Source of the DNA: Escherichia phage vB_EcoM_DE16
Strand: one strand, 5' to 3'
Sequence record: OP595145.1
Length of the DNA: 64,000 nucleotides
Positions 1-64,000 of this stretch are shown here, piece after piece. Below the pieces are notes generated by a model. That model worked only from the letters and a program-made list of their open reading frames with translations. It was not told where the DNA came from and ran no database searches. Positions within the stretch are counted from its first letter, which is position 1. The number at the start of each line of letters is the position of its first letter. The translations under genes were made by a program, and so were the position numbers.

Positions 1-8
1 GATTATAC

Positions 9-31
9 AAGGGGCGCACTAAGCGCCCTTT
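9..31 (+). terminator. Rho-independent terminator-like hairpin (GGGGCGC-ACTAA-GCGCCC + T run)
   Basis: GC-rich inverted repeat followed by TTT; near-identical copy at 574-602. Confidence 0.55.
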
Positions 32-140
32 AACGTAAAGAAATGTAAATAATGCGCTATCCCCTATTGACAGGGGATCGGCGTTATATTATATTTAACT
101 CACTGGCAGCAAACAACGAAACGAAACAAAGGATAACACT

Positions 141-560
141 ATGAACATTAAATCAAATAATCCAGCTTACTCCTTCGATAACGCTTTTTGTCACGGTAGC
201 GCCGCCAAAGGCTTCGAAATCGATGGTAAATTGGTTATTGTGAACGTTGACGGGGAAGAGGTTGCAGTATATCCGGTAAACGATGTTAAAAGCCGTCTAC
301 AGTGCCGCATGGATGTTACCGCATATCAGCTTGATCCGATCCGTGTAGTTGCCCTAGTATTAGAGGAAGAGATCAAAGCAATGCATCACAGTAATAAGTT
401 TATTGGTGACGCGCAGGATAATATGAACGTTTGCCGCCATAAAGTTAATGAAGCATTGAAAGAATACGGTTTTAAGGATCTGATGATCAAACGTGATGAA
501 AAATTCCGCTTTCGTAATGACCTGGCGAACCGGATCTACTCAATCTATGAAGCTTTATAA
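141..560 (+). CDS. hypothetical protein (139 aa)
   Basis: ATG ORF bracketed by two copies of the same terminator hairpin; no recognisable motif. Confidence 0.55.
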   Translation: MNIKSNNPAYSFDNAFCHGSAAKGFEIDGKLVIVNVDGEEVAVYPVNDVKSRLQCRMDVTAYQLDPIRVVALVLEEEIKAMHHSNKFIGDAQDNMNVCRHKVNEALKEYGFKDLMIKRDEKFRFRNDLANRIYSIYEAL

Positions 561-573
561 TCAACAACAAAAT

Positions 574-602
574 AAGGGGCGCACCAAGCGCCCTTTCTTT
601 TT
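574..602 (+). terminator. Rho-independent terminator (GGGGCGC-ACCAA-GCGCCC-TTTCTTTTT)
   Basis: stem-loop plus T tract immediately after stop of 141-560 ORF. Confidence 0.65.
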
Positions 603-1221
603 GCCCGAACAATGTTGATAGCTTTCGCCTATGAAAAACCGACACAGAACAAAACTGAATAAATCGCGGTATCGAGCTAATCAACCAGCAAACGAATAAC
701 CATACATCCCAGGGCAACAGGCTGTTAGAGGGCTATTTAGAGCGGTTAAAATCGATCAACAACCAACAACAAACCATCAAAAACACCCTTTTACCTCCTT
801 TCTAGTGCAATGATAACCATTATCATCTACCCATGATTATCTATGCAATATAAGCGCATAACTATAATGTTGATAATAGTTCGCAACAACTAACCAACAA
901 ACAACATAAAACAATAAGCAAACTAATCATAATCAAAGAAATAATAGCAAGATGATTGATAACGACAAACAATCAAACCATGATGAATACTAAGCAAAAT
1001 AACAATAACACGACAAAACAACCAACTAACGAACAATAACAAACGAAACCATTAAAATAATAACTATTAGCAAAATAGTACCTGAATGAAATCATTACAA
1101 AACGAATCATTCACAGAGTCATCATTAGCACGCTATGCCGGACACATAGCGAGCTAATAATAAGCCAACTACACCCCAACAATCATAACCATCGGTGACG
1201 GTTATTTCTTGTTATTGCGTA

Positions 1222-1240
1222 GCTTGCAATAATTGCAAGC
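1222..1240. repeat. perfect palindrome GCTTGCAAT-A-ATTGCAAGC
   Basis: 9-bp arms read directly in non-coding region. Confidence 0.8.
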
Positions 1241-1285
1241 GTAATGACGCTTACACTTATTGCGCTGGCTTATTATTAGCATTAT

Positions 1286-1344
1286 ATGTAATTACCAAGA
1301 TCATAACATTAGCGCAATAACAATAATCATTGTGGTAATTACAT
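1286..1344. repeat. 12-bp inverted repeat ATGTAATTACCA / TGGTAATTACAT separated by ~35 bp
   Basis: exact reverse complements at 1286-1297 and 1333-1344. Confidence 0.8.
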
Positions 1345-2103
1345 AAGGAAACAATTAGCATGGCAATAATTATTGGGGGCGAAATGTTACCGCCACGGGC
1401 GGGAATGTTGAGCACTAAGAAAAGAGATAAACCTTAATCATGGGGGCGTAAATATCCGAGGATTGCCAACGGCGATCCGGCAGGATGTTGAGCAAGTTCT
1501 CTTAAACGTAAATAAAATCAGAAAATTCTTGATTTATTTTGGCTTTTATGTTAATAAACGTTTAAATAATAATCATTCTCATATAAATAATAGTCTGCTT
1601 GTCATGAGCGGGATTAGTTGACAGTGTTCCGTCATATGATGAGGTTGCCAAACCATTGATAAATAAGCGTTTGTGTGATTTATAATCAAGTGGCCCACCT
1701 TGTCGCTATGTTGGCATGAGCCTTGCATAAGTCATTGAATACGAATGATAATTATTCTCATTCGCATGATATTTGGGAATTGTCGCTGCGTGGACCCGAC
1801 GGCCCGAAAATTCGCGTTAAGCACTTCTTACGTATGCGCCATGATTTTTGCCATATCATATTGATTCTATTGGATATTCTTGCCATGATTGCCATGAAAC
1901 AGGGTGTCCCGAAATAATCTCTCCCCGTAGATATTTTGGGTTACTTTTTATACAAGAGTGGGGTGTCAAAAATAATCGGTATATATAGGATAATTGATAG
2001 GAATCCCCTATGATAATTCGATTGTAATTCCCTGAGATTGATCGTATGATGTTGGTGATTGATGATTGCCATGAAAGATGGCTAACGATGAGAGGAGATT
2101 ATC

Positions 2104-2478
2104 ATGCAAGAGAGTAAAAATATTCCGTTGAGTAGTGCAACATTGCTTCGCTTCTATAAAGCATGGATTGCCAACTATCCTGCAATGAATCGCACAACGA
2201 GTGGCTTATGTGGTTGTCTGGTAGATTATGTAGATGATTTTGTTGGTGAGACAACTAGAGAAGAAGATAGAAGATGGCGGGATAGTTTGTTAGACCGTTT
2301 GAAATATGAAATGAGGAAACAATTTACATGTGCAGGGCTGGACTACAATCTTCCGTTCAATGCAGATTGCATGGATTACCTTTCAGAGTGTATAAACTTG
2401 GCGTGTCATACCAACACGTTACGTCTTCAATGGGTGAAAGATCGCATCGAAGATGTAAATAATGCTTGCATTGAATAA
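2104..2478 (+). CDS. hypothetical protein, member 1 of six-copy paralogous family (FY..W..GAP..PF..GLC...PF...R..WVKDR)
   Basis: ORF 124 aa, SD GAGAGGAG upstream; shares motif set with 6746, 9976, 10741, 13579, 14883 genes. Confidence 0.7.
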   Translation: MQESKNIPLSSATLLRFYKAWIANYPAMNRTTSGLCGCLVDYVDDFVGETTREEDRRWRDSLLDRLKYEMRKQFTCAGLDYNLPFNADCMDYLSECINLACHTNTLRLQWVKDRIEDVNNACIE

Positions 2479-2537
2479 AAATGTCTGTATAGTGGTTTGC
2501 ATACCGCGCATAACAGATAGCCAATGAGGAGATTGAA

Positions 2538-2747
2538 ATGTCAAATATGAAAACTGTATCCTTGTATTTAGCTAACACTGATCGTGTGCACACCCTTGCT
2601 AATGCAAGTCGTGTACTCGTGCAGTTCCGAAACTTCGCACCGTCCGTTGTGACAGGCAGTGAAACGTGTGTGATCGATTTCATCAATGAATATTTCCACG
2701 GGAATCCTGTTGCTCGTCACTTCGTGGAGAATATGAAAGATGCATAA
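2538..2747 (+). CDS. hypothetical protein (69 aa)
   Basis: ORF with SD TGAGGAG upstream. Confidence 0.5.
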   Translation: MSNMKTVSLYLANTDRVHTLANASRVLVQFRNFAPSVVTGSETCVIDFINEYFHGNPVARHFVENMKDA

Positions 2748-2970
2748 CATGAAACGTATGAAAATTCGTATTGAGAATGATGGTGGTTATAAAGGATTGG
2801 CACATGCAAAATTTCCACTTGTGTTGGAAGCTACAGTGGAATACAGTGGGCTTGCTCATGTGCGATTCTCGAAGATGATGGAAGTGCAGGAGTGGTTTTG
2901 GGACGAGATAGATGCACGAGAAGGGGAAGATTATGTTTTCTTTCCTCACGAATATGAAATCGTTTATTAA
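2740..2970 (+). CDS. hypothetical protein (76 aa)
   Basis: ORF co-directional, start overlaps previous stop. Confidence 0.45.
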   Translation: MHNMKRMKIRIENDGGYKGLAHAKFPLVLEATVEYSGLAHVRFSKMMEVQEWFWDEIDAREGEDYVFFPHEYEIVY

Positions 2971-2973
2971 AGG

Positions 2974-3222
2974 TTGTGTGCAATGATCACACCACAACAG
3001 AATGAAGCAGCAATGGATCTTCTTGATAGTTTGTATTTCGATAACTGGTACTCTGAATGTGAATGGATGAATATGCAAACTCTGAAAGAGAAGACAGAAG
3101 CGTTGATTACAGTAGATCAATTTCTTGCAGAGACGGAAAGAATGAATTATGATATGGCATCTCGCGCACGACGCGTTTCCATTTTCAATAAAATGTTAGC
3201 ATTATGGGGAGGTAGAAAATGA
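2974..3222 (+). CDS. hypothetical protein (82 aa)
   Basis: ORF, co-directional early block. Confidence 0.5.
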   Translation: MCAMITPQQNEAAMDLLDSLYFDNWYSECEWMNMQTLKEKTEALITVDQFLAETERMNYDMASRARRVSIFNKMLALWGGRK

Positions 3223-3680
3223 GACAATTCACTATACTGGCAGCTTATGTGCAATGTGTTCACGATTATGTTAGTGCTCATACAGGTGTGCTGGAAGTTA
3301 CCAGTAAAATTGAAGGTAATATGGGTACTGTCTGTGTGCAACATACTTTATCCAATGTGCCGTTTAAAGTGTTCACTGTTGTAGCTGCCGATTACAATCG
3401 TGTAGATGTGCGTTTCTTGGATCATAATTTTCGTAACGCACTAGATAATATCGAAGATTATCTTCCCGTGAAACCTTTGTCATTTCCACCGAGTCGTGCA
3501 AATAATGTAGTGACAAACCTTAATGAAAGGAATGTGGCTATGCACAAAAAAGTCCGTCAACTGAAAACGCTGATGGAAATGCAAGAAGAGATTGAAAAAG
3601 AATTGAAAGAAGATTTTGGTATGCTTCCAAAAGACGCTTTGAAATGGTATGATGAACTAGGAGGAGAAAGTTATGAATAA
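3219..3680 (+). CDS. hypothetical protein (153 aa)
   Basis: ORF with SD GGGAGG upstream, ATGA overlap with previous gene. Confidence 0.6.
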   Translation: MRQFTILAAYVQCVHDYVSAHTGVLEVTSKIEGNMGTVCVQHTLSNVPFKVFTVVAADYNRVDVRFLDHNFRNALDNIEDYLPVKPLSFPPSRANNVVTNLNERNVAMHKKVRQLKTLMEMQEEIEKELKEDFGMLPKDALKWYDELGGESYE

Positions 3681-3867
3681 AGGAACTACTGTATATTTAG
3701 TGACTAAGAACACCCCAGGTTGGAGCCAATGCAGCACTGTCCCTTACAAGATCTGTGCAACATTAGAACTAGCACAACGTGCAGAAGCAGAAGTGGATGC
3801 CATGCAATACAGCTATGGTGAGATCATTCCTTTTACTCTTGAACAAGAAGGAGCACATCATGTTTAA
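3673..3867 (+). CDS. hypothetical protein (64 aa)
   Basis: ORF with SD AGGAGG upstream. Confidence 0.5.
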   Translation: MNKGTTVYLVTKNTPGWSQCSTVPYKICATLELAQRAEAEVDAMQYSYGEIIPFTLEQEGAHHV

Positions 3868-4315
3868 AGTAGGGTTTACTTATAAATTCAAAAGCGTTGC
3901 TGACCAAGGAGATATGGCAACACATGACAAAGCAAATATTGCTGTTTGCCAAGCGATTGGAAACGAAGTTTTCAAAGTTATGAATACAGATGATAAGTAT
4001 GGTCATGTTCTTGAGTTTTATATCAATGGCACCCTCTATACAGCAGGTGTTACCCCAGGGTTTAATTCGTATACTTATTTGATTGATAACGAAGAATTTA
4101 AATATTTTGAAGAAGTAAAGGAGGAAACAATGGGTAAAGCAGAACCACAATGGCATGTTGTGATCGTAGGATCAGAGTGTGTAGATGTTTGTTCTAGTTT
4201 TGAAAAAGCTTCTGAAGTCGCTACAAAAGCTAAGAAGGATTATCCGTCAAAGACGGTTGAGATTTACGCTCGTGTTGCAGTAGCAAACGCCACAATCACT
4301 ATTGATAAGGAGTAA
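3860..4315 (+). CDS. hypothetical protein (151 aa)
   Basis: internal ATG at 3860 preceded by GAAGGAG; track ORF 3779 start lacks SD. Confidence 0.6.
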   Translation: MFKVGFTYKFKSVADQGDMATHDKANIAVCQAIGNEVFKVMNTDDKYGHVLEFYINGTLYTAGVTPGFNSYTYLIDNEEFKYFEEVKEETMGKAEPQWHVVIVGSECVDVCSSFEKASEVATKAKKDYPSKTVEIYARVAVANATITIDKE

Positions 4316-4320
4316 AGCCA

Positions 4321-4776
4321 ATGTTCAAAGAAGGTCATGTCTACCGTTTCCAGGATGAAGATTATATGCGACTATATTCTACCTTTGATAACAGTATTGC
4401 TGCTATCATTGGAGAGAATTTTTTCGAGGTGTTGAGCACTGATGCAAATGGTAATATCTTGTCAATTGTTGTGATAGGGAGAGACGGTATTATCACTGCT
4501 AGTGATGGGGATCGTTACATAATCAATTCTGCTCATATAGATTATTTTGTTGACGGTGGTATTCGTGGTGGTCGTGGAAAACCCCAAGAAGAACCTGTTG
4601 ATACAACAAAAGAAGAGTGGTATGTTGTAATGACTGATGATACCTGTATTTCTGGATTTGAAAGTTACGAAGAAGCTTTGAAAGAAGCAGCAGAGCATAA
4701 AATGGCTAATCCTACAGAAGAGGTTGAAGTTTATAAACGTTTGGTTGTTGCTACCATCGGCGTATCTTTTGTTTAA
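4321..4776 (+). CDS. hypothetical protein (151 aa)
   Basis: ORF with SD TAAGGAG upstream. Confidence 0.6.
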   Translation: MFKEGHVYRFQDEDYMRLYSTFDNSIAAIIGENFFEVLSTDANGNILSIVVIGRDGIITASDGDRYIINSAHIDYFVDGGIRGGRGKPQEEPVDTTKEEWYVVMTDDTCISGFESYEEALKEAAEHKMANPTEEVEVYKRLVVATIGVSFV

Positions 4777-4788
4777 AAGGGGAATGTT

Positions 4789-5226
4789 ATGTTTAAAGTT
4801 AATGCTGTTTACTGTTTCAAAAGTAAAGCTGCCTGTGAAGCTTTCTCTGTGATCTCTGATGAAAATTTCAAAATGGCAGCTTTGATTGAAGGGTCTTGTT
4901 TCCGCGTCGAAGATGTTAGTGAATCAGGGTCTGTTTGCTCATTGACTTTATTGGACAGCGGGGATATTATTGAAGCTGGACAGTATCCGTTCAGGAGTTG
5001 GGAGATATTGTTAGCTCGCGGAGAGCGTAACTTTTTTATGTGCGTGTCTGCGGGGGAAGTTGTGAAAGAAACTAAGGATGTTTCTGTTTACAATTCTGAA
5101 TTTATAAGTTATAGTGAGTATCAACATTTGGAAGGCATTGTTGGTCACTTGTTATCTCTGATTGACATTGAATGTGACTTGCCTGAATCATTGAAAGAAG
5201 AGTTGAAAGCATTAGATCTGCTGTAA
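4789..5226 (+). CDS. hypothetical protein (145 aa)
   Basis: ORF with SD AAAGGGG upstream. Confidence 0.6.
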   Translation: MFKVNAVYCFKSKAACEAFSVISDENFKMAALIEGSCFRVEDVSESGSVCSLTLLDSGDIIEAGQYPFRSWEILLARGERNFFMCVSAGEVVKETKDVSVYNSEFISYSEYQHLEGIVGHLLSLIDIECDLPESLKEELKALDLL

Positions 5227-5253
5227 TGTTTCGCACAACGAAAGGAGAATAAG

Positions 5254-5553
5254 ATGAATCTGACCGAACAGTTACGCCGTATTGCAAAAGAAGCTTCCTT
5301 CAACTTCCCTGTTGAAGAAGTGATCGAGACATGTTTTGCTGAAGCACGAGCGGGAAACTCTTCAAGAAATTTCACGCCATCTGATTTTGGTTTGGATAAT
5401 TCTCCTACTCATCCAGGGGAAATCTACAATCAGGTGAAGTGGATGGATGAAGCAGTAGCAATTCTTCGTGAGCGTGGGCTTATTGTTTATAAAGAAATGG
5501 ATCTGAACGGGGCATACGAGTGGATCACTATTGATTGGTCCGAGGTGAAATGA
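5254..5553 (+). CDS. hypothetical protein (99 aa)
   Basis: ORF with SD AAAGGAG upstream. Confidence 0.6.
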   Translation: MNLTEQLRRIAKEASFNFPVEEVIETCFAEARAGNSSRNFTPSDFGLDNSPTHPGEIYNQVKWMDEAVAILRERGLIVYKEMDLNGAYEWITIDWSEVK

Positions 5554-5786
5554 TGAAAGGTAACAAGATGAAAGTTAATCAAGTGCCGAGCGCATACACT
5601 TTGTGGCTTGCGCGAGCGTTACACCAGACGATCAAAGACCCTAAGAAGCCAATGAAGAGTGGGAAGAAGTTTATGTCTAAGGGCAAAACAACCTTTGGCT
5701 TCACTCGTATGTCTGTCAAGATGAAAAGGCTGGGGTACAAGCCAAACTACGCTCGTTACCCTTCTGAATACAACTGGTTTGACTAA
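5550..5786 (+). CDS. hypothetical basic protein (78 aa)
   Basis: ATG at 5550 overlapping previous stop (ATGA), lysine-rich product. Confidence 0.5.
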   Translation: MMKGNKMKVNQVPSAYTLWLARALHQTIKDPKKPMKSGKKFMSKGKTTFGFTRMSVKMKRLGYKPNYARYPSEYNWFD

Positions 5787-5798
5787 AAGGAAAAAGCA

Positions 5799-6272
5799 AT
5801 GGCAGGTTTGAAACTGGAGATGTTGACAAAGCAAGAATTTGTTCCCGAACACGGTGAAACTTACATTGCTTTCTTGATTAGTGATTTTTATGGGGATTTA
5901 GAGTATGTTGAACTGGAGTGTGAGTTTCACTACCAAATGATCGACGCAGAAACTGGTTATTGTCTGGGTACGTCTGCGGTGTATAATGGTGATAATGGCA
6001 TTCCTTTTCATACCCCAATGAGGTACGAAGCGAAAAACCGATTCAAACTTCTCACAGAAGAAGAAAAAGAGACATATAAATATCACGAAGAGGAGGATCA
6101 ACGCTTCTGGTGGGAGAAAACTTGGTTCCTGTCTGATCGCCGTAATCTTCAGATTCACCCAGAAGAACTGGATGAAATGTCCATCGGGATTATGAAGAAG
6201 AAAGACTTCATGTACAAGGTGAGAGAAGCTAATAAGTTCCGTGTTGCAACTAAAGAGGAGAACAAAACATGA
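5799..6272 (+). CDS. hypothetical protein (157 aa)
   Basis: ORF with SD AAAGGAAAAAG upstream. Confidence 0.6.
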   Translation: MAGLKLEMLTKQEFVPEHGETYIAFLISDFYGDLEYVELECEFHYQMIDAETGYCLGTSAVYNGDNGIPFHTPMRYEAKNRFKLLTEEEKETYKYHEEEDQRFWWEKTWFLSDRRNLQIHPEELDEMSIGIMKKKDFMYKVREANKFRVATKEENKT

Positions 6273-6553
6273 AAACATTTATTCGCGTAAAACATGATCC
6301 AAACAGCAGTTACCCATACGCGTATGTTGAACGTCATGAAGGAGACTATTACACCATAAAACGTAAAGTCCCAACTGATACAGGGTTTAACTTTGATGTT
6401 ATTGCGCTGGATGATCAAGGTGTTGATAATCTGGTGAATGCATTACTCGCATTGAAGGAAGTACGACATGAAAATCAGACTAAAGGTAAAGTGGCTTTCG
6501 ATTCTTGTGATCGTTTAGCCGAAGAGATTGCCGAATGGCGTGATACTCACTAA
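6269..6553 (+). CDS. hypothetical protein (94 aa)
   Basis: ORF, ATGA overlap with previous gene, SD AGAGGAG. Confidence 0.6.
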   Translation: MKTFIRVKHDPNSSYPYAYVERHEGDYYTIKRKVPTDTGFNFDVIALDDQGVDNLVNALLALKEVRHENQTKGKVAFDSCDRLAEEIAEWRDTH

Positions 6554-6568
6554 AACAGGAGAAAGATT

Positions 6569-6745
6569 ATGGCTACTTTTCAACAATTGAAAGATGTTTC
6601 ACGTTTAGTAAGAAAAATCCGAGAAGCAGACGCTGCTGTGCGGAATGCATTAACGCCAGCAGAGCGTGAAGATCTTGAAGAGGAGGTGAAAACAGCCGAG
6701 AATGCTTTTGCTGTGTATCTTTCAACACTGTATACAGGAGGTTAA
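6569..6745 (+). CDS. hypothetical protein (58 aa, below ORF-track cutoff)
   Basis: ATG preceded by ACAGGAGAAAG; preferred over antisense track ORF 6573-6779. Confidence 0.45.
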   Translation: MATFQQLKDVSRLVRKIREADAAVRNALTPAEREDLEEEVKTAENAFAVYLSTLYTGG

Positions 6746-7060
6746 ATGTCAGAAGAACTAAAAGAATTTTATCAGGCATATCATAACTGGCTGTTAGCTG
6801 GTGCTCCAGATAATAATCCTTTCTGGCACGATAAAGGATTATGTAGTTGCCTCTACCTTTGGACTGGTGGTTACGATGATCTAAATTATGAAATGCAAAT
6901 GCAATTTCGAGAAGCAGGGTTGTCTGAAGAATACCCGTTTGATGACGGAGACTGGTTTAAATATGATTTTGCACAAAGAAACGGGCTATTGCATTTGAAT
7001 GCTGCCCGTATAAAATGGGTAAAAGACCATGCTACACAGGAGGATGTGCAATGCCAATAG
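6746..7060 (+). CDS. hypothetical protein, member 2 of paralogous family
   Basis: ORF 104 aa sharing FY..W..GAP..PF..GLC..YPF..R.KWVKD motifs. Confidence 0.7.
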   Translation: MSEELKEFYQAYHNWLLAGAPDNNPFWHDKGLCSCLYLWTGGYDDLNYEMQMQFREAGLSEEYPFDDGDWFKYDFAQRNGLLHLNAARIKWVKDHATQEDVQCQ

Positions 7061-7251
7061 TGTTTAGTTTCTTAGTAATTGTTATGGTTGTTCTTTTCGC
7101 GGCATGGCTTTGGGATTTTGACCCAGGAGCAGCGCAGCAAAGAGCTACAGACTGGAAAGAACAGTGTATTGTGCTCAAACATGAACGAAATGCGGAGAAA
7201 TTTCTTGACCTAGAGTGTGATCGCCTTGTAAGATACAAGCAAGATAAATAA
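7051..7251 (+). CDS. small membrane protein (66 aa)
   Basis: ATG at 7051 after CAGGAGG; hydrophobic N-terminal helix IVFSFLVIVMVVLFAAWLW. Confidence 0.55.
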   Translation: MPIVFSFLVIVMVVLFAAWLWDFDPGAAQQRATDWKEQCIVLKHERNAEKFLDLECDRLVRYKQDK

Positions 7252-7265
7252 CTTTGAGGTGCAAA

Positions 7266-7454
7266 ATGGTAATTGAGATTAAACTTGAATATGCTGGGGC
7301 TGTTGCTCTGATCGCACAAATGCTTGGAGCAAAGATTGAAGAAGTGTATATCAATGCCTGGAGCGTAGAGATTGATGTTCCTATGGACAACATTGCTAAT
7401 CGCTTGCTGGTGGCAGAGTGTGAACGCACCAACATAATCTACAAAGGAGCATAA
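7266..7454 (+). CDS. hypothetical protein (62 aa)
   Basis: ATG at 7266 with SD-like TGAGGTG; track start is TTG. Confidence 0.5.
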   Translation: MVIEIKLEYAGAVALIAQMLGAKIEEVYINAWSVEIDVPMDNIANRLLVAECERTNIIYKGA

Positions 7455-7455
7455 T

Positions 7456-7677
7456 ATGAAAATTAGAGTTTGTGATGTATTGGGTTATGTTGGTTTTGAG
7501 AATGTTCAGATTCCTTTTGTTGTTGAAGCACATCTTGTTAGCGATGATATGACAACATTCTTTGTTACGATAGAAGAAATGTCCAAAGTTGAGGGATGGG
7601 AGTGGTTTGAAGAAGATGTTTGGGAAGGTTGTGATTACGTATTTTTCTCTGATGAAGTGAATGTTCTTTCGGAGTAG
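7456..7677 (+). CDS. hypothetical protein (73 aa)
   Basis: ORF with SD AAAGGAG upstream. Confidence 0.55.
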   Translation: MKIRVCDVLGYVGFENVQIPFVVEAHLVSDDMTTFFVTIEEMSKVEGWEWFEEDVWEGCDYVFFSDEVNVLSE

Positions 7678-7679
7678 GT

Positions 7680-7886
7680 ATGTCTTGTTTTACAAAAGCA
7701 GTATCCATATGTAAGAAACAGTATGAAAGTGATTACGGAATATTTAATATTCCAGCGGATCATACGGAGTATTGTTCATGTGGTGGCAGAATGAAGAAAA
7801 CAGTGATTTATGCGGATAATGAAGATGAACTTGTTCCGGTTATGGTTTGCAAAGCTTGTCATTCTGTTAAAACATTAAAAGCGTAA
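7680..7886 (+). CDS. small zinc-ribbon-like protein (68 aa)
   Basis: two Cys pairs (CSCGG ... CKAC) in product. Confidence 0.5.
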   Translation: MSCFTKAVSICKKQYESDYGIFNIPADHTEYCSCGGRMKKTVIYADNEDELVPVMVCKACHSVKTLKA

Positions 7887-7981
7887 GGAGTCGGGACACC
7901 CGACGATTGGAGCTAAAAATTTTGCGTACAACCCTTTCCGCCCAACAGGGGCGCGTCGGGTAAATAAAGAGGAGAGTTTAT

Positions 7982-8380
7982 ATGAAAAAGATCATCGTAG
8001 GTTTATTGTTACTCATTGCATCACTTGGAACAGCAAATGCGTCTCAAGTTTATGAGTGTGTGTCAGATGTGGTTGTTAAAAATCTGAAAGGTGAAGTGAT
8101 TTCTGGTCCTAAGAAAATGGCTTCTGTTGTCATTAATAAAGATAACTCCTTTATCCTTAAAAATTCAGGTGGTGCTTTGATGAGTGGCATTCTGCAATAC
8201 ACAGGAGAAAAAAGTAAAGATGGTAGTGCTATGTATGGTTCACAACAGTTTATTGGCACTACTGAAGTAGTAATGATGCGCACAGAGTATCGAGACACTT
8301 TAGCTTGGTTTGCATTTCTAAAAAATGATAAAACAATAACGAATGTTCTTACTCTAGAAGCTGATTGTACGCAACGATAA
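7982..8380 (+). CDS. secreted or periplasmic protein with signal peptide (132 aa)
   Basis: N-terminus MKKIIVGLLLLIASLGTANA resembles Sec signal peptide; SD AGAGGAG. Confidence 0.6.
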   Translation: MKKIIVGLLLLIASLGTANASQVYECVSDVVVKNLKGEVISGPKKMASVVINKDNSFILKNSGGALMSGILQYTGEKSKDGSAMYGSQQFIGTTEVVMMRTEYRDTLAWFAFLKNDKTITNVLTLEADCTQR

Positions 8381-8390
8381 GGGGGTATTT

Positions 8391-8846
8391 ATGACTAAAG
8401 TGCGACATTATGCTGTAAACTGCAACGATGTTTGGCGTTTGTGTCCTGATGATCCGACAGAAGGCACATTTGTAAGATATGAGGATTATAAAGAGTTATC
8501 GGATGCTGTGATCGCATTGTTAACTGATATCCGTTCACGTTACCCAGGACAAGATTTCACTTGCCCTCACATCAAACTTCTTGCTTGTCTGGTAGAAGGT
8601 GAGAAAGAAGTGGAAGATGGCTTCAAGCGTGTAGAGTATCAAGGTGAAACTTTAGAGGTTCCTGAATTTGTTAATTATATTGCAACAGATTCGAGTGGCG
8701 AGCGTTATGGTTACAGTCATAAACCGGAGATTCCAGATTTCGTTTATGCGTGGCGTATTCCTTATCAAGTTTTTAATGCTGCGGATTACTGGTATTTAGG
8801 AGAAGGAGATAGCCGTAATTGGCGTGACTCCTTGGCTCAGGTTTAA
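8391..8846 (+). CDS. hypothetical protein (151 aa)
   Basis: ORF with SD TAAGGGGG upstream. Confidence 0.6.
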   Translation: MTKVRHYAVNCNDVWRLCPDDPTEGTFVRYEDYKELSDAVIALLTDIRSRYPGQDFTCPHIKLLACLVEGEKEVEDGFKRVEYQGETLEVPEFVNYIATDSSGERYGYSHKPEIPDFVYAWRIPYQVFNAADYWYLGEGDSRNWRDSLAQV

Positions 8847-8850
8847 TACT

Positions 8851-9114
8851 ATGAAAGAAACATTACCAGCAGCATACCGTTTGAATGATGAACGTATTTG
8901 GGAGTGGACCGACGTTTCTTGTTTTTACCCTGAAATAGTTCAATATTGGCGAGCGAAAGGGTGTGTTGTAGTTATCAACCCTTGTGGACCAGTAGATGAA
9001 GATTGTTTGTATCTCAATGGAAAGTGGCACAGTTATTGTCGCTGGCCTTTTGAGTGGATGTGTAAAGAAGATCTCCCAGAGGGTTGGGAGTATCCGAAAG
9101 CAAATAGGAGATAA
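8851..9114 (+). CDS. hypothetical protein (87 aa)
   Basis: ATG at 8851 in frame within track ORF 8824. Confidence 0.45.
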   Translation: MKETLPAAYRLNDERIWEWTDVSCFYPEIVQYWRAKGCVVVINPCGPVDEDCLYLNGKWHSYCRWPFEWMCKEDLPEGWEYPKANRR

Positions 9115-9115
9115 T

Positions 9116-9478
9116 ATGTCTAAAGATTTTGTTGAAGTGTTTGTCAAAGACGAAGAAACTGGTTTAGGCACAGGTTTCATTTGCGAAGAAACTTTTAAGC
9201 GTGAACAAGAAAAAGCTATTCTTATGCACCGCTATGATCATGCATTAGAACAATGGAAAAATGCAGAACAAAAATGCAAAAACCTTTACGCAGAAAATAG
9301 AAAACTACAAGATCAAATGGAGTTGTTAGCTATCAGTTTACGATCTCTCATTTTGGCTGTAGAAGATGGTTTTAAAAATCCAGATGGTTTTCCTGTGAGC
9401 GATATTGAACATGATTTGTATCTTGCTCGTGGTGCTTACTTTTATGTTAAACAGAAGCCTGTAGAAGGAGAGAAATGA
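9116..9478 (+). CDS. hypothetical coiled-coil protein (120 aa)
   Basis: ATG at 9116 after AATAGGAG; track ORF 8996 start lacks SD. Confidence 0.55.
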   Translation: MSKDFVEVFVKDEETGLGTGFICEETFKREQEKAILMHRYDHALEQWKNAEQKCKNLYAENRKLQDQMELLAISLRSLILAVEDGFKNPDGFPVSDIEHDLYLARGAYFYVKQKPVEGEK

Positions 9479-9675
9479 TGGAAGAAAAACTGGAACGTAT
9501 TATCGAGTTAGCCATGTCTATTGGCTACGACGATTGTTTTCTCCAAACTATTGGAGAAACACAGGACGATTACGACTCTTGGGTGAAAGAGTTGGAAGAA
9601 CTCAAAACTTCCTTGATTGCTGACTTTGCTGAAGCAGAGGATAAAGCAGATCGTTACAACTATCTGTGTCGATAA
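9475..9675 (+). CDS. hypothetical acidic protein (66 aa)
   Basis: ORF with SD GAAGGAG, overlap with previous stop. Confidence 0.55.
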   Translation: MMEEKLERIIELAMSIGYDDCFLQTIGETQDDYDSWVKELEELKTSLIADFAEAEDKADRYNYLCR

Positions 9676-9678
9676 GCC

Positions 9679-9707
9679 TTGACATTTATTTTATGTATGG
9701 TATACAT
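9679..9707 (+). promoter_or_regulatory. sigma70-like promoter (TTGACA, ~16-17 nt, TATACA)
   Basis: perfect -35 hexamer in intergenic gap before 9738 gene. Confidence 0.5.
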
Positions 9708-9737
9708 ACATTATCAACGTGAGCAAGGTGGTGTAAT

Positions 9738-10010
9738 ATGAATAAAGATCGGTTTCTTTCTTTAGTCGCGGAAGCGCCTTTTGATGTTCTTGGGGTGAGA
9801 TTATGGAAAGACAGAAACTATGGGTTAGATGTTCAAACATATTCTCTTTGGTTGGTTGGGGAGCACAGCTTAGATGAAAGCTTGTGCATGGGTAGGGATT
9901 CTCGTTCCCTTTGTTTAAAGTTTAGAAGCTTAGAACGCGCAAACAAAGAGCAAGAAAAACTAACGAGGTGGCTAAATGAAAACAAGCGCAGGGTTGATGG
10001 AGTTTTATAA
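9738..10010 (+). CDS. hypothetical protein (90 aa)
   Basis: ORF with SD AAGGTGG upstream. Confidence 0.55.
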   Translation: MNKDRFLSLVAEAPFDVLGVRLWKDRNYGLDVQTYSLWLVGEHSLDESLCMGRDSRSLCLKFRSLERANKEQEKLTRWLNENKRRVDGVL

Positions 10011-10302
10011 AATTTATCTAGCATGGATTGATGTTGGTGCTCCTGATGGTAAACCTTTTCGGCGAGATTGCGGTTTGTGTGCCAACTTGTTCGATTATGT
10101 GCACGCAGATGGCTACAATCTCCTTATAACAACCTTGTCAGACGAAATGCACTCACAGTTTTACTACAAAGGGTTGAGTCAAGAACTCCCTTTCAATGAG
10201 AACTACGATGCATATGTCTTAGAATCAGATGCAGAGGTATGTCACCTGAACGTGGACAGGATTAATTGGGTAAGAGATCGTATTGCAGAGGAGGATGAAT
10301 AA
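9976..10302 (+). CDS. hypothetical protein, member 3 of paralogous family
   Basis: 108 aa ORF with family motifs (EFYKIYLAWIDVGAP ... GLC ... LPF ... RINWVRDR). Confidence 0.7.
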   Translation: MKTSAGLMEFYKIYLAWIDVGAPDGKPFRRDCGLCANLFDYVHADGYNLLITTLSDEMHSQFYYKGLSQELPFNENYDAYVLESDAEVCHLNVDRINWVRDRIAEEDE

Positions 10303-10529
10303 TGTCGGATTATAACTGGTATGAACTTGAGGCCGTTTGTCAGTTTTACGACTCAATAGTTCTGCGTGATCCAATCTGTCAAGAATTAAGTCGCCGTGCA
10401 AGTGCATTGGCAATTAATGTTAAAGTGCACGATTGGAACGCAGATCTGGAAAAAGAATTGGAATTCCTTTTGGAAACAACCCGTGTCTTCCATAAAGTGT
10501 TCCCTGAATGGTTTGAGATGGAGGAATAA
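10302..10529 (+). CDS. hypothetical protein (75 aa)
   Basis: ORF with SD GAGGAGG upstream. Confidence 0.55.
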   Translation: MSDYNWYELEAVCQFYDSIVLRDPICQELSRRASALAINVKVHDWNADLEKELEFLLETTRVFHKVFPEWFEMEE

Positions 10530-10531
10530 GC

Positions 10532-10744
10532 ATGTGGATTGTCCGTCTTAAGTATGATGGCAAGTTTCCGTGGGAGAAAGATGTTTGTGCCTGTGATTCA
10601 GCAGCACATGCCAAAGCAGCGGGTCAGGCAGTAGTTGACATGTATAACAACACCCCCTTTGATCCAGAAATGGCAGGTGTTACAATGAGCATGTTCACTT
10701 ACTATTCTTTTGAGGTTTACTATCACGAAGGAGAGTGGAAATGA
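10532..10744 (+). CDS. hypothetical protein (70 aa)
   Basis: ORF with SD GATGGAGG upstream. Confidence 0.55.
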   Translation: MWIVRLKYDGKFPWEKDVCACDSAAHAKAAGQAVVDMYNNTPFDPEMAGVTMSMFTYYSFEVYYHEGEWK

Positions 10745-11061
10745 GCGAAGAACTATTAACATTTTACCGCACGTATTTGGCATGGTTGGAAGCTGGTGCT
10801 CCTGAAGGTGAACCGTTCACCCGTTGCACAGGTTTGTGCACGAACCTCTATGATTTTTACGACATAGGAGAAAGCGAACGATACGAACCTGTACTGGATG
10901 AAATGCATGAGCAGTTCTACCTCAAAGGTTTGGTTATGGTGTTGCCTTTCAACAGTAATTTTGGAAAGTACACCTTAGAAGCGGAAAAAAGCCGTTGTCA
11001 TTTGAATGTGGATCGTGTGAACTGGGTAAAAGAACGTGTAGCAGAAGAAATAATTGGTTGA
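10741..11061 (+). CDS. hypothetical protein, member 4 of paralogous family
   Basis: ATG at 10741; product closely resembles 9976 gene product. Confidence 0.7.
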   Translation: MSEELLTFYRTYLAWLEAGAPEGEPFTRCTGLCTNLYDFYDIGESERYEPVLDEMHEQFYLKGLVMVLPFNSNFGKYTLEAEKSRCHLNVDRVNWVKERVAEEIIG

Positions 11062-11115
11062 CAGAAGGATCTGTCTTTGTCATAATCATCTCATCGAAAC
11101 AGAGAGGAGAAAATC

Positions 11116-11529
11116 ATGAAAAAGTTTATTTGCACCCGTTCCACTAACAGTGATATCCTTGTAGGTAAAGTTATCAAAGGAGAACTCTTCCATGCAAACG
11201 GTAAGAAATATATTCTGCTGAAAGATTCTTTCAACGGGGAATATCCGCGCTGCACTTTCTTCAATTACAATACTCCATTTGCTTTAGAAGGAGATGCTTG
11301 GGAATGGGCTGAACTCAATCCTTGTTGTGAGGAAGAAGAATCTATGTTCTTAGGTTTAAACGTTTACCGTGTAGATTACACCATGTGCGGAGCGGAACAT
11401 TCTGTTCGCGTAGAAGCCGAATCCAAACTACAAGCACCTTTCAAGGCGGGATTGACTTTGGGTCATTGTTTGGCAAACATTGAAGATGTTGTGATCCAAA
11501 GAGTTGTTTTAGAGAAAGAGGCTATTTGA
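11116..11529 (+). CDS. hypothetical protein (137 aa)
   Basis: ORF with SD AGAGGAG upstream. Confidence 0.6.
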   Translation: MKKFICTRSTNSDILVGKVIKGELFHANGKKYILLKDSFNGEYPRCTFFNYNTPFALEGDAWEWAELNPCCEEEESMFLGLNVYRVDYTMCGAEHSVRVEAESKLQAPFKAGLTLGHCLANIEDVVIQRVVLEKEAI

Positions 11530-11581
11530 CAGAAGACGGCACAATATTTAAATATAAAGATTAACCACAAAGGAGATAGAT

Positions 11582-11881
11582 ATGCAAGTTGAAGACCTGA
11601 TCAAAATTTTGAATGAAGCCAAAGAGAAAGGTGCTATCAAGGACTGGAAACGTGAAACAAGTGAAGACCTATCTCACTGTTGCCGAGAATTTTACATCGA
11701 AGGTATTGCTAACGATCATTATACTATTGAATGGTATATTAACTTAATGACTCTTAAGCACGGTTCATTTGAGGTTTGGTTTGATGACATTGATGTAAAT
11801 GGTTTTCATCCTGGCTATAAAATCGCTATGCAGCTATCTTATCGTAGAGAAGTTGTAGCACATTTGGGTTTACATAACTAA
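11582..11881 (+). CDS. hypothetical protein (99 aa)
   Basis: ORF with SD AAAGGAG upstream. Confidence 0.6.
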   Translation: MQVEDLIKILNEAKEKGAIKDWKRETSEDLSHCCREFYIEGIANDHYTIEWYINLMTLKHGSFEVWFDDIDVNGFHPGYKIAMQLSYRREVVAHLGLHN

Positions 11882-11891
11882 GGAGAAAAGA

Positions 11892-12215
11892 ATGCAAGCA
11901 GTTGTTAACGAAGCTATTATGAACTTATCCTTCTTGTTAGCTGGTTTAGGAGGTGTTCTCATAGGTTTGGCTCTTATCTGGTGTATTCGTCGATTAATCG
12001 GGTACCGACAAAAAGGTGTTTCATGTTTTGTATCTTACAATTTTACAACTGCTTACAGCAATGAGGTTGGATCTGGCAATGCTCAAGCATTTTTACCAAC
12101 ATATCCTCCTACGGTGGAAGATATTCGAAACTTGGAAGTAGAACTTATGGGACTAAGTGATAACTATACATCTCTAGTTATTCAAAATATTTTTCGACTA
12201 AAACAGGAGGCGTGA
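11892..12215 (+). CDS. membrane protein (107 aa)
   Basis: hydrophobic segment LSFLLAGLGGVLIGLALIWCI; SD TAAGGAG. Confidence 0.55.
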   Translation: MQAVVNEAIMNLSFLLAGLGGVLIGLALIWCIRRLIGYRQKGVSCFVSYNFTTAYSNEVGSGNAQAFLPTYPPTVEDIRNLEVELMGLSDNYTSLVIQNIFRLKQEA

Positions 12216-12428
12216 ATGAAGGTACATTACCCTCATCCCTTTGATCCTAAAAACAAAGCCGTAATTCTTCGTCAGTGGGAACGGGTTTGTCGTACTAAAT
12301 GTCCAATCAATAGCCCACACAATGTAGACAAGGACTATCTTGGGACATTTGTTGAATACACTTACATAGACAAAAACAAGCGTAAACAACATGTCGAGGA
12401 ATACTGCTTAAGAGTAGAATGGCTGTAA
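12216..12428 (+). CDS. hypothetical protein (70 aa)
   Basis: ORF with SD CAGGAGG upstream. Confidence 0.55.
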   Translation: MKVHYPHPFDPKNKAVILRQWERVCRTKCPINSPHNVDKDYLGTFVEYTYIDKNKRKQHVEEYCLRVEWL

Positions 12429-12440
12429 ATAATAAATACC

Positions 12441-12469
12441 TTGACAAGTGTTTATTCGTTTTGTAAAGT
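12441..12469 (+). promoter_or_regulatory. sigma70-like promoter (TTGACA, 17 nt, TAAAGT)
   Basis: intergenic, upstream of recombinase gene. Confidence 0.5.
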
Positions 12470-12498
12470 GAGAATACAGCAATGGTTTAGGAGTGGTT

Positions 12499-13170
12499 AT
12501 GAAAAAGTTTGTTGTTTACAGTCGTCTTTCTAAACAGAAAAAAGGTGAGGCACAATATGGTATGGAGAGCCAAGAGAACGATATCCGTTACTTCTTAGAC
12601 TCTGTGCCTGATGCGGAAGTTATTGGTCAATTTTCTGAATACTATTCGGGTAAGGGCGATTGGAAGCAACGTAAAGAACTGGTTAAAGCGGTTGAAATGT
12701 GTAAAGCTACCGGAGCAACTTTATTGGTAGCTAAAGTTGACCGCTTAGGTCGTAACAACGCCTCCGTAGCAACTCTTCTGGAGATGATCGATGTTAAGAT
12801 AGCCATCATGCCAGACGCAGATAAAATGGTTATACAGCTTCTATCTGTTCTGGCTGAACAAGAAGTTAGAGGTATTGCTGATCGTATTAAAAAGGGTCTT
12901 GCTGTAGCAAAAAGTAAAGGTGTTTTATTAGGTAGTGCTAATCCTAAAACTGCCGCTGCACGTAGAAAAGGAAAAATGGAATACAACTCTGTTAAAGCAG
13001 ATGCTTTTGCAGAGACATTCCGTGAACGCTTGGAGATCCTTAGAGATTTAAATACACCTTACAAAACTATTGCTGAAAAATTCAATAGTAAGAAAATAGC
13101 AACAGCACGTGGTGGTAAATGGGATGCTAAAACTGTTTCTCGTTTGTGTGCCAGACTTAACATTAAATAG
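12499..13170 (+). CDS. serine recombinase (resolvase/invertase family)
   Basis: N-terminal YSRLS catalytic-serine context, VAKVDRLGRN motif, C-terminal HTH-like tail; 223 aa. Confidence 0.7.
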   Translation: MKKFVVYSRLSKQKKGEAQYGMESQENDIRYFLDSVPDAEVIGQFSEYYSGKGDWKQRKELVKAVEMCKATGATLLVAKVDRLGRNNASVATLLEMIDVKIAIMPDADKMVIQLLSVLAEQEVRGIADRIKKGLAVAKSKGVLLGSANPKTAAARRKGKMEYNSVKADAFAETFRERLEILRDLNTPYKTIAEKFNSKKIATARGGKWDAKTVSRLCARLNIK

Positions 13171-13178
13171 GAGAGGAT

Positions 13179-13601
13179 ATGAAACAAGAAAATGAATCTG
13201 TAGATCACTTAATCATGCTGTCAGCCCTTTTTGCCGGATGGGACGTATTTTTTGAAAATTTGTTCAATTCTGCTACAGATGGTTCCGATTTTATGCGGCA
13301 GTTTAAACGACGAACTGTTGAGGACTATGCTTTCTATTCAGGTCGGATTGAAAAAGGTTACGAAGATACAAATACAACACTCACCATTAAAGTTTTAGAT
13401 GTGATGTTTAGTGTTATAGATGCTATCGACGAAAGTCTTCCGATCCTAGACAATTGTAATACGAAAGCCTATGTTTACAAAATAGCTCGTGCTTATGTGT
13501 CTGCAAACAGTTGTCTTCTTTCCACCCAGATTGCCGTGAACAATCTTGCCAACTTGTTTGATGAAGGAGAAACTTTTTATGACAATCGATTTGAAGTGTA
13601 A
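13179..13601 (+). CDS. hypothetical protein (140 aa)
   Basis: ORF with SD TAGGAGAGG upstream. Confidence 0.6.
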   Translation: MKQENESVDHLIMLSALFAGWDVFFENLFNSATDGSDFMRQFKRRTVEDYAFYSGRIEKGYEDTNTTLTIKVLDVMFSVIDAIDESLPILDNCNTKAYVYKIARAYVSANSCLLSTQIAVNNLANLFDEGETFYDNRFEV

Positions 13602-13944
13602 GAGGATTCTTTTAGATTTCTATAATAATTGGTTAGAACACCTCCGTCTCTTTCCAAGAGAAAGTGGTTACGCTGATGTTGGCTTATGCCGAGGTCTACG
13701 TATGTATATAAGTGATGAATTTCGGGCCGAGCATTCTTTAGCATATGCTGTTTATGGTATGCAATTAGCCAGTTTTGAAAACGCTGGCTTAGATACAACT
13801 TTCCCATTTAACACAGCAAAATCTTTTGAGCAAGAGTGTAAGGAAAAACGTTGCATGTTTAATGAAAAACGTGTACAGTGGGTTAAGGATCGAGTTAAAC
13901 AACTGGAACAAGAGTTGGATTTCTTCTATGATGAGGCAGAATAA
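13579..13944 (+). CDS. hypothetical protein, member 5 of paralogous family
   Basis: ATG 13579 after GAAGGAG; motifs DFYNNWLEH ... GLC ... FPF ... RVQWVKDR. Confidence 0.65.
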   Translation: MTIDLKCKRILLDFYNNWLEHLRLFPRESGYADVGLCRGLRMYISDEFRAEHSLAYAVYGMQLASFENAGLDTTFPFNTAKSFEQECKEKRCMFNEKRVQWVKDRVKQLEQELDFFYDEAE

Positions 13945-14216
13945 TGGATAGACAAACCTTAAAAACAATGGCAGATGCCACTAATTCCCCGTACTTTGAA
14001 AAAGTAAGTAAATTGGTAGCTCAAGCCGCAGAGGAAGGATATTATAACATAAACATCCACAACCCAAGTCTTATACTAGAAATGCCAAGTGATAAGAAGA
14101 TACAAGAAAGTATCTGTGAAGGTATTGTTAGTTACTGGCGCGAGCGTGGGTGTGGTGCAAACATGGCTTTAGACAGTGCAAACATTGTAAGATATATAAA
14201 TATTTCTTGGGGGTGA
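13944..14216 (+). CDS. hypothetical protein (90 aa)
   Basis: ORF, start overlaps previous stop. Confidence 0.55.
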   Translation: MDRQTLKTMADATNSPYFEKVSKLVAQAAEEGYYNINIHNPSLILEMPSDKKIQESICEGIVSYWRERGCGANMALDSANIVRYINISWG

Positions 14217-14220
14217 TTTT

Positions 14221-14505
14221 ATGATTCAATGCACTCATATCCAAATTACTTGGAGAGATGAACTTTACCATTTGGGACAATTTACTGTAGGGGAAACATA
14301 CCCTATCATTAAACATAATCCTAACATCGCAAACTTTGACAGGATGGTTCTTGTTGAGGACGATCTAGGTCAAACTTATTCTTTAGATCTAAAATATCCG
14401 TTTTCTTACGGCTACGATTGGATCGTTACTTTTGAAGACGTGGAGGAAAATAAAACAATGAACGAAAAAATTCTTGGTATTATCGTTGTGAACTGCCGCC
14501 AGTAG
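14221..14505 (+). CDS. hypothetical protein (94 aa)
   Basis: ORF with SD GGGGGTG upstream. Confidence 0.55.
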   Translation: MIQCTHIQITWRDELYHLGQFTVGETYPIIKHNPNIANFDRMVLVEDDLGQTYSLDLKYPFSYGYDWIVTFEDVEENKTMNEKILGIIVVNCRQ

Positions 14506-14531
14506 GTGAAAAGGTTATCTTTGTTCCTGAT

Positions 14532-14831
14532 TTGGAAAGATATTCTTGGGACAGTTCTTATTCTGTTCCTAAAGAAGGCACCGAAGTTGAAGTTATTGCA
14601 CATCGCACAACTTCGCATGGTAACGACGTAGCAGTTGTTTTCTGGGATGATGAAGGTGCTGCTTGTGCAGGTGGCTTTGTTGCAGGTAATTTTGAACCCC
14701 TGCCAGATCCTTTGAAGGAGGCAATTTTAGGCGTAGCTTCTTTTGGACTCTCTTACACATCTGCACAAGAGATCGTAGAAGGTATTTTAAACGGTACCGT
14801 TCCAAACGAAATTTTTAAACAGATTAAATAA
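14532..14831 (+). CDS. hypothetical protein (99 aa), start uncertain (TTG only)
   Basis: frame open from 14454 with no ATG; possible frameshift with 14221-14505. Confidence 0.35.
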   Translation: MERYSWDSSYSVPKEGTEVEVIAHRTTSHGNDVAVVFWDDEGAACAGGFVAGNFEPLPDPLKEAILGVASFGLSYTSAQEIVEGILNGTVPNEIFKQIK

Positions 14832-14836
14832 TAGTT

Positions 14837-14864
14837 GCACCCCGTTCTGCGGGGTGTTATTGTA
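14837..14864 (+). terminator. Rho-independent terminator (CACCCCG-TTCTG-CGGGGTG + T-rich)
   Basis: perfect 7-bp GC stem then TTATTGT. Confidence 0.65.
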
Positions 14865-14882
14865 TATGTAAAGGAGGCGCTA

Positions 14883-15221
14883 ATGTATTACACTGAAGAC
14901 TACATATTGTATAACTTTTTTAAAGGCTGGTTGAAATGGGCGGAACAAGCTCCTGTCGGAGATTGTGTTTTTCCTTGGGATTCTCGTCAAGGCTTGTGTC
15001 GTTGTTTGGAAGATTGGCTTATAACCACAAACTACAATTCAGAAACTAAGAAATCTACATCAAACAGATTAAAAATGTTATTTGAAGAAGATGGTTTAGA
15101 TCCAATTTATCCTTTCGGTGAGGAAAGTTTCCACAATGGTCTTTTCCTTGGCACTCAACATTATGATAAAGATCGTGTAGATTGGGTAAAAGAAAAGGTA
15201 GCACAGTATGAATGGGGTTAA
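14883..15221 (+). CDS. hypothetical protein, member 6 of paralogous family
   Basis: ATG 14883 after AAAGGAGG; motifs NFFKGWLKW ... GLC ... YPF ... RVDWVKEK. Confidence 0.65.
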   Translation: MYYTEDYILYNFFKGWLKWAEQAPVGDCVFPWDSRQGLCRCLEDWLITTNYNSETKKSTSNRLKMLFEEDGLDPIYPFGEESFHNGLFLGTQHYDKDRVDWVKEKVAQYEWG

Positions 15222-15411
15222 GAATTATCACCGCTGGTTAGAAAGCTATCTTAAGAAATGTGAACTTGGTGTTCCAGGTTATACTTACGACACGGACGAG
15301 ATTCTTGATGAAATGGAAGTTTGGTTTAAAGAGCCTCGTGAACTATTGGCAAATATTCTAATGGCTTGGGATGGTACGGCACAAAGCATCGGAGGAGGTA
15401 AAAATGAGTAA
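15208..15411 (+). CDS. hypothetical protein (67 aa)
   Basis: ORF overlapping previous gene end; no clear SD. Confidence 0.4.
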   Translation: MNGVKNYHRWLESYLKKCELGVPGYTYDTDEILDEMEVWFKEPRELLANILMAWDGTAQSIGGGKNE

Positions 15412-15555
15412 GAAATTGTTTAATATTCGTGAGAATCGTGATGGATCGTTCTCTGTAGTCAATGAGTTTAACGTTTCGGTTGGGACTTTTATTACTAAAC
15501 GTCAAGCAGAACAAGTAAGAGATACTTTAAACAAGTAAGTTTTTAAGGGGGACTT

Positions 15556-15975
15556 ATGTTAGGTAAGATCAAAGCTTTTTTCAAACGTATTGTTGAAGGA
15601 AGTCCAACAGAAGGTGCATTAGGAAGATCTCTAACAGGAGAACCACTTGCCATAATTTCTATCAGTCGGCATGGTGGATATTCCATTCGACAAACACCTT
15701 TAGGTATAGAAGGTAGTATGCTTTCTTGGACAATATCTCAAGTTGGTGATAACAGACTTGCAGCTATAGCGTTACTTCGTGGGGAGTATGACTATTGTTT
15801 ATCAGCATCTTGTAAAAAGCACCTCATAGAGCACATTAGAGACAGAGTAGAAAGAGAAGGCGGATACTTCTTCGAAACTAAGAGAAACGAACAAGGAACT
15901 CTTGACTTCACTAAGGTTTACTGGGACAATCATACTCGTCAAACTGTTGAACAACTTCTGGAGGAAAGATGTTAA
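15556..15975 (+). CDS. hypothetical protein (139 aa)
   Basis: ORF with SD TAAGGGGG upstream. Confidence 0.6.
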   Translation: MLGKIKAFFKRIVEGSPTEGALGRSLTGEPLAIISISRHGGYSIRQTPLGIEGSMLSWTISQVGDNRLAAIALLRGEYDYCLSASCKKHLIEHIRDRVEREGGYFFETKRNEQGTLDFTKVYWDNHTRQTVEQLLEERC

Positions 15976-16178
15976 AAGCTTTTGCTGTATACTCTACTGT
16001 AGGATTCTTTTATTGGATTATAGTTATTGTCGGATGTTGGTTAGGTTCTTGTGTTGTGATGGGAGAATGGTTAACATACAATGTATTTGAATGGGATGTA
16101 GTTTGTAGATCATTACTTGTTATATGGACTGCTATTGTTTGTTGGATAACTGTTAGTCTAACATTAGATCTATATTGA
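15969..16178 (+). CDS. small membrane protein (69 aa)
   Basis: two hydrophobic segments; SD CTGGAGG. Confidence 0.5.
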   Translation: MLKAFAVYSTVGFFYWIIVIVGCWLGSCVVMGEWLTYNVFEWDVVCRSLLVIWTAIVCWITVSLTLDLY

Positions 16179-16471
16179 TTAATAGATGGTAGATAGATGA
16201 TCATAGTTTATCTACCTTCACTTACGTTTCATACCTCACTATCGTGAGTAACATGAAACATTATTATATAGAAATCTACTACTCGCTATCGCTCGTAAAC
16301 ATATGTTTAGGGTACCATATTTTTTTGAAAAAGTCAATGCTGACTCACCTATCAATTATCTGTTTAAGATAAGTCTTACCTATCAATCTAACTCTTAACT
16401 AGTATTGCACCTATAGTAAGACTATTCCTATAGTTATTAACCCTCTTCTTCTGTAGAATGTAATTAGATCC

Positions 16472-16500
16472 TTGACAAACTCACAAAACTTGTGTTACAT
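16472..16500 (+). promoter_or_regulatory. sigma70-like promoter (TTGACA, 17 nt, TTACAT)
   Basis: in 360-bp intergenic gap before 16539 gene. Confidence 0.45.
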
Positions 16501-16538
16501 TGTGTCTCACAGGTGAATAATACCGAACAGGAGGAAAA

Positions 16539-16754
16539 ATGAGTTCCAATTTTCTATACAAAGCAAAAGATTCACGAGATGGAGAGAACCATTGGTGGTT
16601 GATCACAGAAGATGGTGTTATCATCCTACCGTGGGACGGAGAGACGAAAGTTCAAATATTAGAGAAAGTAAAAGGTGTTAGTTTTAATGTTAGTCATGAC
16701 ATAACAACTTTCAAAGCTTTTGCTATGAATCCTAGTCTTGTTGCTGAATGGTAA
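16539..16754 (+). CDS. hypothetical protein (71 aa)
   Basis: ORF with SD ACAGGAGG upstream. Confidence 0.55.
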   Translation: MSSNFLYKAKDSRDGENHWWLITEDGVIILPWDGETKVQILEKVKGVSFNVSHDITTFKAFAMNPSLVAEW

Positions 16755-16767
16755 TCCAGGAGAAAAT

Positions 16768-16986
16768 ATGACTAAAATGTATGCAGCCGTTGATAAGCTG
16801 GATGGGTCTGATTCTGTTTTTATTTTGAATAAAATGGGTGTCTTAGTTTATGCCCGAACTTCTCAAAACATAGAACACCAAGTGGAAGCAGCACAAATTT
16901 TAGAACAAATAACCCCTCCATACCTATACTCAAATGTTGAGCGTTTTAACGATGCACTTGGTTTGACGTTAATAGCGGAATGGTGA
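16768..16986 (+). CDS. hypothetical protein (72 aa)
   Basis: ATG 16768 after CCAGGAG. Confidence 0.55.
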   Translation: MTKMYAAVDKLDGSDSVFILNKMGVLVYARTSQNIEHQVEAAQILEQITPPYLYSNVERFNDALGLTLIAEW

Positions 16987-17177
16987 AAATGTTGGAAATT
17001 GATAATGTCGTAGCAATCACTACGTCCATACCTTGTCCTCCTATGCCTTGCCCCTATTGTGGTGGTGCAGGATATGTTATGGCGGATGTAGGTCAAATTT
17101 ACGAGTGTAACCCGTGCAAAACCACAGGCTATATCCAAATAGAATCAGAGGAGAAACACTATGAGCCAAAACGCTAA
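16980..17177 (+). CDS. small Cys-rich protein (65 aa)
   Basis: CPYCGG ... CNPCK motifs (zinc-ribbon-like). Confidence 0.5.
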   Translation: MVKMLEIDNVVAITTSIPCPPMPCPYCGGAGYVMADVGQIYECNPCKTTGYIQIESEEKHYEPKR

Positions 17178-17610
17178 AGAAAAAGAAGTAATCACGGTAA
17201 TCCGTCAGATGGAAGGTGCCGAAAACAATGCTTTTGTTACTAAGATTCTTCTTAATATCTTTGAAGATGTTATTTTAAACAATCCTGGTCATAAAGATTA
17301 TCAGTATGATGTTATGATGGGTGCTTTGCTTGAGATTAACAAAAACACTTTTGCTGAATATGAGCAACACATGCTTTTACCAGAGGAAGATCAGGATTAT
17401 TTGTTATCTGGTGCTTTAAGTGCACAAGAAAATTTCTACCACGTTCTTAATATGGCTTATGCAGATGAACTTGCTGTTTCCCTTGAAGAGCGTATTCAAA
17501 TGGTTCGTGATGTGATGAATGAACAAATCCAAGAAGTTGAAGACTTGGTAGCAGAACCTTTAGCAGAAATTCGTGCAGCTATTGAAAAACAAAAAGGAAC
17601 TCAATCATGA
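17161..17610 (+). CDS. hypothetical protein (149 aa)
   Basis: ORF with SD GAGGAG upstream. Confidence 0.6.
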   Translation: MSQNAKEKEVITVIRQMEGAENNAFVTKILLNIFEDVILNNPGHKDYQYDVMMGALLEINKNTFAEYEQHMLLPEEDQDYLLSGALSAQENFYHVLNMAYADELAVSLEERIQMVRDVMNEQIQEVEDLVAEPLAEIRAAIEKQKGTQS

Positions 17611-17774
17611 TGCAAGTAGGTGATGTGGTTTGCCTTAAAGGTGCAAACAAACAAATGACAGTAATAGAAAGTTATGGTGAATCTTGTAAAGTAACTTGGT
17701 TCGATGAAAACGGGGAATTGCAACACGCCATATTCGATCAAAAAGCTTTGAGGAAGGTTGAAGAAAAAGAATGA
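17607..17774 (+). CDS. small protein (55 aa, below ORF-track cutoff), DUF2158-like guess
   Basis: ATGATG start overlapping previous stop; product MMQVGDVVCLKGANKQMTV... Confidence 0.4.
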   Translation: MMQVGDVVCLKGANKQMTVIESYGESCKVTWFDENGELQHAIFDQKALRKVEEKE

Positions 17775-18034
17775 GCCATCCGTCAATATTTTTCTGTTTT
17801 GTAGATCTTGAAAACGAGTCTTTAATCGTTGATAGTGAGGGTTACTTCACTTATTGGGAATCCGAGCACGAAACTATAAGTGTAGTGAAAGAAATTATGC
17901 AAACCAATCCAAGCCTACCAGCACATAAGTACGGTATTGCAAAAGTGTTTGTTACTAAAACAGAGTACACAAAAGAGCGAAGCACTTTGTACCATAATAT
18001 TGAAGTGATTCACTATTTCAAAGATGTTATTTAG
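17771..18034 (+). CDS. hypothetical protein (87 aa)
   Basis: ORF, ATGA overlap with previous gene. Confidence 0.55.
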   Translation: MSHPSIFFCFVDLENESLIVDSEGYFTYWESEHETISVVKEIMQTNPSLPAHKYGIAKVFVTKTEYTKERSTLYHNIEVIHYFKDVI

Positions 18035-18042
18035 GAGGTTAT

Positions 18043-18651
18043 ATGGAAGAGAAGATTTGGGATGGTAAAGATCCTTTAGAAGTTGGACATGTAGCGCGTG
18101 TCAAAAAATCTACTACAGGTCCTGGTTTTTCTGGTTTGTATCATATACCAGAAGAAGGTCAGCACGTTACAATTTTGGCTCGTGACAAACAAAACGGAGC
18201 AACGCCTGTGTGGATTGTTCGTTGGTATGACAAAGATCTTAACATTTGCTTGTCACCTATTATGGCTCATTTGCTGGAAGCCCCTTGCTCTGAAGAAGCT
18301 CTTATTTTTGTTTCGGCTTTTCAGAAAGCCACAGGTTTAACATTAGATGTAAAAGATGTGCAAAAAGCACTTGACATTATTGAGGAAGACAACGATACTA
18401 CATCTAACGACGAACTGGTTGAAGTTACAATATTATCTTCAGCAGATATCCGAGAGATTGAGAATTGTGATTTTCCAATCACATTTAAAATGTCGCAGAA
18501 AGACGTGCAGTCATCTGGAAGTTGTTTTGGCATACCTCGTTGGTTTTTTGATTCTATCAAAAATTCTACTACAGAGGGATCAGACTATGATCAAGATGAC
18601 ATGCTTTGGTTCTTAAAAAACCGAGAGATTGTTCTCTCACCACTTAAGTAA
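18043..18651 (+). CDS. hypothetical protein (202 aa)
   Basis: ORF with SD TTAGGAGG upstream. Confidence 0.6.
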   Translation: MEEKIWDGKDPLEVGHVARVKKSTTGPGFSGLYHIPEEGQHVTILARDKQNGATPVWIVRWYDKDLNICLSPIMAHLLEAPCSEEALIFVSAFQKATGLTLDVKDVQKALDIIEEDNDTTSNDELVEVTILSSADIREIENCDFPITFKMSQKDVQSSGSCFGIPRWFFDSIKNSTTEGSDYDQDDMLWFLKNREIVLSPLK

Positions 18652-18660
18652 GGAGAAATA

Positions 18661-18762
18661 ATGGTTTCATTTATCGTAGGTGTAGTTGTAGGCTATCTTA
18701 TTAACAAATATCAAGACGTTATCACGGCAAAAGTAAAAGACATTTTAGACTCATCTAAATAA
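18661..18762 (+). CDS. small hydrophobic peptide (33 aa)
   Basis: strong SD TAAGGAG 6 nt before ATG; product MVSFIVGVVVGYLIN... Confidence 0.4.
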   Translation: MVSFIVGVVVGYLINKYQDVITAKVKDILDSSK

Positions 18763-18769
18763 TCTATCA

Positions 18770-18800
18770 AAGCTGCATCTTCAATAGGTGCAGCCTTTTA
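18770..18800 (+). terminator. terminator-like hairpin (GCTGCA ... TGCAGC + CTTTT)
   Basis: 6-bp stem with 11-nt loop followed by T run. Confidence 0.45.
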
Positions 18801-18814
18801 AAAGGAGATATGGC

Positions 18815-18988
18815 ATGACTAAACGCACTGATTTTAAATGTATGCATTGTGGGAAATCTTTTGGGGATCATCAAGCTCGCACATTCAACTGTCCACGTAA
18901 AGGTCGCGGAAATTTTAAAGGTTTTAATCCCGCACATGTTTATTCTCCAGATTACGATAAGCCAGAAGAAGAAAAATTTGTTATTTAA
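18815..18988 (+). CDS. small zinc-binding-like protein (57 aa)
   Basis: ATG after AAAGGAG; CMHCGK ... NCPRKG motifs. Confidence 0.5.
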   Translation: MTKRTDFKCMHCGKSFGDHQARTFNCPRKGRGNFKGFNPAHVYSPDYDKPEEEKFVI

Positions 18989-19000
18989 TAAGGAGGTCAT

Positions 19001-19282
19001 ATGGAACTCGTTCAAGAATTGTATAATGCTTTAGGAGCAAAAGGAAAAGATTGGCCCGAACATGCGCTTATTGCTATAAGAGACTCCGATGGTGAGATTA
19101 AGTTTTCAAGCGTAAGTAAAGAGCACATCGTAGAAACAAAACTGGGTATTTACATGCGTGGAACTTATTGCTTATTCAACACCAGAATGGTAGAAGCCCC
19201 TGTTATCGAGGATGGAACAAAAGGTTGCCCCACAATCGTAACAAAATCTGAATATGAGAAGTTTTTCTACGCTAAGGCTTGA
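19001..19282 (+). CDS. hypothetical protein (93 aa)
   Basis: ORF with SD TAAGGAGG upstream. Confidence 0.6.
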   Translation: MELVQELYNALGAKGKDWPEHALIAIRDSDGEIKFSSVSKEHIVETKLGIYMRGTYCLFNTRMVEAPVIEDGTKGCPTIVTKSEYEKFFYAKA

Positions 19283-19314
19283 CACAGAAACAATACTATA
19301 GGATAGTGATCCTA
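19279..19314 (+). promoter_or_regulatory. sigma70-like promoter (TTGACA, 17 nt, GATAGT) overlapping inverted repeat ATAGGAT-AGTG-ATCCTAT
   Basis: perfect -35; palindrome spans the -10 region (operator-like). Confidence 0.45.
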
Positions 19315-19326
19315 TCGTAGCAATAG

Positions 19327-19349
19327 AACCCGCTTCGGCGGGTTTTTTC
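19327..19349 (+). terminator. Rho-independent terminator (ACCCGC-TTCG-GCGGGT-TTTTT)
   Basis: UUCG tetraloop hairpin plus T run. Confidence 0.7.
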
Positions 19350-19373
19350 ATATCTGTAGCAATAGGAGGTCGT

Positions 19374-19604
19374 GTGTTAAATAAAATCGAAGAAGGTTGT
19401 ATGGCATTTTTGGTAGATAACCCGTTTCCCTTTATGGTTAAGGTCCATGTAGGAGAGTATTTAGGTTATGACGAATGGGATTGTAGTATCAATAGTGAAA
19501 TGCACCACTACCAACCAACAATACTTAAGACGGATCAAATGGCGCGTATTACAGTAGAGGATGAATTGATCATTGAGTTATACGAGAGAGCACTACACAA
19601 GTAA
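19374..19604 (+). CDS. hypothetical protein (76 aa, GTG start)
   Basis: GTG preceded by AATAGGAGG; last plus-strand gene before strand switch. Confidence 0.5.
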   Translation: MLNKIEEGCMAFLVDNPFPFMVKVHVGEYLGYDEWDCSINSEMHHYQPTILKTDQMARITVEDELIIELYERALHK

Positions 19605-19673
19605 GCTAGAACCCACCTAAATCGAACAGAGACGCTCTAAAATAGAAAAGGCATCCACTTGGGTGCCTTTGTT

Positions 19674-19946
19674 TTATTCTTCGTTAGATTGCGTCTCAGA
19701 CGCGTTAAATTCGGTTTCAGTACAACTTGCTAGGTAACTTATATTTTGCATCACTACAACTACAGGTGTTTGAAGTTTATCTTCTAGCCCCGCAGCCACT
19801 TGAGCCAAGGCATTATCAATATTTGATTTCCTAACGCCTGTTCCATGTCCTGTTGCCAAGTAAAGATTACCTTCCCCTTTTTGTGTAGCATTGGCAAAGT
19901 AGTAAACGTAATGTGCAAGGTAGTAATCACGGATTTCTTCAGTCAT
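19674..19946 (-). CDS. hypothetical protein (90 aa)
   Basis: ORF with SD TTAGGAGAA upstream on minus strand. Confidence 0.55.
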   Translation of the reverse strand: MTEEIRDYYLAHYVYYFANATQKGEGNLYLATGHGTGVRKSNIDNALAQVAAGLEDKLQTPVVVVMQNISYLASCTETEFNASETQSNEE

Positions 19947-19963
19947 TTTATTCTCCTAATAAG

Positions 19964-19984
19964 AAAGGGGCCGAAGCCCCTTGA
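19964..19984 (-). terminator. intercistronic hairpin GGGGCUUCGGCCCC (UUCG tetraloop)
   Basis: same hairpin recurs at 32064-32081 and 38233-38248, each just upstream of an SD. Confidence 0.55.
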
Positions 19985-19989
19985 GTGGT

Positions 19990-20805
19990 TTATTTGTTTA
20001 AGTGGTCTTCGACCATTTTAATGAAACCTTCATTGCTGAAGGCTGTTGCAGCTTTTTCTCGGTAAACAAAAACTCCACGATCTTCATAGAGAAGTGTTTC
20101 TTCGTAATTAACTCCAGGGTTAACTACAACCATTTTTGTACCCATACTAAGCGCAGGGAATAATTCCCAATTAAAATTGATAACTTGGTTTGAACATCCT
20201 ACTACTACAACCAAATCTTGCATGGTCAAAGTATCGAACAAGTGAGCCATATCTGCATACAAAGGTGCAGCCTCACCAAAAAATACAACATTAGGCTTCA
20301 CCCAGTTATAATCATCTATGTTTATACTATTGTAACCAATATCTACCAGTGTTTTGTAATCTCCAGGATGCATACGGTAAACTACTTCAGGAAGATATCC
20401 GTGTACGTGAATAACAGAATCTCTGTCTACACCTGCTCGCTCTAGTAGATCATCAACGTTTGTTGTCAAGTTTACTATTTGGTTAGGATATTCCTTAAAC
20501 CACTTTGCTATTTGAATATGTGCAGCATTAGGTTGTACATCTTTAAGCTCAACACGTCTTTTGTTATAAAATTCGTGTGTTTTGGCATACAAATCCATAC
20601 CGTTCTCGTCTACACCACCGACCACTGGAAGATCTGGAGATGTTCTAACACGATAACCTGCTTGGAAAGCTCCAATATCGCAGACCTCTTCTAAATCATA
20701 TTCTTCCCATAAAGCACGACCACTATCTGTGTCTGTTCTAAATGTTCGAATCCCACTGTCTGCACTTAAACCTGCACCGCTTACAAAAATCACTCGTCTT
20801 GGCAT
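19990..20805 (-). CDS. Sir2-family NAD-dependent deacetylase-like protein
   Basis: GAGLSADSGIRTFR (sirtuin NAD-binding motif) and downstream HVHG histidine; 271 aa. Confidence 0.65.
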   Translation of the reverse strand: MPRRVIFVSGAGLSADSGIRTFRTDTDSGRALWEEYDLEEVCDIGAFQAGYRVRTSPDLPVVGGVDENGMDLYAKTHEFYNKRRVELKDVQPNAAHIQIAKWFKEYPNQIVNLTTNVDDLLERAGVDRDSVIHVHGYLPEVVYRMHPGDYKTLVDIGYNSINIDDYNWVKPNVVFFGEAAPLYADMAHLFDTLTMQDLVVVVGCSNQVINFNWELFPALSMGTKMVVVNPGVNYEETLLYEDRGVFVYREKAATAFSNEGFIKMVEDHLNK

Positions 20806-21275
20806 TCTTCCTCCTCAAATGGATCATAAGAATTGTACTCGTAAGTATCATCTTCTGAAAATTCTACTTCGAAATAAATATCAAACTCTGCAAACAGACG
20901 TAGGATGTTAGACATGCTGTAATAATTATCGTAGGCAGATTCAGCTTCATAGTAAACATAAAGCAAATGGTTAGCCTTATCATCTTCCAAATATTTCCCG
21001 TCTGCATACGCATAGTCTGCATATGCTTTACCTGCATCTTCCACAAGAGAACGATCAAGCAGAGTAGGAAATGGTTTCTCTTTTTCTTTTAGTTTGCTCA
21101 CTAACCAATGTGCAATATCATTCCATTCTGCATCCATACCACTAAAGCAACTTGCTTCTTCTCCAAAAGAAGCTTCTCCTAAATCGCCACTAATACGAAT
21201 AACATTAGATGAATTATAGCCACACGTTTCACAATCAGAGTAACTATTATGCACATTGACATTTACTTGAAACAT
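20790..21275 (-). CDS. hypothetical acidic protein (161 aa)
   Basis: ORF in co-directional block. Confidence 0.5.
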   Translation of the reverse strand: MFQVNVNVHNSYSDCETCGYNSSNVIRISGDLGEASFGEEASCFSGMDAEWNDIAHWLVSKLKEKEKPFPTLLDRSLVEDAGKAYADYAYADGKYLEDDKANHLLYVYYEAESAYDNYYSMSNILRLFAEFDIYFEVEFSEDDTYEYNSYDPFEEEECQDE

Positions 21276-21333
21276 ATTCCCTCCTATAAAAGAAAAGCCC
21301 CCTGAAACAGGAGGCTTTGTTCAGAGGCTGGCA

Positions 21334-21987
21334 CTATACCAGACTTTGTAGGTATTTGTCAAGGGCTTCTTGATCGCCTTGACAAACATAGCAACGGAAG
21401 TCTTGAGCCGAAGGTTGTTTATTTTCATCCCAGTCCCAATAAACATTACCCTTATAACGTGAACCAGGAAACTCAAAAGAGGCTGTATGTGTAATGTATC
21501 CTGGGCCACCAGTGAAATCACAGAATGAGAATTGGGGGTATGCCGCCTTTACTGCCTCAATAAACCAAGCTTTACGATCTAAAGCTTCATTGATGCTATA
21601 CGCATGTCTCTCCATTTCTTCCCACGTTTTCCAGACACTTCTCTCATCAGGAGAAAAGACAAGCCATTCTGGAAGGTATAGAGTGTCATAGTAATCATCA
21701 TATTCGATCTCGGAGGCGCACGAAGCTGACTCCTCCAGTTTTGAGTAATCAAAAGCAGAATATACCCACCAACCATCTTCCAGTAACGCTTTGATAGGGA
21801 CGAAGCCTTTATCAGCATATTGATCGAATTGTTTGACACGGTGGCTTGTGCAGTCTTCAAACTCACATTCTAAACGATATGCACCTTTTCGACGAGCCTC
21901 AAGACCGTGTGTACTGAAAATAACAACACTTCCTTCACCATCATTACGATCTACTTGATAAGCAACCACTGGTTTTGAATTTGACAT
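21334..21987 (-). CDS. hypothetical protein (217 aa)
   Basis: ORF in co-directional block. Confidence 0.55.
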   Translation of the reverse strand: MSNSKPVVAYQVDRNDGEGSVVIFSTHGLEARRKGAYRLECEFEDCTSHRVKQFDQYADKGFVPIKALLEDGWWVYSAFDYSKLEESASCASEIEYDDYYDTLYLPEWLVFSPDERSVWKTWEEMERHAYSINEALDRKAWFIEAVKAAYPQFSFCDFTGGPGYITHTASFEFPGSRYKGNVYWDWDENKQPSAQDFRCYVCQGDQEALDKYLQSLV

Positions 21988-22670
21988 TATTTCTCCTTAT
22001 CTAGAAGATTGTTAGACAAAAACACTGCACGAGCAAAACCACGTGCGGTTAGTGATCTAAGTTGTTTTGTTTTTGCACTAGCTCCACCTAAGCTTTTCCA
22101 ACCCCAGAAGCAGCCTATATGATCTACTGGTTTCTTCACTGGTTGAACAAAACCATTGCCGTGCCAAATACAAGTTTTCTTTGTATACCCATCACGGGTA
22201 GGCATTTTAGGATGAAAGCTTCCTTCCTCTTCAAACAAATACCCACCATACTCATAAGGATCAAAGTAAAAATCGGGTTTACGCCATAAGGTTGAAAGTT
22301 TACCTACTGGGTTCTCAATCATCCAAGGAACATTATATTTGTTACCCAAAGCTTCCACTACACGAATATTAGCTAAAGCTTCATCCAATTCCTCTGTGCT
22401 GCGTTCGTGTTTGCTACCACTACCTGCTAACATAGTGCAAGGTGGAAATCCAAAAATAATATCGGGTTTAGGTATCCCATGATCTTCAGGGTTGAATGTA
22501 GAATCTATCCAGGCATTCACATAGGTTATGTTTGGGTGCTCCATCCTAACCTCGTATTTACCGTGATCCCCTTCATCAGCGTTTACACAAAAACACTTGT
22601 GACCTGCTTCGGCATAACGTAACACCATGATCCCAGATCCGTCAAACATAGACAAAACTGTTTTACTCAT
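21987..22670 (-). CDS. putative DNA cytosine-C5 methyltransferase-like protein
   Basis: motifs MFDGSG (motif I-like), GFPPCT (motif IV PC), ENPVG (motif VI ENV-like); start set at internal Met. Confidence 0.5.
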   Translation of the reverse strand: MSKTVLSMFDGSGIMVLRYAEAGHKCFCVNADEGDHGKYEVRMEHPNITYVNAWIDSTFNPEDHGIPKPDIIFGFPPCTMLAGSGSKHERSTEELDEALANIRVVEALGNKYNVPWMIENPVGKLSTLWRKPDFYFDPYEYGGYLFEEEGSFHPKMPTRDGYTKKTCIWHGNGFVQPVKKPVDHIGCFWGWKSLGGASAKTKQLRSLTARGFARAVFLSNNLLDKEK

Positions 22671-23076
22671 TACCCCTCCATTCAAGACAAGCCATAACTT
22701 TACGCCAATCACTTTCTGTAAGAAAAATCTCGTTTGCTTTCTTCCACAAATCTAAATCGTGAAGGGTTGGAATACGATATGTTAGTTCACAGAATCTATG
22801 CTCTTCTTCTGTAATATAACCAAAATGCAGAGCCACATCGTGAAACCAACACCAACCATGCATCTCTCGAACAACATGGTCATGTTGAGACATTATTTTA
22901 TGCCGTAAACCTAACCAACAAGGAACAGATACTTTAGTAGTCTTTAATCTGTGATCAACAGTATTAGAGTATTCAATAATAGCTGTCAGTTTCAATCGTG
23001 CTTTTTCTAAATCCTCATGGGTCACTTTGAAATAACTTTCTGAAAGATATCCACACATATTAATAACCTCCTTCAA
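22663..23076 (-). CDS. hypothetical protein (137 aa)
   Basis: ORF; weak R-x6-H pattern only. Confidence 0.5.
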   Translation of the reverse strand: MKEVINMCGYLSESYFKVTHEDLEKARLKLTAIIEYSNTVDHRLKTTKVSVPCWLGLRHKIMSQHDHVVREMHGWCWFHDVALHFGYITEEEHRFCELTYRIPTLHDLDLWKKANEIFLTESDWRKVMACLEWRGNE

Positions 23077-24001
23077 AAGGCTTAACTACATGTTGATTAG
23101 CTTTAAAACGTTCAACATAGTCGTTTTCGCCCATGTTTTCATATAGCTTAGTAACAACATAAAAGTTTTCCCAAGCATATTCCCTAAACCAACCACTAGT
23201 GATGGATGTGCAGACTTTAGATAAAGCCATTATAAAACTTTGCTTAGGGGTTGGACCTCCGATCTCTTCACCGAAAGGAATTTGTGAACGTTCCAAAGCC
23301 AAAACACACGCTTCTTCATAAACACCTAACAGGCGCACATGTTTTGGTTGAGCAAAAAACTTTTCTTTGCTGGTCATAACTTCACTTCCATCTTTCATAT
23401 AAGATTTATATGCTGGAGCATCCATTACCGCGATTGCTTCATGGATAGAATCATGATCATAAACATACGGAACCTCATCACCTTTAAAGAAGTCTTTACT
23501 TTTTACGTTTAAGTTCGGATGAGAGTAAGTGTATGTTTCTTTCTCACGCAACTCATAAATACTCTTAAGATTTTCTGGGATCTTTGCGCCCAGTGACCGC
23601 ATGAAATGAATATCTTTCATAGTTTTAAAGAAGTGAGGACTATCCTTTTTAAAACGATGACTCATTTTAAGAAGGTAGAGCACATCTAAAGGAGCAACAA
23701 CATGTCCAGCGTAAGTTCGACGAACATCATCAGAATCTTCACAATAACTAATCAAAGCTTCTGTGCTATCTCCTTGAGAAGCAATATCGTATTCCAAATG
23801 TGCACCAGCTATCATTTTGACGTGACCTTTGTTCCCTTTACGTTCTACAAGTTCAACAAACTCGTCTTGAGAGAACATTTTTGATAATTCTTCCCACTCT
23901 TGTTCTGTACACAGGTAATCTAAATCTACACAAGGGCGATACAAGTCTTTTCCCATGTCCATAGCATGAATTTGTAATGCACGGCTACCAATTAACACCA
24001 T
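23060..24001 (-). CDS. nucleotidyltransferase-fold protein (313 aa)
   Basis: N-terminal LIGSRA ... VDLDYL resembles minimal NTase GS ... DxD signature. Confidence 0.45.
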   Translation of the reverse strand: MVLIGSRALQIHAMDMGKDLYRPCVDLDYLCTEQEWEELSKMFSQDEFVELVERKGNKGHVKMIAGAHLEYDIASQGDSTEALISYCEDSDDVRRTYAGHVVAPLDVLYLLKMSHRFKKDSPHFFKTMKDIHFMRSLGAKIPENLKSIYELREKETYTYSHPNLNVKSKDFFKGDEVPYVYDHDSIHEAIAVMDAPAYKSYMKDGSEVMTSKEKFFAQPKHVRLLGVYEEACVLALERSQIPFGEEIGGPTPKQSFIMALSKVCTSITSGWFREYAWENFYVVTKLYENMGENDYVERFKANQHVVKPFEGGY

Positions 24002-24061
24002 AATATTTCTCCTCTATTGGTTGATAGGTTAAGTTTATCAAGCTTCCAGATTCCTGTCAAT

Positions 24062-24090
24062 AAAAAACCCGCCGAAGCGGGTTATTATTT
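24062..24090 (-). terminator. Rho-independent terminator (AACCCGC-UUCG-GCGGGUU + U run on minus strand)
   Basis: GC stem, tetraloop, flanking A/T runs. Confidence 0.65.
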
Positions 24091-24091
24091 A

Positions 24092-24364
24092 CTAACACAT
24101 TGAGGAAGAAGAGATCCAAACACCTCTTGTGGTTAAACCATTTTCATCCAACTCTACACCGTAATCTTCACAAATGAAATCAATATAGTGATCTGCGGCT
24201 GGCGTTCCTGTAGGGTAATAAGTTTCTCCGTTACCGTAGTCACCTATCCAAGCTTGTTCCTGAAACTGTTCACAAAGTTCTTCAATTTCCTTACGAAACT
24301 TTCTTTGTGCTTGTTCCATCTCTTTAACTTTCTTTTTTATCAGCAGTTCGCCTTCAGACTCCAC
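24092..24364 (-). CDS. small acidic protein ending VWISSSSMC (C-terminal motif family member)
   Basis: 90 aa ORF; C-terminal W-x-SSS-x-C shared with two neighbours. Confidence 0.55.
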   Translation of the reverse strand: MESEGELLIKKKVKEMEQAQRKFRKEIEELCEQFQEQAWIGDYGNGETYYPTGTPAADHYIDFICEDYGVELDENGLTTRGVWISSSSMC

Positions 24365-24373
24365 AATCTCTCC

Positions 24374-24592
24374 TTAACAGCTACTACTGTGCCAAACGCC
24401 TTGAGAATTAACGACGAAACCATCATCACCTTCACCATAACAAGAAGAGGATTGCCAATCTTCAAAACAGATTGCGTCATCTTCTAAACTAAGACCAAAA
24501 CCAGCATCTTCAGCTTCTTTTGTAAGTTCGTCCACTAAAGCCATAATAGCTTGGGCTTTTTCAGTTAATTCTTCAACATTACGATAACTCAT
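24374..24592 (-). CDS. small acidic protein ending VWHSSSC (family member)
   Basis: start set at internal Met overlapping upstream stop. Confidence 0.5.
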   Translation of the reverse strand: MSYRNVEELTEKAQAIMALVDELTKEAEDAGFGLSLEDDAICFEDWQSSSCYGEGDDGFVVNSQGVWHSSSC

Positions 24593-24867
24593 TAGTATTT
24601 CTCCTCTGGTTGGAAAACTGAACGACAAGCCCACATACTAGCTTCTTTTAAATGTTTAATAGCACAACGGATTTGGTCAATACGTTCGTATGCAATATCT
24701 AATTCTTTTTCTGTGCCGTCAAAAGACCCATGATATGCTTCACAATACTCTTCCTCTAAGGCTTTGAAGATTAAACCTAAACGCTCTTCTGCATCTTTAA
24801 TAGCGTTAACCTTGCCAATCTTATCGTCAGTATGCGCCTTATAACCTTTGATATCTTCGATTCCCAT
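24592..24867 (-). CDS. hypothetical protein (91 aa)
   Basis: ATG at 24867 preceded by AGGAGG on minus strand. Confidence 0.55.
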   Translation of the reverse strand: MGIEDIKGYKAHTDDKIGKVNAIKDAEERLGLIFKALEEEYCEAYHGSFDGTEKELDIAYERIDQIRCAIKHLKEASMWACRSVFQPEEKY

Positions 24868-24878
24868 TTTACCTCCTA

Positions 24879-25076
24879 TTAACAACTTAAAGAAGATGGA
24901 TGCCAATTTGTTCCAGTATTCTCATTTTCGTCTTCTGGATCATAATAACCACCCATCCCATATTCAGGGGAGAAACGGAAACCTTTACCAGTCTCATCTG
25001 CTAACTGCTCTGCTTCCGCTAAAGCCTCATAAGCTGCTTTTACGGCTTCTTCTACTGTTTTAAACTTGGTCGTCAT
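24879..25076 (-). CDS. small acidic protein ending NWHPSSLSC (family member)
   Basis: 65 aa ORF, third copy of C-terminal motif. Confidence 0.5.
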   Translation of the reverse strand: MTTKFKTVEEAVKAAYEALAEAEQLADETGKGFRFSPEYGMGGYYDPEDENENTGTNWHPSSLSC

Positions 25077-25350
25077 AAAATTTCTCCTCTCCTAAAGACA
25101 TGTTGACATGAAATGCACGATATGTAAATTCGTTGTCCGTTGTGTTTGAATAAAACTCAAATTGAACAACACCATCTTGAGAAGACAGATACATGCCAAT
25201 TTGAACTGTTCCTTCTGGTACCAGGTAAGCATACTCTGGACGTAGTGTTACATTGTAAAAATAAAGTTCCCCAACACCCATTTCATCCCAAGCTTCCCAA
25301 GCGGTAACGAAATTACTTTCAAAACTTGTTACTGATCCGAACTCTGCCAT
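25060..25350 (-). CDS. hypothetical protein (96 aa)
   Basis: ORF in co-directional block. Confidence 0.5.
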   Translation of the reverse strand: MAEFGSVTSFESNFVTAWEAWDEMGVGELYFYNVTLRPEYAYLVPEGTVQIGMYLSSQDGVVQFEFYSNTTDNEFTYRAFHVNMSLGEEKFYDDQV

Positions 25351-25841
25351 AAAACCTCCTCAATCTTGTAGTTTGACTCCATCTCCAACACATTTCCACG
25401 AACGTCTCTCCGAAGAAAGGCATAAGCTTTATTAGGTATTGTAGACTCATATTTAACCATATCTGGCACAGCAAAAGATACTACTACTCCTGCTGGGCTT
25501 CTGTCAAGAGCCTTATTAATATTTCTAAGGATATCGTTAGCCAAGATTTCTGCCAATTCTCCAAGAACAGTTTCGGTTATATCTTTATATCCCATTAAGT
25601 ATTTGTTGATATCTTTCATCTCTGTATTGTTCAGAGTATAGTCCAAAGGATAGAAATTCAAAGCGGAGTCACTTTTATGTGTCCACATGAAATGCACCCG
25701 ATCCGAGCAGAATCGTAACCCTCTGTGAAGAATATCTTCTACAACAGGGAGAATTTCTTTTGTCACATCATTAACCATGTTGTAATCTAAGATTTCTGCC
25801 AAGTTTGTTCTTTGTTCACCACGTTTACGTTTAGGAATCAC
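25329..25841 (-). CDS. hypothetical protein (170 aa)
   Basis: ORF in co-directional block. Confidence 0.55.
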   Translation of the reverse strand: MIPKRKRGEQRTNLAEILDYNMVNDVTKEILPVVEDILHRGLRFCSDRVHFMWTHKSDSALNFYPLDYTLNNTEMKDINKYLMGYKDITETVLGELAEILANDILRNINKALDRSPAGVVVSFAVPDMVKYESTIPNKAYAFLRRDVRGNVLEMESNYKIEEVLWQSSDQ

Positions 25842-26412
25842 TTGTTATTGCCCTCATTACCAAAGGTCGTAGAAAATCGTAAATCTCTTGTTTTGTTTTC
25901 CCACGAATGTTTAAACAAGGAACATTATTGGCTTTAGCTATCTTCCAAGCTGTAGCTGTTCCACCTTTTGCATCTCCATGTTTATCAGTATTAGCACAAG
26001 CCAACAAGAAACATGATGGAGCAGGATTCTCCAAATCTCTACCTAACACTTGATGCACATTACGTTGGTGCAATTTTCTAGCACCCTGCTTAAGCTTTTC
26101 ATAGGCTGGGTGAACATCTTTGATCCATTGCACAGAGATAGCATAGTTCATTGTGTCTGGTTTTGCAAGAACAATAACATCCCCTGGAATCTGATTACCT
26201 TTGAAATTTTCCCAAGGAACATAAATCTCCTTGTTAGTAGGATTTTCAGACTCTTGGACACCTGTTTCAAAAGCAGAATCACTACCTTCTGCCTTCCCAG
26301 ACCTTAATTTAAACCCAAGGTTTGAAAGCCATTTCCCTATGCCTACCATCAAAGCCCACTCTTCTTCGGATATGTCTCTACTTCCAACTCCCGTATAGAA
26401 CAGTTCTGCCAT
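25831..26412 (-). CDS. Rossmann-like DprA/SLOG-superfamily-like protein
   Basis: GVGSR ... SGKAEGSDSAF pattern reminiscent of DprA/Smf SGxAxGxD core; ATG 26412 after GAGGTGA. Confidence 0.4.
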   Translation of the reverse strand: MAELFYTGVGSRDISEEEWALMVGIGKWLSNLGFKLRSGKAEGSDSAFETGVQESENPTNKEIYVPWENFKGNQIPGDVIVLAKPDTMNYAISVQWIKDVHPAYEKLKQGARKLHQRNVHQVLGRDLENPAPSCFLLACANTDKHGDAKGGTATAWKIAKANNVPCLNIRGKTKQEIYDFLRPLVMRAITSDS

Positions 26413-26419
26413 AATCACC

Positions 26420-26728
26420 TCAACAAGTAATTTCAAAAGGTGTATAGGGTTCCGTATTTCTCATGATCCAAGGACTGCTAGGATTGCTCGGATCATAAGG
26501 ACCAAAAGGTTTTATGGTCGGTTGTGTTTCTTTCTTCTGAATCTCTTCAAAAATACGACGAAGTTCAGAATATTCTTGATCCACCATAAGATTCGGTGCA
26601 TCTGATTCTACAGCTTGCAGGTTATCTTCCTTAAGAACAATCTCACGAACAAGATTAACATCTTCTGTTTCTAAGATAACTTCTTTACGGATATTACCTA
26701 CACTTTGAATAATTGTAATCTTATACAT
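26420..26728 (-). CDS. hypothetical protein (102 aa)
   Basis: ORF in co-directional block. Confidence 0.5.
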   Translation of the reverse strand: MYKITIIQSVGNIRKEVILETEDVNLVREIVLKEDNLQAVESDAPNLMVDQEYSELRRIFEEIQKKETQPTIKPFGPYDPSNPSSPWIMRNTEPYTPFEITC

Positions 26729-27471
26729 TAATCCTCCTCAAGAGTTGAATAAAATTGAAGACCACCGTCCATATCGAAATAAGCAAATGTTAAGTTATTA
26801 TTGAACACAGATCCAGTATCCATATAAACACGATTCGCATTGATAATAGGTGTTTTTACATAAGAGTGTCCATGAAACACATAATCCACACCCATCACAA
26901 CAGGAAGTTTCATTCCCTCTTTAGCACAGTCTACCATATCTCTGTCCCACATAAGTGCTTCAGCAAAACGGTTTTCCTGTGTTTTTGTCATCTTCGAAAT
27001 GTATTCTGGAATATCTGTTACAGGGAGATATTCCAAAGAAGATGGATACCCACCATGAATAAACGCAAGTTTCATGCCTCTGTAGTTAACAATGAGAACA
27101 ACAGGTAAATCTTCTGTCATCATTGCTAAGGCTGTAGCTCCTTCTTCACCACATTCTTCAAAGACCGTATATCCTCCATTTTGATACCAACACTCGTAGT
27201 AGCTACGATCTCCTTCCAGCATACCTTTAATCATCATGTCTTCATGATTGCCACGAATAGCGTAGCGATTGTGTTTACGAGTAAATTCTAAAACACAACG
27301 AAAGTTTTGCTTTCCACGGTCAGTAAGATCTCCTAGAGATACAACCACATCTGTATCTCGGATACCTAACTTTGCCTTTCCTTTTTCATACAAATTATAA
27401 CAACCGTGTAGATCTCCAATTATAAAAAGATCTTGATCGCTTTTAACAGTAATTTCTCTGTGTATGATCAC
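26728..27471 (-). CDS. Ser/Thr protein phosphatase (calcineurin-like metallophosphoesterase)
   Basis: GDLHG, GDLTDRG and GNHE metal-binding motifs in order. Confidence 0.8.
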   Translation of the reverse strand: MIIHREITVKSDQDLFIIGDLHGCYNLYEKGKAKLGIRDTDVVVSLGDLTDRGKQNFRCVLEFTRKHNRYAIRGNHEDMMIKGMLEGDRSYYECWYQNGGYTVFEECGEEGATALAMMTEDLPVVLIVNYRGMKLAFIHGGYPSSLEYLPVTDIPEYISKMTKTQENRFAEALMWDRDMVDCAKEGMKLPVVMGVDYVFHGHSYVKTPIINANRVYMDTGSVFNNNLTFAYFDMDGGLQFYSTLEED

Positions 27472-27797
27472 TTATCCTCCTCAAAATCTAAGAAAATAAA
27501 AATATTCACCTTTCCTTCAATCTCTTGTTCTAAAACAAGATCGGCAAATTCTGCATAAGCTTTCTCTTCAACTTTTTCAATATGTTCTGCGGCATCTTTA
27601 AAAGGCGTATCCCCATCCACCTTTACTAATAAGAAAAGAGATCGCATTTCGACGTTTTTACTGTTACGAGGAAGGAAATCTACAGCTTCAACAATTCTCC
27701 AACCCAAATAGCCAGGGGTTTTATGAATCTCCCCTAAATACTTTTCTAAGATTTTACGACCCTCGTCGATAAGGGCTTGTTCTGTAGTAATTTCCAT
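27468..27797 (-). CDS. hypothetical protein (109 aa)
   Basis: ORF, ATGA overlap with downstream gene. Confidence 0.5.
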   Translation of the reverse strand: MEITTEQALIDEGRKILEKYLGEIHKTPGYLGWRIVEAVDFLPRNSKNVEMRSLFLLVKVDGDTPFKDAAEHIEKVEEKAYAEFADLVLEQEIEGKVNIFIFLDFEEDK

Positions 27798-27807
27798 TCC
27801 TTCCTCC

Positions 27808-28380
27808 TCAAATTATTAACGAAACCGCATGACTAAATCTTGGTTCAGATATAACCTCTGCTACAGTCACATATGTATCGTGCAGCCAAAAAGATTCTAC
27901 TCTACAAACACAAATACCGTTGATAATGAAATCTACACAGGATTTATTATTTTCGCACACCTGTTGACTATAAACAACCCCTAAAGAGTCATAAAGTGAT
28001 CTCACTGTTGCTACCATTTCATCTGTTTCGTCTTCGTGTGAAACAAAGAAGACGAATACAGACAAGTTATTAGCGAAAGTATTGCTATTCTCTACTTCAA
28101 CCGACTTACAAGGTAAAAAGGAGTAATATTTACCGCTAGGTATCAATTTCGCCTCAACCTGGTTAAGTATGCTTTGAGATGGTTTTGTTACATAAAAAAG
28201 ATTTTCTGTTGGGTTTTCAACATTACTCCTTACTATGCAACGAGTGGGGTTCGAAGGATCAAAAACATGATCGAAATCGACACACACAGGTAAGTTAACA
28301 ACTTTAAACTTTTTGCTAAGAATGCTTACTGCTGTAAAAATCAAACCAGCATTTATTTTGCCAGTGAAAGTTGAACGCAT
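27808..28380 (-). CDS. hypothetical protein (190 aa)
   Basis: ATG 28380 preceded by GAGGAG. Confidence 0.55.
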   Translation of the reverse strand: MRSTFTGKINAGLIFTAVSILSKKFKVVNLPVCVDFDHVFDPSNPTRCIVRSNVENPTENLFYVTKPSQSILNQVEAKLIPSGKYYSFLPCKSVEVENSNTFANNLSVFVFFVSHEDETDEMVATVRSLYDSLGVVYSQQVCENNKSCVDFIINGICVCRVESFWLHDTYVTVAEVISEPRFSHAVSLII

Positions 28381-28394
28381 AACTACTCCTCGGA

Positions 28395-28589
28395 TCATTC
28401 TACCAAAGAGAATTCCGCCTCTTCCAGGTAGATTACAGACCTTGTTGCATGATATTTAACGCTCCAGAAATTACCTTCGCGCCGTAAAAGTATCTCATTC
28501 ACATCAAGATTGCTTAGAAAAACCATATAACTTAAAGCTTGTTGACGCGTTGAGAATTGTTTCTCTAAAAGTTCTTCTCCGCTCTGCAT
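28395..28589 (-). CDS. hypothetical protein (64 aa)
   Basis: ORF in co-directional block. Confidence 0.45.
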   Translation of the reverse strand: MQSGEELLEKQFSTRQQALSYMVFLSNLDVNEILLRREGNFWSVKYHATRSVIYLEEAEFSLVE

Positions 28590-28634
28590 AATCCCTCCTT
28601 AAAATACTCCCTCCGAAAAGGGAGTATAAGTATA

Positions 28635-28838
28635 TCACGTAGTTGTTATGTTGTCTTCTTGGATATTAGAATCCACTTCTGCAAACATATCTTCTGCACT
28701 GTAATTATTTCCAGTCCAGCGTGATAAAAGGATAGCACCAATCTCTTTTGCATGAGATTCGGACTCCGCATAAACGTTAGTCCCAGTGTCACCTTTTTTC
28801 TTTTCATGTGCATAAATGCAGTAATAATTGTAAGCCAT
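28635..28838 (-). CDS. hypothetical protein (67 aa)
   Basis: ORF in co-directional block. Confidence 0.45.
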   Translation of the reverse strand: MAYNYYCIYAHEKKKGDTGTNVYAESESHAKEIGAILLSRWTGNNYSAEDMFAEVDSNIQEDNITTT

Positions 28839-29074
28839 TAATCTTCCCAGTCATTGCCCTCGGTAGAGTGAACTAAAGCTCGCACGATACCACCGTAATC
28901 TACTGCCTGATTTGCAGCATGTTCGGCATAAACTTCAATGGCTTTTTTGAAGAAAAGAGCAGTAGCTGCTTCAATATTATCCATTTCGCCATCTACGTCA
29001 GTAGAAAGTGAAAGGTTGAGGCTTTCATCTACTTCATCAAAATCAATAGCCACTGTCATAATTAGTTTACCCAT
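28838..29074 (-). CDS. hypothetical protein (78 aa)
   Basis: ORF in co-directional block. Confidence 0.45.
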   Translation of the reverse strand: MGKLIMTVAIDFDEVDESLNLSLSTDVDGEMDNIEAATALFFKKAIEVYAEHAANQAVDYGGIVRALVHSTEGNDWED

Positions 29075-29086
29075 AGTTCACACTCC

Positions 29087-29596
29087 TTAAACAAAATAAA
29101 ATGGTTGAGAGAGGCCCAAACGATTCTTTGGGTCGTATACATACCAAGCGTATGCTGTCTTATCTGTTCCACCTGCAACAAACGAAGGCCGTTCTGAAAG
29201 GACTATAAGGTTTGTTGGTGGATTCTTTTGATGGAACTCTCGTCGTTTCTTTGACTCCAAGAAGCCCAACCGAAGAAGATAAATACAAACATCCGCCTCT
29301 TTTAAGCTCTTTTCCAAGAACTCCATTGCTAACTTGAATGGAGGATTTGTGATTATAATGTCGGGACGATTTTCCCATTCATGACTAAAATAATCTTTAC
29401 CTTCTTCAAGTTCACAATATTCTGAACCTTCAGGAAAATGGCGATAAATCGCTTCAGCTTCACCTCTACAAGGTTCTGCAAAAACCCAACCTTCTTCCTT
29501 TAGATTTTTGAAATCTATAACACTAAACAAACTATTGATTGCTTTTTGCGGTGTCGGATAATAATCGCTCGTTGGGCGATCATAATCTAATGCCAT
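29087..29596 (-). CDS. putative N6-adenine methyltransferase (NPPF motif)
   Basis: IIITNPPF matches motif IV (D/N-P-P-F/Y) of amino-methyltransferases; 169 aa. Confidence 0.5.
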   Translation of the reverse strand: MALDYDRPTSDYYPTPQKAINSLFSVIDFKNLKEEGWVFAEPCRGEAEAIYRHFPEGSEYCELEEGKDYFSHEWENRPDIIITNPPFKLAMEFLEKSLKEADVCIYLLRLGFLESKKRREFHQKNPPTNLIVLSERPSFVAGGTDKTAYAWYVYDPKNRLGLSQPFYFV

Positions 29597-30014
29597 CTAA
29601 AATCTCCTCTTTTGTAATATTATCCAACTCTTTAAAGGATGAAATCTCATTTAATAGTCCTATTTGATCAGCCTCTAGAGGATAAGTGTTTTTATCTGTT
29701 TTTCTAGACAGAATATCTTCAACAAACTTATCAATAGCCAAAGAAGAATCATAAAATTTTAAAAGTTGGTAATCCATAGGAGATATTTTGTCATCTCTTA
29801 GAAATATTTCTAACATGTTTTCAGGAGTATCGTGGTTTAGTTTATGTTCACCAAAAATATTAACTTCGTAAACATCTTTGCCAAACCAACGTTTTTTCTT
29901 TTCAACAGTATAGGTTTTTGCCACCAGACCATCTAAACAGTTTCTTGCCCTCTTACATGTTTGACGGTAAGAGTGGATAGCGCCTTCAACAAACTTAGCA
30001 GGAACTTGTAACAT
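29580..30014 (-). CDS. hypothetical protein (144 aa)
   Basis: ORF in co-directional block. Confidence 0.5.
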   Translation of the reverse strand: MLQVPAKFVEGAIHSYRQTCKRARNCLDGLVAKTYTVEKKKRWFGKDVYEVNIFGEHKLNHDTPENMLEIFLRDDKISPMDYQLLKFYDSSLAIDKFVEDILSRKTDKNTYPLEADQIGLLNEISSFKELDNITKEEILDGIRL

Positions 30015-30038
30015 TATTAATCTCCTATGTTTAAGAAA

Positions 30039-30054
30039 TGCCCCCGAAGGGGCA
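30039..30054 (-). terminator. GC-rich tetraloop hairpin (UGCCCC-UUCG-GGGGCA on minus strand)
   Basis: perfect 6-bp stem between two minus-strand genes. Confidence 0.5.
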
Positions 30055-30059
30055 GTTTG

Positions 30060-30752
30060 TTAAATAGCGGTTCCTTCGAAATCCGCCACATTTACGAGAT
30101 TAATATTTTCAGATTTAGAAGTCAAGTTGTTTTCTGCAACAGATTTTTCTTCAGTATCCGCCTCGTTACCTGCCACGTTACGAGGTTCTTCTTCACCGTA
30201 GGGATTACCGAATTTCAAAAGATTGATTAATTCTTCTTTGGAGAAGTTTTCTAAATCATCGTCTGTTAATTCAATAATCTCGTCTTGTTCTTCAATAAAT
30301 GTTTCACCACCAGAAAAAGCATCTCGCTTTTTAGCTACTTCCATAGCCTGTTCTGGTGTTGCCCCTGCATCAAGAGCAGCTAAAGCAAAGTCTGACCCGC
30401 TTCCTACCGCATAATATTCTTCATCAATCGGATATGCACGTGTTGGGTTGTTACCTTCGTGCAGGAAAATACGTCCGTCTGGATGAACAACAAGTGCAAT
30501 AAACTCTTCATCTTCTTTATCTGGATCAGAGTGAATCATCAAACCAGGGACAGCATCACGTGCTGCTTCGCACTGTAGATTTTGTTCAAACCATTGAAAG
30601 AAAGAAAGCACGGAGGTCAGACGACCAGCACCACCTACAAGGTAATCTCCAATTTTTCGGACCTTTTTGAAATTAATAGAATCTACACGTCCACCAAAAG
30701 TTACCTTACCGTCACTCAAAATCTTATTTTTGGTTGCAATAATTGTCGTCAC
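30060..30752 (-). CDS. HslV-like Ntn-hydrolase peptidase (proteasome beta-type) with acidic C-terminal extension
   Basis: N-terminus MTTIIATKN (Thr right after Met), KKVRK, VGGAGRLTSVLSFFQWFEQNL and AVGSGSDFALAA align with HslV landmarks. Confidence 0.6.
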   Translation of the reverse strand: MTTIIATKNKILSDGKVTFGGRVDSINFKKVRKIGDYLVGGAGRLTSVLSFFQWFEQNLQCEAARDAVPGLMIHSDPDKEDEEFIALVVHPDGRIFLHEGNNPTRAYPIDEEYYAVGSGSDFALAALDAGATPEQAMEVAKKRDAFSGGETFIEEQDEIIELTDDDLENFSKEELINLLKFGNPYGEEEPRNVAGNEADTEEKSVAENNLTSKSENINLVNVADFEGTAI

Positions 30753-31255
30753 TATTCTTCCTCCTCTGTTAATGTTTTAAGAACCGCTTTCCCGCCATTC
30801 ACATATTTGCAGATGTATTCTATCGCACGTAGTGTCTCTTTGTCAACAAAAATTTGATCGGACGTTGCGAGCGGGTTATTAAGAAGATCACTGCAATCAC
30901 GAACAAGCAGTGCTTTCTTATTAAACAAATTACTTAAGAACAGTAACTTCGCCTCTTCTTCTGTTATGTGCAGAAGGCTAGGATCGGAGCCAGCTATTCC
31001 TATTATACAATCAAACAAGCTTTCTTTACTATCAGAAAGTTCTTGAAAATGGTTTAAAAGCCAATCTTCTCCTAGACACCAACATTTAAACATTTCCAGT
31101 TTATCTCGGAGGGTCATATTCTCTAAAGTAAGAGCAATCTCTTTTTCAATATGGTTTACACAAATTTGACGAAATTCGTTAGGTTTTACGAGTCCCGTTT
31201 GATAGCACTCATCTATACCGCTTCTTCCGATAGCTATTGTTGCTACACCCATCAA
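30752..31255 (-). CDS. hypothetical protein (167 aa)
   Basis: ORF in co-directional block. Confidence 0.5.
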   Translation of the reverse strand: MMGVATIAIGRSGIDECYQTGLVKPNEFRQICVNHIEKEIALTLENMTLRDKLEMFKCWCLGEDWLLNHFQELSDSKESLFDCIIGIAGSDPSLLHITEEEAKLLFLSNLFNKKALLVRDCSDLLNNPLATSDQIFVDKETLRAIEYICKYVNGGKAVLKTLTEEEE

Positions 31256-31287
31256 TCCTCCTTATAAATGGCTTCCCTGCCATGTTA

Positions 31288-32046
31288 TTAAATAAACACT
31301 TCAGTAATCAGTTTAGACAAACGTCCACGTTTATTATCGTCCGTTGTCAGTTCAACGTATCCAATAAAATCTACAATTGGCTCACGAACACCTTCTTCAT
31401 TTTCTGGATACAAAAGTTCCAAAATTTGATGCAGACCATTGCTACGTTTTTTAATTGCATATGTCTGGCGAACATCGCCTAATACAATAACATGCGTATT
31501 AATACCTGCACGTTCAATAAGAAGTTTAAGTGTTTCTGTTGACATAAGTTGTGCTTCGTCAATAATGACGATTGTATTATCCAGGGTAGCCCCCAACAAA
31601 TAGTTAGGAATATTCAATTCGATCTTACCTGATCCAATATCGTTTTCCAATTTGTTGGCTGTCATGAATTGCTGGAAAATACGTTTTGTAGATTCATAGT
31701 GTGCTGCTAGTTTATCTGTTTTATCCCCAGACAAGAAACCAATCTGGTCATCTCCGACTTCAGTAGGGTTCTTAATAAAAAGTAGTTTACGGAAGTCTCC
31801 TGAACGAAGCATCTGCAAAGCTTTCCATAAAGCAACAGAGGTTTTACCAGTCCCTGCCGGAGCATTTACAACAGTCAGATCATTCCAAATCATGCTTTGA
31901 ACAATCTTATTTTGGTCCCCTTCAGGCATAAATTCATCTAAACGGTAATCGTCATTACCTACCGCTTTTGCTGCATAACGGCTTTCAATCTTTGCTGAAT
32001 TAGCCAGTTTCTGCCGTTGTGTTTTAGCTGCGGTTTTATTTCCCAT
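31288..32046 (-). CDS. phoH: PhoH-like ATPase
   Basis: Walker A NAPAGTGKTS and PhoH-like downstream conservation; ATG 32046 after AAAGGAG. Confidence 0.8.
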   Translation of the reverse strand: MGNKTAAKTQRQKLANSAKIESRYAAKAVGNDDYRLDEFMPEGDQNKIVQSMIWNDLTVVNAPAGTGKTSVALWKALQMLRSGDFRKLLFIKNPTEVGDDQIGFLSGDKTDKLAAHYESTKRIFQQFMTANKLENDIGSGKIELNIPNYLLGATLDNTIVIIDEAQLMSTETLKLLIERAGINTHVIVLGDVRQTYAIKKRSNGLHQILELLYPENEEGVREPIVDFIGYVELTTDDNKRGRLSKLITEVFI

Positions 32047-32063
32047 AGTAGCACTCCTTTTAG

Positions 32064-32081
32064 AAGGGGCCGAAGCCCCTT
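32064..32081 (-). terminator. intercistronic hairpin GGGGCUUCGGCCCC
   Basis: between lysozyme stop and phoH SD; identical core to 19964 and 38233 copies. Confidence 0.55.
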
Positions 32082-32083
32082 TA

Positions 32084-32584
32084 TTAGTTGTAAGCATCTA
32101 AAGTTCCAGAAGTCAGAACTTTAATTACTCGTTCAGCACGGTTTGGCGTCTGGCTATACCATCGGCTTTTACGCATGTTTTTACCTGCTTGAGTATAATA
32201 TGCATTGCTGATTAAAGTCAAGCTATTTTGAAACCCTTCAGCACCTTTTAACCCCAACTGGAAAACCATGTTGATTATTCCCAGTTTACGAGTATCACTA
32301 ACCTTATCATAGATTGGTGATAAGATAGTACTGTTTTTTATGTCTCTCTTCACTTTTGCAACATCGTCAGCAAAGATTTGACGGGCTTCTTTTTCTGTGA
32401 TAACTCCATTAGTCTTACGACCAAGAAGATTATCTAAGATTTGAATAGCCTTTGCTTTATCTTTTATTTTAGTCAGAAGGTGTCCTATGCCGACTGTCCA
32501 ATAACCAAGATGGTCTTGATAAACAGTAAGCTTCAGTCCTTCATCGACTCGTAGCATATCAAACTCATCTACTACTTTAGCCAT
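32084..32584 (-). CDS. T4-type lysozyme (glycoside hydrolase family 24 endolysin)
   Basis: MLRVDEGLKLTVYQDHLGYWTVGIGHL and RWYSQTPNRAERV mirror T4 lysozyme landmark segments. Confidence 0.85.
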   Translation of the reverse strand: MAKVVDEFDMLRVDEGLKLTVYQDHLGYWTVGIGHLLTKIKDKAKAIQILDNLLGRKTNGVITEKEARQIFADDVAKVKRDIKNSTILSPIYDKVSDTRKLGIINMVFQLGLKGAEGFQNSLTLISNAYYTQAGKNMRKSRWYSQTPNRAERVIKVLTSGTLDAYN

Positions 32585-32746
32585 TTACTTCCTATTCGTC
32601 GTCTCCTACTCCGTGATCCAACTCGTTAAACAACAGATGTTCTGGAGAAGTTTCACGTTTTGGTTTCGTTTTCTTTATGTTGGACTTCAGCTCATTTGCC
32701 AAAGCACGAGAAAAGATCTTACGTTTCTGTTTACTTTTCATAATTG

Positions 32747-33007
32747 TTACTCCGCAATTTGAGCCATGAGATCACGCAGTTCGGTAAAACCGCCTACGTA
32801 TGTTACCTCCCCGTTCACTTCAGACAGAATTTGTGGAAATGTGCGTGGAGGAACTCCGGTAAGATCAACAACTGTTTTAGTCATTGATTCTAAATCATAG
32901 TCTTGGTCAAGACTTAAATATTCAAACTGTTTATTGCGCATAGTCAATAGTTGTTTTGACATTTCACAAAATTGACAGTTAGGTTTACCAAAAATTACAA
33001 ATTCCAT
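32747..33007 (-). CDS. glutaredoxin-like protein (CxxC redoxin)
   Basis: 86 aa, FGKPNCQFC active-site motif. Confidence 0.7.
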   Translation of the reverse strand: MEFVIFGKPNCQFCEMSKQLLTMRNKQFEYLSLDQDYDLESMTKTVVDLTGVPPRTFPQILSEVNGEVTYVGGFTELRDLMAQIAE

Positions 33008-33849
33008 TACCTCTCCTTATTAAGTAATACTGCTAAAGACTGTTCAATACCTTTATTTAAATCTGATTTTGTAAGATAGTGACTGGTTACTAGTTGTGAC
33101 TTCACCGGACGTGCTGCTGGAGCATTATAGGTTGAAGCTGATACCGCCGATATCTTAACAGGTTCTGGCATCTGTGTCAAGATCTTTTCCGCAAACTCCG
33201 CCCAAGAAATAAGATGGCTTCCTGCAAAATGGTAAGTCTTAACAGACCTTGACCAACCTGTTTTTAATACTTCAAAAATAGCTTCTGCTAAATCTGGAGC
33301 ATATGTTGGACAAGATAACTGATCAGCAACAATAATAAAATCACGTTGTCCATCATTATAGCGAGACAACATGGTTTTTAGAAAGTTATTTCCAAATTCG
33401 CTATATACCGAGGCTGTTCGAATAATATATGCATTTGGGTTAACTCCTCGCACCATTTTTTCACCAAGTTCTTTCGTATACCCATAATTGTTTATTGGGT
33501 TAGGTGTAGTATCTTCAAAAATAGGATGAGAATAATTAAAAATATAGTCTGTGGAAATATGCACAAAATCAATTTTAAGTTTGCTGCACACTGCCGCAAT
33601 ATTTGCAGGGCCATAAGCATTAACAGCCAAAGCAGTAGCAAAATCTTGTTCGGCTTTATCTACAGCCGTATAAGCGGCGCAATTAATAACACCATCTACA
33701 TAATCTTCAACAATAGCGTTTCGCACAGCTTCAAAATTTGTAATATCTACACGTTCTTTAGGATAAATTAAAGATACATTTGCAGGAGCAACTTTACGTA
33801 AAGCTTGTCCCAGTTGTCCATTACCACCCAATACCAGATATGTTAGCAT
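33007..33849 (-). CDS. rmlD: dTDP-4-dehydrorhamnose reductase
   Basis: N-terminal LVLGGNGQLG Rossmann motif, length 280 aa, position in rmlBACD cluster. Confidence 0.75.
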   Translation of the reverse strand: MLTYLVLGGNGQLGQALRKVAPANVSLIYPKERVDITNFEAVRNAIVEDYVDGVINCAAYTAVDKAEQDFATALAVNAYGPANIAAVCSKLKIDFVHISTDYIFNYSHPIFEDTTPNPINNYGYTKELGEKMVRGVNPNAYIIRTASVYSEFGNNFLKTMLSRYNDGQRDFIIVADQLSCPTYAPDLAEAIFEVLKTGWSRSVKTYHFAGSHLISWAEFAEKILTQMPEPVKISAVSASTYNAPAARPVKSQLVTSHYLTKSDLNKGIEQSLAVLLNKER

Positions 33850-34409
33850 ACACCCTCGCTACGTAACTGTTGAAAAGATTTAGCCATTGCATCTTTTGTT
33901 GATAGGATAGGTTTAAAACCTTCATCAAAAATCATATCGAAGCCCCAATCGATCCCTATATCAGGATCATCCCAACGTAAACTTTGTTCACTAGAAGGGT
34001 CGTATGGAGTTGTGCATTTGTATTCAAAGATAGCATCCATACTCAAAACTATAAAACCATGTGCCAAACCAGGTGGAAGCCAAAACTGCGTATGGTGTCG
34101 TGCACGAAGAACAACACCGTCCCAAGCACCGTAAGTAGGACTATCTTTACGTAAGTCTACAGCGAAATCCAATACTTCACCACTTACACAACGAACAAGC
34201 TTACCTTGCGGATTATTTGTTTGAAAGTGCATTCCTCGCAAAACACCGAAGTTTGATTTAGACATGTTATCTTGAACGAAAGTTTGTCTACCAATAATAT
34301 CTTCGTATTTTTGTTCATTATATGTTTCTAAAAAGAAACCACGGTCATCTTTATAAACGTCTGGTTTGATAATTACCGCACCTTCAATTTTTGTTTTTTC
34401 TACTTTCAT
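33843..34409 (-). CDS. rmlC: dTDP-4-dehydrorhamnose 3,5-epimerase
   Basis: cupin-type RmlC region [12 protein letters not shown]; start at ATG 34409 overlapping rmlA stop (ATGA). Confidence 0.75.
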
Positions 34410-35284
34410 TTTCCCTCCGCTAATTTGAGTAGGTATTGCCCGTACTCTGTTTTCTTCAGTGAGTTTCCATGATAGACCAAAGTCTCTAAAGAAATCCACC
34501 CTTTTTTGAAAGCAATTTCTTCCAGGCACGCAATCTTCAATCCTTGACAGTTCTCAATAGTCTGCACGAATTGACCAGCTTCCATCAGACTGGCGTGTGT
34601 TCCTGTATCAAGCCAAGTAAATCCTCGTCCGAGAACTTCTACTTGTAACTTCCTGTCTTCGAGGTAGCTGCGATTGATATCGGTGATCTCCAGTTCTCCA
34701 CGCGCGGAAGGGGTTACTTCTAATGCACGTTGAATAACAGAGTTATCATAGAAATACAAACCTGTGACAGCATAATCTGATTTAGGATTTTCAGGTTTCT
34801 CTTCAATAGAAATAACTTGACGATTACTCCCAAATTCAACCACACCGAATCGTTCAGGATCTTTCACCAAACACCCGAAGATACAAGCTCCGCCCCAAAC
34901 ATCTACCATCTCACTAGCGTTAATCAGTAGTTTACCAAAGCTTTGTCCGAAGAATAGGTTGTCACCTAAAATAAGAGCAACAGAGTCTTCTCCGATAAAA
35001 TCTTTACCGATGATGAAAGCGTCCGCAAGACCTCGTGGCTCGGATTGGATTGCGTAAGTGAGTTTTATCCCAAACATAGACCCATCTCCAAGAAGATGCT
35101 CAAAGTCTTCCTGATCGCCTGGTGTGGTGATGATTAAGATATCCTTAATGTCAGCCAACATCAATACCGATAAAGGGTAGTAGATCATGGGTTTGTCATA
35201 CACAGGGAGCAATTGCTTGCTCACACTGCGTGTTACCGGATGAAGGCGGGTTCCACTTCCTCCCGCCAAAATAATACCTTTCAT
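34406..35284 (-). CDS. rmlA: glucose-1-phosphate thymidylyltransferase
   Basis: [11 protein letters not shown] ... [17 protein letters not shown] signature. Confidence 0.85.
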
Positions 35285-35292
35285 AACCCTCC

Positions 35293-36285
35293 TTAAATCT
35301 TCTCACTCCACCATTGAGGGTTGTTTAAGTACCATTCAATCGTTGAGTAGAGATCTTGTTCAAATGTAGAGTTTGCACTCCAACCCAGTTCAGACTCTAT
35401 TTTAGAAGGATTGATTTCATAACGCAAGTCATGTCCTTTACGATCTTCAACAAAAGTTATCAAGTTGGAAGAAGGGTAGGTTCCTGCTTCTGGATGTACA
35501 GCATCCATGTAGTCACAAACCATATAGATGATCTCCATATTGGTTTTGGGATTACGTGTTCCAACATTATACGTTTGACCTGGTTCTCCACCTGTTGCCA
35601 CTTGAAGAATAGCTCGCGCATGATCCTCAACAAAAAGCCAGTCTCGCACCTGATCGCCTTTACCATACACCGGAATCTCTTTATTCGTCAAGATACTTGT
35701 GATGATTTTTGGGATCAGCTTTTCTGGATGTTGATAAGGTCCAAAGTTATTGGAGCAGTTGGTTATCACAACAGGTAAACCGTAGGTACGGTACCAAGCT
35801 TTCACAAGATGGTCAGATGCTGCCTTAGACGCACTGTACGGGCTTGAAGGAGCATAAGCTGTCTCTTCGGTAAAGGGAACGCCAGAGTCTGCCATATCGC
35901 CGTACACTTCGTCTGTGGAGACGTGTACGAACATCTTCAGTTTATTTTTTGGGAGGAGCCTTGCAGCTTCCAATAAATTGTATGTGCCAATAATATTGGA
36001 GTCGATGAAAACTCGTGGATTCTTGATAGAATTATCCACATGACTCTCTGCCGCTAAGTGAATGATGAAATCGGGATTGCACTCTACTACTAAACTTTTG
36101 ACCTGGGTTTCGTTTGCCAAATCTGTTATGCTTAGTTTAACGTGAGTGATATCGCCTACATTCTCAATATCTGCTGCATAGCCCATCTTATCAACGACAA
36201 AAACTTCGTTATTGGGATCTTGACAAAGAGAGCGCACCACGGCACTCCCAATAAAACCAAGACCACCTGTTACCAGATAGCGCAT
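35293..36285 (-). CDS. rmlB: dTDP-glucose 4,6-dehydratase
   Basis: [10 protein letters not shown] Rossmann motif and YSASK catalytic Y-x3-K. Confidence 0.85.
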
Positions 36286-36294
36286 CAGTTCTCC

Positions 36295-36621
36295 TTACCA
36301 GACGTTTTGTGATACTAACGTTTCAGTTTCAATATGGTACTTCTCGTAGAGTTCGAAATAAATCTCATTAGCTTTTTTATCCAAACTTGTGAGGTCTATT
36401 GCCCGTGCGCTGCATCCTGACGCAAGTTCAATACCAAAGACACAATCTTCAGGATCTGCATCATACCACGGGGAGACACTCACTAACCCAATACCTTCGT
36501 AAAGAAACCAGTTGAAATCCCCATCGAATTGATCCTCAATCTGCGGATCGCCTTTAAACACTTCTTCCCATTTCTTATATGGTGCGCCTTGCACCATCTT
36601 CCATTCGATATCAATCCCCAT
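36295..36621 (-). CDS. hypothetical protein (108 aa)
   Basis: ORF in co-directional block. Confidence 0.5.
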   Translation of the reverse strand: MGIDIEWKMVQGAPYKKWEEVFKGDPQIEDQFDGDFNWFLYEGIGLVSVSPWYDADPEDCVFGIELASGCSARAIDLTSLDKKANEIYFELYEKYHIETETLVSQNVW

Positions 36622-36916
36622 TTTTCATCTCCTCCTCTTCTTGAGCAGCTTTAATAATTGCTTCATAAATATCGTAAGCAATGCCTCCACAACATCTAGC
36701 TTCGAAAGCTATTGCTTCTGCAATGTGATCTGTTAATTCTCGTGGAATGCGGACATACTCTTTTTCACTCTCCATCTTCTACCTCCAACCCTTCTTTTTC
36801 AAAGACTACTACTCGTCCCTCACCATGACAATTCAGGCAAGGAAATGTTACCATAATTTCCACTTCCATCTGTCCCGTCCCACCACACACAGGACAAAAA
36901 ATAAGTTTTTCAGCCA

Positions 36917-37126
36917 CTATTCCTCCTTAATTATTTCAAATTTGGCAACACCATTTACAATAATATGACCACAAGACATAACTCCTAGCCAAGGATCGCC
37001 GTTTTTCTTCAGGCGTTTACCGAATACATCACAAAAACCATTCTTCATTTCAGAGGCTTCATAAGAAGCCCCTTTATCAAAAACGTCTTTGAATGTGTCG
37101 ATTATACCAACACATTTCAAAATCAT
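36917..37126 (-). CDS. hypothetical protein (69 aa)
   Basis: ORF immediately downstream of nrdB. Confidence 0.45.
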   Translation of the reverse strand: MILKCVGIIDTFKDVFDKGASYEASEMKNGFCDVFGKRLKKNGDPWLGVMSCGHIIVNGVAKFEIIKEE

Positions 37127-38211
37127 TAGAAGTCAAGCTCCTCATCATCAGAGAGATCTTTGTTAGCTGAATTCAATTTGTAATTAGTTAACTGAATCTC
37201 TTGGGCTGCTGACTGAATCAAATCAGGATTCAACCATTTTTCCATCCAAGCTAAAGGGCTATGTTTAGGTGCTTTAAACTTGGCTTTCATTTTCAATCGA
37301 CGATAAATAGGAGCAGCATTGAAATAAACCCACTGTTTAGACAATTCGGCGTTAAGACCTACAATAAAACGACCTTCACTAAACAGGTAGTCACACCATT
37401 GTTCCTCTTGTTCAACAACAGTGTCGAGGATCAAAGTCAACTCTTCAATATTGTCTTCGTAAATTTTACGCCAAATTGGGTCATGCATCAATGCATCAAT
37501 TACAGCATAATCCATTTTAACATGCAGGATTTCATCTAGCATAATTTTCTGGATCAGTTTACAAGCCCCAACAAACAGTTGTTGTTCTGCCATAGCAAAA
37601 GTAGCAGAGAAGGAAGATATAAACTGAATACCTTCTAATCCAATCAGGGCTACCATCCCTTTAAGAATCAGCAGTCGAAGTTCATCGTTAGCTTCAATCA
37701 ATCCTAGAGCATACTTATGACCAGCTTCTTCCAATTGACCCATGATATCAGCAATGATACCCATACGATTGAAAATTTTATCATTAATCATAATCTGATT
37801 GATGACTTCGATTGGATCTGGAGTACATTGACGGATTATTTCAGAATACGTTAACGCATGGAGAACTTCCATTTCACTCTGCTTCATCATCATAGCACAG
37901 GCTTCATTGTTACTCAAGAATGGAGAGAACAAAGTGATGATTGATTTTGCAAGAGAATCATTTTCCCATTGGAACGATAAGTTTTTAATCATAACATCAT
38001 AGTTGTTTTTAGAACAAGCTACGAAATCTTTACGTGTCTGATCCAGATTGACTTCATTCTCATCCCAATCTTGTGCTTTTTGAAGTTTGTAGAGTTTGTG
38101 CATCTCTGGATAAGTTACGTTAACAGAATCAAAGATCCCTAACTGTTCCCCTAAAAATACTGGATATTTTCCTGTTTTGTAAACTTCATTGTGTAAATTA
38201 ATTGCTGCCAT
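37126..38211 (-). CDS. nrdB: ribonucleotide reductase class I beta subunit
   Basis: 361 aa, acidic C-terminal tail DDEELDF, adjacent to nrdA; SD GAGGAG. Confidence 0.8.
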   Translation of the reverse strand: MAAINLHNEVYKTGKYPVFLGEQLGIFDSVNVTYPEMHKLYKLQKAQDWDENEVNLDQTRKDFVACSKNNYDVMIKNLSFQWENDSLAKSIITLFSPFLSNNEACAMMMKQSEMEVLHALTYSEIIRQCTPDPIEVINQIMINDKIFNRMGIIADIMGQLEEAGHKYALGLIEANDELRLLILKGMVALIGLEGIQFISSFSATFAMAEQQLFVGACKLIQKIMLDEILHVKMDYAVIDALMHDPIWRKIYEDNIEELTLILDTVVEQEEQWCDYLFSEGRFIVGLNAELSKQWVYFNAAPIYRRLKMKAKFKAPKHSPLAWMEKWLNPDLIQSAAQEIQLTNYKLNSANKDLSDDEELDF

Positions 38212-38232
38212 TTAAAATTCTCCTCAATAAAA

Positions 38233-38248
38233 GGGGGCCGAAGCCCCT
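38233..38248 (-). terminator. intercistronic hairpin GGGGCUUCGGCCCCC
   Basis: between nrdA stop and nrdB SD. Confidence 0.55.
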
Positions 38249-38279
38249 TTACGTTTACCCTTCTTCACCTGTTCTCCTA

Positions 38280-40523
38280 CTACATTTTACAGGCACTGCA
38301 CCCTTCGTCTTCAGAATCTTCTTGTGCTAAAGAGTCTGCTGATTTTGTTCTACTATTAAGGTAATACAATGATTTGCCACCCAGTCTAGCAAAATTCAGA
38401 ATAAACTGCATCTCAGCTTTCACGGATAAACGTCCACCTACCAATTTAGAATAATCTAGCCAAGAATCACAAGAAATTCCTTGGTCAGTAAACTTGGTAA
38501 AGATACCGTACATTTCTGCAAGGTCTTTAGCCGGAGTATCCCAGGCAGACTGGTAGAACATTTTCAGTTTTTCGTAGTCTGGAACAATAAATAATACACT
38601 ACCTTTCTGACTCTGTTTATACATAATAGTATCACGAACAGGATACAGAGAGTTAGTAGTATTGCTTACCAAACTGCTGGACTCATTAGGTGCAATAGCA
38701 GCCAAGACACTGTTACGGATACCACCTTGTTCAATGATTTCAGCACGTAAGCCTTCCCAGTCCATTTTAAGATCAAAATTACCGATACTATCTACTGTTT
38801 TAGCATAAGTGTCAATTGGTAGCCAACCTTGAGGCCATTTGGTCTTATCGATCCATTCCGCATTACCTTTTTCCTTAGCCAGACGCAGAGAGGCTTTTGC
38901 CAACCAAAAGTAATGACGTTCTGCAAGTTCATGCATTAATTTTTTAGCATAAGCATCTGAATAATTTACAAAATTACTTGCCAAGTAATGCGCTAAGTTT
39001 GTAATACCTACACCAATAGATCTACGTGCTTTAGCAGTTATTTCGTTATGTTTAAATGGATAATCCATTGTTTCAATAACGTTGTCAATTGTCAATACAG
39101 TGTAGTATGCAACATCCTCATATTCTTCAGGTAATACACGACCAGCAACAATAGAAGATAAGAAGCATAAAGCCAATTCTTGATCTTCTGTATTCTCACC
39201 AGTAAAGAGATCCGGCATACTGTGGAAAGCTTTAGTTGGCAAGAAGATCTCTTGACACAGGTTTGATTGATACACCGTATCCAGGAAAGGTGTATGGTTG
39301 TTAACGTTGTCAGCAAAGAACATGTAAATACGTCCTGTTTCTGCACGTTGAACAATAATCTCTGTCAGAAGATCACGAGCCTTAACAAATTTTTTCTTAA
39401 TGCGTCGTCTACTTACTTTGTCATAAACTGCATCAAACTCTTCTTCACTTTTATATAAAGCTTCATAAAGTTCAGGAGCATCATCACAACTAACTAACAT
39501 CCAGTCTTCGTTTTTTGCTGCTCGACGCAAGAACGAACGGTTAACAACAATAGAATAATCTAGTTTATCCACTCGTTTATCTATAGGTGTTGTTGGATTC
39601 TTCAGTCGAATCAGATCGTCGAAGTCTGGTTCAAGTATGGTAAAGGTAACTGTAGCACTACCTCCACGGCTTGCTTGCTTTGAAGCTCCAACACTATCTT
39701 CCATCCATTTCAGATACGGAAGAAGACCACCGTGAATAATACGATTATTCTTAACACCTTGACCTGTGGCACGAGTTTGAAGATTAACACCAATACCTGC
39801 GTTATTCAACGTATACTCATGAGCTAAGTAATTAGCAATGGCTAAAGACTCTGCCGTATCGTCTGCACGGAATAAACAACAAGACGCACTTCCTTTGATT
39901 GGAGTTCGTAGAGTTGTCAGATATGGCGATGGCAGATTAATCTTAAGATCGCTGACATAAGTATAAAGTTTTTTAATATCTTCTATACGGCGTTCTTTTG
40001 GTTGGATCTCCATAACCTTCATTGCGATACCAATGAAAAGGAACTGTGGAGACTCATGCACCACATCGTTTACTGCATCTCGAATAAGATATTTATCCAC
40101 CATTTGACGTAAAACAGAATAACCATAAGTTAGATTTTTATTATGCTTTACAATCTTACCGATTTCTTTGATCTCTTCATCAGTATAATCCATTTTAGCC
40201 CAATGACCACGTTCTACCATATCATGATAAAAGGTATTCAGTGAAGGGATACTGTGGTATCCCCCATGAGCCTGTTTGTAAATCATACCCAGAAGAAGTC
40301 TTCCTGCCATATCACTGTAAGCTTGTGTTTTCTTGTCAATACACGCTGCAATCATTGCTTTATGCAGATCACGTGTAGACACACCGTCATAACACCGCTT
40401 CACAGCTTCTAATTCAATTTCAGACCAGTTTAGTTTACCTGCTGCAAATTCAGACCACTTGCGAAGTTTTTCTGGGTTAAACTCCTCTGTCTTACCATTA
40501 GATTTAGTTACAAAACGAATCAA
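38280..40523 (-). CDS. nrdA: ribonucleotide reductase class I alpha subunit
   Basis: 747 aa, N-terminal ATP-cone-like region, C-terminal CSAC redox pair. Confidence 0.85.
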   Translation of the reverse strand: MIRFVTKSNGKTEEFNPEKLRKWSEFAAGKLNWSEIELEAVKRCYDGVSTRDLHKAMIAACIDKKTQAYSDMAGRLLLGMIYKQAHGGYHSIPSLNTFYHDMVERGHWAKMDYTDEEIKEIGKIVKHNKNLTYGYSVLRQMVDKYLIRDAVNDVVHESPQFLFIGIAMKVMEIQPKERRIEDIKKLYTYVSDLKINLPSPYLTTLRTPIKGSASCCLFRADDTAESLAIANYLAHEYTLNNAGIGVNLQTRATGQGVKNNRIIHGGLLPYLKWMEDSVGASKQASRGGSATVTFTILEPDFDDLIRLKNPTTPIDKRVDKLDYSIVVNRSFLRRAAKNEDWMLVSCDDAPELYEALYKSEEEFDAVYDKVSRRRIKKKFVKARDLLTEIIVQRAETGRIYMFFADNVNNHTPFLDTVYQSNLCQEIFLPTKAFHSMPDLFTGENTEDQELALCFLSSIVAGRVLPEEYEDVAYYTVLTIDNVIETMDYPFKHNEITAKARRSIGVGITNLAHYLASNFVNYSDAYAKKLMHELAERHYFWLAKASLRLAKEKGNAEWIDKTKWPQGWLPIDTYAKTVDSIGNFDLKMDWEGLRAEIIEQGGIRNSVLAAIAPNESSSLVSNTTNSLYPVRDTIMYKQSQKGSVLFIVPDYEKLKMFYQSAWDTPAKDLAEMYGIFTKFTDQGISCDSWLDYSKLVGGRLSVKAEMQFILNFARLGGKSLYYLNSRTKSADSLAQEDSEDEGCSACKM

Positions 40524-40539
40524 CTTCTCCTCCCTATTA

Positions 40540-40794
40540 TTAATGCATATTCAAAACATCTACATCATAACCGAACTTCATTTCATTAAAAAGTCCATTA
40601 GCATATAGAAAACCTTCAAAATGAGTTATGTCATCAAACCCTTTTGCTTTTGCTCGACGATCTGCTTCTTGTCTTTTAGGAGATAAACGTTTTGAAGTGT
40701 CTAGAATTACAGTTACATTACAACCAATAGTTTCATCAAAATAGACTTCGATTTCACAGCCTTCATATTTATTATCAGTCATTGTCCCTCTCAT
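40540..40794 (-). CDS. hypothetical protein (84 aa)
   Basis: ORF in co-directional block. Confidence 0.5.
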   Translation of the reverse strand: MRGTMTDNKYEGCEIEVYFDETIGCNVTVILDTSKRLSPKRQEADRRAKAKGFDDITHFEGFLYANGLFNEMKFGYDVDVLNMH

Positions 40795-41234
40795 TGATTA
40801 GTATCATCTGCTTTCGCAGGATCATAAGAGTTACCGAAATCATCCATCTTAATATGTGACGCACCCCAACCTGTAAATTCTTCATCACCAAAATGAAAAA
40901 TATCATTTTCTTGATAGATTCGTTTAAAACCACAATTAGGTGAAACAGGGAAAGTGAAAAGCGTTGTATTTGCAAACACTACTCGCTTATCGTTATTGCT
41001 TCGGATATTCACATTACGCTCAACAGAATAGTGTGAATCTTCAGCCATACCCAGCATTACAAGCGACGCTCTAATAACAGCATTTTGTTTCTCGTGTGGG
41101 ATATTGCCATTGTGTTTATTTGATTCTAGTTTCCAGATAGGGGTAGACATTACAGTAGACATGCTTACGGTAGCCCAAGTTGTAGTATTTACTAATGACA
41201 TATTTTCTCCTTCGTTTTGAATGGGAGGACTCAC
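40791..41234 (-). CDS. hypothetical protein (147 aa)
   Basis: ORF in co-directional block. Confidence 0.5.
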   Translation of the reverse strand: MSPPIQNEGENMSLVNTTTWATVSMSTVMSTPIWKLESNKHNGNIPHEKQNAVIRASLVMLGMAEDSHYSVERNVNIRSNNDKRVVFANTTLFTFPVSPNCGFKRIYQENDIFHFGDEEFTGWGASHIKMDDFGNSYDPAKADDTNQ

Positions 41235-41299
41235 CTCCTCCCAGTATTGTGCTATATTATACTAAAACTAATACTAAAGTCAATAACTATTTAAACAGA

Positions 41300-42298
41300 T
41301 CACCATTTAGTATGATTTGTTAAAAGTTGACGATGTTGAATCCAACCTTTGAAATTGCCAGACCAAAACTTACCATTACGATCTACATGGGTAATACCTG
41401 GTTCCCAAGAGTTAAAATCCCAAGGAGCATTGATAAACAAATCTTCAAAACAGTTCTCTCCGTATTGTTCGCATGTTTCTTGCATTGGGGTGGCTTGATG
41501 TTCAAACGGAGAAGCATGAACCTTGCGCCCAGTTAGCAAACGACCATAAATATCTAAAGCTTTATCTTTAGTTGCATTCAAACGACGATAGCTAACCTGT
41601 GCACAACACGAAGCTGAAATAGCTTTAGCTTCTTCCAAAGTAAGCACAACAACTTCTCCAGATTCATCTTGAACATAGTATCCACCAAAAACAAAATGAT
41701 CGTCACCTTCTGTGCCAATATTATCATAGAAATGGTCTACATAAGGTGTGTGCCATTGCCCTGGTTTAAGCACTTCTGGTGTAGATTCTTCATACTCTTT
41801 GTGCATCTCTTTAGCCAAAGCTTCGATAGTAGGATCGGCTTCTTTGTCATCACGTAGCCACCAGAAATTTTCATATTCTGTTGCTGTCAGAACTGTTTTA
41901 ATTCGTTGGAAAGGTTCCAGAAGACGGTTTGCAACTTGTTTGTGGTACCCTGCCAAAGAGAATTCTTCTGCAAAACGTGCTGCACTAAGCGCGGCAAGAT
42001 CCCACCACTCTTGAGCAGTATAACCTGCATCAATAAGAGCGTCATGATCAACACCTTTATCCTGCATACCAGGTTGGTTAGCCCCAAAACGATAAGGACG
42101 AGCAGGCTGATTTCGCACCATTTCGATCAGTGTTTTAACAGGTATAGCACGGCTAGAAGCAGCGTTACGACTGAATAGGCGGTGAGTCATCAGTTCTGAA
42201 TGAATAATACGTGGATATTCAAGTTCGAAAGTTACAATCTCTTTTCCGTCTTCAGTGATGGAATGCGCAATAATACTAGCCGAAATCTGTTTTGTCAT
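41300..42298 (-). CDS. thyX: flavin-dependent thymidylate synthase ThyX-like
   Basis: THRLFSRNAASSRA fits the ThyX RHR-x7-S signature region; 332 aa (longer than typical). Confidence 0.65.
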   Translation of the reverse strand: MTKQISASIIAHSITEDGKEIVTFELEYPRIIHSELMTHRLFSRNAASSRAIPVKTLIEMVRNQPARPYRFGANQPGMQDKGVDHDALIDAGYTAQEWWDLAALSAARFAEEFSLAGYHKQVANRLLEPFQRIKTVLTATEYENFWWLRDDKEADPTIEALAKEMHKEYEESTPEVLKPGQWHTPYVDHFYDNIGTEGDDHFVFGGYYVQDESGEVVVLTLEEAKAISASCCAQVSYRRLNATKDKALDIYGRLLTGRKVHASPFEHQATPMQETCEQYGENCFEDLFINAPWDFNSWEPGITHVDRNGKFWSGNFKGWIQHRQLLTNHTKW

Positions 42299-42307
42299 TT
42301 TTTCTCC

Positions 42308-42916
42308 TTAGTTTTTAAAATTGTTCAAAGTGTTAAAAACATCCAAACATGTTAGCCACTGATCTTCTAAACCTGTGATCACAACATTTGGTTTTTTCTT
42401 TAGTTCTTCTAGATGGTTATCTTTATAAGGCGTATTAAAATATATTTTAACCACTTCATCTGGAAAATATAGTAGGTTATCAGCCCTGTCATCTATTGCT
42501 ATATCACAAGGCAATAAATATTTTTCTTTCGTAGCAAAAAAGCCGTTACCAGATCCTTTGCTAAAATCAATCGTATCTAATGTTCTTAAAACATGCTTAT
42601 GTTTAGAACTTAAGTGACCACCTTTTGTCACACTTGCGATCAAAAGATTGCTACCTTTCCTTGAAACATACTTTAAGAAATCTGGCATACCTGGAACAAA
42701 ACCCATTGTATCATAGAGATGAGGATTATCCAGAAATCCGTAAGGATCTATATTGAACTCCTCCCTGAAACCAGGAAAGTAGTTGGTAAGATCATAGTCT
42801 GCATTTTTTGTGAATGTGTCTATCTTAACACCAAGTCCACTAATCTTATTCAACCATTCTAACCAAGCAACATCTAATGGAGCCACAACTAAATCCCAAT
42901 CACATACTATCTGCAT
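42308..42916 (-). CDS. HAD-like hydrolase, possible 5-prime(3-prime)-deoxyribonucleotidase
   Basis: N-terminal VCDWDLVV resembles HAD DxD motif I. Confidence 0.35.
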   Translation of the reverse strand: MQIVCDWDLVVAPLDVAWLEWLNKISGLGVKIDTFTKNADYDLTNYFPGFREEFNIDPYGFLDNPHLYDTMGFVPGMPDFLKYVSRKGSNLLIASVTKGGHLSSKHKHVLRTLDTIDFSKGSGNGFFATKEKYLLPCDIAIDDRADNLLYFPDEVVKIYFNTPYKDNHLEELKKKPNVVITGLEDQWLTCLDVFNTLNNFKN

Positions 42917-42952
42917 AAAACCTCCTCTCTCTTTTAGTATAGTTATCTTATA

Positions 42953-43528
42953 CTAACTTTCAATTTCCTGCAATAGGATTTTGACTATTTGTTTGCGGCG
43001 TTTTGCTACTGTGCTTTCAGGTTCTATTTTACGCTTCTTCAACCAAGCTTTATCTTTCTTAGCTCTACACAAAGCTATCGCTTCTTTTTCAGCTTTTGCT
43101 TCTTCAAAAGATATGCCTTGCTTGTCTGCATAAGCAAGAATAGAGTTGCACAATTTACAAACCATGCGCAAATCTTCTTCTTTCACATAGATTAAACGGA
43201 AAACAAAAAGAGGAATATCATCAAAACATTGAAGTTGTTTTGCTGCGTGAATATGATCCACTTGGAAGTCTTTCATTCCTCCTCTATGTCCACATATTTC
43301 GCACTCACAATTCCAAACTTGTTTTGGTTTTCCAGTTTTCTTATCTATCATTACATTGCCGTCTTTATCTACACGATCAACTTTAAAACGCCTTGCATTG
43401 ATAACCTTAATTTTATTAGGGTGTCTCATCCATGCTTTTCTAAAGCATCCCCTAAGATAAGTATAAAATTCAGCTTGTGTTTTCCAGGGTGTTCCTTCAC
43501 CCCACATTATTTTTGGTTCACCTGCCAA
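42953..43528 (-). CDS. HNH endonuclease-like protein
   Basis: CECEIC ... DHIH ... CKLCN arrangement. Confidence 0.45.
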   Translation of the reverse strand: MAGEPKIMWGEGTPWKTQAEFYTYLRGCFRKAWMRHPNKIKVINARRFKVDRVDKDGNVMIDKKTGKPKQVWNCECEICGHRGGMKDFQVDHIHAAKQLQCFDDIPLFVFRLIYVKEEDLRMVCKLCNSILAYADKQGISFEEAKAEKEAIALCRAKKDKAWLKKRKIEPESTVAKRRKQIVKILLQEIES

Positions 43529-43695
43529 TATTGCTCACCTTTTTAGCTGTATATTCCCCTGGTGGGATATTATGTTTAAAAAACAAAAGGCGGTCTAACC
43601 CCGCCTTGCACATTGTTTCTGGAATAGTCAAAGTTAGTAAAAGTTTATCACCTTTTCGGTTGAATATTTTATAAACTTCTCCTGCTCCATATTGT

Positions 43696-44097
43696 TTAGT
43701 ATTGCTCGCCACTAATACGTTCCTTAAGTTGTTTAATAGCTTCGATTGCATCTACATAAGAAGAGTTATACATGTGTTTCAGTGCCACTCGTATTAAAGG
43801 ATCTTTTGTGAAGAAATCAATAAGAAGCATAGCTTGATCATGTTTAGCTGCATTTGTCATAGATGGATAATTTTCACGAACCATATACGTGTTATTTTGC
43901 ATAAGGGTTCTTTCTAGTTCAATACAATGGATAGCTTTATCTAGGTTAATCTGACGTTCACCTTTAATACGTGTTGCGTATTTTGCCAATTTGCAAAAAC
44001 AAGGTGTGCCACCAACCAAATAAGCTAGTTCAATAGGTTGCATTGCCATTTTTGTGTAGTGATCACCGTCAACCTGATTATCAAAAGCATTAGACAT
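43696..44097 (-). CDS. hypothetical protein (133 aa)
   Basis: ORF in co-directional block. Confidence 0.5.
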   Translation of the reverse strand: MSNAFDNQVDGDHYTKMAMQPIELAYLVGGTPCFCKLAKYATRIKGERQINLDKAIHCIELERTLMQNNTYMVRENYPSMTNAAKHDQAMLLIDFFTKDPLIRVALKHMYNSSYVDAIEAIKQLKERISGEQY

Positions 44098-44353
44098 AAT
44101 TTTCCTCCTGAATTCCTACTGCACCTTCTTCTGGGTAGTCTGCATAATAAGCTACCCTACCTTGATAGATAATATCACCATCGTCATTGTAGATCGCTGT
44201 ATCTTCTTGAATTGTTATTTCAACATCAAGCAAATCTGGGTCTTTCTCGATAGTATAGTTCAAACCTAACATTTCAAACAGTTCGAAAATTTCGTTACCT
44301 GTTAATGTAATGCTCATATTTCCTCCTTTTATTGTGGTTAGCAGAGTATACAC
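44090..44353 (-). CDS. hypothetical protein (87 aa)
   Basis: ORF in co-directional block. Confidence 0.5.
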   Translation of the reverse strand: MYTLLTTIKGGNMSITLTGNEIFELFEMLGLNYTIEKDPDLLDVEITIQEDTAIYNDDGDIIYQGRVAYYADYPEEGAVGIQEENYV

Positions 44354-44403
44354 TAATATAAAATTTTTGTCAATAAAAAAGGGAGCAATAAGCTCCCTGA
44401 TTA

Positions 44404-45363
44404 TTAGATTCCAATGATAGTTGCTGCTCGTTTATCCTTGGATCTGGTGTTTGCTCTACTACGTGACAAACCTCCGCAAGATTCACAACGAATAATATCG
44501 AAAGAACTTACCGCAGTGTGGTATTGTTTACCAGTAACAACGTGAACGTGATCACTGCCACAACGAGAACAACGGACCTTCTCATCTGGGTAATAAGCGG
44601 ATAAGTTAGGATGCTGTGGAATCCACGGAAGGATTTTCATATACAAATCACGGAGTGAAACAACATCGCCATCATTGTAAATCTGCATACGTTCAAAAGC
44701 ATCACGATCACCTTCACAACATGCTTTCCATAAAGGGAACCCCTCGTTATCCAGTTTTTCACTTTCTGTTTCGAAATATGCTCCCATTTCTTTAAGGGAG
44801 TTGGAAGGAAGTGCAAATTGTTTCTTAGCTGCCTTCAATGTATCAACAACTACATAATTAGAAGGAGGAGCCATATCGTGATATGCAAATCGTTGGTTAA
44901 TGTATGCACGGTCAAACTTATACCCGTTGTGTGCCACAACTACATCTGCCTCATTCAGAAGGTTCCAAAGATCTTGGCAAAGCTCCCAATCATCTGTATG
45001 ATCAATATCAAAAAGAGGATAAGAAGACAAATTCTTACCTTCCACTTCACCAGTATACAGATCAGCAGAAGAATAAGATAACAAATAACCTCTGCGAATT
45101 ACCTGGTCTGGAGAAATGAAGGCTTTGAATCGACGGAAAGTATATGCAATCTCTGGTGCAGTTTCAACATCAATAATTTTAATAACTGGTTGTTTCTTTT
45201 TAACTGATTCTTGTTTACTTCCACTGAAACGTGCAAGGAAATCATTCACTGTGCTTTTTCTTGTTGGGCTACCTAAAACAATTGCTGCAATATTGCGAGA
45301 AGACATACCCTCTGCACTCATACTAAGGATATCTGCTTTCTGCTCTTCTGTTAATCTGCTCAC
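44404..45363 (-). CDS. DnaQ-like DEDD 3-prime-5-prime exonuclease with N-terminal HTH-like region and C-terminal Cys cluster
   Basis: IDVETA (Exo I), VAHNGYKFD (Exo II), YNDGDV (Exo III); CSRCG ... CESCG. Confidence 0.65.
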   Translation of the reverse strand: MSRLTEEQKADILSMSAEGMSSRNIAAIVLGSPTRKSTVNDFLARFSGSKQESVKKKQPVIKIIDVETAPEIAYTFRRFKAFISPDQVIRRGYLLSYSSADLYTGEVEGKNLSSYPLFDIDHTDDWELCQDLWNLLNEADVVVAHNGYKFDRAYINQRFAYHDMAPPSNYVVVDTLKAAKKQFALPSNSLKEMGAYFETESEKLDNEGFPLWKACCEGDRDAFERMQIYNDGDVVSLRDLYMKILPWIPQHPNLSAYYPDEKVRCSRCGSDHVHVVTGKQYHTAVSSFDIIRCESCGGLSRSRANTRSKDKRAATIIGI

Positions 45364-46049
45364 TCTGCCTCCTGTTGTGAGATGTATGACTGAAGCATAC
45401 TCTCAAATGTTGTATCGTCATTATCCCAGCGTTTCATGTATACCAACTGGAAAATTGTTTCTATCCATTCATCTGTTGTCATATGGACTTCTTCTCCATC
45501 CCAAGAAGTAAAATTAACACCATCTGGGAACCACGAGTAGTAAGTATCTTTAACTGTTTGGAAAAGCTCTGCTTGAGTTTTACAAGCTGAAAGAAGATTA
45601 AAACAAGTAATATCTCCAAACTTAATATCAAAATCTTGATAGGGTCGGATACTATCTGTTTTATCTCCCATTAGCATCTGATATGCTAACCAGTAACTGC
45701 CCCAACCTTTAACTTCTTTCTTTTTACCTTTATCTACGATCCATATATCGCCAATAGATTCATCAATAAGAATTATATCTGGATTTTTAAAGACTCCATC
45801 TTCTTTGTAGAAATTAAAAAGAATACTAGGAGTATGTAAACTATCTTTATCTATAGATACCACGATATAAGAAAATTTACCCGTCCTTTTATAATCTTTA
45901 TAACCTTGGAAACCATATTTCTCTAACTCATCATCAGCTTCTATTACAGTAACAACATCACCATTGTGGAACTCCACAAGATAATCTTTGGTTTCTGAAA
46001 GCTGAAGTGGTTTGATATCTAATCGTTCAGATTTATATTCTACAGGCAT
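45360..46049 (-). CDS. P-loop NTPase; annotated portion begins at first ATG but coding-like frame continues ~440 nt upstream without a start codon
   Basis: Walker A GVIGVGKT lies upstream of the first ATG; Walker B-like DIILIDES inside ORF. Confidence 0.45.
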   Translation of the reverse strand: MPVEYKSERLDIKPLQLSETKDYLVEFHNGDVVTVIEADDELEKYGFQGYKDYKRTGKFSYIVVSIDKDSLHTPSILFNFYKEDGVFKNPDIILIDESIGDIWIVDKGKKKEVKGWGSYWLAYQMLMGDKTDSIRPYQDFDIKFGDITCFNLLSACKTQAELFQTVKDTYYSWFPDGVNFTSWDGEEVHMTTDEWIETIFQLVYMKRWDNDDTTFESMLQSYISQQEAE

Positions 46050-46490
46050 TTTGAAGGCGTGTCTGAAAGTTTTTCCTACGCCAATAACTCCGCAATATTT
46101 TTCTAAACGTAGATGTTTTAGAATACCTAAGACTTTTGTTTTAGCTGCTTGGAAGGTGTGTCCGATATCTTCTGGCGGGTATTGCTTATCAATGATTTCG
46201 AACTCTTCCTTTGTGAAGGGACGTTTGTTTTTGGAGGCTCTTTCTGCATTTGTATCTCCTAGCCAACCTCCAATTTTAGTCTTGCTTTTACCCCAAAACT
46301 CTGTCTTATTTTTAAATTCCTTTTGAGCACCTGAAGGGATGTGCTTCGCAATGATTGTTCTTTTCTCTAATGCAGACGCTGCTTGGAAAGCAATCTGATC
46401 ATAATCAATTGCAGCTATTGTTTCTTCGTTGACATATAAATGAAGATCTTCAGGTTTAATTAAAATATAACCGCTAATATTTCCCCCTAA

Positions 46491-46700
46491 TTATTCATCG
46501 TCATCCTCTGTTGAGAATGTTTTAGTATACGGACATTGACGACTTTTCGGGATTGCTATAACTTCATCTTGGTTAGCGTTAGAATAGTAGCAATATTTTG
46601 TGTTGCCATTAACTTCAGAATCAGACAAGATTAAAGTAATTTGACCTGCTGCTACTGTGAAACTAAAAGCTAAAAGAACGACTGTCAGAATCTTTTTCAT
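46491..46700 (-). CDS. small secreted protein with signal peptide (69 aa)
   Basis: MKKILTVVLLAFSFTVAAGQ N-terminus; its TAA is in frame with the downstream P-loop frame. Confidence 0.5.
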   Translation of the reverse strand: MKKILTVVLLAFSFTVAAGQITLILSDSEVNGNTKYCYYSNANQDEVIAIPKSRQCPYTKTFSTEDDDE

Positions 46701-46772
46701 AACGCCTCCTAAAAAGCCTACCTCATTAAGTAGGTAGGCATAATATCATAACTAATCCCGCAAGTCAAGAAC

Positions 46773-47651
46773 TTATTTAAGGATTGTTGCTTTGGTTAAA
46801 TCTTCCATCAGACCTCGAATCTCATTGAAGCACAGAAGGACTGAAGCTTCAATACTACCTTCTTCGTCTGCAAAATATTTCGGAAAACGTAGTTTAGAAA
46901 GTTTAAACTCTTTATCCACTACAAAATCTACAACACCGTCATATTCAAGACCGATTGCAACCACATCTTTACCATCTTCTTTTAGTTCGACAGCTTTAGA
47001 CTCGTATAGGGATTCTTTACTCCAAACAACAACGCCCTCGCTATCCTCCATTTTGATATAATTTCCGAGAGTAATACGATCTGCTTCGTGATTCTCCAGC
47101 AATTCACCAAAACCTTTTACAATAGCTTCTTCGTGCACACTAAAACCTACCGAAGGGAAAGTCCCCAGAACGGAACGGAGGAAAGAAGTAATCTCTTCTG
47201 CAACCTTTTTACTTCCATTAAGAACATAAAGAAGATTCGTAGTTTTATCCAAGACAACATAGTTAAAGAAATCTTCAGGTTCTGTTTCAGGCAATAGTGC
47301 AAATTCAATATCTTCCTTCATTGCTTTGACTACTTCTTTATCGACATAAAACTCTTTACCTTCGCTCTCCATATCCTGACGCATTTCTTCTAGACGTTCA
47401 TTCAGAATGCGTTTAACTTTCTTTTTATCTACCTTCTTCACAGATTGACCTACATTAAGCAGTTCAAGATCTGAAAACTCTTTTACAAATTTAGAATCAT
47501 CTTCGAAACGAACAAGACCGATAGTATGTGACTGGGAGCCTTCTGCTGTTACAAATTCCAGAGGAATATCTGTAATGCTGTTAAGGGATGCTACAGAAGC
47601 ATTGTCACCAACAACCATAGGCAGAGCGGATTTAAAAGATTTTACAAACAT
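46773..47651 (-). CDS. hypothetical acidic protein (292 aa)
   Basis: ORF in co-directional block. Confidence 0.55.
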   Translation of the reverse strand: MFVKSFKSALPMVVGDNASVASLNSITDIPLEFVTAEGSQSHTIGLVRFEDDSKFVKEFSDLELLNVGQSVKKVDKKKVKRILNERLEEMRQDMESEGKEFYVDKEVVKAMKEDIEFALLPETEPEDFFNYVVLDKTTNLLYVLNGSKKVAEEITSFLRSVLGTFPSVGFSVHEEAIVKGFGELLENHEADRITLGNYIKMEDSEGVVVWSKESLYESKAVELKEDGKDVVAIGLEYDGVVDFVVDKEFKLSKLRFPKYFADEEGSIEASVLLCFNEIRGLMEDLTKATILK

Positions 47652-47707
47652 GTTTCCTCCTATTTAATACATCTCACATTACCGCCCGTAAAGGGCGGCT
47701 TACTACA

Positions 47708-48433
47708 TTACTTATTAATAATACCTGCAATATTAGGTTTGACAAAGGTCGATGGTTTCATGATCTTACCTTTATCATCAAAGAACACATACACTTTCTG
47801 TTTTTCATTATAAACAGCATGAACACCAGTGTATGCCCCTTCTGGACGATTGGCATTTCGTTCTTCAATTGCAGCGCATTCTTGTGCAATGGCTGAATCG
47901 ATATCTGAAGTTTTCCAAGTTTTCAGCAACTGTTGTTTAGTTGGATACTTGGAATCATTACTTTTCAATACCTCTTTAATAACTTTCTTTTCTGGATATT
48001 TTGAACGGATTAGAGTGTCACGAGACATACGCATAATACCCGCAGCCATTAGCGCCATTTGAACTGGCTCTGTAAATGTTTGTTCCAAAGCATCGAAATC
48101 GGTATACACAGTTGGAGTAAAAACATCGCCTACAGCATAGTCCAAGAAATTCATCGTATGTTCTTCACCAAAGAACATGTAAGTCAGATAACTGGATACT
48201 ACAAAAATATCCGCTGCTGCATCCAAGAGTTCTACATGATCGTTTACTTTCGCGGCTGTTTCATACTCTTTAAGCTCTTCACGAACGAACCCGATTTGAG
48301 ACATAAATAGCTCTTGAGTGAATTCAGGTTGTTCACCACCTCGTGCTTTGGCATTCCAATCAATCACGTGCTTCGCGGCATTTTTGAAAAATTCAGTATC
48401 GAACTTAATATCTTTAAAAAAATTCTCGATCAT
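47708..48433 (-). CDS. MazG-like nucleotide pyrophosphohydrolase domain protein
   Basis: EELKEYE ... ELLDAAADIF resembles MazG/HisE E-x2-E ... E-x3-D metal-binding helix pair. Confidence 0.4.
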   Translation of the reverse strand: MIENFFKDIKFDTEFFKNAAKHVIDWNAKARGGEQPEFTQELFMSQIGFVREELKEYETAAKVNDHVELLDAAADIFVVSSYLTYMFFGEEHTMNFLDYAVGDVFTPTVYTDFDALEQTFTEPVQMALMAAGIMRMSRDTLIRSKYPEKKVIKEVLKSNDSKYPTKQQLLKTWKTSDIDSAIAQECAAIEERNANRPEGAYTGVHAVYNEKQKVYVFFDDKGKIMKPSTFVKPNIAGIINK

Positions 48434-48442
48434 TATAACTCC

Positions 48443-48625
48443 TTATTTAAAATAGCTTTCTAGAAAGTTGCTAATATTTACTACAGTCTCACCCATGTAA
48501 ATTCCTGCGAAACCGAAAACAAGCATACGTGGAATATTGAAATACCATTTATCCGCCGGAAAAGATGCCAGAATTACAATAGCAATTGCTATCAACATCA
48601 TAAGAATTGTTGCTAAAATTATCAT
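48443..48625 (-). CDS. small membrane protein (60 aa)
   Basis: ATG 48625 after TGGAGG; MIILATILMMLIAIAIVILA hydrophobic helix. Confidence 0.45.
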   Translation of the reverse strand: MIILATILMMLIAIAIVILASFPADKWYFNIPRMLVFGFAGIYMGETVVNISNFLESYFK

Positions 48626-48816
48626 AAAAATGCCTCCAGGTATTTTGCACAATGATATGCTAAGAAACAAGAAACTACCGCATACCCAACTCCAGACATA
48701 CATGAATCAATCGCAACACATACGGTTCTTTTCTTTGAATTCTTAGGAAAGCTTTCCGAAGCATTCATACAATAAAAAGAAAGCACACTGAAAACGATTA
48801 AAATGGCTAAGAACAT
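48622..48816 (-). CDS. small membrane protein (64 aa)
   Basis: ATG 48816 preceded by AAGGAGGA; hydrophobic N-terminus. Confidence 0.5.
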   Translation of the reverse strand: MFLAILIVFSVLSFYCMNASESFPKNSKKRTVCVAIDSCMSGVGYAVVSCFLAYHCAKYLEAFL

Positions 48817-48825
48817 TTTTCCTCC

Positions 48826-49953
48826 TTATTCTGCTGGTTCCCAAGTGCCTGGGATCATTTCTCGAATACGAACACCAACAGGTTTTGTTGGAATACCTTC
48901 ATCTGAAAATTCTTCATACTCTATTTCAACGAACTGATTAATCAAGGTAGAAGCATTCTCTGCTTTACGATAATTGATAGTCTCATGAGCATCTTTACGC
49001 ATTAAGAATTCAACTACTTTACCATTTTCCATCTCACCTGTCAACACTCCATCGCCATTTTTATCACTTTTTGAATTTATTACTTTAACTTCAAGCGTAT
49101 GACGAGGCTTACGTTTAATAACATCATAAGAACGTTTATCAAATTCGTAAACTCCGTGAGCATTACGATATACTACACCTTCAGCTTTCTCAAGTAAAGC
49201 TTTTTCATAGAAAGCATCAAACTGTTCTTGGTTTTCGATATACTCTGTATGAACTACACAAATAAGCTCATCAAGACCATAATCCTCCACTACTGCCTTA
49301 AGAGCAGTAAGAACATCAACACGTTTTTCAAACGGTAGATCTGGAACTGGAATATCGTATACGTAATAATTCAGCAAAGGTGTATTTGCATTATGCTTCT
49401 TCCAGGCACTGTTAATTTGTTGCAGACTAAGGACACCTAACCCAGCAAACACTTCACCATCAAGAGGATGACCAACAACTTCACTAATAAAGTTTGGAAT
49501 ACCTTTCCAATGAGGTGGCAGGTTATACACTTCCCCAGCTTTTGATAAGCACTCCCCTTTCATGTTAATCATAGAACGTAACCCGTTCAGTTTGTATTGT
49601 GCATAACCAGGGAACACAACCCTTTCAGGATAATCTTTATAATCCTGGCATTTCATTGGTGTGGAAGGAACATGGTTTTCAGCTTCTTCTTTTGTTTTAT
49701 AATAGCCATTCTTTAACTGTTTTGTCCATTTGGCAAAAGCTTCAAGTTCAGCTTGTTCTTCCGGTGTTGTTTCATTGGAACGACCAATGTTTTTTGCTTC
49801 TGCTGTATAAGATTTTTCTGTGATTTTTCCACCTACCCTTCCATGAGCTACAGTAACAACTGCACCATCTGTATACACTGTCCACTGTTTAAGTTTTCCT
49901 TTTGAATCTTTACCATACAGCGTTTGATTTGTTTGTTGCATTAGTCCTCCCAT
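48826..49953 (-). CDS. ATP-dependent DNA ligase (nucleotidyltransferase superfamily)
   Basis: motif I KLNGLR, motif III LDGEVF, motif IV EGVVYR, motif V VIKRK in canonical order; 375 aa. Confidence 0.65.
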   Translation of the reverse strand: MGGLMQQTNQTLYGKDSKGKLKQWTVYTDGAVVTVAHGRVGGKITEKSYTAEAKNIGRSNETTPEEQAELEAFAKWTKQLKNGYYKTKEEAENHVPSTPMKCQDYKDYPERVVFPGYAQYKLNGLRSMINMKGECLSKAGEVYNLPPHWKGIPNFISEVVGHPLDGEVFAGLGVLSLQQINSAWKKHNANTPLLNYYVYDIPVPDLPFEKRVDVLTALKAVVEDYGLDELICVVHTEYIENQEQFDAFYEKALLEKAEGVVYRNAHGVYEFDKRSYDVIKRKPRHTLEVKVINSKSDKNGDGVLTGEMENGKVVEFLMRKDAHETINYRKAENASTLINQFVEIEYEEFSDEGIPTKPVGVRIREMIPGTWEPAE

Positions 49954-50162
49954 TTAAAAACTGAAATTTTCAATCTGTTACACACTTCATCCAAATCTGC
50001 GTCGAGTAACGTTGTAGATGTTGCCAACATATAATCAATGCTTGTGAAACCTTGCCCTTTGGCATAGTCAAGCATATCTTCATACATATCTTCAAGATCA
50101 CCGTCATCAAAAGTAGCTAGAAAATCCTCGTCCCCACTACGAACATAAAATGCAGTACTCAT
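49941..50162 (-). CDS. hypothetical acidic protein (73 aa)
   Basis: ORF in co-directional block. Confidence 0.45.
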   Translation of the reverse strand: MSTAFYVRSGDEDFLATFDDGDLEDMYEDMLDYAKGQGFTSIDYMLATSTTLLDADLDEVCNRLKISVFKWED

Positions 50163-50350
50163 TCTTCTTCATCCCAAGATTCAAAAGCACAACAATCATC
50201 GGTTTCTATAATACCAACACGTCCGCAGGTATTGCAAGTGATTTTATCCCCGTAGAATAAATAATTTTTATCACCCTCTGTGTTTACAGTTATGTCATTA
50301 CTACCACAAGGGCAAGTCAGCCAACCAACAACAACGATATCTTTTTTCAT
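50159..50350 (-). CDS. small Cys-rich protein (63 aa)
   Basis: CPCG ... CNTCG pairs. Confidence 0.45.
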   Translation of the reverse strand: MKKDIVVVGWLTCPCGSNDITVNTEGDKNYLFYGDKITCNTCGRVGIIETDDCCAFESWDEEE

Positions 50351-50359
50351 AATCCCTCC

Positions 50360-50686
50360 TTAAGCGTTCAGTTCGTTGTTGAGTTCGTAAATCTCTTCTT
50401 GAAGAGCATCAATCTCTTCCTCCAAACGGGAGATCTCTTCTTTTAGATATACCATTTCGGATTCTTTCTCTTCTAATTCATTTTCAAATTTTACTTTATT
50501 AGCCTCATTTTCATAATGCAGTTCAGCGTAATCATCACGCATTTGTTCAATAAGATGAATCAGAGACAAGATATAATTATCTCCCGTTTCATCACGCCAC
50601 TCTTCACCGTGACGGAGAACGGTAATTCGTCCAGTATCTTCATCTAAAATTGTCTCATATTTACGATCATCTGTATAAATCTGCAT
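50360..50686 (-). CDS. hypothetical coiled-coil protein (108 aa)
   Basis: ORF in co-directional block. Confidence 0.5.
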   Translation of the reverse strand: MQIYTDDRKYETILDEDTGRITVLRHGEEWRDETGDNYILSLIHLIEQMRDDYAELHYENEANKVKFENELEEKESEMVYLKEEISRLEEEIDALQEEIYELNNELNA

Positions 50687-50695
50687 TATTTCTCC

Positions 50696-51100
50696 TTATT
50701 GAAGTTTAAGTGAACCACGAAGACGTTTCTCTTGCTGATCACGGATATATTGTGGAACCTCGTGAATTGAATCATTACCGTGCCTATTTTCAACAACTAA
50801 AGAGATAACTTGATAACCAAACTCTTCAGCAAGAGCTAGATAAGGTTTAAGTTCTTTCTCTGTGGTTGAAGTATTAGAAACAATAATCTTGTTAAGATTA
50901 GATGCCATAGCATCACGAACAATACCCTGACACCATGCGTGTGCTTTACCTACATTTTCTGGCTTCCAGTCGTAAACACCACTTTCTGTGTAATGATATT
51001 GATCTGCCTCACAGATAGGCCAATAACCTTCAGAAATAATTTCTGCTACCGTAGATTTACCAGCACCTGAAACGCCACGTAAAATGATAAGTTGTTTCAT
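50696..51100 (-). CDS. polynucleotide kinase-like P-loop kinase
   Basis: Walker A GVSGAGKST; KIIVSNTSTTEKELKPYLALAEEFGYQV resembles T4 Pnk kinase domain segment. Confidence 0.55.
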   Translation of the reverse strand: MKQLIILRGVSGAGKSTVAEIISEGYWPICEADQYHYTESGVYDWKPENVGKAHAWCQGIVRDAMASNLNKIIVSNTSTTEKELKPYLALAEEFGYQVISLVVENRHGNDSIHEVPQYIRDQQEKRLRGSLKLQ

Positions 51101-52033
51101 TTATCCTCCAAAGAAGTTTTCGATTTTTTCACGTCGCTCTTGCTGATTTAAAGCAGCCCATTGAGTCTTCGTAAAATTATTTCGAATCCATTCTAACAAA
51201 GCGTAATATTCTTCGTCAACAATTTGTTTGGCATTTTTCGGATTATCCCAAATCAGATCCCACTTTTTATCTCCACCGCGCATAAGAAACTTCTTAGTAA
51301 GATAGTGTGGTGATTTAATTTTTAAAAGTAAGTTGAACGGATAGTTTGTTTCACGAACTACAAACCCTTCGTGTTTACAATGTTTAGACATTTCAACAAC
51401 ATCTGAAAACTTAACCATTGGATGAACTTCAGGACGCTTAAATTTGGTGACAGAAGCAATTCCATCAAGAGCACCTTCAGGTAACATAAAACTTGTCCCA
51501 TCAGGTTTTTGAATTCTGGCACCAATTAAGTATGCACCTGGTTCTTCTTCGACAATATGCGGATCAGAAGGATCACAGATTTCAAAAAGGAAAGTTGCTT
51601 TTGCGCTCTCTGTCCATTTGATGAAATGTTCTATGTCATCACACTCTGAAACAATATGATTCTTTGCAATACTTGCAAAATCTGATTCAAGGCTTCCTGT
51701 TGTCGATACAATAAGTTGACCTTTATATACACCTACAGAGGCCATAAAACCATTTACTTTACGAACCACATCTACAAGTTCATCCGCTGGTAGATCTGTG
51801 CCATTCTCAAAACGATTAAAAATCTTAGTGAAAGGCCAAATAACAACATTGTCATCACCATCAACAACGATTCCGCGACATTCTAGAAGACGAGAATCAA
51901 TGTTCCATAGGTTATCCCAGAAAACTTTGTTCTTATACTTAAGAACAGATAGACCAGAATACTCTCCTTCTTTATATGTTTTCTTATGAACTAAACCTTT
52001 TTCAACCAAATCGTCGCAATTAAATTTAGTCAC
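51101..52033 (-). CDS. RNA ligase-like nucleotidyltransferase
   Basis: motif I KVNGF, motif III FLFEIC, motif IV EGFVVR, motif V LLKIKS; flanked by kinase and phosphoesterase. Confidence 0.5.
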   Translation of the reverse strand: MTKFNCDDLVEKGLVHKKTYKEGEYSGLSVLKYKNKVFWDNLWNIDSRLLECRGIVVDGDDNVVIWPFTKIFNRFENGTDLPADELVDVVRKVNGFMASVGVYKGQLIVSTTGSLESDFASIAKNHIVSECDDIEHFIKWTESAKATFLFEICDPSDPHIVEEEPGAYLIGARIQKPDGTSFMLPEGALDGIASVTKFKRPEVHPMVKFSDVVEMSKHCKHEGFVVRETNYPFNLLLKIKSPHYLTKKFLMRGGDKKWDLIWDNPKNAKQIVDEEYYALLEWIRNNFTKTQWAALNQQERREKIENFFGG

Positions 52034-52034
52034 A

Positions 52035-52586
52035 TTACTCTCCTTTGATTATTTTGTGATGGTCTACAGTTACGATATCTCGTTTACTCATCATAGAAAT
52101 TATCTCATCAAAATGCAAGATTTTTCCGTGTGCATCCCAACCCACATCTAACATTTTACCATAAGCTTCATCAGGGAAAGATCCGTGGGAATGCCCGTGT
52201 AGCATGATTGATCCACGACCTTGTTTATTCCAGGAGGCAATAGGGTAATGGCTTAAGACGAAGAACAGCTTCTGGTATTTCACTTCGTCATAATACACCA
52301 CTTCGCCATACTCTGCAAGCACTTCTCGGTGCTTGCTGTAATCATGGTTCCCAACAAGATAAGTGATATCCCCTTGCAGACGGGAAGCAATCTTACGGGT
52401 ATCTTCTTCAGTCCCGAAACAGAAGTCGCCCAAATGCCACATCTTAACACCAGGAGTAGTAGCGCATTTATTCCATGCTTCGATCAGTGCTTCTGTCATG
52501 TGGTCCATATCTTCCCACGGTCGATATTCAGGAGCAAACTCTCGTATACGTTTGTGCATAAAATGCAAATCACTTGTAATAAACAT
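52035..52586 (-). CDS. calcineurin-like metallophosphoesterase
   Basis: SDLHF, GDFCFG, GNHD, HGHSH motifs. Confidence 0.65.
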   Translation of the reverse strand: MFITSDLHFMHKRIREFAPEYRPWEDMDHMTEALIEAWNKCATTPGVKMWHLGDFCFGTEEDTRKIASRLQGDITYLVGNHDYSKHREVLAEYGEVVYYDEVKYQKLFFVLSHYPIASWNKQGRGSIMLHGHSHGSFPDEAYGKMLDVGWDAHGKILHFDEIISMMSKRDIVTVDHHKIIKGE

Positions 52587-52942
52587 TAGTATAATCCCTC
52601 GCTAAATAGGTCACGATCATGACCATTACGTTCGTAGTCAATCTGGTCTGCGTGTTTTGCAATAATGTATGCATCTTCACGACTCCACCAATTGTAGTAT
52701 TGATCAATAAAACCTTGATTGTTTGGAAGACAATGCACTTTATCAAGCACACCTGCTTCTTTCAATACATTCAATTGTGCTGATAATATAGGATTTGCAT
52801 GTCGAACACAAGGAATAATTAACTCTTCACCATTATTCAAAATATATTTATTCGCAGCACAGACGATAACACGTTGCACATAATGACCCTCACCAATCCA
52901 GGTAAGAGGTTGGTAACAAATGTTCTGATCAATACTACTCAT
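52586..52942 (-). CDS. hypothetical protein (118 aa)
   Basis: ORF in co-directional block. Confidence 0.5.
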   Translation of the reverse strand: MSSIDQNICYQPLTWIGEGHYVQRVIVCAANKYILNNGEELIIPCVRHANPILSAQLNVLKEAGVLDKVHCLPNNQGFIDQYYNWWSREDAYIIAKHADQIDYERNGHDRDLFSEGLY

Positions 52943-52953
52943 TAAGTTTCTCC

Positions 52954-53310
52954 TTAATAGTGAACACGAATCATTTTAATACCATAACGCAGCATGGATT
53001 CTTTTGCAAGCATGAATTTATCCCCAGCGGCGGGATTAGAAGTATGCACGAAAATGGTAGGTGAACCAAAGCAAGGTTTACCAAACGCCAGAAGTTCTTC
53101 CAAACGCAAGAAAACATCATACCCGTCTTGATCAGAATCTTCACCCAAATCGTTGTCAAAATGCCACTCGTCTACAAAACGATAACCCTTCTGCACCTCA
53201 TTCATGTAACGAGAGGCAAGAAGTTCCTGTGAGGTTTTAAACCAGATTGCATCTGGACAACCATAATCTTTTGGATCACGTAAATCATCAAGCCAAATAA
53301 TAGTACCCAT
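52954..53310 (-). CDS. hypothetical protein (118 aa)
   Basis: ORF in co-directional block. Confidence 0.5.
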   Translation of the reverse strand: MGTIIWLDDLRDPKDYGCPDAIWFKTSQELLASRYMNEVQKGYRFVDEWHFDNDLGEDSDQDGYDVFLRLEELLAFGKPCFGSPTIFVHTSNPAAGDKFMLAKESMLRYGIKMIRVHY

Positions 53311-53320
53311 ATAACCTCCT

Positions 53321-53791
53321 CTAAGCTGGCATTATTAAAAAAGAACTCTCCACTTCAAAATGCCAATCATCCACAAGCCCTGATTCCCAATCCTTCTCTT
53401 CATGGAAAGAGCAAATCCAACGGTACATACCTGGCGGTGTATTCTCAACATCTTCTGGCAACCCGTAATCCAAAGCTGTCAAACCGTTCTCTGTAAAACT
53501 AGGATGGAGATTAGGAGCTTTCAATACAGAAACCATGCCTCCAACATCTACAGCCACAATCCACTCTGTCATGTATGGGCTGTCATATTGAGGCTCATCA
53601 GAACCTACCTCAACAGCCTCTGTGCGTAAGATGATAATAGCCTGCTCTGTGATTGGGGCTTTGACAATATAACCTTGGTCCTCAAAAAGATCGATAACCT
53701 CGAACTCATCGCCGTTTTCGACACCATAACTCTTATTCAAAGAGATAAACTTCGGGTTATCATCGTAAGCTTTAGTTACTTTAATTTTCAT
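53321..53791 (-). CDS. hypothetical protein (156 aa)
   Basis: ORF in co-directional block. Confidence 0.5.
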   Translation of the reverse strand: MKIKVTKAYDDNPKFISLNKSYGVENGDEFEVIDLFEDQGYIVKAPITEQAIIILRTEAVEVGSDEPQYDSPYMTEWIVAVDVGGMVSVLKAPNLHPSFTENGLTALDYGLPEDVENTPPGMYRWICSFHEEKDWESGLVDDWHFEVESSFLIMPA

Positions 53792-54012
53792 TTTTCCTCC
53801 TTCACTTTAACCTCAAATTCTACAGGCTTACCCTCAATGTAAAAACACTGATACTCTGCCTTATCATCCTCGTCACGAGGCCAAGTTACCAAGGAGTTAT
53901 AGCAATCTTCTGGTGCTTTGAAGATGTTTTTAGTCTCCACAGTAACATTCCCATTAAGTGTTGCCAATACCACCCAACCAGCTACAGGGATCATAGTGTC
54001 TCCACTTTCCAC
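53788..54012 (-). CDS. hypothetical protein (74 aa)
   Basis: ORF, ATGA-type overlap. Confidence 0.45.
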   Translation of the reverse strand: MESGDTMIPVAGWVVLATLNGNVTVETKNIFKAPEDCYNSLVTWPRDEDDKAEYQCFYIEGKPVEFEVKVKEEK

Positions 54013-54173
54013 GTTTTACCATTATCAACCAAGGTCTTTGCTACAGCATACTCCTTCCCATTAACAAGGAAATAATAAACGATAAAAGATTTCCCGATTG
54101 TTACTGTCTTAGTAACCTCTACACGTTTAACGCCTTGCATGTATTTTGCCTTACCGGAATAGAGTAAAATCAT
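53991..54173 (-). CDS. hypothetical protein (60 aa)
   Basis: ORF in co-directional block. Confidence 0.4.
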   Translation of the reverse strand: MILLYSGKAKYMQGVKRVEVTKTVTIGKSFIVYYFLVNGKEYAVAKTLVDNGKTWKVETL

Positions 54174-54451
54174 TTTGCATTCCTCTTGTTGTTGATAACA
54201 TCCATAGCAGTATATGGTTTATTAGTGCCATGATACTCCAGAATCATTGGAGAGCCTTCTTGCACTACTTCAAAGATACCATAAACAGAACTTTCAGCAA
54301 ATACCATTTGCTTCGTGCCTTCATCGTTTACAACGAGAGAAAACTTCTTGCCTGTCCCGTTGAGGATCTCGTATTTCTTGCCAGCAGTGAATAATCCAGA
54401 GTACCACTCATTATCTGTTGCTTTTACACACTTCAGGAAAGTCTTGATCAT
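54170..54451 (-). CDS. hypothetical protein (93 aa)
   Basis: ORF in co-directional block. Confidence 0.5.
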   Translation of the reverse strand: MIKTFLKCVKATDNEWYSGLFTAGKKYEILNGTGKKFSLVVNDEGTKQMVFAESSVYGIFEVVQEGSPMILEYHGTNKPYTAMDVINNKRNAK

Positions 54452-54801
54452 TTCTTTTTGCTCCTCTTTTTAGATTTCTCATACAAACCTAACACAGCCG
54501 CTTCTTTTGCACAAGTAGGAACTGAAGTCATTCCTCTTCTTTTTGCTTCTGGAAGATTGAGTGTCCACCATCCGAACCAATAAATTTGGTCTGCCGTGAG
54601 TGGTTCAGCCATTGGATCTGCCTCCTGCTCCTCAAGACGTTGCAACGCTTCTTCAATCTTCTCGATTGGTGTGTCAAAGACGAATGCCTCCGTATCAAAT
54701 TTATCTTTCTTAGGAACTGATTTGGCTACTTTGAGAACCTCGTTTTTCGGTTTCTTAGTAACGTTCTTTGGCTTTGATAACTTCTTCTGTGTTTTCGCCA
54801 C
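54448..54801 (-). CDS. lysine-rich basic protein (117 aa), possible nucleic-acid binding
   Basis: K-rich N and C termini. Confidence 0.45.
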   Translation of the reverse strand: MAKTQKKLSKPKNVTKKPKNEVLKVAKSVPKKDKFDTEAFVFDTPIEKIEEALQRLEEQEADPMAEPLTADQIYWFGWWTLNLPEAKRRGMTSVPTCAKEAAVLGLYEKSKKRSKKK

Positions 54802-54994
54802 TTACTACCTCCATACGATCTAAAAAGTCATTCACAAATCTCCAGTAACGTTGACCTGTTCTAAGATCTTCATAGATAACCACAGGATCAAACACTTTAG
54901 ATATTCCGGCAGGTTTTGGAAATTCCACTACTGTATATAAACCACCTTTTGCTACACAAGAATAGGTTACGCCTGTAATTGGATAGTTGCTCAT
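54755..54994 (-). CDS. hypothetical protein (79 aa)
   Basis: ORF in co-directional block. Confidence 0.45.
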   Translation of the reverse strand: MSNYPITGVTYSCVAKGGLYTVVEFPKPAGISKVFDPVVIYEDLRTGQRYWRFVNDFLDRMEVVSGENTEEVIKAKERY

Positions 54995-55185
54995 TTCTTT
55001 ACGTACTCCATGATTGGGGTATGGTCGCCAGTAAGCGTAACACGGCTGTAGGACACATCTTGTGTCTTCAGTGTATCAATCCACTCTAAGAAGTGTTCTT
55101 TCGCTTCTGTGTAGTTCTGTGTGCCTTTAACAACGTGTATACCATCTAGAGTTACACGGAATACCATTTGAATAACGTCTTTCAT
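54991..55185 (-). CDS. hypothetical protein (64 aa)
   Basis: ORF in co-directional block. Confidence 0.45.
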   Translation of the reverse strand: MKDVIQMVFRVTLDGIHVVKGTQNYTEAKEHFLEWIDTLKTQDVSYSRVTLTGDHTPIMEYVKK

Positions 55186-55281
55186 TTCTTACCTCCTTTG
55201 TTGTCAAAATAACTTACCAGAACATCGTGAACCACACACATGGCAAAAATCAGAACAATTGTTGTCAGGACTGGATTCTCA

Positions 55282-55605
55282 CTAATTAGTGCTATCATCT
55301 TTAACCACCTCCAATTGCCTTTCGAGTTTGACTTTGTTTGAGAACTGATAATGACACAACTTACATTGCATGTCAACAATCTGATCGTGATTTAACCCTA
55401 CAATTTTAACTTCCTTTGCACCATCCCACTCCAAATACTCAAAGCCATCCAAATGATTACTCTTGTCCAACAGGAATGCTATCTGCTGCCATTCAATCTG
55501 AATGTCATTTAAATGATATGCTGCACAGAAGATATCCTCATAGTAAAAGACGATCATTGTCATTGCTTCGTCCAGCACAACTACCTCTTGTCTTGTAAAT
55601 CTCAT
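55282..55605 (-). CDS. hypothetical protein (107 aa), first gene of minus-strand block
   Basis: ORF adjacent to divergent intergenic region. Confidence 0.5.
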   Translation of the reverse strand: MRFTRQEVVVLDEAMTMIVFYYEDIFCAAYHLNDIQIEWQQIAFLLDKSNHLDGFEYLEWDGAKEVKIVGLNHDQIVDMQCKLCHYQFSNKVKLERQLEVVKDDSTN

Positions 55606-55866
55606 TCTAGCCTCCTAAACGCGTCTCTGACGCACTTTTTATATATAAGATGATAAATCACCTTACCTAGTAAGTGAACTTGCTCTACGAGCCTCTTATG
55701 AAGCTTATGTTATAGGCTATACTATTGCTACCTGTTTAAGCAAGGTTTTTGCACACAGAAAATAATTTTTAATAAAACTCTTGACTTTTGTGTTCGAAGT
55801 ATGCTACCCTAGAAATCTATTAACGAGCGCAGCGAGTTAAGGTTTTAGGTTGTTGATGTAGTATTC

Positions 55867-56058
55867 TGTACTAAAGTACTGTACTCCGTACTAGATTAAT
55901 AATTATTAAATATTAATAATAAATAATTATTAGATCTAACAAACAGGTACAGTGTATCAGAACTGGTACGTACAGATCAACTTCTATCAATTAAAAAATA
56001 AAATAATAAATTATTATAAATAATACTTGATCTATAGATCAGTATGAAGTACAGTACG
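55867..56058. repeat. GTAC-repeat clusters flanking AT-rich palindromic core; inverted copies GTACTGTACT (55877-55886) / AGTACAGTAC (56046-56055)
   Basis: read directly; four GTACT within 25 bp, AT-only tract 55893-55930. Confidence 0.7.
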
Positions 56059-56087
56059 GAACATCTTAACAAGAATGGAGGTGTGCA

Positions 56088-56273
56088 ATGATTAGTGAGA
56101 ATCCGTGCAAATGGCATCATGTGCCTATTAAAGATTGTATGTCTTGTAATCCACGTTCTATTTATAACATTGCATCTTATGACGATGACAATGTGTTAGA
56201 CGATGATGAAGGCTGGGAGGATTTAGATTGGACTGGTTATGAAACCAAAAAGGATAAAATTATTCCTAGTTGA
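56088..56273 (+). CDS. hypothetical acidic protein (61 aa)
   Basis: ATG after GGAGGTG; first plus-strand gene after divergent region. Confidence 0.5.
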   Translation: MISENPCKWHHVPIKDCMSCNPRSIYNIASYDDDNVLDDDEGWEDLDWTGYETKKDKIIPS

Positions 56274-56310
56274 CTTAAGATATCCTTCGTGCTAAACTAG
56301 AAGTGAGGAG

Positions 56311-56562
56311 ATGCCGATCACTCCCCATTTGGGGTTCGAAGGATATATGCAAAATAGTTTTTATTTTAGGTGCCGTGCTTGTAATAGGCATTTGACAAAC
56401 CACTCCAGACGTGATAAAAATGGAGTCATCAAGGAATCAGACCTCTGTTCTATTTGCACAGGTTTGGCTTTTGATGATAGTCCCGAAAGGGTTTATCAGC
56501 ATCAATGTATAACAGACGTTCTCGTGTCAAACTTGGTAGAGGACGAACAACTAACAGATTAG
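56311..56562 (+). CDS. small Cys-rich protein (83 aa)
   Basis: CRACN ... CSICTG motifs. Confidence 0.5.
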   Translation: MPITPHLGFEGYMQNSFYFRCRACNRHLTNHSRRDKNGVIKESDLCSICTGLAFDDSPERVYQHQCITDVLVSNLVEDEQLTD

Positions 56563-56570
56563 GAGGAACA

Positions 56571-56819
56571 ATGTCTCTATTAGAAAAACACGTGTTTGAA
56601 GATGGTAACGGCAATGCAGTTTTTCTTTTCCATCCAGAAAAATACACATCTGAAAACAATGGTACAACTTCTATTGTAATCACTAAAGATGTTAAAGTTA
56701 TTGATTTCTTGGCTCTAATGCGAGAGATGGATCTTGAAATTAATACTTTTAACGCAGAAGCTTTGGTTGTTGCTCTTCTGGAAAAGAAAGATAGTGAAGA
56801 AGTAGCAGAATATGCTTAA
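56571..56819 (+). CDS. hypothetical protein (82 aa)
   Basis: ATG 56571 preceded by TTAGGAGG. Confidence 0.55.
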   Translation: MSLLEKHVFEDGNGNAVFLFHPEKYTSENNGTTSIVITKDVKVIDFLALMREMDLEINTFNAEALVVALLEKKDSEEVAEYA

Positions 56820-56825
56820 ATAACT

Positions 56826-56855
56826 ATTGACAAACGTATCCTTCATATGTTAGGA
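56826..56855 (+). promoter_or_regulatory. promoter AACTATTGACA-N18-TAGGAT with overlapping inverted repeat GTATCCT ... AGGATAC
   Basis: perfect -35; upstream motif recurs at 57415 and 58570. Confidence 0.5.
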
Positions 56856-57065
56856 TACGTTCATCAAGTGTGGTAAGAGGGTCGTTGACTTTTGTTAAGA
56901 TGGGCTTGCACTGCGGTAGTGTTAGAGACTACTTCTTCAGAGGTTAGCTACCAAAGAGGAAAAGGAATAGTCTCGGCTCAAGAACTTTTACGCTGAAAGT
57001 TGGGCTTGGTCTTAGAGAATGTAGCGGTTCTCTACAATCGTCAGCGTCTCTGTTACCACATTTAT

Positions 57066-57140
57066 GGCCCTGTAGCTCAATGGGAGAGCTGTCGGCTCAT
57101 AACCGATAGGTAGCTGGATCGAAACCAGCCAGGGCCACCA
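57066..57140 (+). tRNA. tRNA-Met/Ile2 (anticodon CAT)
   Basis: full cloverleaf: acceptor GGCCCTG/CAGGGCC, loop CTCATAA, encoded CCA; resembles lysidine-type Ile tRNA. Confidence 0.8.
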
Positions 57141-57142
57141 AC

Positions 57143-57217
57143 GTCTTTATGGTGTAATGGATAGCACAGGAGTCTTCTAAACTCTTAGTCAAGGTTCGAT
57201 TCCTTGTAAAGACACCA
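57143..57217 (+). tRNA. tRNA-Arg (anticodon TCT)
   Basis: acceptor GTCTTTA/TAAAGAC, anticodon loop CTTCTAA, T-loop TTCGATT, CCA. Confidence 0.8.
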
Positions 57218-57414
57218 GAATATTTTAACATGAATTAGCTCAAGTGATTTGAACCCCACTACTGATCATGGTGGCAGAGAATGAGGCAAGTATGTCAGAC
57301 ATTATAAACAAAGGCCACGGTTATATTAGAAGACATAGACGCTCGAAGAGCACCGTTCGTGGAGAACGGGGGTTGGTGGAGTCACCATTCATGGTAAAAT
57401 GTTTTAAAAAACTA

Positions 57415-57444
57415 TTGACAACAAACATTATTTTATGTTAGATT
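57415..57444 (+). promoter_or_regulatory. promoter AACTATTGACA-N18-TAGATT
   Basis: same conserved -35 context as 56826 and 58570. Confidence 0.45.
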
Positions 57445-57452
57445 ATAAGTAT

Positions 57453-57543
57453 GGAAGGGCAAATCGACGTGGCGACGAAAACGGTCTTGAAAACCGCCGA
57501 GCTTGAAAGAGCCTTGGGAGTTCGACTCTCCCTCCTTCCGCCA
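57453..57543 (+). tRNA. tRNA-Ser (anticodon TGA), type II
   Basis: acceptor GGAAGGG/TCCTTCC, loop CTTGAAA, long variable arm, T-loop TTCGACT, CCA. Confidence 0.7.
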
Positions 57544-57548
57544 GATTA

Positions 57549-57634
57549 GGTAGATTGGTGAAATGGTAGCCACAACAGTTTGCTAAACTGTAGTCGGAAA
57601 CGGCGTGTAGGTTCGAGTCCTACATCTACCGCCA
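57549..57634 (+). tRNA. tRNA-Ser (anticodon GCT), type II
   Basis: acceptor GGTAGAT/ATCTACC, loop TTGCTAA, long variable arm, CCA. Confidence 0.75.
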
Positions 57635-57764
57635 AGTTCTTTTTAATATAGCTTACTTTAATAGAGTAAACTTTCGGCAGATGGCCTCCACCATCTTACC
57701 GATACTTCATAGTTAGTGGTGCGAACACTGGCTATTTTAAAAAGAATTTAAATACTAGCATTTA

Positions 57765-57852
57765 GGTGAGTTAATTCCGTAGGGGTAGCGGGGCAGACTG
57801 TAAATCTGTTATCATTGCGATTCGGGTGGTTCGACTCCATCACTCACCACCA
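57765..57852 (+). tRNA. tRNA-Tyr (anticodon GTA), type II
   Basis: acceptor GGTGAGT/ACTCACC, anticodon arm GCAGA-CTGTAAA-TCTGT, CCA. Confidence 0.75.
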
Positions 57853-57858
57853 AATTAA

Positions 57859-57944
57859 GATGAGTTGGCTGAATGGTTTAAGCGGCGGACTGTTAATCCG
57901 TGTTCGAAAGAACGATATAGGTTCAAATCCTATACTCATCGCCA
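57859..57944 (+). tRNA. tRNA-Asn-like (anticodon GTT) with atypical 15-nt variable arm
   Basis: anticodon arm GCGGA-CTGTTAA-TCCGT matches Asn tRNAs, but GTTC-GAAA-GAAC hairpin inserted in variable region. Confidence 0.5.
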
Positions 57945-57951
57945 GAATTAT

Positions 57952-58028
57952 GGACTTGTAGAGTTAAGGTAAACCCCCAGTCGCCAAGAGGCTTCTGGAA
58001 TTGCAGGTATCGAATCCTGCCGAGTCCC
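57952..58028 (+). other. degenerate tRNA-like element
   Basis: 7-bp acceptor pairing and T-arm GCAGG ... CCTGC with 8-nt loop, but no canonical anticodon arm. Confidence 0.3.
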
Positions 58029-58034
58029 AGCTTT

Positions 58035-58109
58035 GCTCCTATAGTATAATGGCTATTACAACGGTTTTGTAATCCGTGGATCTCTGTTCGATTCAGAGTG
58101 GGAGCACCA
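58035..58109 (+). tRNA. tRNA-Thr (anticodon TGT)
   Basis: acceptor GCTCCTA/TGGGAGC, loop TTTGTAA, T-arm CTCTG-TTCGATT-CAGAG, CCA. Confidence 0.75.
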
Positions 58110-58569
58110 ACATAACAGGTAAGAACATTTAGGCTACTGAGAAATCATCCGAGGCAATCAGACCTATCTTCTGTTAAGTGTTCTTATCGTTGTGAAGAAA
58201 GCAAACTTATTGAATGTAAGCGGACGAAAGACATTCACTAACCTGTAGTAAGGTCGAGCCAAAGCGCGGTAATGAGTTCCGAGGTTAGTATTCACAACAC
58301 AACATTAAGAGCACTGTGATTGATCGTCGTATCCTGTGCACAAGGTCTGCTCGAAAGACAGTGTTCTTAGTATTGTGTTGATCACAAAAAGAGTTACCTG
58401 AAACTTGACCGGAGTAGGGTTGGATGGGGCAAAAGAAGAAGCGGCTCTCCCATCGACAGCAACGAAGAATAATATTTGACTTTGGTTTTGTATTATTTTA
58501 AGTTAGCTTACCGAACGTAGGGCTAGTCACCCAATGGGATACTCGTCACTGTCCCACTCAATAAAACTA

Positions 58570-58599
58570 TTGACAACCAATAGTAAAATGTAGTATAGT
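58570..58599 (+). promoter_or_regulatory. promoter AACTATTGACA-N18-TATAGT
   Basis: perfect -35 and 5/6 -10, just upstream of tRNA-Gly. Confidence 0.55.
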
Positions 58600-58610
58600 A
58601 AAGATGTAGG

Positions 58611-58684
58611 GCGTTCTTGGTGTAGCGGTAGCATTCCGTCCTTCCAAGTCGGCGGCACGAGTTCGATCCTCGTAGAACGCTCCA
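58611..58684 (+). tRNA. tRNA-Gly (anticodon TCC)
   Basis: acceptor GCGTTCT/AGAACGC, loop CTTCCAA, T-arm ACGAG-TTCGATC-CTCGT, CCA. Confidence 0.7.
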
Positions 58685-58782
58685 AATTATTTAATAAAGG
58701 GTTGCCAGAAAACTTTCTCTTTTACTCATGGTTTTCTCCTTCTCTCACACCTCTTCTGGTTGCCCTTCATTAAATGATTTAT

Positions 58783-58858
58783 TGGTTTGTAGTGTAGTCA
58801 GGTAGCACACGACACTTTGACTGTCGTAGGTTTGGTTCAAATCCAGACAGACCAGCCA
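58783..58858 (+). tRNA. tRNA-Gln (anticodon TTG)
   Basis: U1-A72 acceptor TGGTTTG/CAGACCA, anticodon arm CGACA-CTTTGAC-TGTCG, discriminator G, CCA. Confidence 0.8.
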
Positions 58859-58863
58859 TATAA

Positions 58864-58940
58864 CGGAATTTAGCTCAGTTTGGTAGAGTGTACGCTTTGG
58901 GAGCGTATTGTCGCAGGTTCGAATCCTGCAATTCCGACCA
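58864..58940 (+). tRNA. tRNA-Pro (anticodon TGG)
   Basis: acceptor CGGAATT/AATTCCG, anticodon arm TACGC-TTTGGGA-GCGTA, CCA. Confidence 0.8.
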
Positions 58941-58946
58941 ATTAAA

Positions 58947-59020
58947 TGTTTCGTAGTTCAATGGTAGAACCCACGACTGATAATCGTGAGACACAAGTTC
59001 GATTCTTGTCGAAACAACCA
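58947..59020 (+). tRNA. tRNA-Ile (anticodon GAT)
   Basis: acceptor TGTTTCG/CGAAACA, D-stem GTTC/GAAC, anticodon arm CACGA-CTGATAA-TCGTG, CCA. Confidence 0.75.
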
Positions 59021-59022
59021 GT

Positions 59023-59092
59023 TTCCCGTTAGACTTACAGGATAAGAGTTCCACAGCTTATTGTGATGCTGGTTCGAATCCAGCACGGGATA
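59023..59092 (+). other. degenerate tRNA-like element
   Basis: canonical T-arm GCTGG-TTCGAAT-CCAGC and acceptor pairing but no canonical anticodon arm; too short for full cloverleaf. Confidence 0.3.
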
Positions 59093-59098
59093 CCTAAT

Positions 59099-59177
59099 AG
59101 CGGGATAGAGGAGTCTGGTCGTCCTCGCCAGTTTCATATGCTGGAGATCATTGGTTCAAATCCAATTCCCGCCTCCA
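59099..59177 (+). tRNA. tRNA-Met (anticodon CAT), 1-72 mismatch
   Basis: D-stem GAGG/CCTC, anticodon arm CCAGT-TTCATAT-GCTGG, T-arm ATTGG-TTCAAAT-CCAAT, CCA; A1 opposite C72. Confidence 0.65.
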
Positions 59178-59292
59178 AATATCGCTTGCCAGCGGTATCT
59201 TTGAAGACCTTGCCTGGTTCCTTCTAAGATGGAGGGGTGCGACTCCTTAACGCACAATTATAATAAAGCATTTCAAATTAACAGTATTTATT

Positions 59293-59316
59293 AGCCTCCT
59301 TATTGGAGGCTTTTTG
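59293..59316 (+). terminator. Rho-independent terminator (AGCCTCC-TTAT-GGAGGCT-TTTTT)
   Basis: perfect 7-bp stem plus T run after tRNA array. Confidence 0.75.
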
Positions 59317-59334
59317 CTATCTATTGAATAAAAC

Positions 59335-59363
59335 TTGACTTATTATTTTTTATATGTTAAGAT
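59335..59363 (+). promoter_or_regulatory. sigma70-like promoter (TTGACT, 17 nt, TAAGAT)
   Basis: upstream of 59385 gene. Confidence 0.45.
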
Positions 59364-59384
59364 AAAGTTTAGGAGGATTTTATT

Positions 59385-59681
59385 ATGCCTAAACTAAAAC
59401 GTGGTCGTGGAAGACCAACAGCCGAAATGCAACAGATTTACGCAATGGATGCGGCGCAAGCAAGTGTAAAAGAATTATTTGCAGAGCATTATTTAGAAGC
59501 TATGCGGTATATTGTTGAACTTGTTAATGATAAGGATGCAGCAAAACCTCTCCGCTTCCAAGCAGCTAAAGCTATTAAAGAGCAAGTAGAAGAATGGTTA
59601 GAAGAACATTATGAAGCTATGGAAGAAGAAACCCCTGCCGTGCAGAATACAGATGACGTTCCTAAAAAGATCGTAATCTAA
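59385..59681 (+). CDS. hypothetical protein with N-terminal RGRGRP basic motif (98 aa); possible DNA-binding
   Basis: strong SD AGGAGG; KRGRGRPT AT-hook-like segment. Confidence 0.55.
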   Translation: MPKLKRGRGRPTAEMQQIYAMDAAQASVKELFAEHYLEAMRYIVELVNDKDAAKPLRFQAAKAIKEQVEEWLEEHYEAMEEETPAVQNTDDVPKKIVI

Positions 59682-59728
59682 TCCCTCTCCTCTCTTGGGG
59701 CTTTGCCCCTCCTCCTTGTTATTTTTAA

Positions 59729-59760
59729 CACCCCTCTCCGAAAGGTTAGGGGCTTTTTTA
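59729..59760 (+). terminator. terminator-like hairpin (CCCCT ... AGGGG + TTTTTT)
   Basis: GC stem followed by T6. Confidence 0.5.
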
Positions 59761-59821
59761 TTTTTAATGCTTGCAATTGTATATCATTTTATGATAAGAT
59801 CAGATATGAGGAGGATAAAAT

Positions 59822-59992
59822 ATGCGCAATTTTGTAGTTAAAAATGATTTTAACCGTTCTTCTTATCATAAAGATAAAAAGAATGATTACACACGGGCTT
59901 GGAACTTGGAGGAAGAACTTTATGATGACAGAGAAGACGTGGGAAGAGATCCTAGCGGAGGCTCAACCGATGGAAGTGAAGAAGATAGTTAA
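59822..59992 (+). CDS. small acidic protein (56 aa, below ORF-track cutoff)
   Basis: ATG preceded by GAGGAGG at ideal spacing. Confidence 0.45.
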   Translation: MRNFVVKNDFNRSSYHKDKKNDYTRAWNLEEELYDDREDVGRDPSGGSTDGSEEDS

Positions 59993-60059
59993 CAACGCCC
60001 CTTCTCTTCCTAAAATAAAATTTTATGAGGAAGTAGAAGATAATGAATCTAAAGACTAA
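59922..60059 (+). CDS. small protein (45 aa), alternative-frame ORF
   Basis: ATGATG after GGAGGAAG; overlaps the 59822 ORF in another frame. Confidence 0.3.
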   Translation: MMTEKTWEEILAEAQPMEVKKIVNNAPSLPKIKFYEEVEDNESKD

Positions 60060-60435
60060 AACTGTATTAGGTTTTGTTTTAATTGTCGTTCTTATTCTTG
60101 CTGGAATGTTTGCTTATAACAAGATATATGAGTCTGGCTACAAAGATGGTGTTGCCTATCAAACGCAATTGTATCAAGCAGCCCAAGCAAAAGCAAAACA
60201 AGATTTTGATGTTCTTCAAAAAAGAGCAGATGAAGAAAGAGCATTATTAAATACTCAAATAAACAACTTGTCTAAAAACAATGCACAATTAAAAGCAGAT
60301 TTAGAGAAGAAGAAACAAACGATCAATGAGGATACAACGAATTATGCAAAAACTAATTCTGGTAGTATGTCTTGCTTTGCCCCTAATGATGACGGGTTGT
60401 TCATCATCAACAAAAGTTTCCCCAGTTCTTATTGA
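60043..60435 (+). CDS. i-spanin-like protein (N-terminal TM helix plus coiled-coil)
   Basis: VLGFVLIVVLILAGMFAY helix then Q/K/A-rich coiled-coil; overlapped by lipoprotein ORF. Confidence 0.55.
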   Translation: MNLKTKTVLGFVLIVVLILAGMFAYNKIYESGYKDGVAYQTQLYQAAQAKAKQDFDVLQKRADEERALLNTQINNLSKNNAQLKADLEKKKQTINEDTTNYAKTNSGSMSCFAPNDDGLFIINKSFPSSY

Positions 60436-60670
60436 TGAGTGTAAGGCTGTAGCCATAGAAAAGGTTAAAGGTCCAGATTCGGATTTGATGGATAAAGTAT
60501 CGACACCTGTGCCATACACTAAAAATCAAATTGCAAAAGGGGTTAGTAGATCTGAAGTTGTTAACAACCAAACTCAAAACAACGCTCTTTGGGAGCAAGA
60601 TAGACGAAAGGTTTTAGGTTTACAAACATATATTAAAACACTGCAAGAAAAAGGTATTATTGCTGAATAA
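60344..60670 (+). CDS. o-spanin-like outer-membrane lipoprotein
   Basis: MQKLILVVCLALPLMMTGC lipobox-type signal; begins inside i-spanin ORF in another frame. Confidence 0.55.
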   Translation: MQKLILVVCLALPLMMTGCSSSTKVSPVLIDECKAVAIEKVKGPDSDLMDKVSTPVPYTKNQIAKGVSRSEVVNNQTQNNALWEQDRRKVLGLQTYIKTLQEKGIIAE

Positions 60671-60679
60671 GGAGGGAAT

Positions 60680-62755
60680 GTGGCAAAGAAAAAGGCAGCA
60701 GGTAGTTTAGCTGGAGTAGATATTGAAGTAAAGGCTCAACCAGGTAAACAGACTCTTGCAATGGATTTAATGCCAGAAGTTATGATTTATGGTGGTGCCG
60801 CTGGATGTGTTTCTGCTGAAACGGAATATCTTACAAAAGATGGTTGGAGACAGATTAGTGAATATTCGGGAGAGGATATTTACCAATACAACCCTAAGAA
60901 TAAGCGTTTAGAATTGGTAACACCTTATTTTGTAGAATACGATTTAAATGGAGATAACCTATACAGAATAACAAATGGTGTAGGATTGTTCCAAGAACTT
61001 AGTATGGAACACCGTTTTGTATTCTATAAGAAAAAGAAATCAAAGAAACATTTCGAGATTCTTGTAGGAGATCTTATTGCATTACAGCAAATAGGAAAAC
61101 CACTGCAAGGTTATGTAGAAAATCCATTCGGTAAACGTGTTCCTTTTAACATACCTGGTAAAAAGAGCACTTACTTAAAAATACACGAGGTTATTTCAAC
61201 AGATGATAAGAAATATTGTTTTGAGACTCCAAGCAGTTATATTGTCTTTAGACGTGGCGATCACTGCTTCGTTACTGGGAATAGCGGCAAGTCTCGTCTG
61301 CTATTGCTGAAAGCTTTAAAATACGCCTACAAAGACCCTTTGTTTGGTGGAATACTTTTCCGTAAGAACACCACTGCTCACCGTAAACCAGGTGGTCTGT
61401 TTACAGAAGCAAAACGTTTGTATCTTCCTTTACAACCTCACGTAAAAGAAAGTACAATGGATATCATTTTTGAAGCCACTGGTGGCGGAACCCTCAAATT
61501 TGACCATTTGGAAAACGATAACGTAACCGCAGAAACAAACCATCAGGGTACACAGTATTCAATGGTAGGTTTTGACGAGTTAACCCACTTCACACAGTAT
61601 GAAATGCTCTATCTTCTGGGACGTATGCGTTCAGAGTCAGAAACAAGTTTCATGTTGTGCACATGTAACCCTGACGCAGATAGTTGGGTTTTGAATTGGG
61701 TGTTACCTTATCTTGATGAGGGTGGTTATCCTAGAGAAGATATGTGTGGTAAACAAAAATATTTCATCATTGTTAACGATGAACCTGTTTTTGCTGACAC
61801 ACCTGAAGAACTGAAAGAAAAATATCCAGAAAACTGTTTCATGGAAAACCCTAATACAGGGGAGACAGTTGTTATTGAACCACAAACTTTCGTATTTATT
61901 GGTGGGACAATATTTGATAACCCAGAACTCATTAGGCTTAACCCTAATTACTTAGCACAGCTTAAATCACAAACAGCGATCAAAAGAGCACAGCTTCTGG
62001 ACGGTTGTTGGTTTGCACGTATCCAGAAAGAATCTTTCTTTCAACGTGAATGGTTACATAAAATATCTTATAAAGATGTTCCTAACAATCTTAAACTAAT
62101 GCGAGCATGGGATAAAGCTGTTTCAGTTCCTACAGAAACTTATCGTTATCCAGACTATACAACATCTGTCAAAATGGGTAAAGACCAAGATGGTAATATC
62201 TACATCTTTGGCGACTATGATTATGATGCTGTGGATGAGAAAAGTAAAATTTTCGGAAGGTTTCGAAGACTACCTGGGGAAAGGGATAACCTGATTCTAA
62301 ATCAATGTAAGATTGATGGACCAGAAGTTACAGTAGTTCTTCCTAAAGACCCATCTGGTGCTGGGACAATAGAATATACAGAATCTGCAAAGAAACTTAT
62401 TCTAGAGGGTTTTGTTGTTAAACCAGATGCTATGCCAGGCAACAAGAAAAAGCTTCAGCGTTTTATGCCTTTTAGTAGTGCGTGTCAAAACGGTTTTGTT
62501 TATATTGTTGAAGATTCTTTCCCTAATGTGGAAACTCTAACCCACTTTTATAAAGAATTGGAATCTTTCAATGGTGAAAGATCTACAGCCACTATTAAAG
62601 ATGACATTCCCGATGCTGCTGCTTCTTGTTTTAATACTCTGTCAAAAGAGAATACTTTCAAGGCAGTAGCTATCCCTACAACAACAAATGCTCCTACAGG
62701 ATACAGTAGAATGAACAGTGGATTCCACCAACCGTATAGTGTCCGTAAAAGATAA
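60680..62755 (+). CDS. terminase large subunit, interrupted by in-frame mini-intein
   Basis: after intein removal Walker A GAAGSGKS; Walker B-like VGFDEL; 691 aa precursor next to portal-like gene. Confidence 0.7.
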   Translation: MAKKKAAGSLAGVDIEVKAQPGKQTLAMDLMPEVMIYGGAAGCVSAETEYLTKDGWRQISEYSGEDIYQYNPKNKRLELVTPYFVEYDLNGDNLYRITNGVGLFQELSMEHRFVFYKKKKSKKHFEILVGDLIALQQIGKPLQGYVENPFGKRVPFNIPGKKSTYLKIHEVISTDDKKYCFETPSSYIVFRRGDHCFVTGNSGKSRLLLLKALKYAYKDPLFGGILFRKNTTAHRKPGGLFTEAKRLYLPLQPHVKESTMDIIFEATGGGTLKFDHLENDNVTAETNHQGTQYSMVGFDELTHFTQYEMLYLLGRMRSESETSFMLCTCNPDADSWVLNWVLPYLDEGGYPREDMCGKQKYFIIVNDEPVFADTPEELKEKYPENCFMENPNTGETVVIEPQTFVFIGGTIFDNPELIRLNPNYLAQLKSQTAIKRAQLLDGCWFARIQKESFFQREWLHKISYKDVPNNLKLMRAWDKAVSVPTETYRYPDYTTSVKMGKDQDGNIYIFGDYDYDAVDEKSKIFGRFRRLPGERDNLILNQCKIDGPEVTVVLPKDPSGAGTIEYTESAKKLILEGFVVKPDAMPGNKKKLQRFMPFSSACQNGFVYIVEDSFPNVETLTHFYKELESFNGERSTATIKDDIPDAAASCFNTLSKENTFKAVAIPTTTNAPTGYSRMNSGFHQPYSVRKR
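60806..61282 (+). mobile_element. mini-intein (159 aa) inserted in terminase P-loop
   Basis: starts with Cys (CVSAETEYLTKDG), block-B-like SMEH ... VGDLIAL, ends with Asn followed by Ser (SGKS). Confidence 0.7.
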
Positions 62756-62758
62756 TTG

Positions 62759-62787
62759 TTGACAAAAGTCACTTTAAAGTGTATTAT
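62759..62787 (+). promoter_or_regulatory. sigma70-like promoter (TTGACA, 17 nt, TATTAT)
   Basis: perfect -35 and 5/6 -10 between terminase stop and next gene. Confidence 0.55.
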
Positions 62788-62855
62788 AACTAGATAGGTG
62801 AGGTTGTATATAATACAGCCTTGCCTTAACGATTTTATACCTGACTGGAGGAACA

Positions 62856-64000
62856 AGTGTCAACAGGAAAAAGAACGTACACTAAAAAGTCAGAATACTG
62901 GGACAAAGGTGCTGCAAATAAAGCTGCTCTCTCTCCAACAAAAGAAGCAGAGAAAGAGAAAACGTTACTCCTGTCACCTGAAATAGGAACGATCGGATTA
63001 AACTCAATCAAAGCATTTACGAATTTCATGCAACCCTATGAGACTCGTTTCCCAGAATGTATTCGAACTTTTAAAGAGATGGGTGAAGACCCTGATGTAG
63101 CTACTGCTCTTGATGCTACGTATATCTTTGTAGATAGAGCATTCTTTGATTTTAAGATAAAATACAATGTAAGCTCGGCAAAGTCAAGAAAAGCTGCTAA
63201 GTTTATTGATTATATGTTACGTAATATGCAAGCCCCTCTACGTCAATATGTTAGATCACTTTTGACATATAAGCAATACGGGTTTGCATTTGCAGAAAAA
63301 GTTTATGAGTTGGATGAAGATCCTAAGAGTCCTTACTTTGGGTATTGGCGATTAACTAAGCTGGCTTTTAGGCCACAAGATACTCTTCACATGGCTCAAC
63401 CTTTTACATATTCGGCAGACGGACGTTCTATCTTGTCTGTTAACCAGAATATCACCAATACAATGTTAGCACCAGGTAATACGACTTTAGAAACTGGTAT
63501 TAAAGAAATTCCTTTTAGTAAAGTTTTATTTGTCGGTAGCAACATTACAGAGAATAACCCACTAGGAGTTAGTCCGCTTTTAGCTGTATATCGTAGCTGG
63601 CGTGAAAAATCTCTTATTCAGGAATTTGAGGTTATTGGGGTATCTAAAGATTTAGGTGGTATGCCAGTTCTTAAGGTTCCAAGTGACATTCTAAACAGGG
63701 CATCTTTAGATCCTGCTGGGGATGAAGCACAATCTCTTCGAGTTCTCCAAGCCAACATCGCTAACCTTCACTCTGGTGAGCAAGCCTACATGGTATTGCC
63801 TTCAGACGTTTATGAAGGTACAGTGATGCGTCAATACGATCTTGTATTCCAAGGTGTTGATGGCACGGGTAAACAGTTTGACACTCAAGCACTAATCAAA
63901 CAACGTAAACTGGATATTTATAACCGCTTTGGTGCGGGTGTGTTGATTATGGGTGATGGTGATGCAGGAAGTTTTGCGCTTTCTGACAACAAACAAACAC
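62856..64000 (+). CDS. probable portal protein (5-prime partial, runs off window end)
   Basis: GTG after GGAGG; open frame to window end; position right after terminase. Confidence 0.45.

Follow-up and report, generated by a model that had tools for sequence, protein, structure and literature searches.

The plus-strand region at positions 57066–59177 of the window (the whole 64,000-nucleotide stretch of Escherichia phage vB_EcoM_DE16, OP595145.1, that was analysed) is, as judged from its sequence, a tRNA cluster of a Phapecoctavirus-type coliphage. It is made up of 12 genuine tRNA genes in three promoter-driven units, together with two tRNA-shaped elements. The oddities of the cluster are real but mostly ordinary for phages; the exception is a tRNA-Asn with a long extra arm, which belongs to a class that is widespread in phages and very rare in cellular genomes. 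We found no paper that describes this class, which is apparently undescribed, and the other objects of the cluster are mostly already known. The overall explanation that we consider probable is that of a phage tRNA cluster holding a tRNA-Asn with a selected arm, an RNA of the T5 RNA3 family (element 1), a tRNA relic (element 2) and an initiator tRNA with a CAU anticodon. The features are:

56827–56856, plus strand: promoter-like P1 (TTGACA-18-TAGGAT after AACTAT), at the head of unit 1
56860–57065, plus strand: structured non-coding leader of unit 1 (folding energy)
57066–57140, plus strand: tRNA with anticodon CAT, Ile2 (AUA-reading) type (ARAGORN; Rfam, 64.5 bits)
57143–57217, plus strand: tRNA-Arg(UCU) (ARAGORN, Rfam)
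57415–57444, plus strand: promoter-like P2, at the head of unit 2
57453–57543, plus strand: tRNA-Ser(UGA) of 7/5 type; D arm non-canonical, extra arm GCUU-GAAA-GAGC (cloverleaf fold)
57549–57634, plus strand: tRNA-Ser(GCU) (ARAGORN, Rfam)
57765–57852, plus strand: tRNA-Tyr(GUA) (Rfam, 39 bits)
57859–57944, plus strand: long-arm tRNA(GUU) of 86 nt, read as tRNA-Asn (called Asn by ARAGORN; Rfam tRNA model, 62 bits)
57952–58028, plus strand: tRNA-like element 1, homologue of T5/BF23 RNA3 (alignment, covariation, covariance model, synteny)
58035–58109, plus strand: tRNA-Thr(UGU) (ARAGORN, Rfam)
58570–58599, plus strand: promoter-like P3 (TTGACA-18-TATAGT), at the head of unit 3
58611–58684, plus strand: tRNA-Gly(UCC) (ARAGORN, Rfam)
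58783–58858, plus strand: tRNA-Gln(UUG) (ARAGORN, Rfam)
58864–58940, plus strand: tRNA-Pro(UGG) (ARAGORN, Rfam)
58947–59020, plus strand: tRNA-Ile(GAU) (ARAGORN, Rfam)
59023–59092, plus strand: tRNA-like element 2 (fold; found only in Phapecoctavirus records)
59099–59177, plus strand: initiator-type tRNA-Met(CAU) (ARAGORN, Rfam, fold, relatives)
59293–59311, plus strand: hairpin resembling an intrinsic terminator, with a T run after it, at the cluster end (phage ASO2A has an annotated terminator at the equivalent position)

An earlier note, based on hand folding, had described the region as a tRNA array with twelve cloverleaf tRNAs, and that description is correct in number and place; all twelve lie on the plus strand. 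ARAGORN at default settings detected 10 of the 12, and the Rfam tRNA model detected 11 (39–72 bits), gaining tRNA-Tyr (57765–57849) over ARAGORN. Having 11–12 matches to the tRNA model within 2.1 kb, with E values of 1e-4 to 8e-14 each when the whole window is searched, is far beyond chance. The twelfth gene, tRNA-Ser(UGA), is supported by its fold and by the record of the near-identical phage ASO2A, in which tRNAscan-SE annotates the same twelve anticodons; the counterpart of this gene is given there as tRNA-Ser-TGA, and a gene identical to 57066–57140 as Ile-CAT. The tRNA-Ser(UGA) is structurally atypical too, which the earlier note overlooked: it was undetected by ARAGORN at default settings and detected at an 80% threshold, and its best Rfam score (37.4 bits, on the tRNA-Sec model) lies under the gathering score of 47. 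All 12 genes fit the canonical bacterial-type cloverleaf, in which the acceptor stem has 7 bp and the anticodon stem 5 bp, the anticodon loop has 7 nt with U33, and a T arm is present. The closest full-length match to the region is Shigella phage SF1-1 (98% identity), and 315 phage records match it; the tRNA-Tyr(GUA) gene is 88% identical to rV5 trnY and 84% identical to T5 tRNA-Tyr.

The extended motif AACTATTGACAA is present at P1, P2 and P3 alike, and the three sigma-70-type promoters would give rise to three polycistronic precursors, with a single terminator closing the cluster. The leader of unit 1 has a minimum free energy of −72.4 kcal/mol compared with −53.6 kcal/mol for shuffled sequences (z = −4.3), and no convincing open reading frame was found in this leader or in the spacers of the cluster. 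Individual members are predicted to be cut out by host RNase P and 3′ exonucleases. The tRNAs of the cluster read codons that are used far more by the AT-rich phage than by E. coli: in open reading frame calls from limited samples (55 from the phage, 34 from E. coli), the phage is enriched for AGA (4.7×), ACA (4.5×), AUA (4.3×), AGU (3.2×), GGA (2.5×), AAU (2.3×) and UAU (2.2×). The cluster would supplement the host supply of tRNAs for such codons.

The sequence and fold of the GUU tRNA bear out the Asn-type anticodon arm and the 15-nt variable arm reported for it in the earlier note. The variable region, GTTCGAAAGAACGAT (57902–57916), forms a hairpin at 57902–57913 in which GTTC and GAAC pair over 4 bp around GAAA. 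The anticodon arm (GCGGA-CUGUUAA-UCCGU) is identical over 18 nt to that of E. coli asnT, and no software reassigns the gene to a type II isotype. Asparagine identity consists of the anticodon and G73 and is transferable to a different tRNA (review, PMC9976931); the phage gene has this E. coli AsnRS identity set, a GUU anticodon with G73, and an encoded CCA. Its architecture is not that of a type I tRNA, which has a 4–5-nt variable loop and a 4-bp D stem; the D stem here is 3 bp with G13·A22. The acceptor stem begins with G1:C72 and A2:U71. Against an asparagine reading, we note that G1:C72 and C11:G24 are Ser-like and that the U1:A72 pair typical of tRNA-Asn is missing. The gene is best read as a genuine tRNA-Asn with a selected add-on arm, which would be charged with asparagine.

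A long arm had been considered unusual for tRNA-Asn. The arm is real, but it is not peculiar to this window: we found at least 74 distinct long-arm GUU tRNAs in phage contigs, from T5-like, T4-like, phiKZ and Stephanstirmvirinae phages. G73 is present in 68 of the 74 (92%), the Asn-type U1:A72 pair in 45 (61%) and C2:G71 in 28. The extra stem has 3–5 bp in 60 of the 74 and a GAAA loop in 29, the whole arm ranges from 11 to 19 nt, and across 21 relatives the extra helix covaries, with AU, UA, GC and CG exchanged in three of the four pairs. In 80 of 90 viral loci, the long-arm form is the sole GUU tRNA of the stretch examined. T5-like phages carry, in the same slot upstream of RNA3, either the long-arm form (248 records at ≥80% query coverage) or the short T5 form (93 records); Bas26, Bas28, Bas30 and Bas32 all have the long-arm form. 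By comparison, 185,579 species genomes yielded only 18 real long-arm GUU tRNAs, 11 of which lie inside dense tRNA arrays. Long arms also occur on other isotypes in other phage arrays (Thr, Cys, Trp, Glu, Ile and Lys), and the T5-like genomes with the long-arm tRNA-Asn also encode a long-arm tRNA-Thr(UGU). These comparisons establish the GNRA-capped extra hairpin as a structural module that is under selection and common to a large class of phage tRNA-Asn genes.

A long extra arm and G73 are the main features recognized by SerRS, which ignores the anticodon (PMC9976931), so some serylation of the GUU tRNA would be possible. Taken further, the tRNA could be a serine acceptor, with a Ser-like body and an Asn anticodon, so that AAY codons would be translated as serine in deliberate mistranslation or recoding. 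Such behaviour has precedents in nematode extra-arm tRNAs and in allo-tRNAs, which in E. coli insert Ser or Ala while carrying non-Ser anticodons (PMC5389517), and the G1:C72 and C11:G24 pairs and the 3-bp D stem with G13·A22 would fit it as well. Bacterial tRNA-Ser, however, has invariant G1:C72 and G2:C71 pairs (PMC9976931). Both tRNA-Ser genes of this phage begin with GG and have these two pairs, whereas the GUU tRNA has A:U at 2:71. Most members of the class have U1:A72, and the C2:G71 pair found in 28 of them is a SerRS anti-determinant in tRNA-Leu (PMC9976931). Moreover, the long-arm form is usually the only tRNA-Asn of its array, and in T5-like phages its locus is occupied by either this form or a normal tRNA-Asn; and because 4.9% of the codons in the phage open reading frames are Asn codons, serine insertion would damage every protein. 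We therefore regard a serine acceptor as extremely improbable. It is also very unlikely that the arm is a neutral insertion with no function of its own, carried along by a useful tRNA gene. Its shortness, its variable length and the lack of conserved sequence beyond the tetraloop are what such an insertion would show, but compensatory changes keep three of the four pairs, there is a strong preference for stable GNRA or UUCG loops, the D arm is remodelled to a type II-like form, and unrelated phage families and several isotypes show such an arm.

Under the preferred reading of a tRNA-Asn with a selected arm, the arm may change how host proteins other than AsnRS see the tRNA, with tRNA-cleaving defence nucleases as the main candidates and decoding left intact; that it serves in nuclease evasion is our guess. 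In a stricter form, which would refine rather than contradict the favoured explanation and which we hold only tentatively, the arm is a specific anti-defence device that sterically or geometrically blocks the docking of PARIS AriB, colicin-E5-like or other tRNA nucleases, as an alternative to the anticodon-stem mutations of T5. The near confinement of the class to phages and mobile tRNA arrays and the long-arm tRNA-Thr(UGU) of the same T5-like genomes are consistent with this. Difficulties for it are that tRNA-Lys(UUU), the prime nuclease target, has no long-arm form among 56 phage copies, and that Cys, Trp and Glu tRNAs, which no nuclease known to us attacks, have long arms too. AriB cleaves E. 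coli tRNA-Asn(GUU), tRNA-Thr(UGU) and tRNA-Lys(UUU) at 40/41 and depends on contacts beyond the anticodon arm, the D loop among them; rescue is provided by T5 tRNAs, and the short T5 tRNA-Asn helps to restore growth and infection after PARIS has cleaved host tRNA-Asn (PMC12409363). The T5 copy is mutated at 39–41, whereas long-arm forms retain UAAUCC, which favours protection by the arm; equally, the anticodon stem of the GUU tRNA is exactly the host UAAUC|C that AriB cuts and would be a target if the arm gave no protection. A further difficulty is that the T5 relative Bas34 is reported to have its own tRNA-Asn, of long-arm or short form, and still to need the T5 copy against PARIS (PMC12409363). 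In favour, Septu is reported to cut the variable loop of tRNA-Tyr (PMC13096335), so the variable region does matter to defence nucleases.

The two further elements had been described as keeping acceptor pairing and a T arm and lacking a canonical anticodon arm. This holds for both (acceptor stems of 7 bp and 6 bp, T stems of 5 bp), and software does not fold either as a standard tRNA: neither was reported by ARAGORN at default settings or by any Rfam family at E ≤ 10. Element 1 carries a conserved box, GUAGAGUUAAGGUAAACC, and has a central hairpin closed by a 4-nt loop where a 5-bp/7-nt anticodon arm would be; its T stem bears the 8-nt loop UAUCGAAU. It ends GAGUCC-C-AGC, without the encoded 3′ ACCA of T5, and the muut copy also lacks CCA. 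In its alignment, pairing is kept in 98.5% of cells, compared with 23–52% in slid controls, and both sides have changed at 9 of 19 pairs. A covariance model scored 56–103 bits, and only at Stephanstirmvirinae and T5-like loci, whereas ordinary tRNAs reached at most 30 bits. Because 9 of the 19 pairs covary across three lineages, element 1 is probably a maintained non-decoding RNA; with three lineages available, this covariation rests on few independent events. Homology to T5 rna3 and a position 3′ of tRNA-Asn complete the comparison, which establishes element 1 as a putative non-decoding tRNA-like RNA of the T5 RNA3 family rather than a decaying gene. It may be released at its 5′ end by RNase P and serve as a processing or 3′-end element or as a stable tRNA mimic.

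Element 2 lacks a D arm; it has U1·U72 in its 6-bp acceptor stem, a 3′ tail ACCU, a perfect T arm (GCUGG-UUCGAAU-CCAGC) and a single long central hairpin (UUACA-GG-AUAAG, a 10-nt loop, CUUAU-UGUGA). We detected no covariation in it and no homologue outside Phapecoctavirus; five variants all keep its acceptor stem and T arm unchanged, and phiWec190 has a 1-nt deletion in the central stem. The search for a parent tRNA returned only generic T-arm similarity. Element 2 is most likely a genus-specific tRNA relic, in which an acceptor/T-arm minihelix may still be available immediately 5′ of the initiator tRNA. Both elements had been called degenerate; this suits element 2, which is restricted to its genus and varies in a non-compensatory way, better than the conserved, covarying element 1. 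That both are decaying pseudogenes with no role would agree with the lack of an anticodon loop, the failure to pass tRNA detectors, the non-compensatory variation of element 2, including its stem deletion, and the absence of element 1 from the Klebsiella relative phi1_175008, which has an unrelated 90-nt spacer in its slot. We consider this unlikely for the pair, given that the pairing and the nine covarying pairs of element 1 extend across phages of different families, that its 8-nt T loop and D-region box are conserved, and that it outlasts the adjoining Asn gene, being retained even where a small open reading frame replaces it.

A mismatch at 1·72 is a hallmark of bacterial-type initiator tRNAs, and the determinants of E. 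coli tRNAfMet are the absence of a Watson–Crick 1:72 pair, G2:C71 and C3:G70 (for the formylase), and A11:U24. The last CAU tRNA (59099–59177) has A1·C72, G2:C71, C3:G70, A11:U24, U73 and CCA. The A1 opposite C72 pointed out in the earlier note is thus present, but it is not an oddity: relatives keep a mismatch there but form it from different bases (C·C in muut, U·C in a Klebsiella phage, U·U in T5 tRNAfMet), and all share GCGGG at 2–6 and U73. The three consecutive anticodon-stem G:C pairs (29–31:39–41) and the A73 of bacterial initiator tRNAs are not found, their places being taken by A29:U41, G30:C40, U31·G39 and U73. The gene is initiator-type by sequence and is predicted to be a phage initiator tRNA. 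The T5 initiator tRNAfMet (T5t14) likewise lacks both a Watson–Crick 1:72 pair and the anticodon-stem G:C triplet and encodes CCA; its D and T arm sequences differ from those of the present gene.

Element 1 resembles the RNA3 of T5 and BF23 (rna3, T5s07; ‘putative tRNA-like RNA’), which is annotated directly 3′ of tRNA-Asn in both phages. They have in common the box GUAGAGUUAAG(G)UAAACC, the 8-nt loop YAUCGAAU on a 5-bp T stem, a 6–7-bp acceptor stem and a central hairpin in place of the anticodon arm, and the T5 copy scores 76 bits on the covariance model. The T5 copy has ACCA and U1·U72, whereas element 1 has G1:C72. The central hairpin is wholly different in sequence and length (22 nt in element 1, 18 nt in T5 and 14 nt, CUAGA-AUUU-UCUAG, in Justusliebigvirus). 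The rnaC and rnaD of T4 and T2 (species I and II), annotated in the T2L record, are also small stable non-tRNA RNAs within a phage tRNA cluster and are processed with the tRNAs; they are longer (116–140 nt), and we saw no sequence similarity between them and the cluster elements.

The GUU tRNA shares with type II tRNAs (bacterial Ser, Leu and Tyr; allo-tRNAs, Mukai et al. 2017, PMC5389517; nematode extra-arm tRNAs, Hamashima et al.) an extra helix between the anticodon and T arms and the 3-bp D stem with G13·A22, and its discriminator is the G73 of tRNA-Ser. It differs from them in its tRNA-Asn anticodon and anticodon arm and in lacking the Ser-specific G2:C71; the extra stem of the class is short, usually 3–5 bp with a tetraloop, and the acceptor/T branch is an ordinary 7/5, compared with 8/4 or 9/3 in allo-tRNAs. 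The adjacent Asn(GUU), Thr(UGU) and Tyr(GUA) genes are of isotypes reported as targets in work on anti-defence phage tRNAs (T5 Lys, Thr and Asn against PARIS AriB, PMC12409363; tRNA-Tyr against retron-Eco7 and Septu, PMC11555353 and PMC13096335), and Justusliebigvirus relatives of the cluster also have Lys(UUU). A broader conjecture, which we regard as doubtful, is that phages use a stable extra arm as a general means of hiding type I tRNAs from immune nucleases while keeping synthetase identity and decoding, with the RNA3-type element 1 as a co-inherited decoy or competitor for those enzymes. The T5 tRNAs avoid cleavage by substitutions in the cut site or close to it, whereas the tRNA-Asn of this phage keeps the host site and differs in its extra arm and D arm.

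Across positions 56800-59400 the window is 98% identical, over the full length, to Shigella phage SF1-1, and many genomes of Phapecoctavirus (Stephanstirmvirinae, a family-level group) cover 93-94% of this interval at 98-99% identity. By these matches the window belongs to a lytic coliphage of the phAPEC8-like kind, whose genome is about 150 kb long. Matching phage records number 315, and the cluster and its tRNAs are already present many times in GenBank. The twelve tRNAs that an earlier note had claimed carry exactly the twelve anticodons given by tRNAscan-SE in the curated record of the related phage ASO2A, in which the first CAT gene is Ile-CAT; ARAGORN at default settings finds 10 of the 12, and the Rfam tRNA model 11 (39-72 bits). 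The features discussed below are:

57066-57140 (+), first CAU tRNA gene, Ile2 type
57453-57543 (+), tRNA-Ser(UGA), the twelfth tRNA; best Rfam match the tRNA-Sec model (37.4 bits); not called by default ARAGORN
57859-57944 (+), long-arm GUU tRNA, 86 nt
57952-58028 (+), element 1, tRNA-like
59023-59092 (+), element 2, tRNA-like
59099-59177 (+), second CAU tRNA gene, putative initiator

The long-arm GUU tRNA folds into a clean cloverleaf, with the acceptor stem GAUGAGU/ACUCAUC, G73, an encoded CCA, and a 3-bp D stem (G10-C11-U12) followed by G13·A22; its anticodon arm reads GCGGA-CUGUUAA-UCCGU, its extra arm GUUC-GAAA-GAAC. Eighteen nucleotides, GGCGGACUGUUAAUCCGU, are identical in E. coli asnT, the variable loop of which is an ordinary 5 nt, and the sole hit of a BLAST search with the tRNA in E. 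coli genomes was a spurious match to yobD. Textbook bacterial tRNAs have a long extra arm in Leu, Ser, Tyr and Sec only. Neither ARAGORN nor Rfam, nor tRNAscan-SE in ASO2A, reassigned the gene to a standard type II isotype, and the anomaly described in the earlier note stands. The arm is preserved in relatives by compensatory change, as GAAC-GAAA-GUUC in muut (Justusliebigvirus), GAGA-GAAA-UCUC in Klebsiella phage phi1_175008 and GUC-GAAA-GAC in Gravdalen, a T4-like Erwinia phage.

Scanned with a pattern, IMG/VR yielded at least 120 stretches; the pattern matches analysed, which include a few further loci, came to 125. Among the matches listed, ARAGORN confirmed 95 of the 125 as GUU tRNAs of 79-91 nt, with at least 73 distinct sequences (at least 74 across all loci). 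G73 is present in 68 of the 74 distinct members listed, U1:A72, the bacterial Asn signature, in 45 and G1:C72 in 24; the extra stem has 3-5 bp in 60 and a GAAA loop closes it in 29. For 21 diverse members, the RNAalifold consensus predicts the extra helix, with AU/UA/GC/CG exchanges in three of its four pairs. The class reaches phiKZ (87 nt), Klebsiella T4-like phages and a contig that we take to be Aeromonas phage 44RR2.8t. T5-like records carry RNA3 behind either the long-arm allele (248 records) or the short T5 allele (93), and the two forms thus alternate at one locus. The long-arm gene is the sole GUU tRNA of the examined stretch in 80 of 90 viral loci. A cellular scan of one genome per species (185,579 species) gave 34 loci but real long-arm GUU tRNAs in only 18, of which 11 belong to dense arrays that comprise 7-36 tRNA genes, Micromonospora being one example. 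Matches in Saprospiraceae were rejected, as ARAGORN gives an ordinary 75-nt tRNA-Asn or none.

Every annotation gives these genes the plain label 'tRNA-Asn'. A full-text literature search, beyond whose reach the early T5 literature lay, found no description of a long-arm phage tRNA-Asn class; an earlier description may exist in that literature. The window itself is ordinary; the structural class to which it pointed is widespread and testable, and it is relevant to the current question of how phage tRNAs evade nucleases of the host. A large phage Asn class with a covariation-supported arm would extend the Leu/Ser/Tyr/Sec rule, and it would raise the biochemical question of how a class IIb synthetase tolerates an extra arm.

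Its features make the long-arm GUU tRNA very probably an asparagine tRNA, with charging predicted from identity elements. Asn identity in E. coli consists of the three anticodon bases and G73, and is transplantable into tRNA-Lys (PMC9976931); all four features are present in the long-arm tRNA. Some serylation is possible, given that Ser identity lies mainly in the extra arm, reinforced by G73 and acceptor pairs (PMC9976931). However, every bacterial tRNA-Ser has G1:C72 and G2:C71 (PMC9976931), and both Ser tRNAs of the phage begin with GG, whereas the 2:71 pair of its GUU tRNA is A:U; 28 of the 74 distinct class members listed have C2:G71, a SerRS anti-determinant in tRNA-Leu (PMC9976931). Asn codons also make up 4.9% of phage codons, at which serine would be ruinous to a lytic phage, and the long-arm gene has been retained as sole Asn tRNA across hundreds of genomes.

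Because its helix covaries, stable tetraloops are preferred and the D arm is remodelled to match, the extra arm is evidently under selection. Phage tRNAs counter tRNA-cleaving defence systems, and evasion of host tRNA nucleases is an attractive hypothesis for the arm since T5-like phages have, at the Asn locus, either a short allele with a mutated stem or a host-like long-arm allele. Defence evasion is also the direction of the current phage-tRNA literature. [quoted passage not shown] The T5 tRNA-Asn is short, has GUU rather than UCC at positions 39-41 and contains a U30·U40 mismatch; long-arm alleles retain the host sequence UAAUCC, and SP01-like T5 phages have a long-arm Thr(UGU) as well. 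Several observations nevertheless make nuclease evasion a rather doubtful explanation overall: none of 56 phage Lys(UUU) genes has a long arm, Cys, Trp, Glu and Ile(UAU) tRNAs also bear one, and Bas34, a T5 relative that encodes a tRNA-Asn (long- or short-arm), still needs the T5 copy (PMC12409363). The tRNA-Asn of Bas26, Bas28, Bas30 and Bas32 is long-arm in all four. Should the arm make the tRNA resistant to nucleases, phages would have another way of escape in addition to mutation of the anticodon stem, and one that is easily recognised in genomes.

Long extra arms were also observed, in phage or mobile arrays, on further isotypes whose arm is normally short (loci L020, 4406-4492; L172, which is phi1_175008, 1252-1340; L146; L136; and others):

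Thr(UGU), long-arm, 87 nt, SP01-like T5 phages
Glu(UUC), long-arm, 89 nt, Klebsiella phage phi1_175008
Cys(GCA), long-arm in 9 of 39 copies
Trp(CCA), long-arm in 5 of 42 copies
Ile(UAU), long-arm in 8 of 13 copies
Lys(UUU), long-arm, 88-90 nt, two metagenome bins

A further tRNA-like sequence lies in an unannotated 84-nt gap of phi1_175008 (L172, 2590-2673); its loop is CUCCAAA (anticodon CCA, Trp), its T arm and acceptor stem are good, and its D region is aberrant.

In the minimum free energy (MFE) fold of the tRNA-Ser(UGA), a 7-bp acceptor stem and a normal T arm go with CUUGAAA as anticodon loop, GCUU-GAAA-GAGC as extra arm and a non-canonical D arm (3-bp stem, 4-nt loop, long linker). An 8/4 or Sec-like fold was rejected, as the eighth acceptor pair would be C·C, leaving 7/5. 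The window copy thus differs from the tRNA-Ser(UGA) of muut, phiWec190 and T5, in which an 8-bp acceptor stem and a 4-bp T stem correspond to the '8/4' type reported from phages (PMC5389517).

The second CAU tRNA is best read, from its sequence features, as a phage initiator tRNA. It has GCGGG at positions 2-6, the motif of E. coli tRNAfMet, as well as A11:U24 and an unpaired 1:72 position. The A1·C72 mismatch listed in the earlier note is present, and it is conserved in relatives and of initiator type. Its bases drift, from C·C in muut to U·C in the Klebsiella phage and U·U in the annotated T5 tRNAfMet. Both the window gene and T5 tRNAfMet differ from the E. coli initiator in lacking its three G:C pairs and A73. 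The public record of Mt1B1_P17 (L001) flags the Tyr(GUA) and second CAU genes as pseudogenes. Both genes are conserved across genera and look functional, so the flags are probably wrong. For annotation, the second CAU gene should be recorded as initiator type, and the two structured RNAs of the cluster, elements 1 and 2, carry no annotation at all.

Element 1 folds (MFE z = -2.8) with a 7-bp acceptor stem, U8-A9, a poorly paired D region, the central hairpin CCAG-UC-GCC-AAGA-GGC-UU-CUGG and the T arm GCAGG-UAUCGAAU-CCUGC, with a loop of 8 nt. Homologs stand directly behind tRNA-Asn in Justusliebigvirus and T5-like phages, and the T5 reference annotates one as 'rna3, RNA3, putative tRNA-like RNA' (33877-33949), two bases past tRNA-Asn; BF23 has the same RNA3 annotation. 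In seven aligned variants drawn from three lineages, 98.5% of cells are paired, compared with 23-52% when partners are slid. Both partners have changed in 9 of the 19 pairs; four of these lie in the acceptor stem, three in the T stem and two in the central hairpin. Conserved features are the box GUAGAGUUAAG(G)UAAACC and the 8-nt loop YAUCRAAU. The covariance model derived from this alignment scores 56-103 bits, in Stephanstirmvirinae and T5-like loci only, and at most 30 bits on ordinary tRNAs. In phiWec190 (L129, 1528-1683) and an IMG/VR contig (L127), a 42-codon ORF (MLFDNWFDLEKVCIGITFTGGAPE.KYAMLQTNGLSVRLQSI) takes the place of the long-arm Asn gene, and element 1 is kept 7 nt past its stop codon; in phi1_175008 an unrelated spacer fills the slot.

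Neither the sequence nor the length of the central hairpin of element 1 is constant, and its loop measures 4, 4 and 6 nt in the three lineages, which on comparative grounds excludes a decoding role. The earlier note had called both elements degenerate, and at normal thresholds neither ARAGORN nor Rfam folds them into standard tRNAs. At an 80% threshold ARAGORN calls both, but about 37 of its 53 calls in the window then fall in the 62 kb outside the cluster, and homologs rule out an anticodon loop in element 1. The tRNA-Leu(CAA) called there for element 1 was rejected: it can be folded only with C33 and a stem of 4 bp, position 37 is U in a close variant, and the T5 and Justusliebigvirus homologs have loops of 6 and 4 nt. 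Element 1 is read as a maintained tRNA mimic. As RNase P recognises an acceptor/T-arm minihelix, element 1 would be released from the precursor and would then act as a processing element, a 3'-end element or a stable mimic; it may also be a decoy. By homology it is an additional member of the T5 RNA3 family, which has been named but is uncharacterised; it joins Stephanstirmvirinae phages to that family and provides the first comparative structure model for RNA3.

Element 2 (MFE z = -2.9) has a 6-bp acceptor stem with U1·U72, no D arm, a perfect T arm and, at its centre, one long hairpin (UUACA-GG-AUAAG, a 10-nt loop, CUUAU-UGUGA). It was seen only in Phapecoctavirus, for which the initiator-tRNA anchor yielded one IMG/VR locus and the element 1 pattern four. 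Its five variants differ at two loop positions, by one base deleted in the inner stem and in the 3' tail, with no compensatory changes among them; position 72 is U or C, and the mismatch is kept. Only generic T-arm similarity, and no parent or homolog, came out of a short-word blastn search of all loci and 1,313 phage tRNAs and of global alignment to the neighbouring tRNAs of relatives and to the full set of 1,313; on the element 1 covariance model it scores 23 bits, as any tRNA does. A four-base-anticodon tRNA, called by ARAGORN at the 80% threshold only, was rejected in view of the many calls made there outside the cluster. Justusliebigvirus has tRNA-Leu(UAG) directly upstream of the initiator-type tRNA and an unrelated 77-nt structured spacer two genes upstream. 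For element 2, two readings have about the same probability: a tRNA relic that simply persists, and a minimal handle for RNase P before the initiator tRNA. At 59085-59107, its 3' acceptor strand (ACGGGAUA) is nearly repeated at the 5' start of the next gene (GCGGGAUA), so that its 5' strand could pair with either; the near-repeat may be a duplication scar or reflect alternative precursor folding.

The cluster reads codons that rank with the most phage-enriched when 55 ORFs of the window are set against 34 within 50 kb of E. coli K-12 (AGA 4.7-fold, ACA 4.5-fold, AUA 4.3-fold, AGU 3.2-fold, GGA 2.5-fold, AAU 2.3-fold and UAU 2.2-fold), which fits the usual codon-supplementation role of phage tRNAs. 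Three promoter-like sites on the plus strand (56827, 57415 and 58570) share an extended upstream motif, in which an A-rich stretch precedes AACTATTGACAA (56816-56838, 57404-57426 and 58559-58581); the tRNA units may therefore have a single class of phage promoter. Together with a single terminator-like hairpin at 59293, they suggest three polycistronic units. The 130-nt structured spacer and tRNA-Tyr at 57631-57856 move as one module (92% identity in the rV5-like phages JEP1 and NHEP1, 75% in the T5-like EH7). The first 90 nt past tRNA-Thr (58110-58202), with a hairpin closed by UAAGAACA/UGUUCUUA, are 87-93% identical to the unrelated Klebsiella phages Zahir, P01 and VLCpiM12a and may be a small mobile or structured module. 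We found no convincing ORFs in the cluster spacers; those between tRNAs do not code and have strong structure, with a long terminal stem that closes each:

56860-57065 (+), structured spacer, MFE z = -4.3
57218-57414, structured spacer, MFE z = -3.3
57635-57764, structured spacer, MFE z = -4.4
58685-58782, structured spacer, MFE z = -4.9

They bring to mind the several 'stable RNAs of unknown function' annotated among the tRNA genes of T5.

What the first reader, a model, noticed from the sequence alone, without database searches (positions are those of the whole stretch)
58110..58560. ORF-free ~450 bp segment inside the tRNA array: candidate structured ncRNA
Between tRNA-Thr and the next promoter there is no ORF of 60 aa or more and no tRNA. 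The stretch is rich in complementary segments (GGTAAGAACAT vs GTGTTCTTA; AGTATTCACAACAC vs AGTATTGTGTTG; CTGCTCGAAAGACAG) and lies within the tRNA transcription unit. Phage tRNA regions are known to carry small stable RNAs.
Basis: inference. Interest (0 to 1): 0.5.

Follow-up and report, generated by a model that had tools for sequence, protein, structure and literature searches.

The report
Structured RNA hairpins between phage tRNAs
The gene-free stretch between two tRNA genes of this phAPEC8-like phage is built from conserved folded RNA modules: two long hairpins of a family that also sits just after the late terminator of phage lambda, and a 40-base motif shared by hundreds of phages including T4. 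They are most likely RNA-processing signals carrying small RNA cargo, none of it annotated or in Rfam.

Summary
Window 58110-58560 has no tRNA and no ORF of 60 aa or more, and its complementary segments are real.

It is not one ncRNA but a mosaic of modules on the tRNA strand:
- **Hairpin A (58111-58194) and hairpin B (58295-58380).** Both belong to a large family I call "H": arms CACAACAGGUAAGAGCA / UGCUCUUUCCGUUGUG around a variable apical cargo. Across 99 distinct units, 14 of 22 stem pairs show compensatory changes.
- **H distribution.** H occurs in N4-, T1-, Taipei- and SSU5-like phages and in Enterobacterales prophages. It also occurs in lambda itself (44,787-44,862), directly after the 6S terminator.
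- **Module C (58212-58288).** Its roughly 40-nt core matched 756 phage records, including T4.
- **A phapecoctavirus-specific tail (58381-58560).** It has one covariation-supported hairpin and promoter-like DNA.

Window 58110-58294 (hairpin A plus module C) is an insertion found in only five of the phage records searched. It is flanked by CAACA repeats.

Rfam found nothing here.

Best explanation: these are co-transcribed, stem-closed processing cassettes, probably RNase III substrates, that separate the tRNAs and release small structured RNAs. The structure and conservation are shown. The nuclease and the function of the cargo are inferred.

The parts
58035..58109 (+). tRNA-Thr(UGU) with encoded CCA. 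Hairpin A starts 1 nt after it.
   Evidence: ARAGORN; Rfam tRNA 59.5 bits.
58110..58294 (+). 185-nt insertion (hairpin A plus module C) relative to most phapecoctaviruses. It is flanked by CAACA repeats that lie in H-type 5' arms.
   Evidence: In phAPEC8, EF1-1 and phiWec181 the tRNA-Thr is followed directly by hairpin B. The full insert is present only in SF1-1, PsgM04F, phiWec188 and phiWec190 among the phage records.
58111..58194 (+). Hairpin A, an H-family unit. 5' arm 58111-58130 (CAUAACAGGUAAGAACAUUU), apical cargo 58131-58175, 3' arm 58176-58194 (AAGUGUUCUUAUCGUUGUG).
   Evidence: dG -24 kcal/mol, z -3.2. The same cargo occurs in Taipeivirus T751, Gamaleyavirus nithesis and Bas81, with compensatory stem changes. 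Arms vary at 10/40 columns against 1/44 in the cargo, p = 0.0025.
58212..58288 (+). Module C. Variable hairpin GAAUGU/ACAUUC (58212-58236); conserved core ACUAACCUGUAGUAAGGUCGAGCCAAAGCGCGGUAAUGAGU (58237-58277); distal AGGUUAG (58282-58288) complementary to CUAACCU.
   Evidence: 756 phage records match the core. Copies occur in T4, T4-likes, rv5-likes, Pylas and T1-like contigs. The closing helix covaries: CG 11, UA 6, AU 1; and CG 17, GC 1. No Rfam hit.
58295..58380 (+). Hairpin B, an H-family unit without the bulged A. Arms 58295-58317 and 58358-58380; the cargo holds a CCUG..CAAGG hairpin and a GAAA-capped hairpin (58347-58361).
   Evidence: dG -33.8 kcal/mol, z -4.75. Nearly invariant in phapecoctaviruses. 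Related units lie in the tRNA arrays of ~110-kb E. coli phage-plasmids and in prophages, with a CCU/AGG to CAU/AUG compensation in the cargo.
58381..58457 (+). Phapecoctavirus-specific conserved segment, including hairpin GAUGGGG...CUCCCAUC (58423-58454) with an A/G-rich loop.
   Evidence: Alignment A1: GG to AA on the 5' side is matched by CC to UU on the 3' side in phiWec181. The 25-codon ORF 58424-58501 is cut to 12 codons in SF1-1 and lost after 2 codons by a 1-nt deletion in PsgM04F (read from alignment A1). No similarity to other loci.
58458..58510 (+). Variable allele carrying a promoter-like TTGACT-17-TAAGTT (58476-58504). SF1-1/PsgM04F/EF1-1 and phiWec181 have unrelated sequence here.
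   Evidence: Alignment A1; direct repeat with the 59326-59364 promoter region (family D5).
58511..58559 (+). Conserved segment with alternating GGG/CCC runs immediately upstream of the tRNA-Gly promoter. RNA or DNA role undecided.
   Evidence: Almost invariant in six phapecoctaviruses.
58570..58599 (+). Sigma70-like promoter for tRNA-Gly and downstream tRNAs (3' boundary of the finding).
   Evidence: Promoter scan, 11/12 match; repeated promoter module at 56816, 57404 and 58559 (family D6).

Best explanation
The Thr-Gly spacer is untranslated RNA co-transcribed with the tRNAs. It is assembled from portable, independently folding RNA modules.

Hairpins A and B belong to the 'H' family: a roughly 20-bp stem with conserved arms, a conserved bulged A and an internal U.U mismatch, capped by an interchangeable structured cargo. 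I propose that the H stems are double-strand-specific processing signals, most likely for host RNase III. On this model, cleavage in the stem detaches the upstream tRNA with a short 3' trailer that exonucleases then trim. It also separates the downstream RNA and releases the apical cargo and the intervening module C as small structured RNAs.

The conserved arms also act as portable homology. Recombination within them can account for the A+C insertion here and for the shuffling of cargoes among unrelated enterobacterial phages.

- **Shown:** the structures, their covariation, their strand bias, their distribution, and the homology to the lambda late-leader hairpin.
- **Inferred:** the nuclease, the cleavage, and any function of cargo A, cargo B or module C.
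For: **The H stem is selected as RNA structure.**
- In 99 distinct units, 86.7% of cells pair, against 33-54% when the partner is slid. 14 of 22 pairs change on both sides. The covariation score is 0.227 against 0.05-0.09.
- G.U pairs favour the transcribed strand: 93.5% paired against 89.8% on the opposite strand. Both window hairpins fold better on the + strand.
- All 24 of 24 H units that share a locus with a tRNA lie on the tRNA's strand, and several start within 2 nt of it. In the window, hairpin A starts 1 nt after the CCA.

**Link to lambda.**
- Lambda carries a canonical H unit at 44,787-44,862, immediately 3' of the 6S RNA terminator tR'. CUS-3, HK629 and HK75 have one at the same place between Q and S.
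- RNase III processing sites in the lambda Q-dependent late leader were reported in vivo by Daniels et al. 1988 (Virology 167:568). I verified only the citation, in PMC7547250.

**Fit to RNase III substrates.**
- The stem is about two helical turns long, matching the idealised 22-bp E. coli RNase III substrate. Bulges and mismatches are known to impose single-strand cleavage that leaves stabilising 3' hairpins (PMC3867540).
- The nearly invariant centre AGCA/UGCU fits the WSSW preference at in vivo cleavage sites (PMC6212723).

**Array architecture.** Every long spacer of this tRNA array is a stem-closed domain abutting the flanking tRNAs, with z from -3.0 to -6.3.

**Modularity.** The order H-C-H recurs in Pylas, KpCHEMY26 and T1-like contigs. 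The insert junctions lie in CAACA of H arms.
Against: - No cleavage or expression data exist for this phage.
- The coordinates of the lambda RNase III sites could not be checked, so their identity with the H hairpin is inferred.
- RNase III needs little primary sequence, so the strong conservation of the arms may point to another sequence-specific partner.
- The putative cleavage centre has only 4-7 stem pairs on its apical side.
- In window hairpin A the centre is AACA/UGUU rather than AGCA/UGCU.
- Cargo A is more conserved than the stem. That suggests the main function lies in the cargo, which this model does not explain.
- Most H units (99 of 123 in viral contigs) have no tRNA within the DNA held for their locus, so tRNA maturation cannot be the general role.
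- H units were retrieved with arm patterns allowing at most 2 mismatches per arm. This inflates apparent arm conservation, although it does not force the pairing.
Confidence: 0.45

Rival explanations
1. The modules are accessory regulatory or decoy RNAs ('RNA morons'). The H stem is only a scaffold, and the apical cargoes and module C act in trans on host RNAs or proteins, for example as sRNA sponges, mimics or anti-defence decoys. This is compatible with stem processing.
For: Cargo A is almost identical in four unrelated phage groups while its stem drifts (1/44 against 10/40 variable columns, p = 0.0025). A version lacking canonical H arms follows tRNA-Tyr in a Xanthomonas jumbo phage, with a UGA-GAAA-UCA to UGC-GAAA-GCA compensation. 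Module C has a 40-nt ultra-conserved core in 756 phage records from at least six phage groups. CACAACA is the GcvB R1 target consensus used by the prophage anti-sRNA AgvB (PMC4104026).
Against: No target was identified. The E. coli BLAST found only homologous elements, not antisense matches, but it could not detect matches shorter than about 24 nt. CACAACA is sequestered in the stem, and there is no terminator or Hfq-type 3' end. No expression data.
Confidence: 0.25
2. The H 3' arm is a boxA-like Nus-factor site (UGCUCUUU) that makes RNA polymerase resistant to Rho on long untranslated transcripts such as tRNA arrays and late leaders.
For: The 3' arm CAGUGCUCUUUCC resembles rrn boxA. The published consensus is GYUCUUUAANA (PMC5725501). 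BoxA protects other untranslated arrays such as CRISPR arrays (PMC7665894). H sits in long untranslated RNAs.
Against: Only 7 of 11 consensus positions match, and the AA at positions 8-9 is CC, AC or AU. The position corresponding to boxA U3 is replaced in about a third of units, always with a compensating change in the 5' arm (column 37). The motif is locked in a stem of -24 to -34 kcal/mol, whose 5' partner is transcribed first.
Confidence: 0.07
3. The hairpins are DNA-level elements (MITE-like inverted repeats or recombination linkers) with no RNA function.
For: Mosaic distribution across unrelated phages. The insertion is bounded by CAACA repeats in H arms. Cargo exchange occurs between identical arms.
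Against: Compensatory changes maintain pairing. G.U asymmetry and folding energies favour one strand. Orientation always matches transcription (24/24). No transposase or target-site duplication was seen.
Confidence: 0.1
4. The interval encodes small proteins.
For: Short ORFs exist (43 aa on the minus strand; 25 aa at 58424-58501 with a GGAG upstream). The PsgM04F annotation calls two minus-strand CDSs here.
Against: The 25-aa ORF is cut to 12 codons in SF1-1 and lost by a 1-nt deletion in PsgM04F. The PsgM04F minus-strand ORFs are not open in the window. The variable positions of module C are spaced 4 nt apart, not 3.
Confidence: 0.03

Closest known systems
Lambda late-leader hairpin downstream of tR' / RNase III processing of Q-dependent late RNA (Daniels et al. 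1988)
   Same: Lambda 44,787-44,862 is a canonical member of the same hairpin family. It has the same arms, bulged A and mismatch, and the same position in a long untranslated RNA.
   Different: In the window the units lie in a tRNA operon of a virulent myovirus and carry different cargoes. Hairpin B lacks the bulge and hairpin A has AACA/UGUU at the centre. I could not verify that the mapped lambda RNase III sites lie in this hairpin.
T7 early-region RNase III processing signals and rRNA-operon processing stalks
   Same: Irregular stems of about 20 bp, closed at the base, that punctuate a polycistronic transcript and leave protective hairpins (PMC3867540).
   Different: No sequence similarity was tested or claimed. 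H units have sequence-conserved arms and interchangeable apical cargo, and they are shared across many phage families.
T4 tRNA-region small stable RNAs (species 1 and 2, rnaC/rnaD)
   Same: Non-tRNA RNAs encoded within a phage tRNA cluster.
   Different: No sequence similarity. T4's copy of module C lies elsewhere, next to denV and vs.8.
Prophage anti-sRNAs AgvB/AsxR in the moron site 3' of PR' (PMC4104026)
   Same: Same genomic neighbourhood in lambdoid phages, and the CACAACA motif.
   Different: AgvB is 51-60 nt, with a single-stranded 5' seed and a terminator. In H units CACAACA is paired and there is no terminator.
boxA/nut antitermination sites
   Same: UGCUCUU(U/A) in the 3' arm; occurrence in untranslated transcripts.
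   Different: Only a partial match to GYUCUUUAANA, and the motif is sequestered in a stem.
Mobile regulatory cassettes (PeSL) of T4-type phages, Arbiol et al. 2010 (from memory, not checked)
   Same: Short conserved stem-loop-containing cassettes proposed to mediate modular shuffling.
   Different: PeSLs are promoter plus stem-loop DNA cassettes upstream of ORFs. H units are transcribed hairpins carrying cargo.

Membership tests
H hairpin family (defined here; includes lambda 44,787-44,862) | 5' arm CACAACA-GGUAAGAGCA and complementary 3' arm UGCUCUUUCC-GUUGUG | tested here: met
   Hairpin A: 5' arm has 2 mismatches to the pattern and the 3' arm has 0. Hairpin B: 3' arm has 2 mismatches, and the 5' arm is CACAACAUUAAGAGCA, one nt shorter.
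H hairpin family | Stem pairing maintained by compensatory change | tested here: met
   14 of 22 pairs change on both sides across 99 units. Hairpin A has GAACA/UGUUC where relatives have GAGCA/UGCUC, GGGUA/UGUCC or GGGCA/UGCCC.
H hairpin family | Bulged A after CACAAC and an internal U.U-type mismatch | tested here: inconclusive
   Hairpin A keeps the bulged A but has U-A in place of the mismatch. Hairpin B has neither; it has a C.A mismatch instead.
H hairpin family | Same strand as flanking transcription or tRNAs | tested here: met
   Both units lie on the tRNA strand; 24/24 in other loci.
E. coli RNase III processing signal | About two helical turns of dsRNA | tested here: met
   Stems of about 20-23 bp against the 22-bp ideal substrate (PMC3867540).
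E. coli RNase III processing signal | WSSW pairs at the cleavage centre and no antideterminant pairs in the proximal/distal boxes | tested here: inconclusive
   The family consensus AGCA/UGCU fits WSSW. Hairpin A has AACA/UGUU and hairpin B has AGCA/UGUU. The boxes were not scored.
E. coli RNase III processing signal | rnc-dependent cleavage in vivo or in vitro | not testable with these tools
   No expression or cleavage data. Only the title of Daniels et al. 1988 could be verified.
Any Rfam 15 family | Covariance-model match | tested here: not met
   No hit at E<=1 in 58110-58610, nor at H or C copies in ten other loci.
tRNA / tmRNA | Cloverleaf detected by ARAGORN or Rfam | tested here: not met
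boxA (Nus factor site) | Match to GYUCUUUAANA in accessible RNA | tested here: not met
   7/11 at best, variable at a core position, and base-paired.
AgvB-type anti-sRNA | Single-stranded CACAACA seed, conserved 3' domain with a terminator, 51-60 nt | tested here: not met
   CACAACA is paired in the stem and no + strand terminator lies in the interval.
T4 rnaC/rnaD stable RNAs | Sequence homology | tested here: not met
   No blastn alignment to T4 70,908-71,171.
Self-cleaving ribozymes next to tRNAs (HDV-like theta, hammerhead, twister) | Conserved catalytic core and fold | tested here: inconclusive
   Rfam models give nothing. Inspection by eye found no hammerhead or HDV core. Minimal pseudoknotted ribozymes can escape both checks.

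The most novel reading that the evidence does not exclude
H units are a shared, modular small-RNA expression cassette of enterobacterial phages: a conserved excision stem presenting interchangeable cargo RNAs that act on the host. Module C is a new class of structured RNA (ligand- or protein-binding, catalytic, or a tRNA-elbow-like mimic) present in over 750 phage genomes including T4, where it has been hidden inside a mis-called ORF start.
Probability: 0.3. Interest if true: 0.8.

Novelty: new variant of a known kind. Interest (0 to 1): 0.6.

Why it matters
Phage tRNA regions and lambdoid late leaders are usually treated as tRNAs plus filler. Here the filler turns out to be made of conserved, covarying RNA modules exchanged among at least six phage groups and many Enterobacterales prophages. 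Copies sit unannotated in lambda and T4.

If the H stems are RNase III signals, they explain how stem-closed spacers in phage tRNA operons are resolved, and they connect a 1988 lambda observation to a wide family. If the cargoes or module C act on the host, they are a new pool of phage accessory RNAs.

In practical terms, two new covariance models would remove many spurious 'hypothetical protein' calls.

Tried and rejected
- **Rfam.** E-value scans of the window region and of ten related loci gave only tRNAs and weak noise.
- **Literature.** Searches for the arm and core sequences found nothing. General searches for phage ncRNA motif surveys found nothing relevant.
- **T4 rnaC/rnaD homology:** none.
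- **boxA and AgvB/GcvB-sponge readings:** defining features not met.
- **'Boundary sequences' of CUS-3.** bsq4 merely abuts the hairpin and is not the same thing.
- **Protein coding:** ORFs are not conserved. Pfam and PHROGs on genes downstream of module C gave no functional hint.
- **Absences.** H units are absent from 933W, the T4 regions examined, FV3 and the K-12 DLP12 prophage.
- **Region D (58381-58570)** has no relatives outside phapecoctaviruses.
- **Antisense targets in E. coli.** The search was too insensitive to be informative.
- **Module C outer helix.** A single consistent outer helix could not be established. Lineages use different registers for the segment pairing with AACCUG(UA). 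Only the 3-bp closing helix covaries cleanly.
- **Genome scan.** About half of the genome-contig hits to the 5'-arm pattern were chance matches lacking a 3' arm.

Full report
**Context.** The window comes from a phAPEC8-like myovirus (Phapecoctavirus, Stephanstirmvirinae). Window 58295-58610 is 96-99% identical to dozens of such phages. A tRNA array runs from 57066 to 59177 on the + strand. It has sigma70-like promoters at 56827, 57415 and 58570 and a strong terminator at 59293-59311.

The finding covers the gap between tRNA-Thr (58035-58109) and the promoter in front of tRNA-Gly.

**Observation.** The interval has no tRNA and no ORF longer than 43 aa.
- Hairpin A, 58111-58194: -24 kcal/mol, z -3.2.
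- Hairpin B, 58295-58380: -33.8 kcal/mol, z -4.75.

Both fold better on the tRNA strand than on the opposite strand. No + strand terminator separates the interval from the upstream promoter.

**Anatomy.** Comparison with relatives splits the interval into modules.

In phAPEC8, EF1-1 and phiWec181, tRNA-Thr is followed directly by hairpin B. Window 58110-58294 is therefore an insertion. Among the phage records it is present only in SF1-1, PsgM04F, phiWec188 and phiWec190.

The junctions read CACCA|ACAUAACAGG on the left and UUCA|CAACACAACAUU on the right. Both lie in the CA-rich 5' arms of the hairpins, as expected for recombination between those arms.

The insertion holds hairpin A and a second element, module C (58212-58288). 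Downstream of hairpin B lie three further pieces:
- a phapecoctavirus-specific conserved stretch;
- a swapped-out variable allele carrying a promoter-like TTGACT-17-TAAGTT;
- a conserved GGG/CCC-rich segment abutting the next promoter.

**The H hairpin family.** Hairpins A and B share their arms with each other and with many elements elsewhere. The consensus is 5'-CACAACAGGUAAGAGCAYUG-[25-130 nt]-CAGUGCUCUUUCCGUUGUG-3'.

In a scan of one genome per species, 58 of the 120 loci returned had a complete hairpin. The rest were chance matches to the 5' arm. The named taxa among the 58 are almost all Enterobacterales, including Kosakonia, Serratia, Yersinia, Pantoea, Klebsiella, Kluyvera, Pectobacterium and Erwinia.

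I aligned the arms of 99 distinct units (first 23 and last 22 nt, joined by an artificial GAAA). The results:
- 86.7% of cells form standard pairs, against 33-54% with the partner slid by 1-3 columns.
- 14 of 22 pairs show changes on both sides, for example G-C to U-A in 21 units and A-U to C-G or G-C in 28.
- The covariation score is 0.227, against 0.05-0.09 for the slid controls and 0.107 for shuffles.
- A7 is an almost invariant bulge, and position 10/41 is unpaired in 73 of 99 units.

G.U pairs are three times more frequent on the given strand than on its complement (106 against 37). In all 24 cases where a tRNA lies in the same locus, the unit is on the tRNA's strand, and several units start within 2 nt of the tRNA.

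The arms were retrieved with patterns tolerating two mismatches each. Their sequence conservation is therefore partly ascertainment, but the pairing between independently matched arms is not.

**Cargo.** The apical parts are extremely diverse, and they fall into families of their own.

Cargo A is essentially identical in this phage, a Taipeivirus (T751), an N4-like Gamaleyavirus (nithesis) and the 47.6-kb Escherichia phage Bas81, while the stems differ. One of 44 cargo columns varies, against 10 of 40 arm columns (p = 0.0025). A version lacking canonical H arms follows tRNA-Tyr in Xanthomonas jumbo phage XbC2, where an inner UGA-GAAA-UCA hairpin has become UGC-GAAA-GCA.

Cargo B recurs between tRNA-Thr and tRNA-Ser of ~110-kb E. 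coli phage-plasmids and next to a tRNA in E. coli prophages, with a CCU/AGG to CAU/AUG compensation.

Some cargoes contain T-arm-like hairpins.

**Lambda.** In lambdoid prophages and in CUS-3, HK629 and HK75, an H unit lies between Q and the holin gene, just after the first terminator downstream of the late promoter.

Lambda itself has a canonical unit at 44,787-44,862, immediately after the 6S RNA terminator and overlapping the annotated orf-64. The same lambda unit also occurs in T1-like virulent phages and in Klebsiella and Salmonella phages.

[quoted passage not shown] I could verify the citation but not the text.

**Module C.** The core CYAACCUGUARNAAGGUCGAGCCNAAGNGCGGUAAUGRG matched 756 phage records. 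They include:
- T4, on the transcribed strand between denV and the conserved start of vs.8, inside the annotated vs.8 ORF;
- many T4-likes, rv5-likes, Pylasvirus and T1-like contigs;
- a 118-kb contig where promoter-like sequences flank it.

It is always in the orientation of local transcription. In Pylas, KpCHEMY26 and T1-like contigs it is flanked by H units, as it is here.

RNAalifold proposes a compact fold: a 3-bp closing helix (N-C-Y with R-G-U) around two invariant mini-hairpins (ACCU/AGGU and GCC/GGU). The closing helix covaries: C-G 11, U-A 6, A-U 1; and C-G 17, G-C 1. Overall, 98% of cells are paired, against 14-47% in slid controls.

The upstream hairpin also varies with compensation (GAAUG/CAUUC, GAGUG/CACUC, GGGAA/UUCCC, GGAAC/GUUCC).

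A consistent outer helix could not be defined. The window copy alone is not unusually stable (z +0.3). No Rfam family matches, and neighbouring genes give no functional clue.

**The tail (58381-58560).** It has no relatives outside phapecoctaviruses.

A hairpin GAUGGGG...CUCCCAUC (58423-58454) is supported by a double compensation in phiWec181, GG to AA matched by CC to UU.

The 25-codon ORF that overlaps it is not conserved.

**Mechanism.** Every long spacer of this tRNA array is a stem-closed domain whose base touches the neighbouring tRNAs, with z from -3.0 to -6.3. The transcript is therefore a string of tRNAs and closed RNA domains.

The H stems are about two helical turns long, carry a bulge and a mismatch, and have a near-invariant AGCA/UGCU centre. 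These features fit published descriptions of E. coli RNase III substrates: a 22-bp ideal helix, distortions giving single-strand cuts and protective 3' hairpins, and WSSW at in vivo sites.

Together with the position of the lambda homologue in a leader reported to be processed by RNase III, this makes RNase III-type processing cassettes the best-supported reading. I put its confidence at about 0.45.

The rival readings are scored in the report sections. The main ones fare as follows:
- **Cargo function.** The tighter conservation of cargo A and the ultra-conserved core of module C suggest sequence-specific functions for the released RNAs. This is compatible with stem processing.
- **boxA and GcvB-sponge readings.** Both fail their defining features.
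- **A purely DNA-level role.** Strand asymmetry and constant orientation argue against it. The arms evidently still serve as recombination homology.

**Verdict.** The finding is real and more interesting than a single candidate ncRNA. It exposes two unannotated, widely shared phage RNA families, with members in lambda and T4. Structure and conservation are demonstrated. Transcript stability, the processing enzyme and the biological role remain inferred.

Noticed in passing
window 56864-57065, 57218-57404, 57634-57750, 58684-58782: Every other long spacer of the tRNA array is also a stem-closed domain whose base abuts the flanking tRNAs (dG -72, -51, -36 and -26 kcal/mol; z -4.6, -3.0, -5.75 and -6.3). 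The outermost arms of the first (56866-56900 / 57029-57063) contain GGUAAGAG / CUCUGUUACC, reminiscent of H arms.
   Followed up: partly
window 57765-57849 and 57453-57539: Rfam finds tRNAs that ARAGORN missed. The first scores 39 bits and corresponds to an annotated tRNA-Tyr in phAPEC8. The second is Ser-like and scores 37 bits on the tRNA-Sec model. Degenerate tRNA-like remnants with T-arms also appear near 57951-58030, 59021-59098 and 59178-59260.
   Followed up: partly
L012 3326-3445 (T4 ~64,825-64,944, minus strand): T4's copy of module C lies inside the annotated 5' end of vs.8. T4-like genomes annotate the ORF start downstream (ATGAGAACATTTTTAACTGG), so the T4 vs.8 start is probably mis-called and hides a conserved non-coding element.
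   Followed up: partly
L277 988-1063 (lambda 44,787-44,862): Lambda carries a canonical H hairpin immediately after the 6S RNA terminator, overlapping the annotated orf-64. It is unannotated in NC_001416 and J02459.
   Followed up: yes
L155 (Klebsiella phage ZCKP1 39,784-40,812): In ZCKP1 the match spans about 1 kb, implying roughly 700 bp of extra DNA in the same Thr-Gly spacer; it carries an XRE-family 'antidote' (HigA-like) gene. This spacer appears to be a hot spot for insertions.
   Followed up: no
L011 2104-2195; also L033, L053, L036, L073: Some H cargoes contain T-arm-like hairpins (GGUUCGAnUCC). The Pylas unit looks like a tRNA lacking an anticodon arm, mounted on the 20-bp H stem.
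   Followed up: no
L011 2460-2547, L007 1145-1254, L019 1737-1844: Weak sub-threshold Rfam hits to permuted tmRNA (34, 27 and 26 bits; gathering score 47) in the ORF-poor arrays that also hold H units and module C.
   Followed up: no
L279 1191-1256 (Xanthomonas jumbo phage XbC2): Cargo A without canonical H arms sits directly after tRNA-Tyr in a phage of a non-enterobacterial host, with a compensatory change in its GAAA-capped hairpin.
   Followed up: partly
L148 2578-2600; L004 and L005 ~1586-1610: A further shared module, GUGAAURCGCAGGCUGAUGCG, follows the H unit in CUS-3, Taipeivirus T751 and Gamaleyavirus nithesis. T751 has about 2.6 kb without annotated genes around it.
   Followed up: no
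L151 788-980: One 45-kb viral contig carries two tandem, diverged copies of module C.
   Followed up: no

Follow-up and report, generated by a model that had tools for sequence, protein, structure and literature searches.

The only characterised relative that we found for the element described here is the AceL NrdHF split intein (PDB 6ZGQ; Hoffmann et al. 2020, PMC7891396). This intein splices within minutes, its R69 plays a compensating role, and its G145H variant is inactive (PMC7891396). Inteins have also been described in the terminase large subunit (TerL) of myco- and actinobacteriophages (Kelley et al. 2016, PMC5050341; Gosselin et al., bioRxiv 10.1101/2025.01.02.630785), for which splicing was shown and some LAGLIDADG endonucleases were found to be active (PMC5050341; 10.1101/2025.01.02.630785). 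A third group of interest is that of the class 3 (WCT) inteins, such as MP-Be DnaB, Msm DnaBi1 and Mch DnaB1 (Tori et al. 2010, PMC2807308; PMC5222942; PMC7664689).

We analysed a 64,000-nucleotide stretch of DNA from Escherichia phage vB_EcoM_DE16 (OP595145.1), hereafter the window. Judged from its sequence, the 691-aa open reading frame of interest (Table 1) is the TerL of a Phapecoctavirus-like coliphage. Its start codon lies 4 nt downstream of AGGAGG, the precursor matches Pfam Terminase_6N (PF03237; 5e-17) and PHROG 979 'terminase large subunit' (1e-216), and the gene shares 99.5% DNA identity with annotated TerL genes of Phapecoctavirus-like phages. Weak C-terminal matches to Terminase_6C (PF17289) and TIGR01630 were also obtained (Pfam, NCBIfam). 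The protein has the N-terminal P-loop ATPase and the C-terminal RNase H-like nuclease of the T4-like Terminase_6N family, with a Walker A motif that exists only after excision of residues 43-201. In the precursor, the Terminase_6N match begins at residue 202, and the tblastn matches to intein-free TerLs begin at residues 202-219. With residue 42 linked to residue 202, the sequence becomes YGGAAG-SGKSRLLL, in which Walker A reads G39-A-A-G42-S202-G-K-S205. When residues 43-201 were removed in silico, the Terminase_6N match started at profile position 1 instead of 8, and its score increased from 62.7 bits (precursor) to 69.6 bits (4e-19).

Table 1. Features of the TerL gene and of its predicted mini-intein, with positions in the window
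Feature	Position	Strand	Description	Basis
TerL precursor ORF	60680..62755 (stop included)	+	691 aa, 78.7 kDa, GTG start	ORF list
N-extein	60680..60805	+	aa 1-42, ends YGGAAG	N-termini of intein-free homologues align up to ...GGAAG
First half of Walker A	60794..60805	+	G39-G42	Sequence
Predicted mini-intein	60806..61282	+	159 aa, 18.6 kDa, Cys1...Thr157-Gly158-Asn159	Boundaries in 36 homologues, model, profile
Block A	60806..60844	+	CVSAETEYLTKDG; Cys1 as putative nucleophile; Thr6, Gly13, Trp14 invariant	Alignment A1
Block B	60983..61024	+	GLFQELSMEHRFVF; Ser66 B:7, His69 B:10, Arg70 B:11, Phe71 B:12	Alignment, AceL NrdHF
Block F	61208..61255	+	KKYCFETPSSYIVFRR; Cys138 F:4, Pro142 four residues on	K136-Y137-C138 invariant in A1
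Block G	61262..61282	+	HCFVTGN; Thr157 G:5, Gly158 G:6 replacing the usual His, Asn159 G:7	G158 and N159 invariant
C-extein	61283..62752	+	aa 202-691, from Ser+1: remaining ATPase and nuclease domain	Pfam, tblastn
Second half of Walker A	61283..61294	+	SGKS	Sequence

The insert reads CVSAETEYLTKDG...LSMEHRFVF...KKYCFETPSSY...HCFVTGN and is followed by SGKS. Its first codon, TGT (Cys43 of the ORF), occupies positions 60806-60808 and its last, AAT (Asn201), positions 61280-61282, just before AGC (Ser202; 61283-61285). An intein at residues 43-201, starting with Cys and ending with Asn followed by Ser, had been proposed in the preliminary description, and both the codons and the boundaries shared with homologues agree with it. 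Its other readings of the insert also hold: an S-x-x-H block B (S66-M-E-H69, i.e. the [TS]xxH of inteins) is present, with VGDLIAL after it, the penultimate residue is Gly158 instead of His, and the segment, modelled as a single Hint domain, has with its 159 aa the size of a mini-intein (about 130-200 aa). The C-terminal Asn159 is followed by Ser202 at the +1 position, where inteins have Ser, Thr or Cys. A feature not mentioned in that description is an invariant Cys at position 4 of block F (Cys138 of the insert). No LAGLIDADG or HNH domain was detected in the insert with Pfam. The ORF list holds no ORF of at least 50 aa in any other frame of 60806..61282, antisense included, so that an endonuclease hidden out of frame or on the other strand was rejected. 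No second copy of the intein was found in the 64-kb window by six-frame hmmsearch.

Dozens of TerL homologues possess the exact uninterrupted Walker A GAAGSGKS, e.g. Aeromonas phage vB_AdhM_DL (VMIYGGAAGSGKSRLLL), in which VMIYGGAAG-SGKSRLLLIKAL corresponds to EVMIYGGAAG, intein, SGKSRLLLLKAL in the window. A second pair with and without the insert is formed by E. coli phage 19-1-2 (IIGGAAG, intein, SGKSYLLQLMPL) and PVP-SE1 (IIGGAAGSGKSYLLQLMPL), and G[AS]AGSGK[ST] occurs in numerous metagenomic TerLs about 505-530 aa long. On the other side, 36 other homologues carry an insert of 146-328 aa at the identical peptide bond, and the same two boundaries persist down to about 27% insert identity. 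The insert is either wholly present or wholly absent, and its distribution along the scale of extein identity is patchy (present at 66-100%, absent at 62-64%, present at 40-53%, absent at 45-55%). It had been suggested that excision recreates GAAGSGKS and that intein-free TerLs would reveal a precise insertion inside the P-loop. The joined sequence and the alignment bear this out, with empty sites in vB_AdhM_DL, PVP-SE1 and the metagenomic TerLs, and in no homologue was the segment found as ordinary conserved sequence. This insertion pattern is far beyond chance, because the boundaries recur in 36 homologues, intein-free GAAGSGKS exists and excision extends the Terminase_6N match. Homologues were retrieved with the full-length protein as query; in the same word-indexed protein search, the 159-aa insert used as query returned only 5 fragments. 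The TerL intein was mentioned in none of the database records and publications searched.

We then looked for Hint-domain similarity, which the preliminary description had anticipated. At the level of the single sequence this expectation failed: Pfam and NCBIfam gave no Hint or intein family at E<=1 for the insert alone, phmmer against PDB sequences returned only noise, and the C-terminal 46 aa had no match in the PDB. The similarity is clear, however, with the family profile and the structural model. Searched against the PDB, the profile retrieved the AceL NrdHF intein 6ZGQ (E 2e-11), then, weakly, the Pab PolII and Mtu RecA inteins. The AlphaFold (AF2) model of the insert has a pLDDT of 94.4 and a pTM of 0.86, and the top 50 Foldseek matches in the PDB all have the Hint fold (inteins, BIL and Hedgehog domains), the best again being 6ZGQ (E 4.7e-7, TM 0.68). 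A BIL domain was rejected, as Ser+1 is present and needed by the P-loop of the host protein, and BIL structures rank below 6ZGQ in Foldseek. Among 25 relatives, Pfam Intein_splicing (PF14890) matches five (best E 1e-3) and LAGLIDADG_3 three; moreover, the insert alleles of 246-328 aa at the TerL site contain LAGLIDADG_3-like domains. The missed match with curated models is an issue of model sensitivity.

The AceL NrdHF intein, with 146 aa vs. 159 aa, is the best match of our element in both profile and structure. The two share a block B with S-x-x-H-R and a hydrophobic non-Trp residue at B:12 (S65/H68/R69/M70 in AceL NrdHF), the F:4 Cys, which AceL NrdHF uses in splicing, with its spacing to the Pro of block F (C124/P128), and the Thr-Gly-Asn end followed by Ser (T144-G145-N146 then S) (PMC7891396). 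Blocks F and G were equated by means of the residue numbers given in PMC7891396 and not residue by residue, and the identity in the structural alignment is about 20%. Both lack a His at F:13 and at G:6, and both are of phage or metagenomic origin. However, AceL NrdHF is a proven class 3 intein, in which Ala1 leaves the N-terminus without a nucleophile, whereas Cys1 is invariant here. It is also naturally split, with a GIY-YIG gene between its halves, and resides in a ribonucleotide reductase, while the window's intein is contiguous and lies in the P-loop of TerL.

The actinobacteriophage TerL inteins resemble ours by their location in the TerL ATPase domain, including the Walker A P-loop, and by the coexistence of intein-plus and intein-minus alleles in related phages. 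Their P-loop sites a and b nevertheless belong to the terminase_1 (TerL1) family and not to Terminase_6N, and their hosts are actinobacteria and not Enterobacteriaceae. The bond also differs: the 'classic' site lies between Lys and Thr of GK/T, with another one residue away, whereas the site in the window, G/SGKS, is three residues upstream. Finally, the actinobacteriophage inteins have been assigned to standard class 1 or to WCT class 3, and not to a Cys1/Cys-F:4/Gly-Asn type. With WCT inteins, the window's intein shares Cys F:4, Thr G:5 and a Ser/Thr at +1. WCT inteins, too, prefer the P-loop of helicase-like ATPases, phage terminases among them, and a phage origin has been proposed for them. 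In contrast, 34 of the 37 inteins of the original WCT set have no nucleophile at position 1; B:12 is Trp in these inteins and a penultimate His is generally retained, where ours has Cys1, Phe B:12 and Gly G:6.

A non-His residue before the C-terminal Asn also occurs in the Chlamydomonas eugametos ClpP intein, whose penultimate residue is Gly and which requires a Gly-to-His change for splicing in E. coli. In the window's clade, Gly would be the functional state, since the Gly-to-His change abolishes the activity of AceL NrdHF (PMC7891396). The penultimate Gly and the lack of both C-terminal His are compatible with fast splicing, because AceL NrdHF does so.

Invariance was assessed from alignment A1 (25 relatives) and from 180 clade representatives. 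The clade signature comprises Cys1, [ST]xxH, Cys F:4 and [TS]-Gly-Asn, followed by Ser, Cys or Thr. Residues C1, H69, C138, G158 and N159 are found in 25/25 relatives and 177-180 of the 180 representatives, and Cys1 in all 36 TerL alleles and all 180 representatives. In block B, the representatives have His in 180/180, Ser or Thr at B:7 in 171/180 and Arg at B:11 in only 95/180 cases, this Arg being absent from the TerL minis of Vibrio phages; B:12 is V, M, I, F or L, with W in just 2/180. Block F has Cys F:4 in 178/180 and Pro at +4 in 121/180, and block G has Gly in 177/180, Asn in 180/180, Thr or Ser at G:5 in 165/180 and Ser, Cys or Thr at +1 in 180/180. Because this signature is fixed, the penultimate Gly is a trait of the clade and not a sign of decay. 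Cys1 is retained in about 97% of the clade, where the variants at position 1 are Ala1 (twice in P0261), Pro1 (P0156) and Lys1 (P0147).

This clade is large, mobile and mostly metagenomic. Relatives of the insert occur in unrelated host proteins, namely DNA polymerase, RtcB ligase and many other ATPases, with the same intein type in the DNA polymerase of Acinetobacter phage ME3 and the RtcB of Corynebacterium phage Lederberg, and the 180 representatives span about 160 different contexts. Within the TerL subfamily, intein identity (71-87%) tracks extein identity (68-90%) in 15 relatives, and the intein appears to be under purifying selection. Its GC content differs little from that of the window (0.342 vs. 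0.385). A recent acquisition was rejected for these reasons, i.e. the small GC difference and a divergence that follows that of the extein, and the intein is therefore old and vertically inherited in the subfamily. The element is fixed across the Stephanstirmvirinae, which comprise phAPEC8- and phi92-like phages, and is probably what remains of a mobile intein that carried a LAGLIDADG domain and targeted the P-loop site Gxx[G] followed by [SCT]GK[ST].

Taken together, we consider the segment of residues 43-201 to be a mini-intein that splices itself out of the TerL precursor and consists of a Hint domain without its former homing endonuclease (probability of about 0.9). The mini-intein is genuine and probably active. 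The insertion with its boundaries, the empty sites, the fold, the clade signature and the mobility of the family are shown by the data, while splicing and each of its chemical steps are inferred, with catalytic roles assigned from the invariant residues and the solved relative. The 78.7-kDa precursor would be unable to bind ATP, because the Walker A loop is interrupted between Gly42 and Ser202. Once translated, the intein would fold and bring the junctions together, the Gly42-Cys43 peptide bond would be converted into a thioester, and the N-extein would be transferred onto the hydroxyl of Ser+1 (Ser202). Cyclisation of Asn159 would then free the 18.6-kDa intein, and an O-to-N shift would yield a 532-aa, 60.1-kDa terminase with an intact P-loop GAAGSGKS and the predicted junction peptide VMIYGGAAGSGK. 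In block B, His69 and Ser66 would strain the N-terminal scissile bond, with Thr157 keeping His69 positioned, and Arg70 (B:11) may stand in for the missing penultimate His in the cyclisation of Asn159. Such a compensation by Arg is not general, given the frequency of this residue among the representatives and its absence from the Vibrio-phage TerL minis. The first step could draw on two thiols, that of Cys1 and that of Cys138 (F:4). Our best guess is that both act, Cys1 forming the first thioester and Cys138 carrying or backing up the acyl group toward Ser+1. Because the single characterised relative has Ala1, the role of Cys1 is one that we infer.

The lack of a homing endonuclease, the fixation across the whole subfamily, the unusual C-terminal Gly-Asn and the lack of a Pfam match would also suit a degenerate intein or an ordinary insertion domain retained by the mature enzyme or, as a variant, an intein that only cleaves. 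We regard this as very improbable: the GAAG/SGKS split would leave an unspliced, essential ATPase without a P-loop, the splice-junction and catalytic residues are invariant, the insert evolves at the slow rate of the extein, and the intein-free homologues indicate that nothing is required at this site of the host protein. Interruptions at the level of the nucleic acid do exist in related phages, with HNH-ORF insertions in the TerL genes of Aeromonas phage DL, Klebsiella phage FKP3 and E. coli phage 19-1-2. For the window, however, a group I intron, a sequencing or assembly artefact or a frameshift deserves practically no credence. The insert is in frame and without stop codons, it encodes a Hint domain whose fold is modelled with confidence, it is conserved as a protein in more than 130 independent phage genomes, and it contains no sizeable ORF in another frame; an intron or an assembly artefact was rejected on the grounds of frame and protein conservation.

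Concerning the chemistry of the mini-intein, class 1 inteins have Cys, Ser or Thr at position 1, and Cys43 of the ORF provides this Cys1, but the Asp F:4 and His G:6 of class 1 are replaced clade-wide by Cys138 and Gly158. From class 3, the insert has Cys F:4 and Thr G:5 (Cys138 and Thr157), but a nucleophile occupies position 1 and B:12 is Phe71 and not Trp, a Trp that is dispensable, because AceL NrdHF has Met there. It is possible, though less likely than not, that this intein and its clade are a natural class 1/class 3 hybrid, with two working thiols acting as a relay or as redundant initiators. As a relay, the acyl group may pass from the Cys1 thioester to a Cys138 branched thioester and then to Ser+1. 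A Cys1-Cys138 disulfide might even gate terminase maturation according to the redox state. A plain class 1 route, in which Cys1 alone would form the thioester that passes to Ser+1 while Cys138 is a helper replacing the F:4 Asp and never acylated, is conceivable but rather doubtful. It agrees with the complete conservation of Cys1 in TerL alleles and representatives, with the class 1-type [ST]xxH block B and with a hydrophobic non-Trp B:12, as in class 1 (PMC7891396). However, Cys F:4 with Thr G:5 is a hallmark of class 3 chemistry (PMC2807308), Cys F:4 is here as invariant as Cys1, and members of the clade without Cys1 exist, so that the F:4 Cys is evidently able to initiate in this clade. These natural Ala1, Pro1 and Lys1 variants rather speak for a class 3 route, with attack of Cys138 on Gly42-Cys43, a block F branched thioester, transfer to Ser+1 and a Cys1 that is not a required nucleophile. 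AceL NrdHF, the closest solved relative, is proven class 3 and has the same S..HR, C-x3-P and TGN then S; Ser+1 is typical of class 3, and Tori et al. described three WCT inteins retaining Ser1 or Cys1 (PMC2807308). We nevertheless hold this route to be unlikely, as two defining features are lacking (no nucleophile at position 1, Trp at B:12) and a dispensable Cys1 would not be expected to persist in nearly the whole clade.

Inteins are already well known in other phages, and the find in a coliphage TerL is real and mostly ordinary. In more than 130 sequenced phAPEC8- and phi92-like phages, TerL is annotated as a plain protein of 691-694 aa, while the mature TerL of these phages is probably 532 aa long. 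Several of these phages have been used in phage-therapy and host-range studies. According to a 2024 paper, coliphages have no reported inteins (PMC11162368), and the BASEL table gives 0 inteins for a phage carrying the TerL intein. Since TerL is a standard phylogenetic marker, an unrecognised intein distorts alignments. The clade of roughly 12,000 representatives, which runs to thousands in metagenomes, escapes the curated intein and Hint models as a whole. If it splices in E. coli, this small Ser+1 intein could serve as a ligation tool, and the hybrid question is directly testable, as the host is an easily manipulated E. coli phage. The clade combines the nucleophile of class 1 with the catalytic triad of class 3 and with a Gly-Asn end, and it holds Cys1 members together with Ala1, Pro1 or Lys1 members, including the AceL NrdHF intein. 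Grafting experiments suggested that a step from class 1 to class 3 is improbable (PMC7664689). Which thiol acts would bear on how class 3 splicing evolved and, if the hybrid is true, this clade would be an evolutionary bridge, with class 3 arising from class 1.

The 159 residues encoded by 60806..61282 on the + strand, i.e. residues 43-201 of the 691-aa precursor of the terminase large subunit (TerL), are a real mini-intein that is very probably active in splicing. The host gene matches Pfam Terminase_6N (5e-17) and PHROG 979 "terminase large subunit" (1e-216). It shares 99.5% identity with the annotated TerL gene of phage EF1-1 and at least 95% with about 60 others; the phage itself is a Phapecoctavirus-like E. 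coli myovirus (phAPEC8-like, Stephanstirmvirinae).

On sequence comparison, the insert is a discrete and precisely bounded insertion. The preliminary description had placed it exactly inside the P-loop, and both its codon boundaries (see table) and this location were borne out. The insert reads CVSAETEYLTKDG ... LSMEHRFVF ... VGDLIAL ... KKYCFETPSSY ... HCFVTGN and is followed by SGKS. Intein-free homologues are colinear across the site: Aeromonas phage vB_AdhM_DL has ...KVDVMIYGGAAGSGKSRLLLIKAL..., where the window has ...MPEVMIYGGAAG / 159 aa / SGKSRLLLLKAL.... A second such pair is provided by Salmonella phage PVP-SE1 (IIGGAAGSGKSYLLQLMPL) versus E. coli phage 19-1-2 (IIGGAAG / large insert / SGKSYLLQLMPL). 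The Pfam terminase match begins at residue 202 and profile position 8 in the precursor (62.7 bits), and at profile position 1 in the TerL spliced in silico (69.6 bits). The P-loop exists only if the intein leaves, whichever splicing class applies. The 120 best homologues in the database include many proteins of about 505-530 aa with an unbroken G[AS]AGSGK[ST]. Thirty-six proteins carry an insert at exactly the same peptide bond. All 36 inserts start with Cys and end with [TS]-G-N before SGKS, and they form two size groups, minis of 146-159 aa and others of 246-328 aa. Along the scale of extein identity, the insert is present at 66-100%, absent at 62-64%, present at 40-53% and absent at 45-55%, a patchy pattern of the kind that a mobile element gives.

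The Hint-domain similarity expected of an intein was missed by single-sequence searches and recovered with a profile and a structure model. With the insert alone, no Pfam or NCBIfam family was found at E ≤ 1, and phmmer against PDB returned only noise. The profile of an alignment of 25 TerL-site inserts (A1) matched in PDB the AceL NrdHF split intein of a ribonucleotide reductase (6ZGQ; 2e-11); the Pab PolII and Mtu RecA inteins were weaker matches. Five of the 25 A1 members match Pfam Intein_splicing, and three of the large ones match LAGLIDADG_3. In addition, AlphaFold2 with A1 gave a confident all-beta model (pLDDT 94.4, pTM 0.86), whose 50 best PDB matches are all inteins, bacterial intein-like domains or Hedgehog autoprocessing domains, with 6ZGQ at the top (E 4.7e-7, TM 0.68). 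Positions 76-166 of PHROG 32482 "PhoH-like phosphate starvation-inducible" match the N-terminal 92 residues of the intein (E 1.4e-11); evidently, this intein type also occurs in a different P-loop ATPase and is included in that profile. As had been described, the 159-aa insert has no endonuclease domain, and the other frames of 60806..61282 contain no ORF of at least 50 aa.

Genes around TerL, and intein residues with their conservation in 180 full-length domains of the wider intein clade (block numbering after the standard scheme of PMC2807308)
Feature	Coordinates	Strand	Block position	Description or clade count
ORF MPKLKRGRGRP...	59385..59681	+		98 aa
i-spanin-like ORF	60043..60435	+		130 aa, N-terminal membrane helix, upstream of TerL
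o-spanin-like ORF	60326..60670	+		114 aa, other frame, lipobox-like LMMTGC
TerL precursor ORF	60680..62755	+		691 codons, GTG start 4 bases after AGGAGG
Cys1 (ORF Cys43)	TGT at 60806	+		Cys 180/180
Ser66			B:7	
His69			B:10	His 180/180
Arg70			B:11	
Phe71			B:12	
Cys138			F:4	Cys 178/180
Thr157			G:5	Thr/Ser 165/180
Gly158			G:6	Gly 177/180
Asn159 (ORF Asn201)	AAT at 61280	+	G:7	Asn 180/180
Ser202	AGC at 61283	+	+1	Ser 104, Cys 48, Thr 28 (n = 180)

The invariant columns of A1 are C1, T6, G13, W14, H69, K136-Y137-C138, G158 and N159. H69 is the sole invariant His, which leaves blocks F and G with none that is conserved. Searched against 1.84 billion proteins, the A1 profile matched 12,117 cluster representatives at E ≤ 1e-3, of which 163 reached E ≤ 1e-30. 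The 180 domains used for residue counts were drawn from the best 148 proteins and occupy about 160 different sequence contexts; 169 are large, and presumably endonuclease-bearing, and 11 are minis. Many of these sites are P-loops split at the same relative position (e.g. GPFG/SGKS, GPAG/CGKT, GATG/TGKT). Among annotated phages, the same intein type was found in the DNA polymerase of Acinetobacter phage ME3 (NDIH/CLSLDTE...VWCVTVPSSY...VTGN/SIN) and in the RtcB ligase of Corynebacterium phage Lederberg (VDIG/CVDADTEY...AYCFTV...ITGN/CGM). The penultimate Gly instead of His, already remarked on, is confirmed and is clade-wide (177/180). The trait is thus fixed in a successful mobile family and is no sign of decay. 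Three metagenomic proteins, P0130 (2602 aa), P0159 (2583 aa) and P0201 (2223 aa), contain 5-6 intein-family matches each, and few extein residues separate successive inteins in P0130 (e.g. ...SGN/SGYQ/CHDE...).

AceL NrdHF takes the class 3 route, branches at C124 and splices in minutes (PMC7891396). Its position 1 is Ala; block B contains S65, H68, R69 and M70, and C124 occupies F:4, four residues ahead of P128. The intein ends T144-G145-N146/Ser+1 and has no His at F:13 or G:6; R69 assists Asn cyclisation, T144 positions H68, and G145H inactivates the intein (PMC7891396). The window intein has S66, H69, R70, C138, P142 and T157-G158-N159/S at the same positions but, unlike AceL NrdHF, Cys at position 1. 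Standard class 1 inteins have Cys1 and usually Asp F:4 and His G:6. Pure class 1 splicing is a live rival for the window intein through its Cys1, whose invariance in the clade argues that it is used; however, both Asp F:4 and His G:6 are absent, and Cys F:4 is kept in a handful of clade members with another residue at position 1. These are Ala1 in P0261 (102-428 and 526-829, both in a DE/../CVH helicase motif), Pro1 in P0156 (41-360, site GPFG/../SGKS), Lys1 in P0147 (56-370, the DNA polymerase site) and Ser1 in P0251 (19-343). All retain Cys F:4 and [TS]-G-N, and they appear to be natural class-3-type derivatives within a Cys1 clade.

Along with AceL NrdHF, the Ala1, Pro1 and Lys1 members suggest that the F:4 Cys is able to initiate splicing in this scaffold. 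By definition, class 3 inteins lack a nucleophile at position 1 and carry Trp B:12, Cys F:4 and Thr G:5 (PMC2807308). Pure class 3 splicing, also a live rival, agrees with Cys138, Thr157 and the route of AceL NrdHF, but not with Cys1 or with Phe71 in place of Trp. From sequence and by analogy, we favour a two-thiol mechanism (relay or redundancy), given the invariance of Cys1, the position-1 variants keeping Cys F:4, and AceL NrdHF.

Using tblastn, the insert was found in 146 phage records (about 130 at ≥80% identity), including phAPEC8-like and phi92-like phages, Klebsiella and Citrobacter relatives as well as copies at a greater distance. In 15 relatives, intein identity (71-87%) follows C-extein identity (68-90%), which points to purifying selection on a vertically inherited element, as one would expect if its failure were lethal. 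The 146-aa TerL minis of Vibrio phages share only 26-31% identity in the intein and about 50% in the exteins, suggesting separate invasions or faster drift. The GC content of the intein is 0.342 versus 0.385 for the window. Some genomes near-identical to that of this coliphage bear the names "Acinetobacter phage vB_AbaM_ABPW7" and "Campylobacter phage B15 / A145"; for phages of the phAPEC8/phi92 type, these host labels seem doubtful.

In this family, the TerL gene is also a hotspot for selfish elements of other kinds. The intein-free TerL of vB_AdhM_DL (L001 locus, 1393..4292) is interrupted after residue ~125 by ~1.4 kb with an HNH_3 endonuclease ORF, and TerL of Klebsiella phage FKP3 is present as two CDSs with an HNH gene between. 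Phage 19-1-2 (L006 locus, 2411..5156) combines its large P-loop intein with a TerL split into two CDSs and an HNH homing endonuclease gene just downstream. Group I introns or split genes probably account for these HNH-associated interruptions. Directly 5' of TerL in the window, two overlapping ORFs look like an i-spanin/o-spanin pair, in line with the annotation of the colinear genes in the BASEL phages JohannJBalmer and EmilieFrey; the stop codon of the o-spanin-like ORF overlaps with the ribosome-binding site of TerL. The spanin genes separate TerL from the 98-aa ORF, which shares 36% identity (E 2e-9) with the vB_AdhM_DL ORF directly preceding TerL (L001 1048..1392). The 98-aa ORF has no Pfam match and may encode a small-terminase or DNA-binding partner.

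In mycobacteriophages, TerL hosts inteins more often than any other protein; two of its intein sites lie in the Walker A loop, and the inteins were shown to splice (PMC5050341). Moreover, 293 TerL inteins are catalogued in actinobacteriophages (bioRxiv 10.1101/2025.01.02.630785), and Tori et al. already pointed out phage terminases and P-loops as intein hosts (PMC2807308). Source names of the protein clusters are all "terminase large subunit" or "hypothetical protein", none naming an intein; no Stephanstirmvirinae genome paper among those listed in an open-access search links an intein to TerL, and a 2024 paper states that no inteins are reported in coliphages (PMC11162368). In the BASEL collection table (PMC8594841, S5 Table), the intein count is 0 for EmilieFrey, 1 for JohannJBalmer and 2 for PaulScherrer. 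Yet the TerL genes of EmilieFrey (MZ501063; L007 locus, 676..2760) and JohannJBalmer both carry the TerL intein. The fixed TerL intein was therefore left uncounted, and these phages have additional inteins at other places, which vary. Inteins in TerL are a well-known kind, and the coliphage instance appears unrecorded in the open-access literature. Its added interest is modest: it unites the class 1 nucleophile with the class 3 catalytic set, and its host is a coliphage amenable to genetics.
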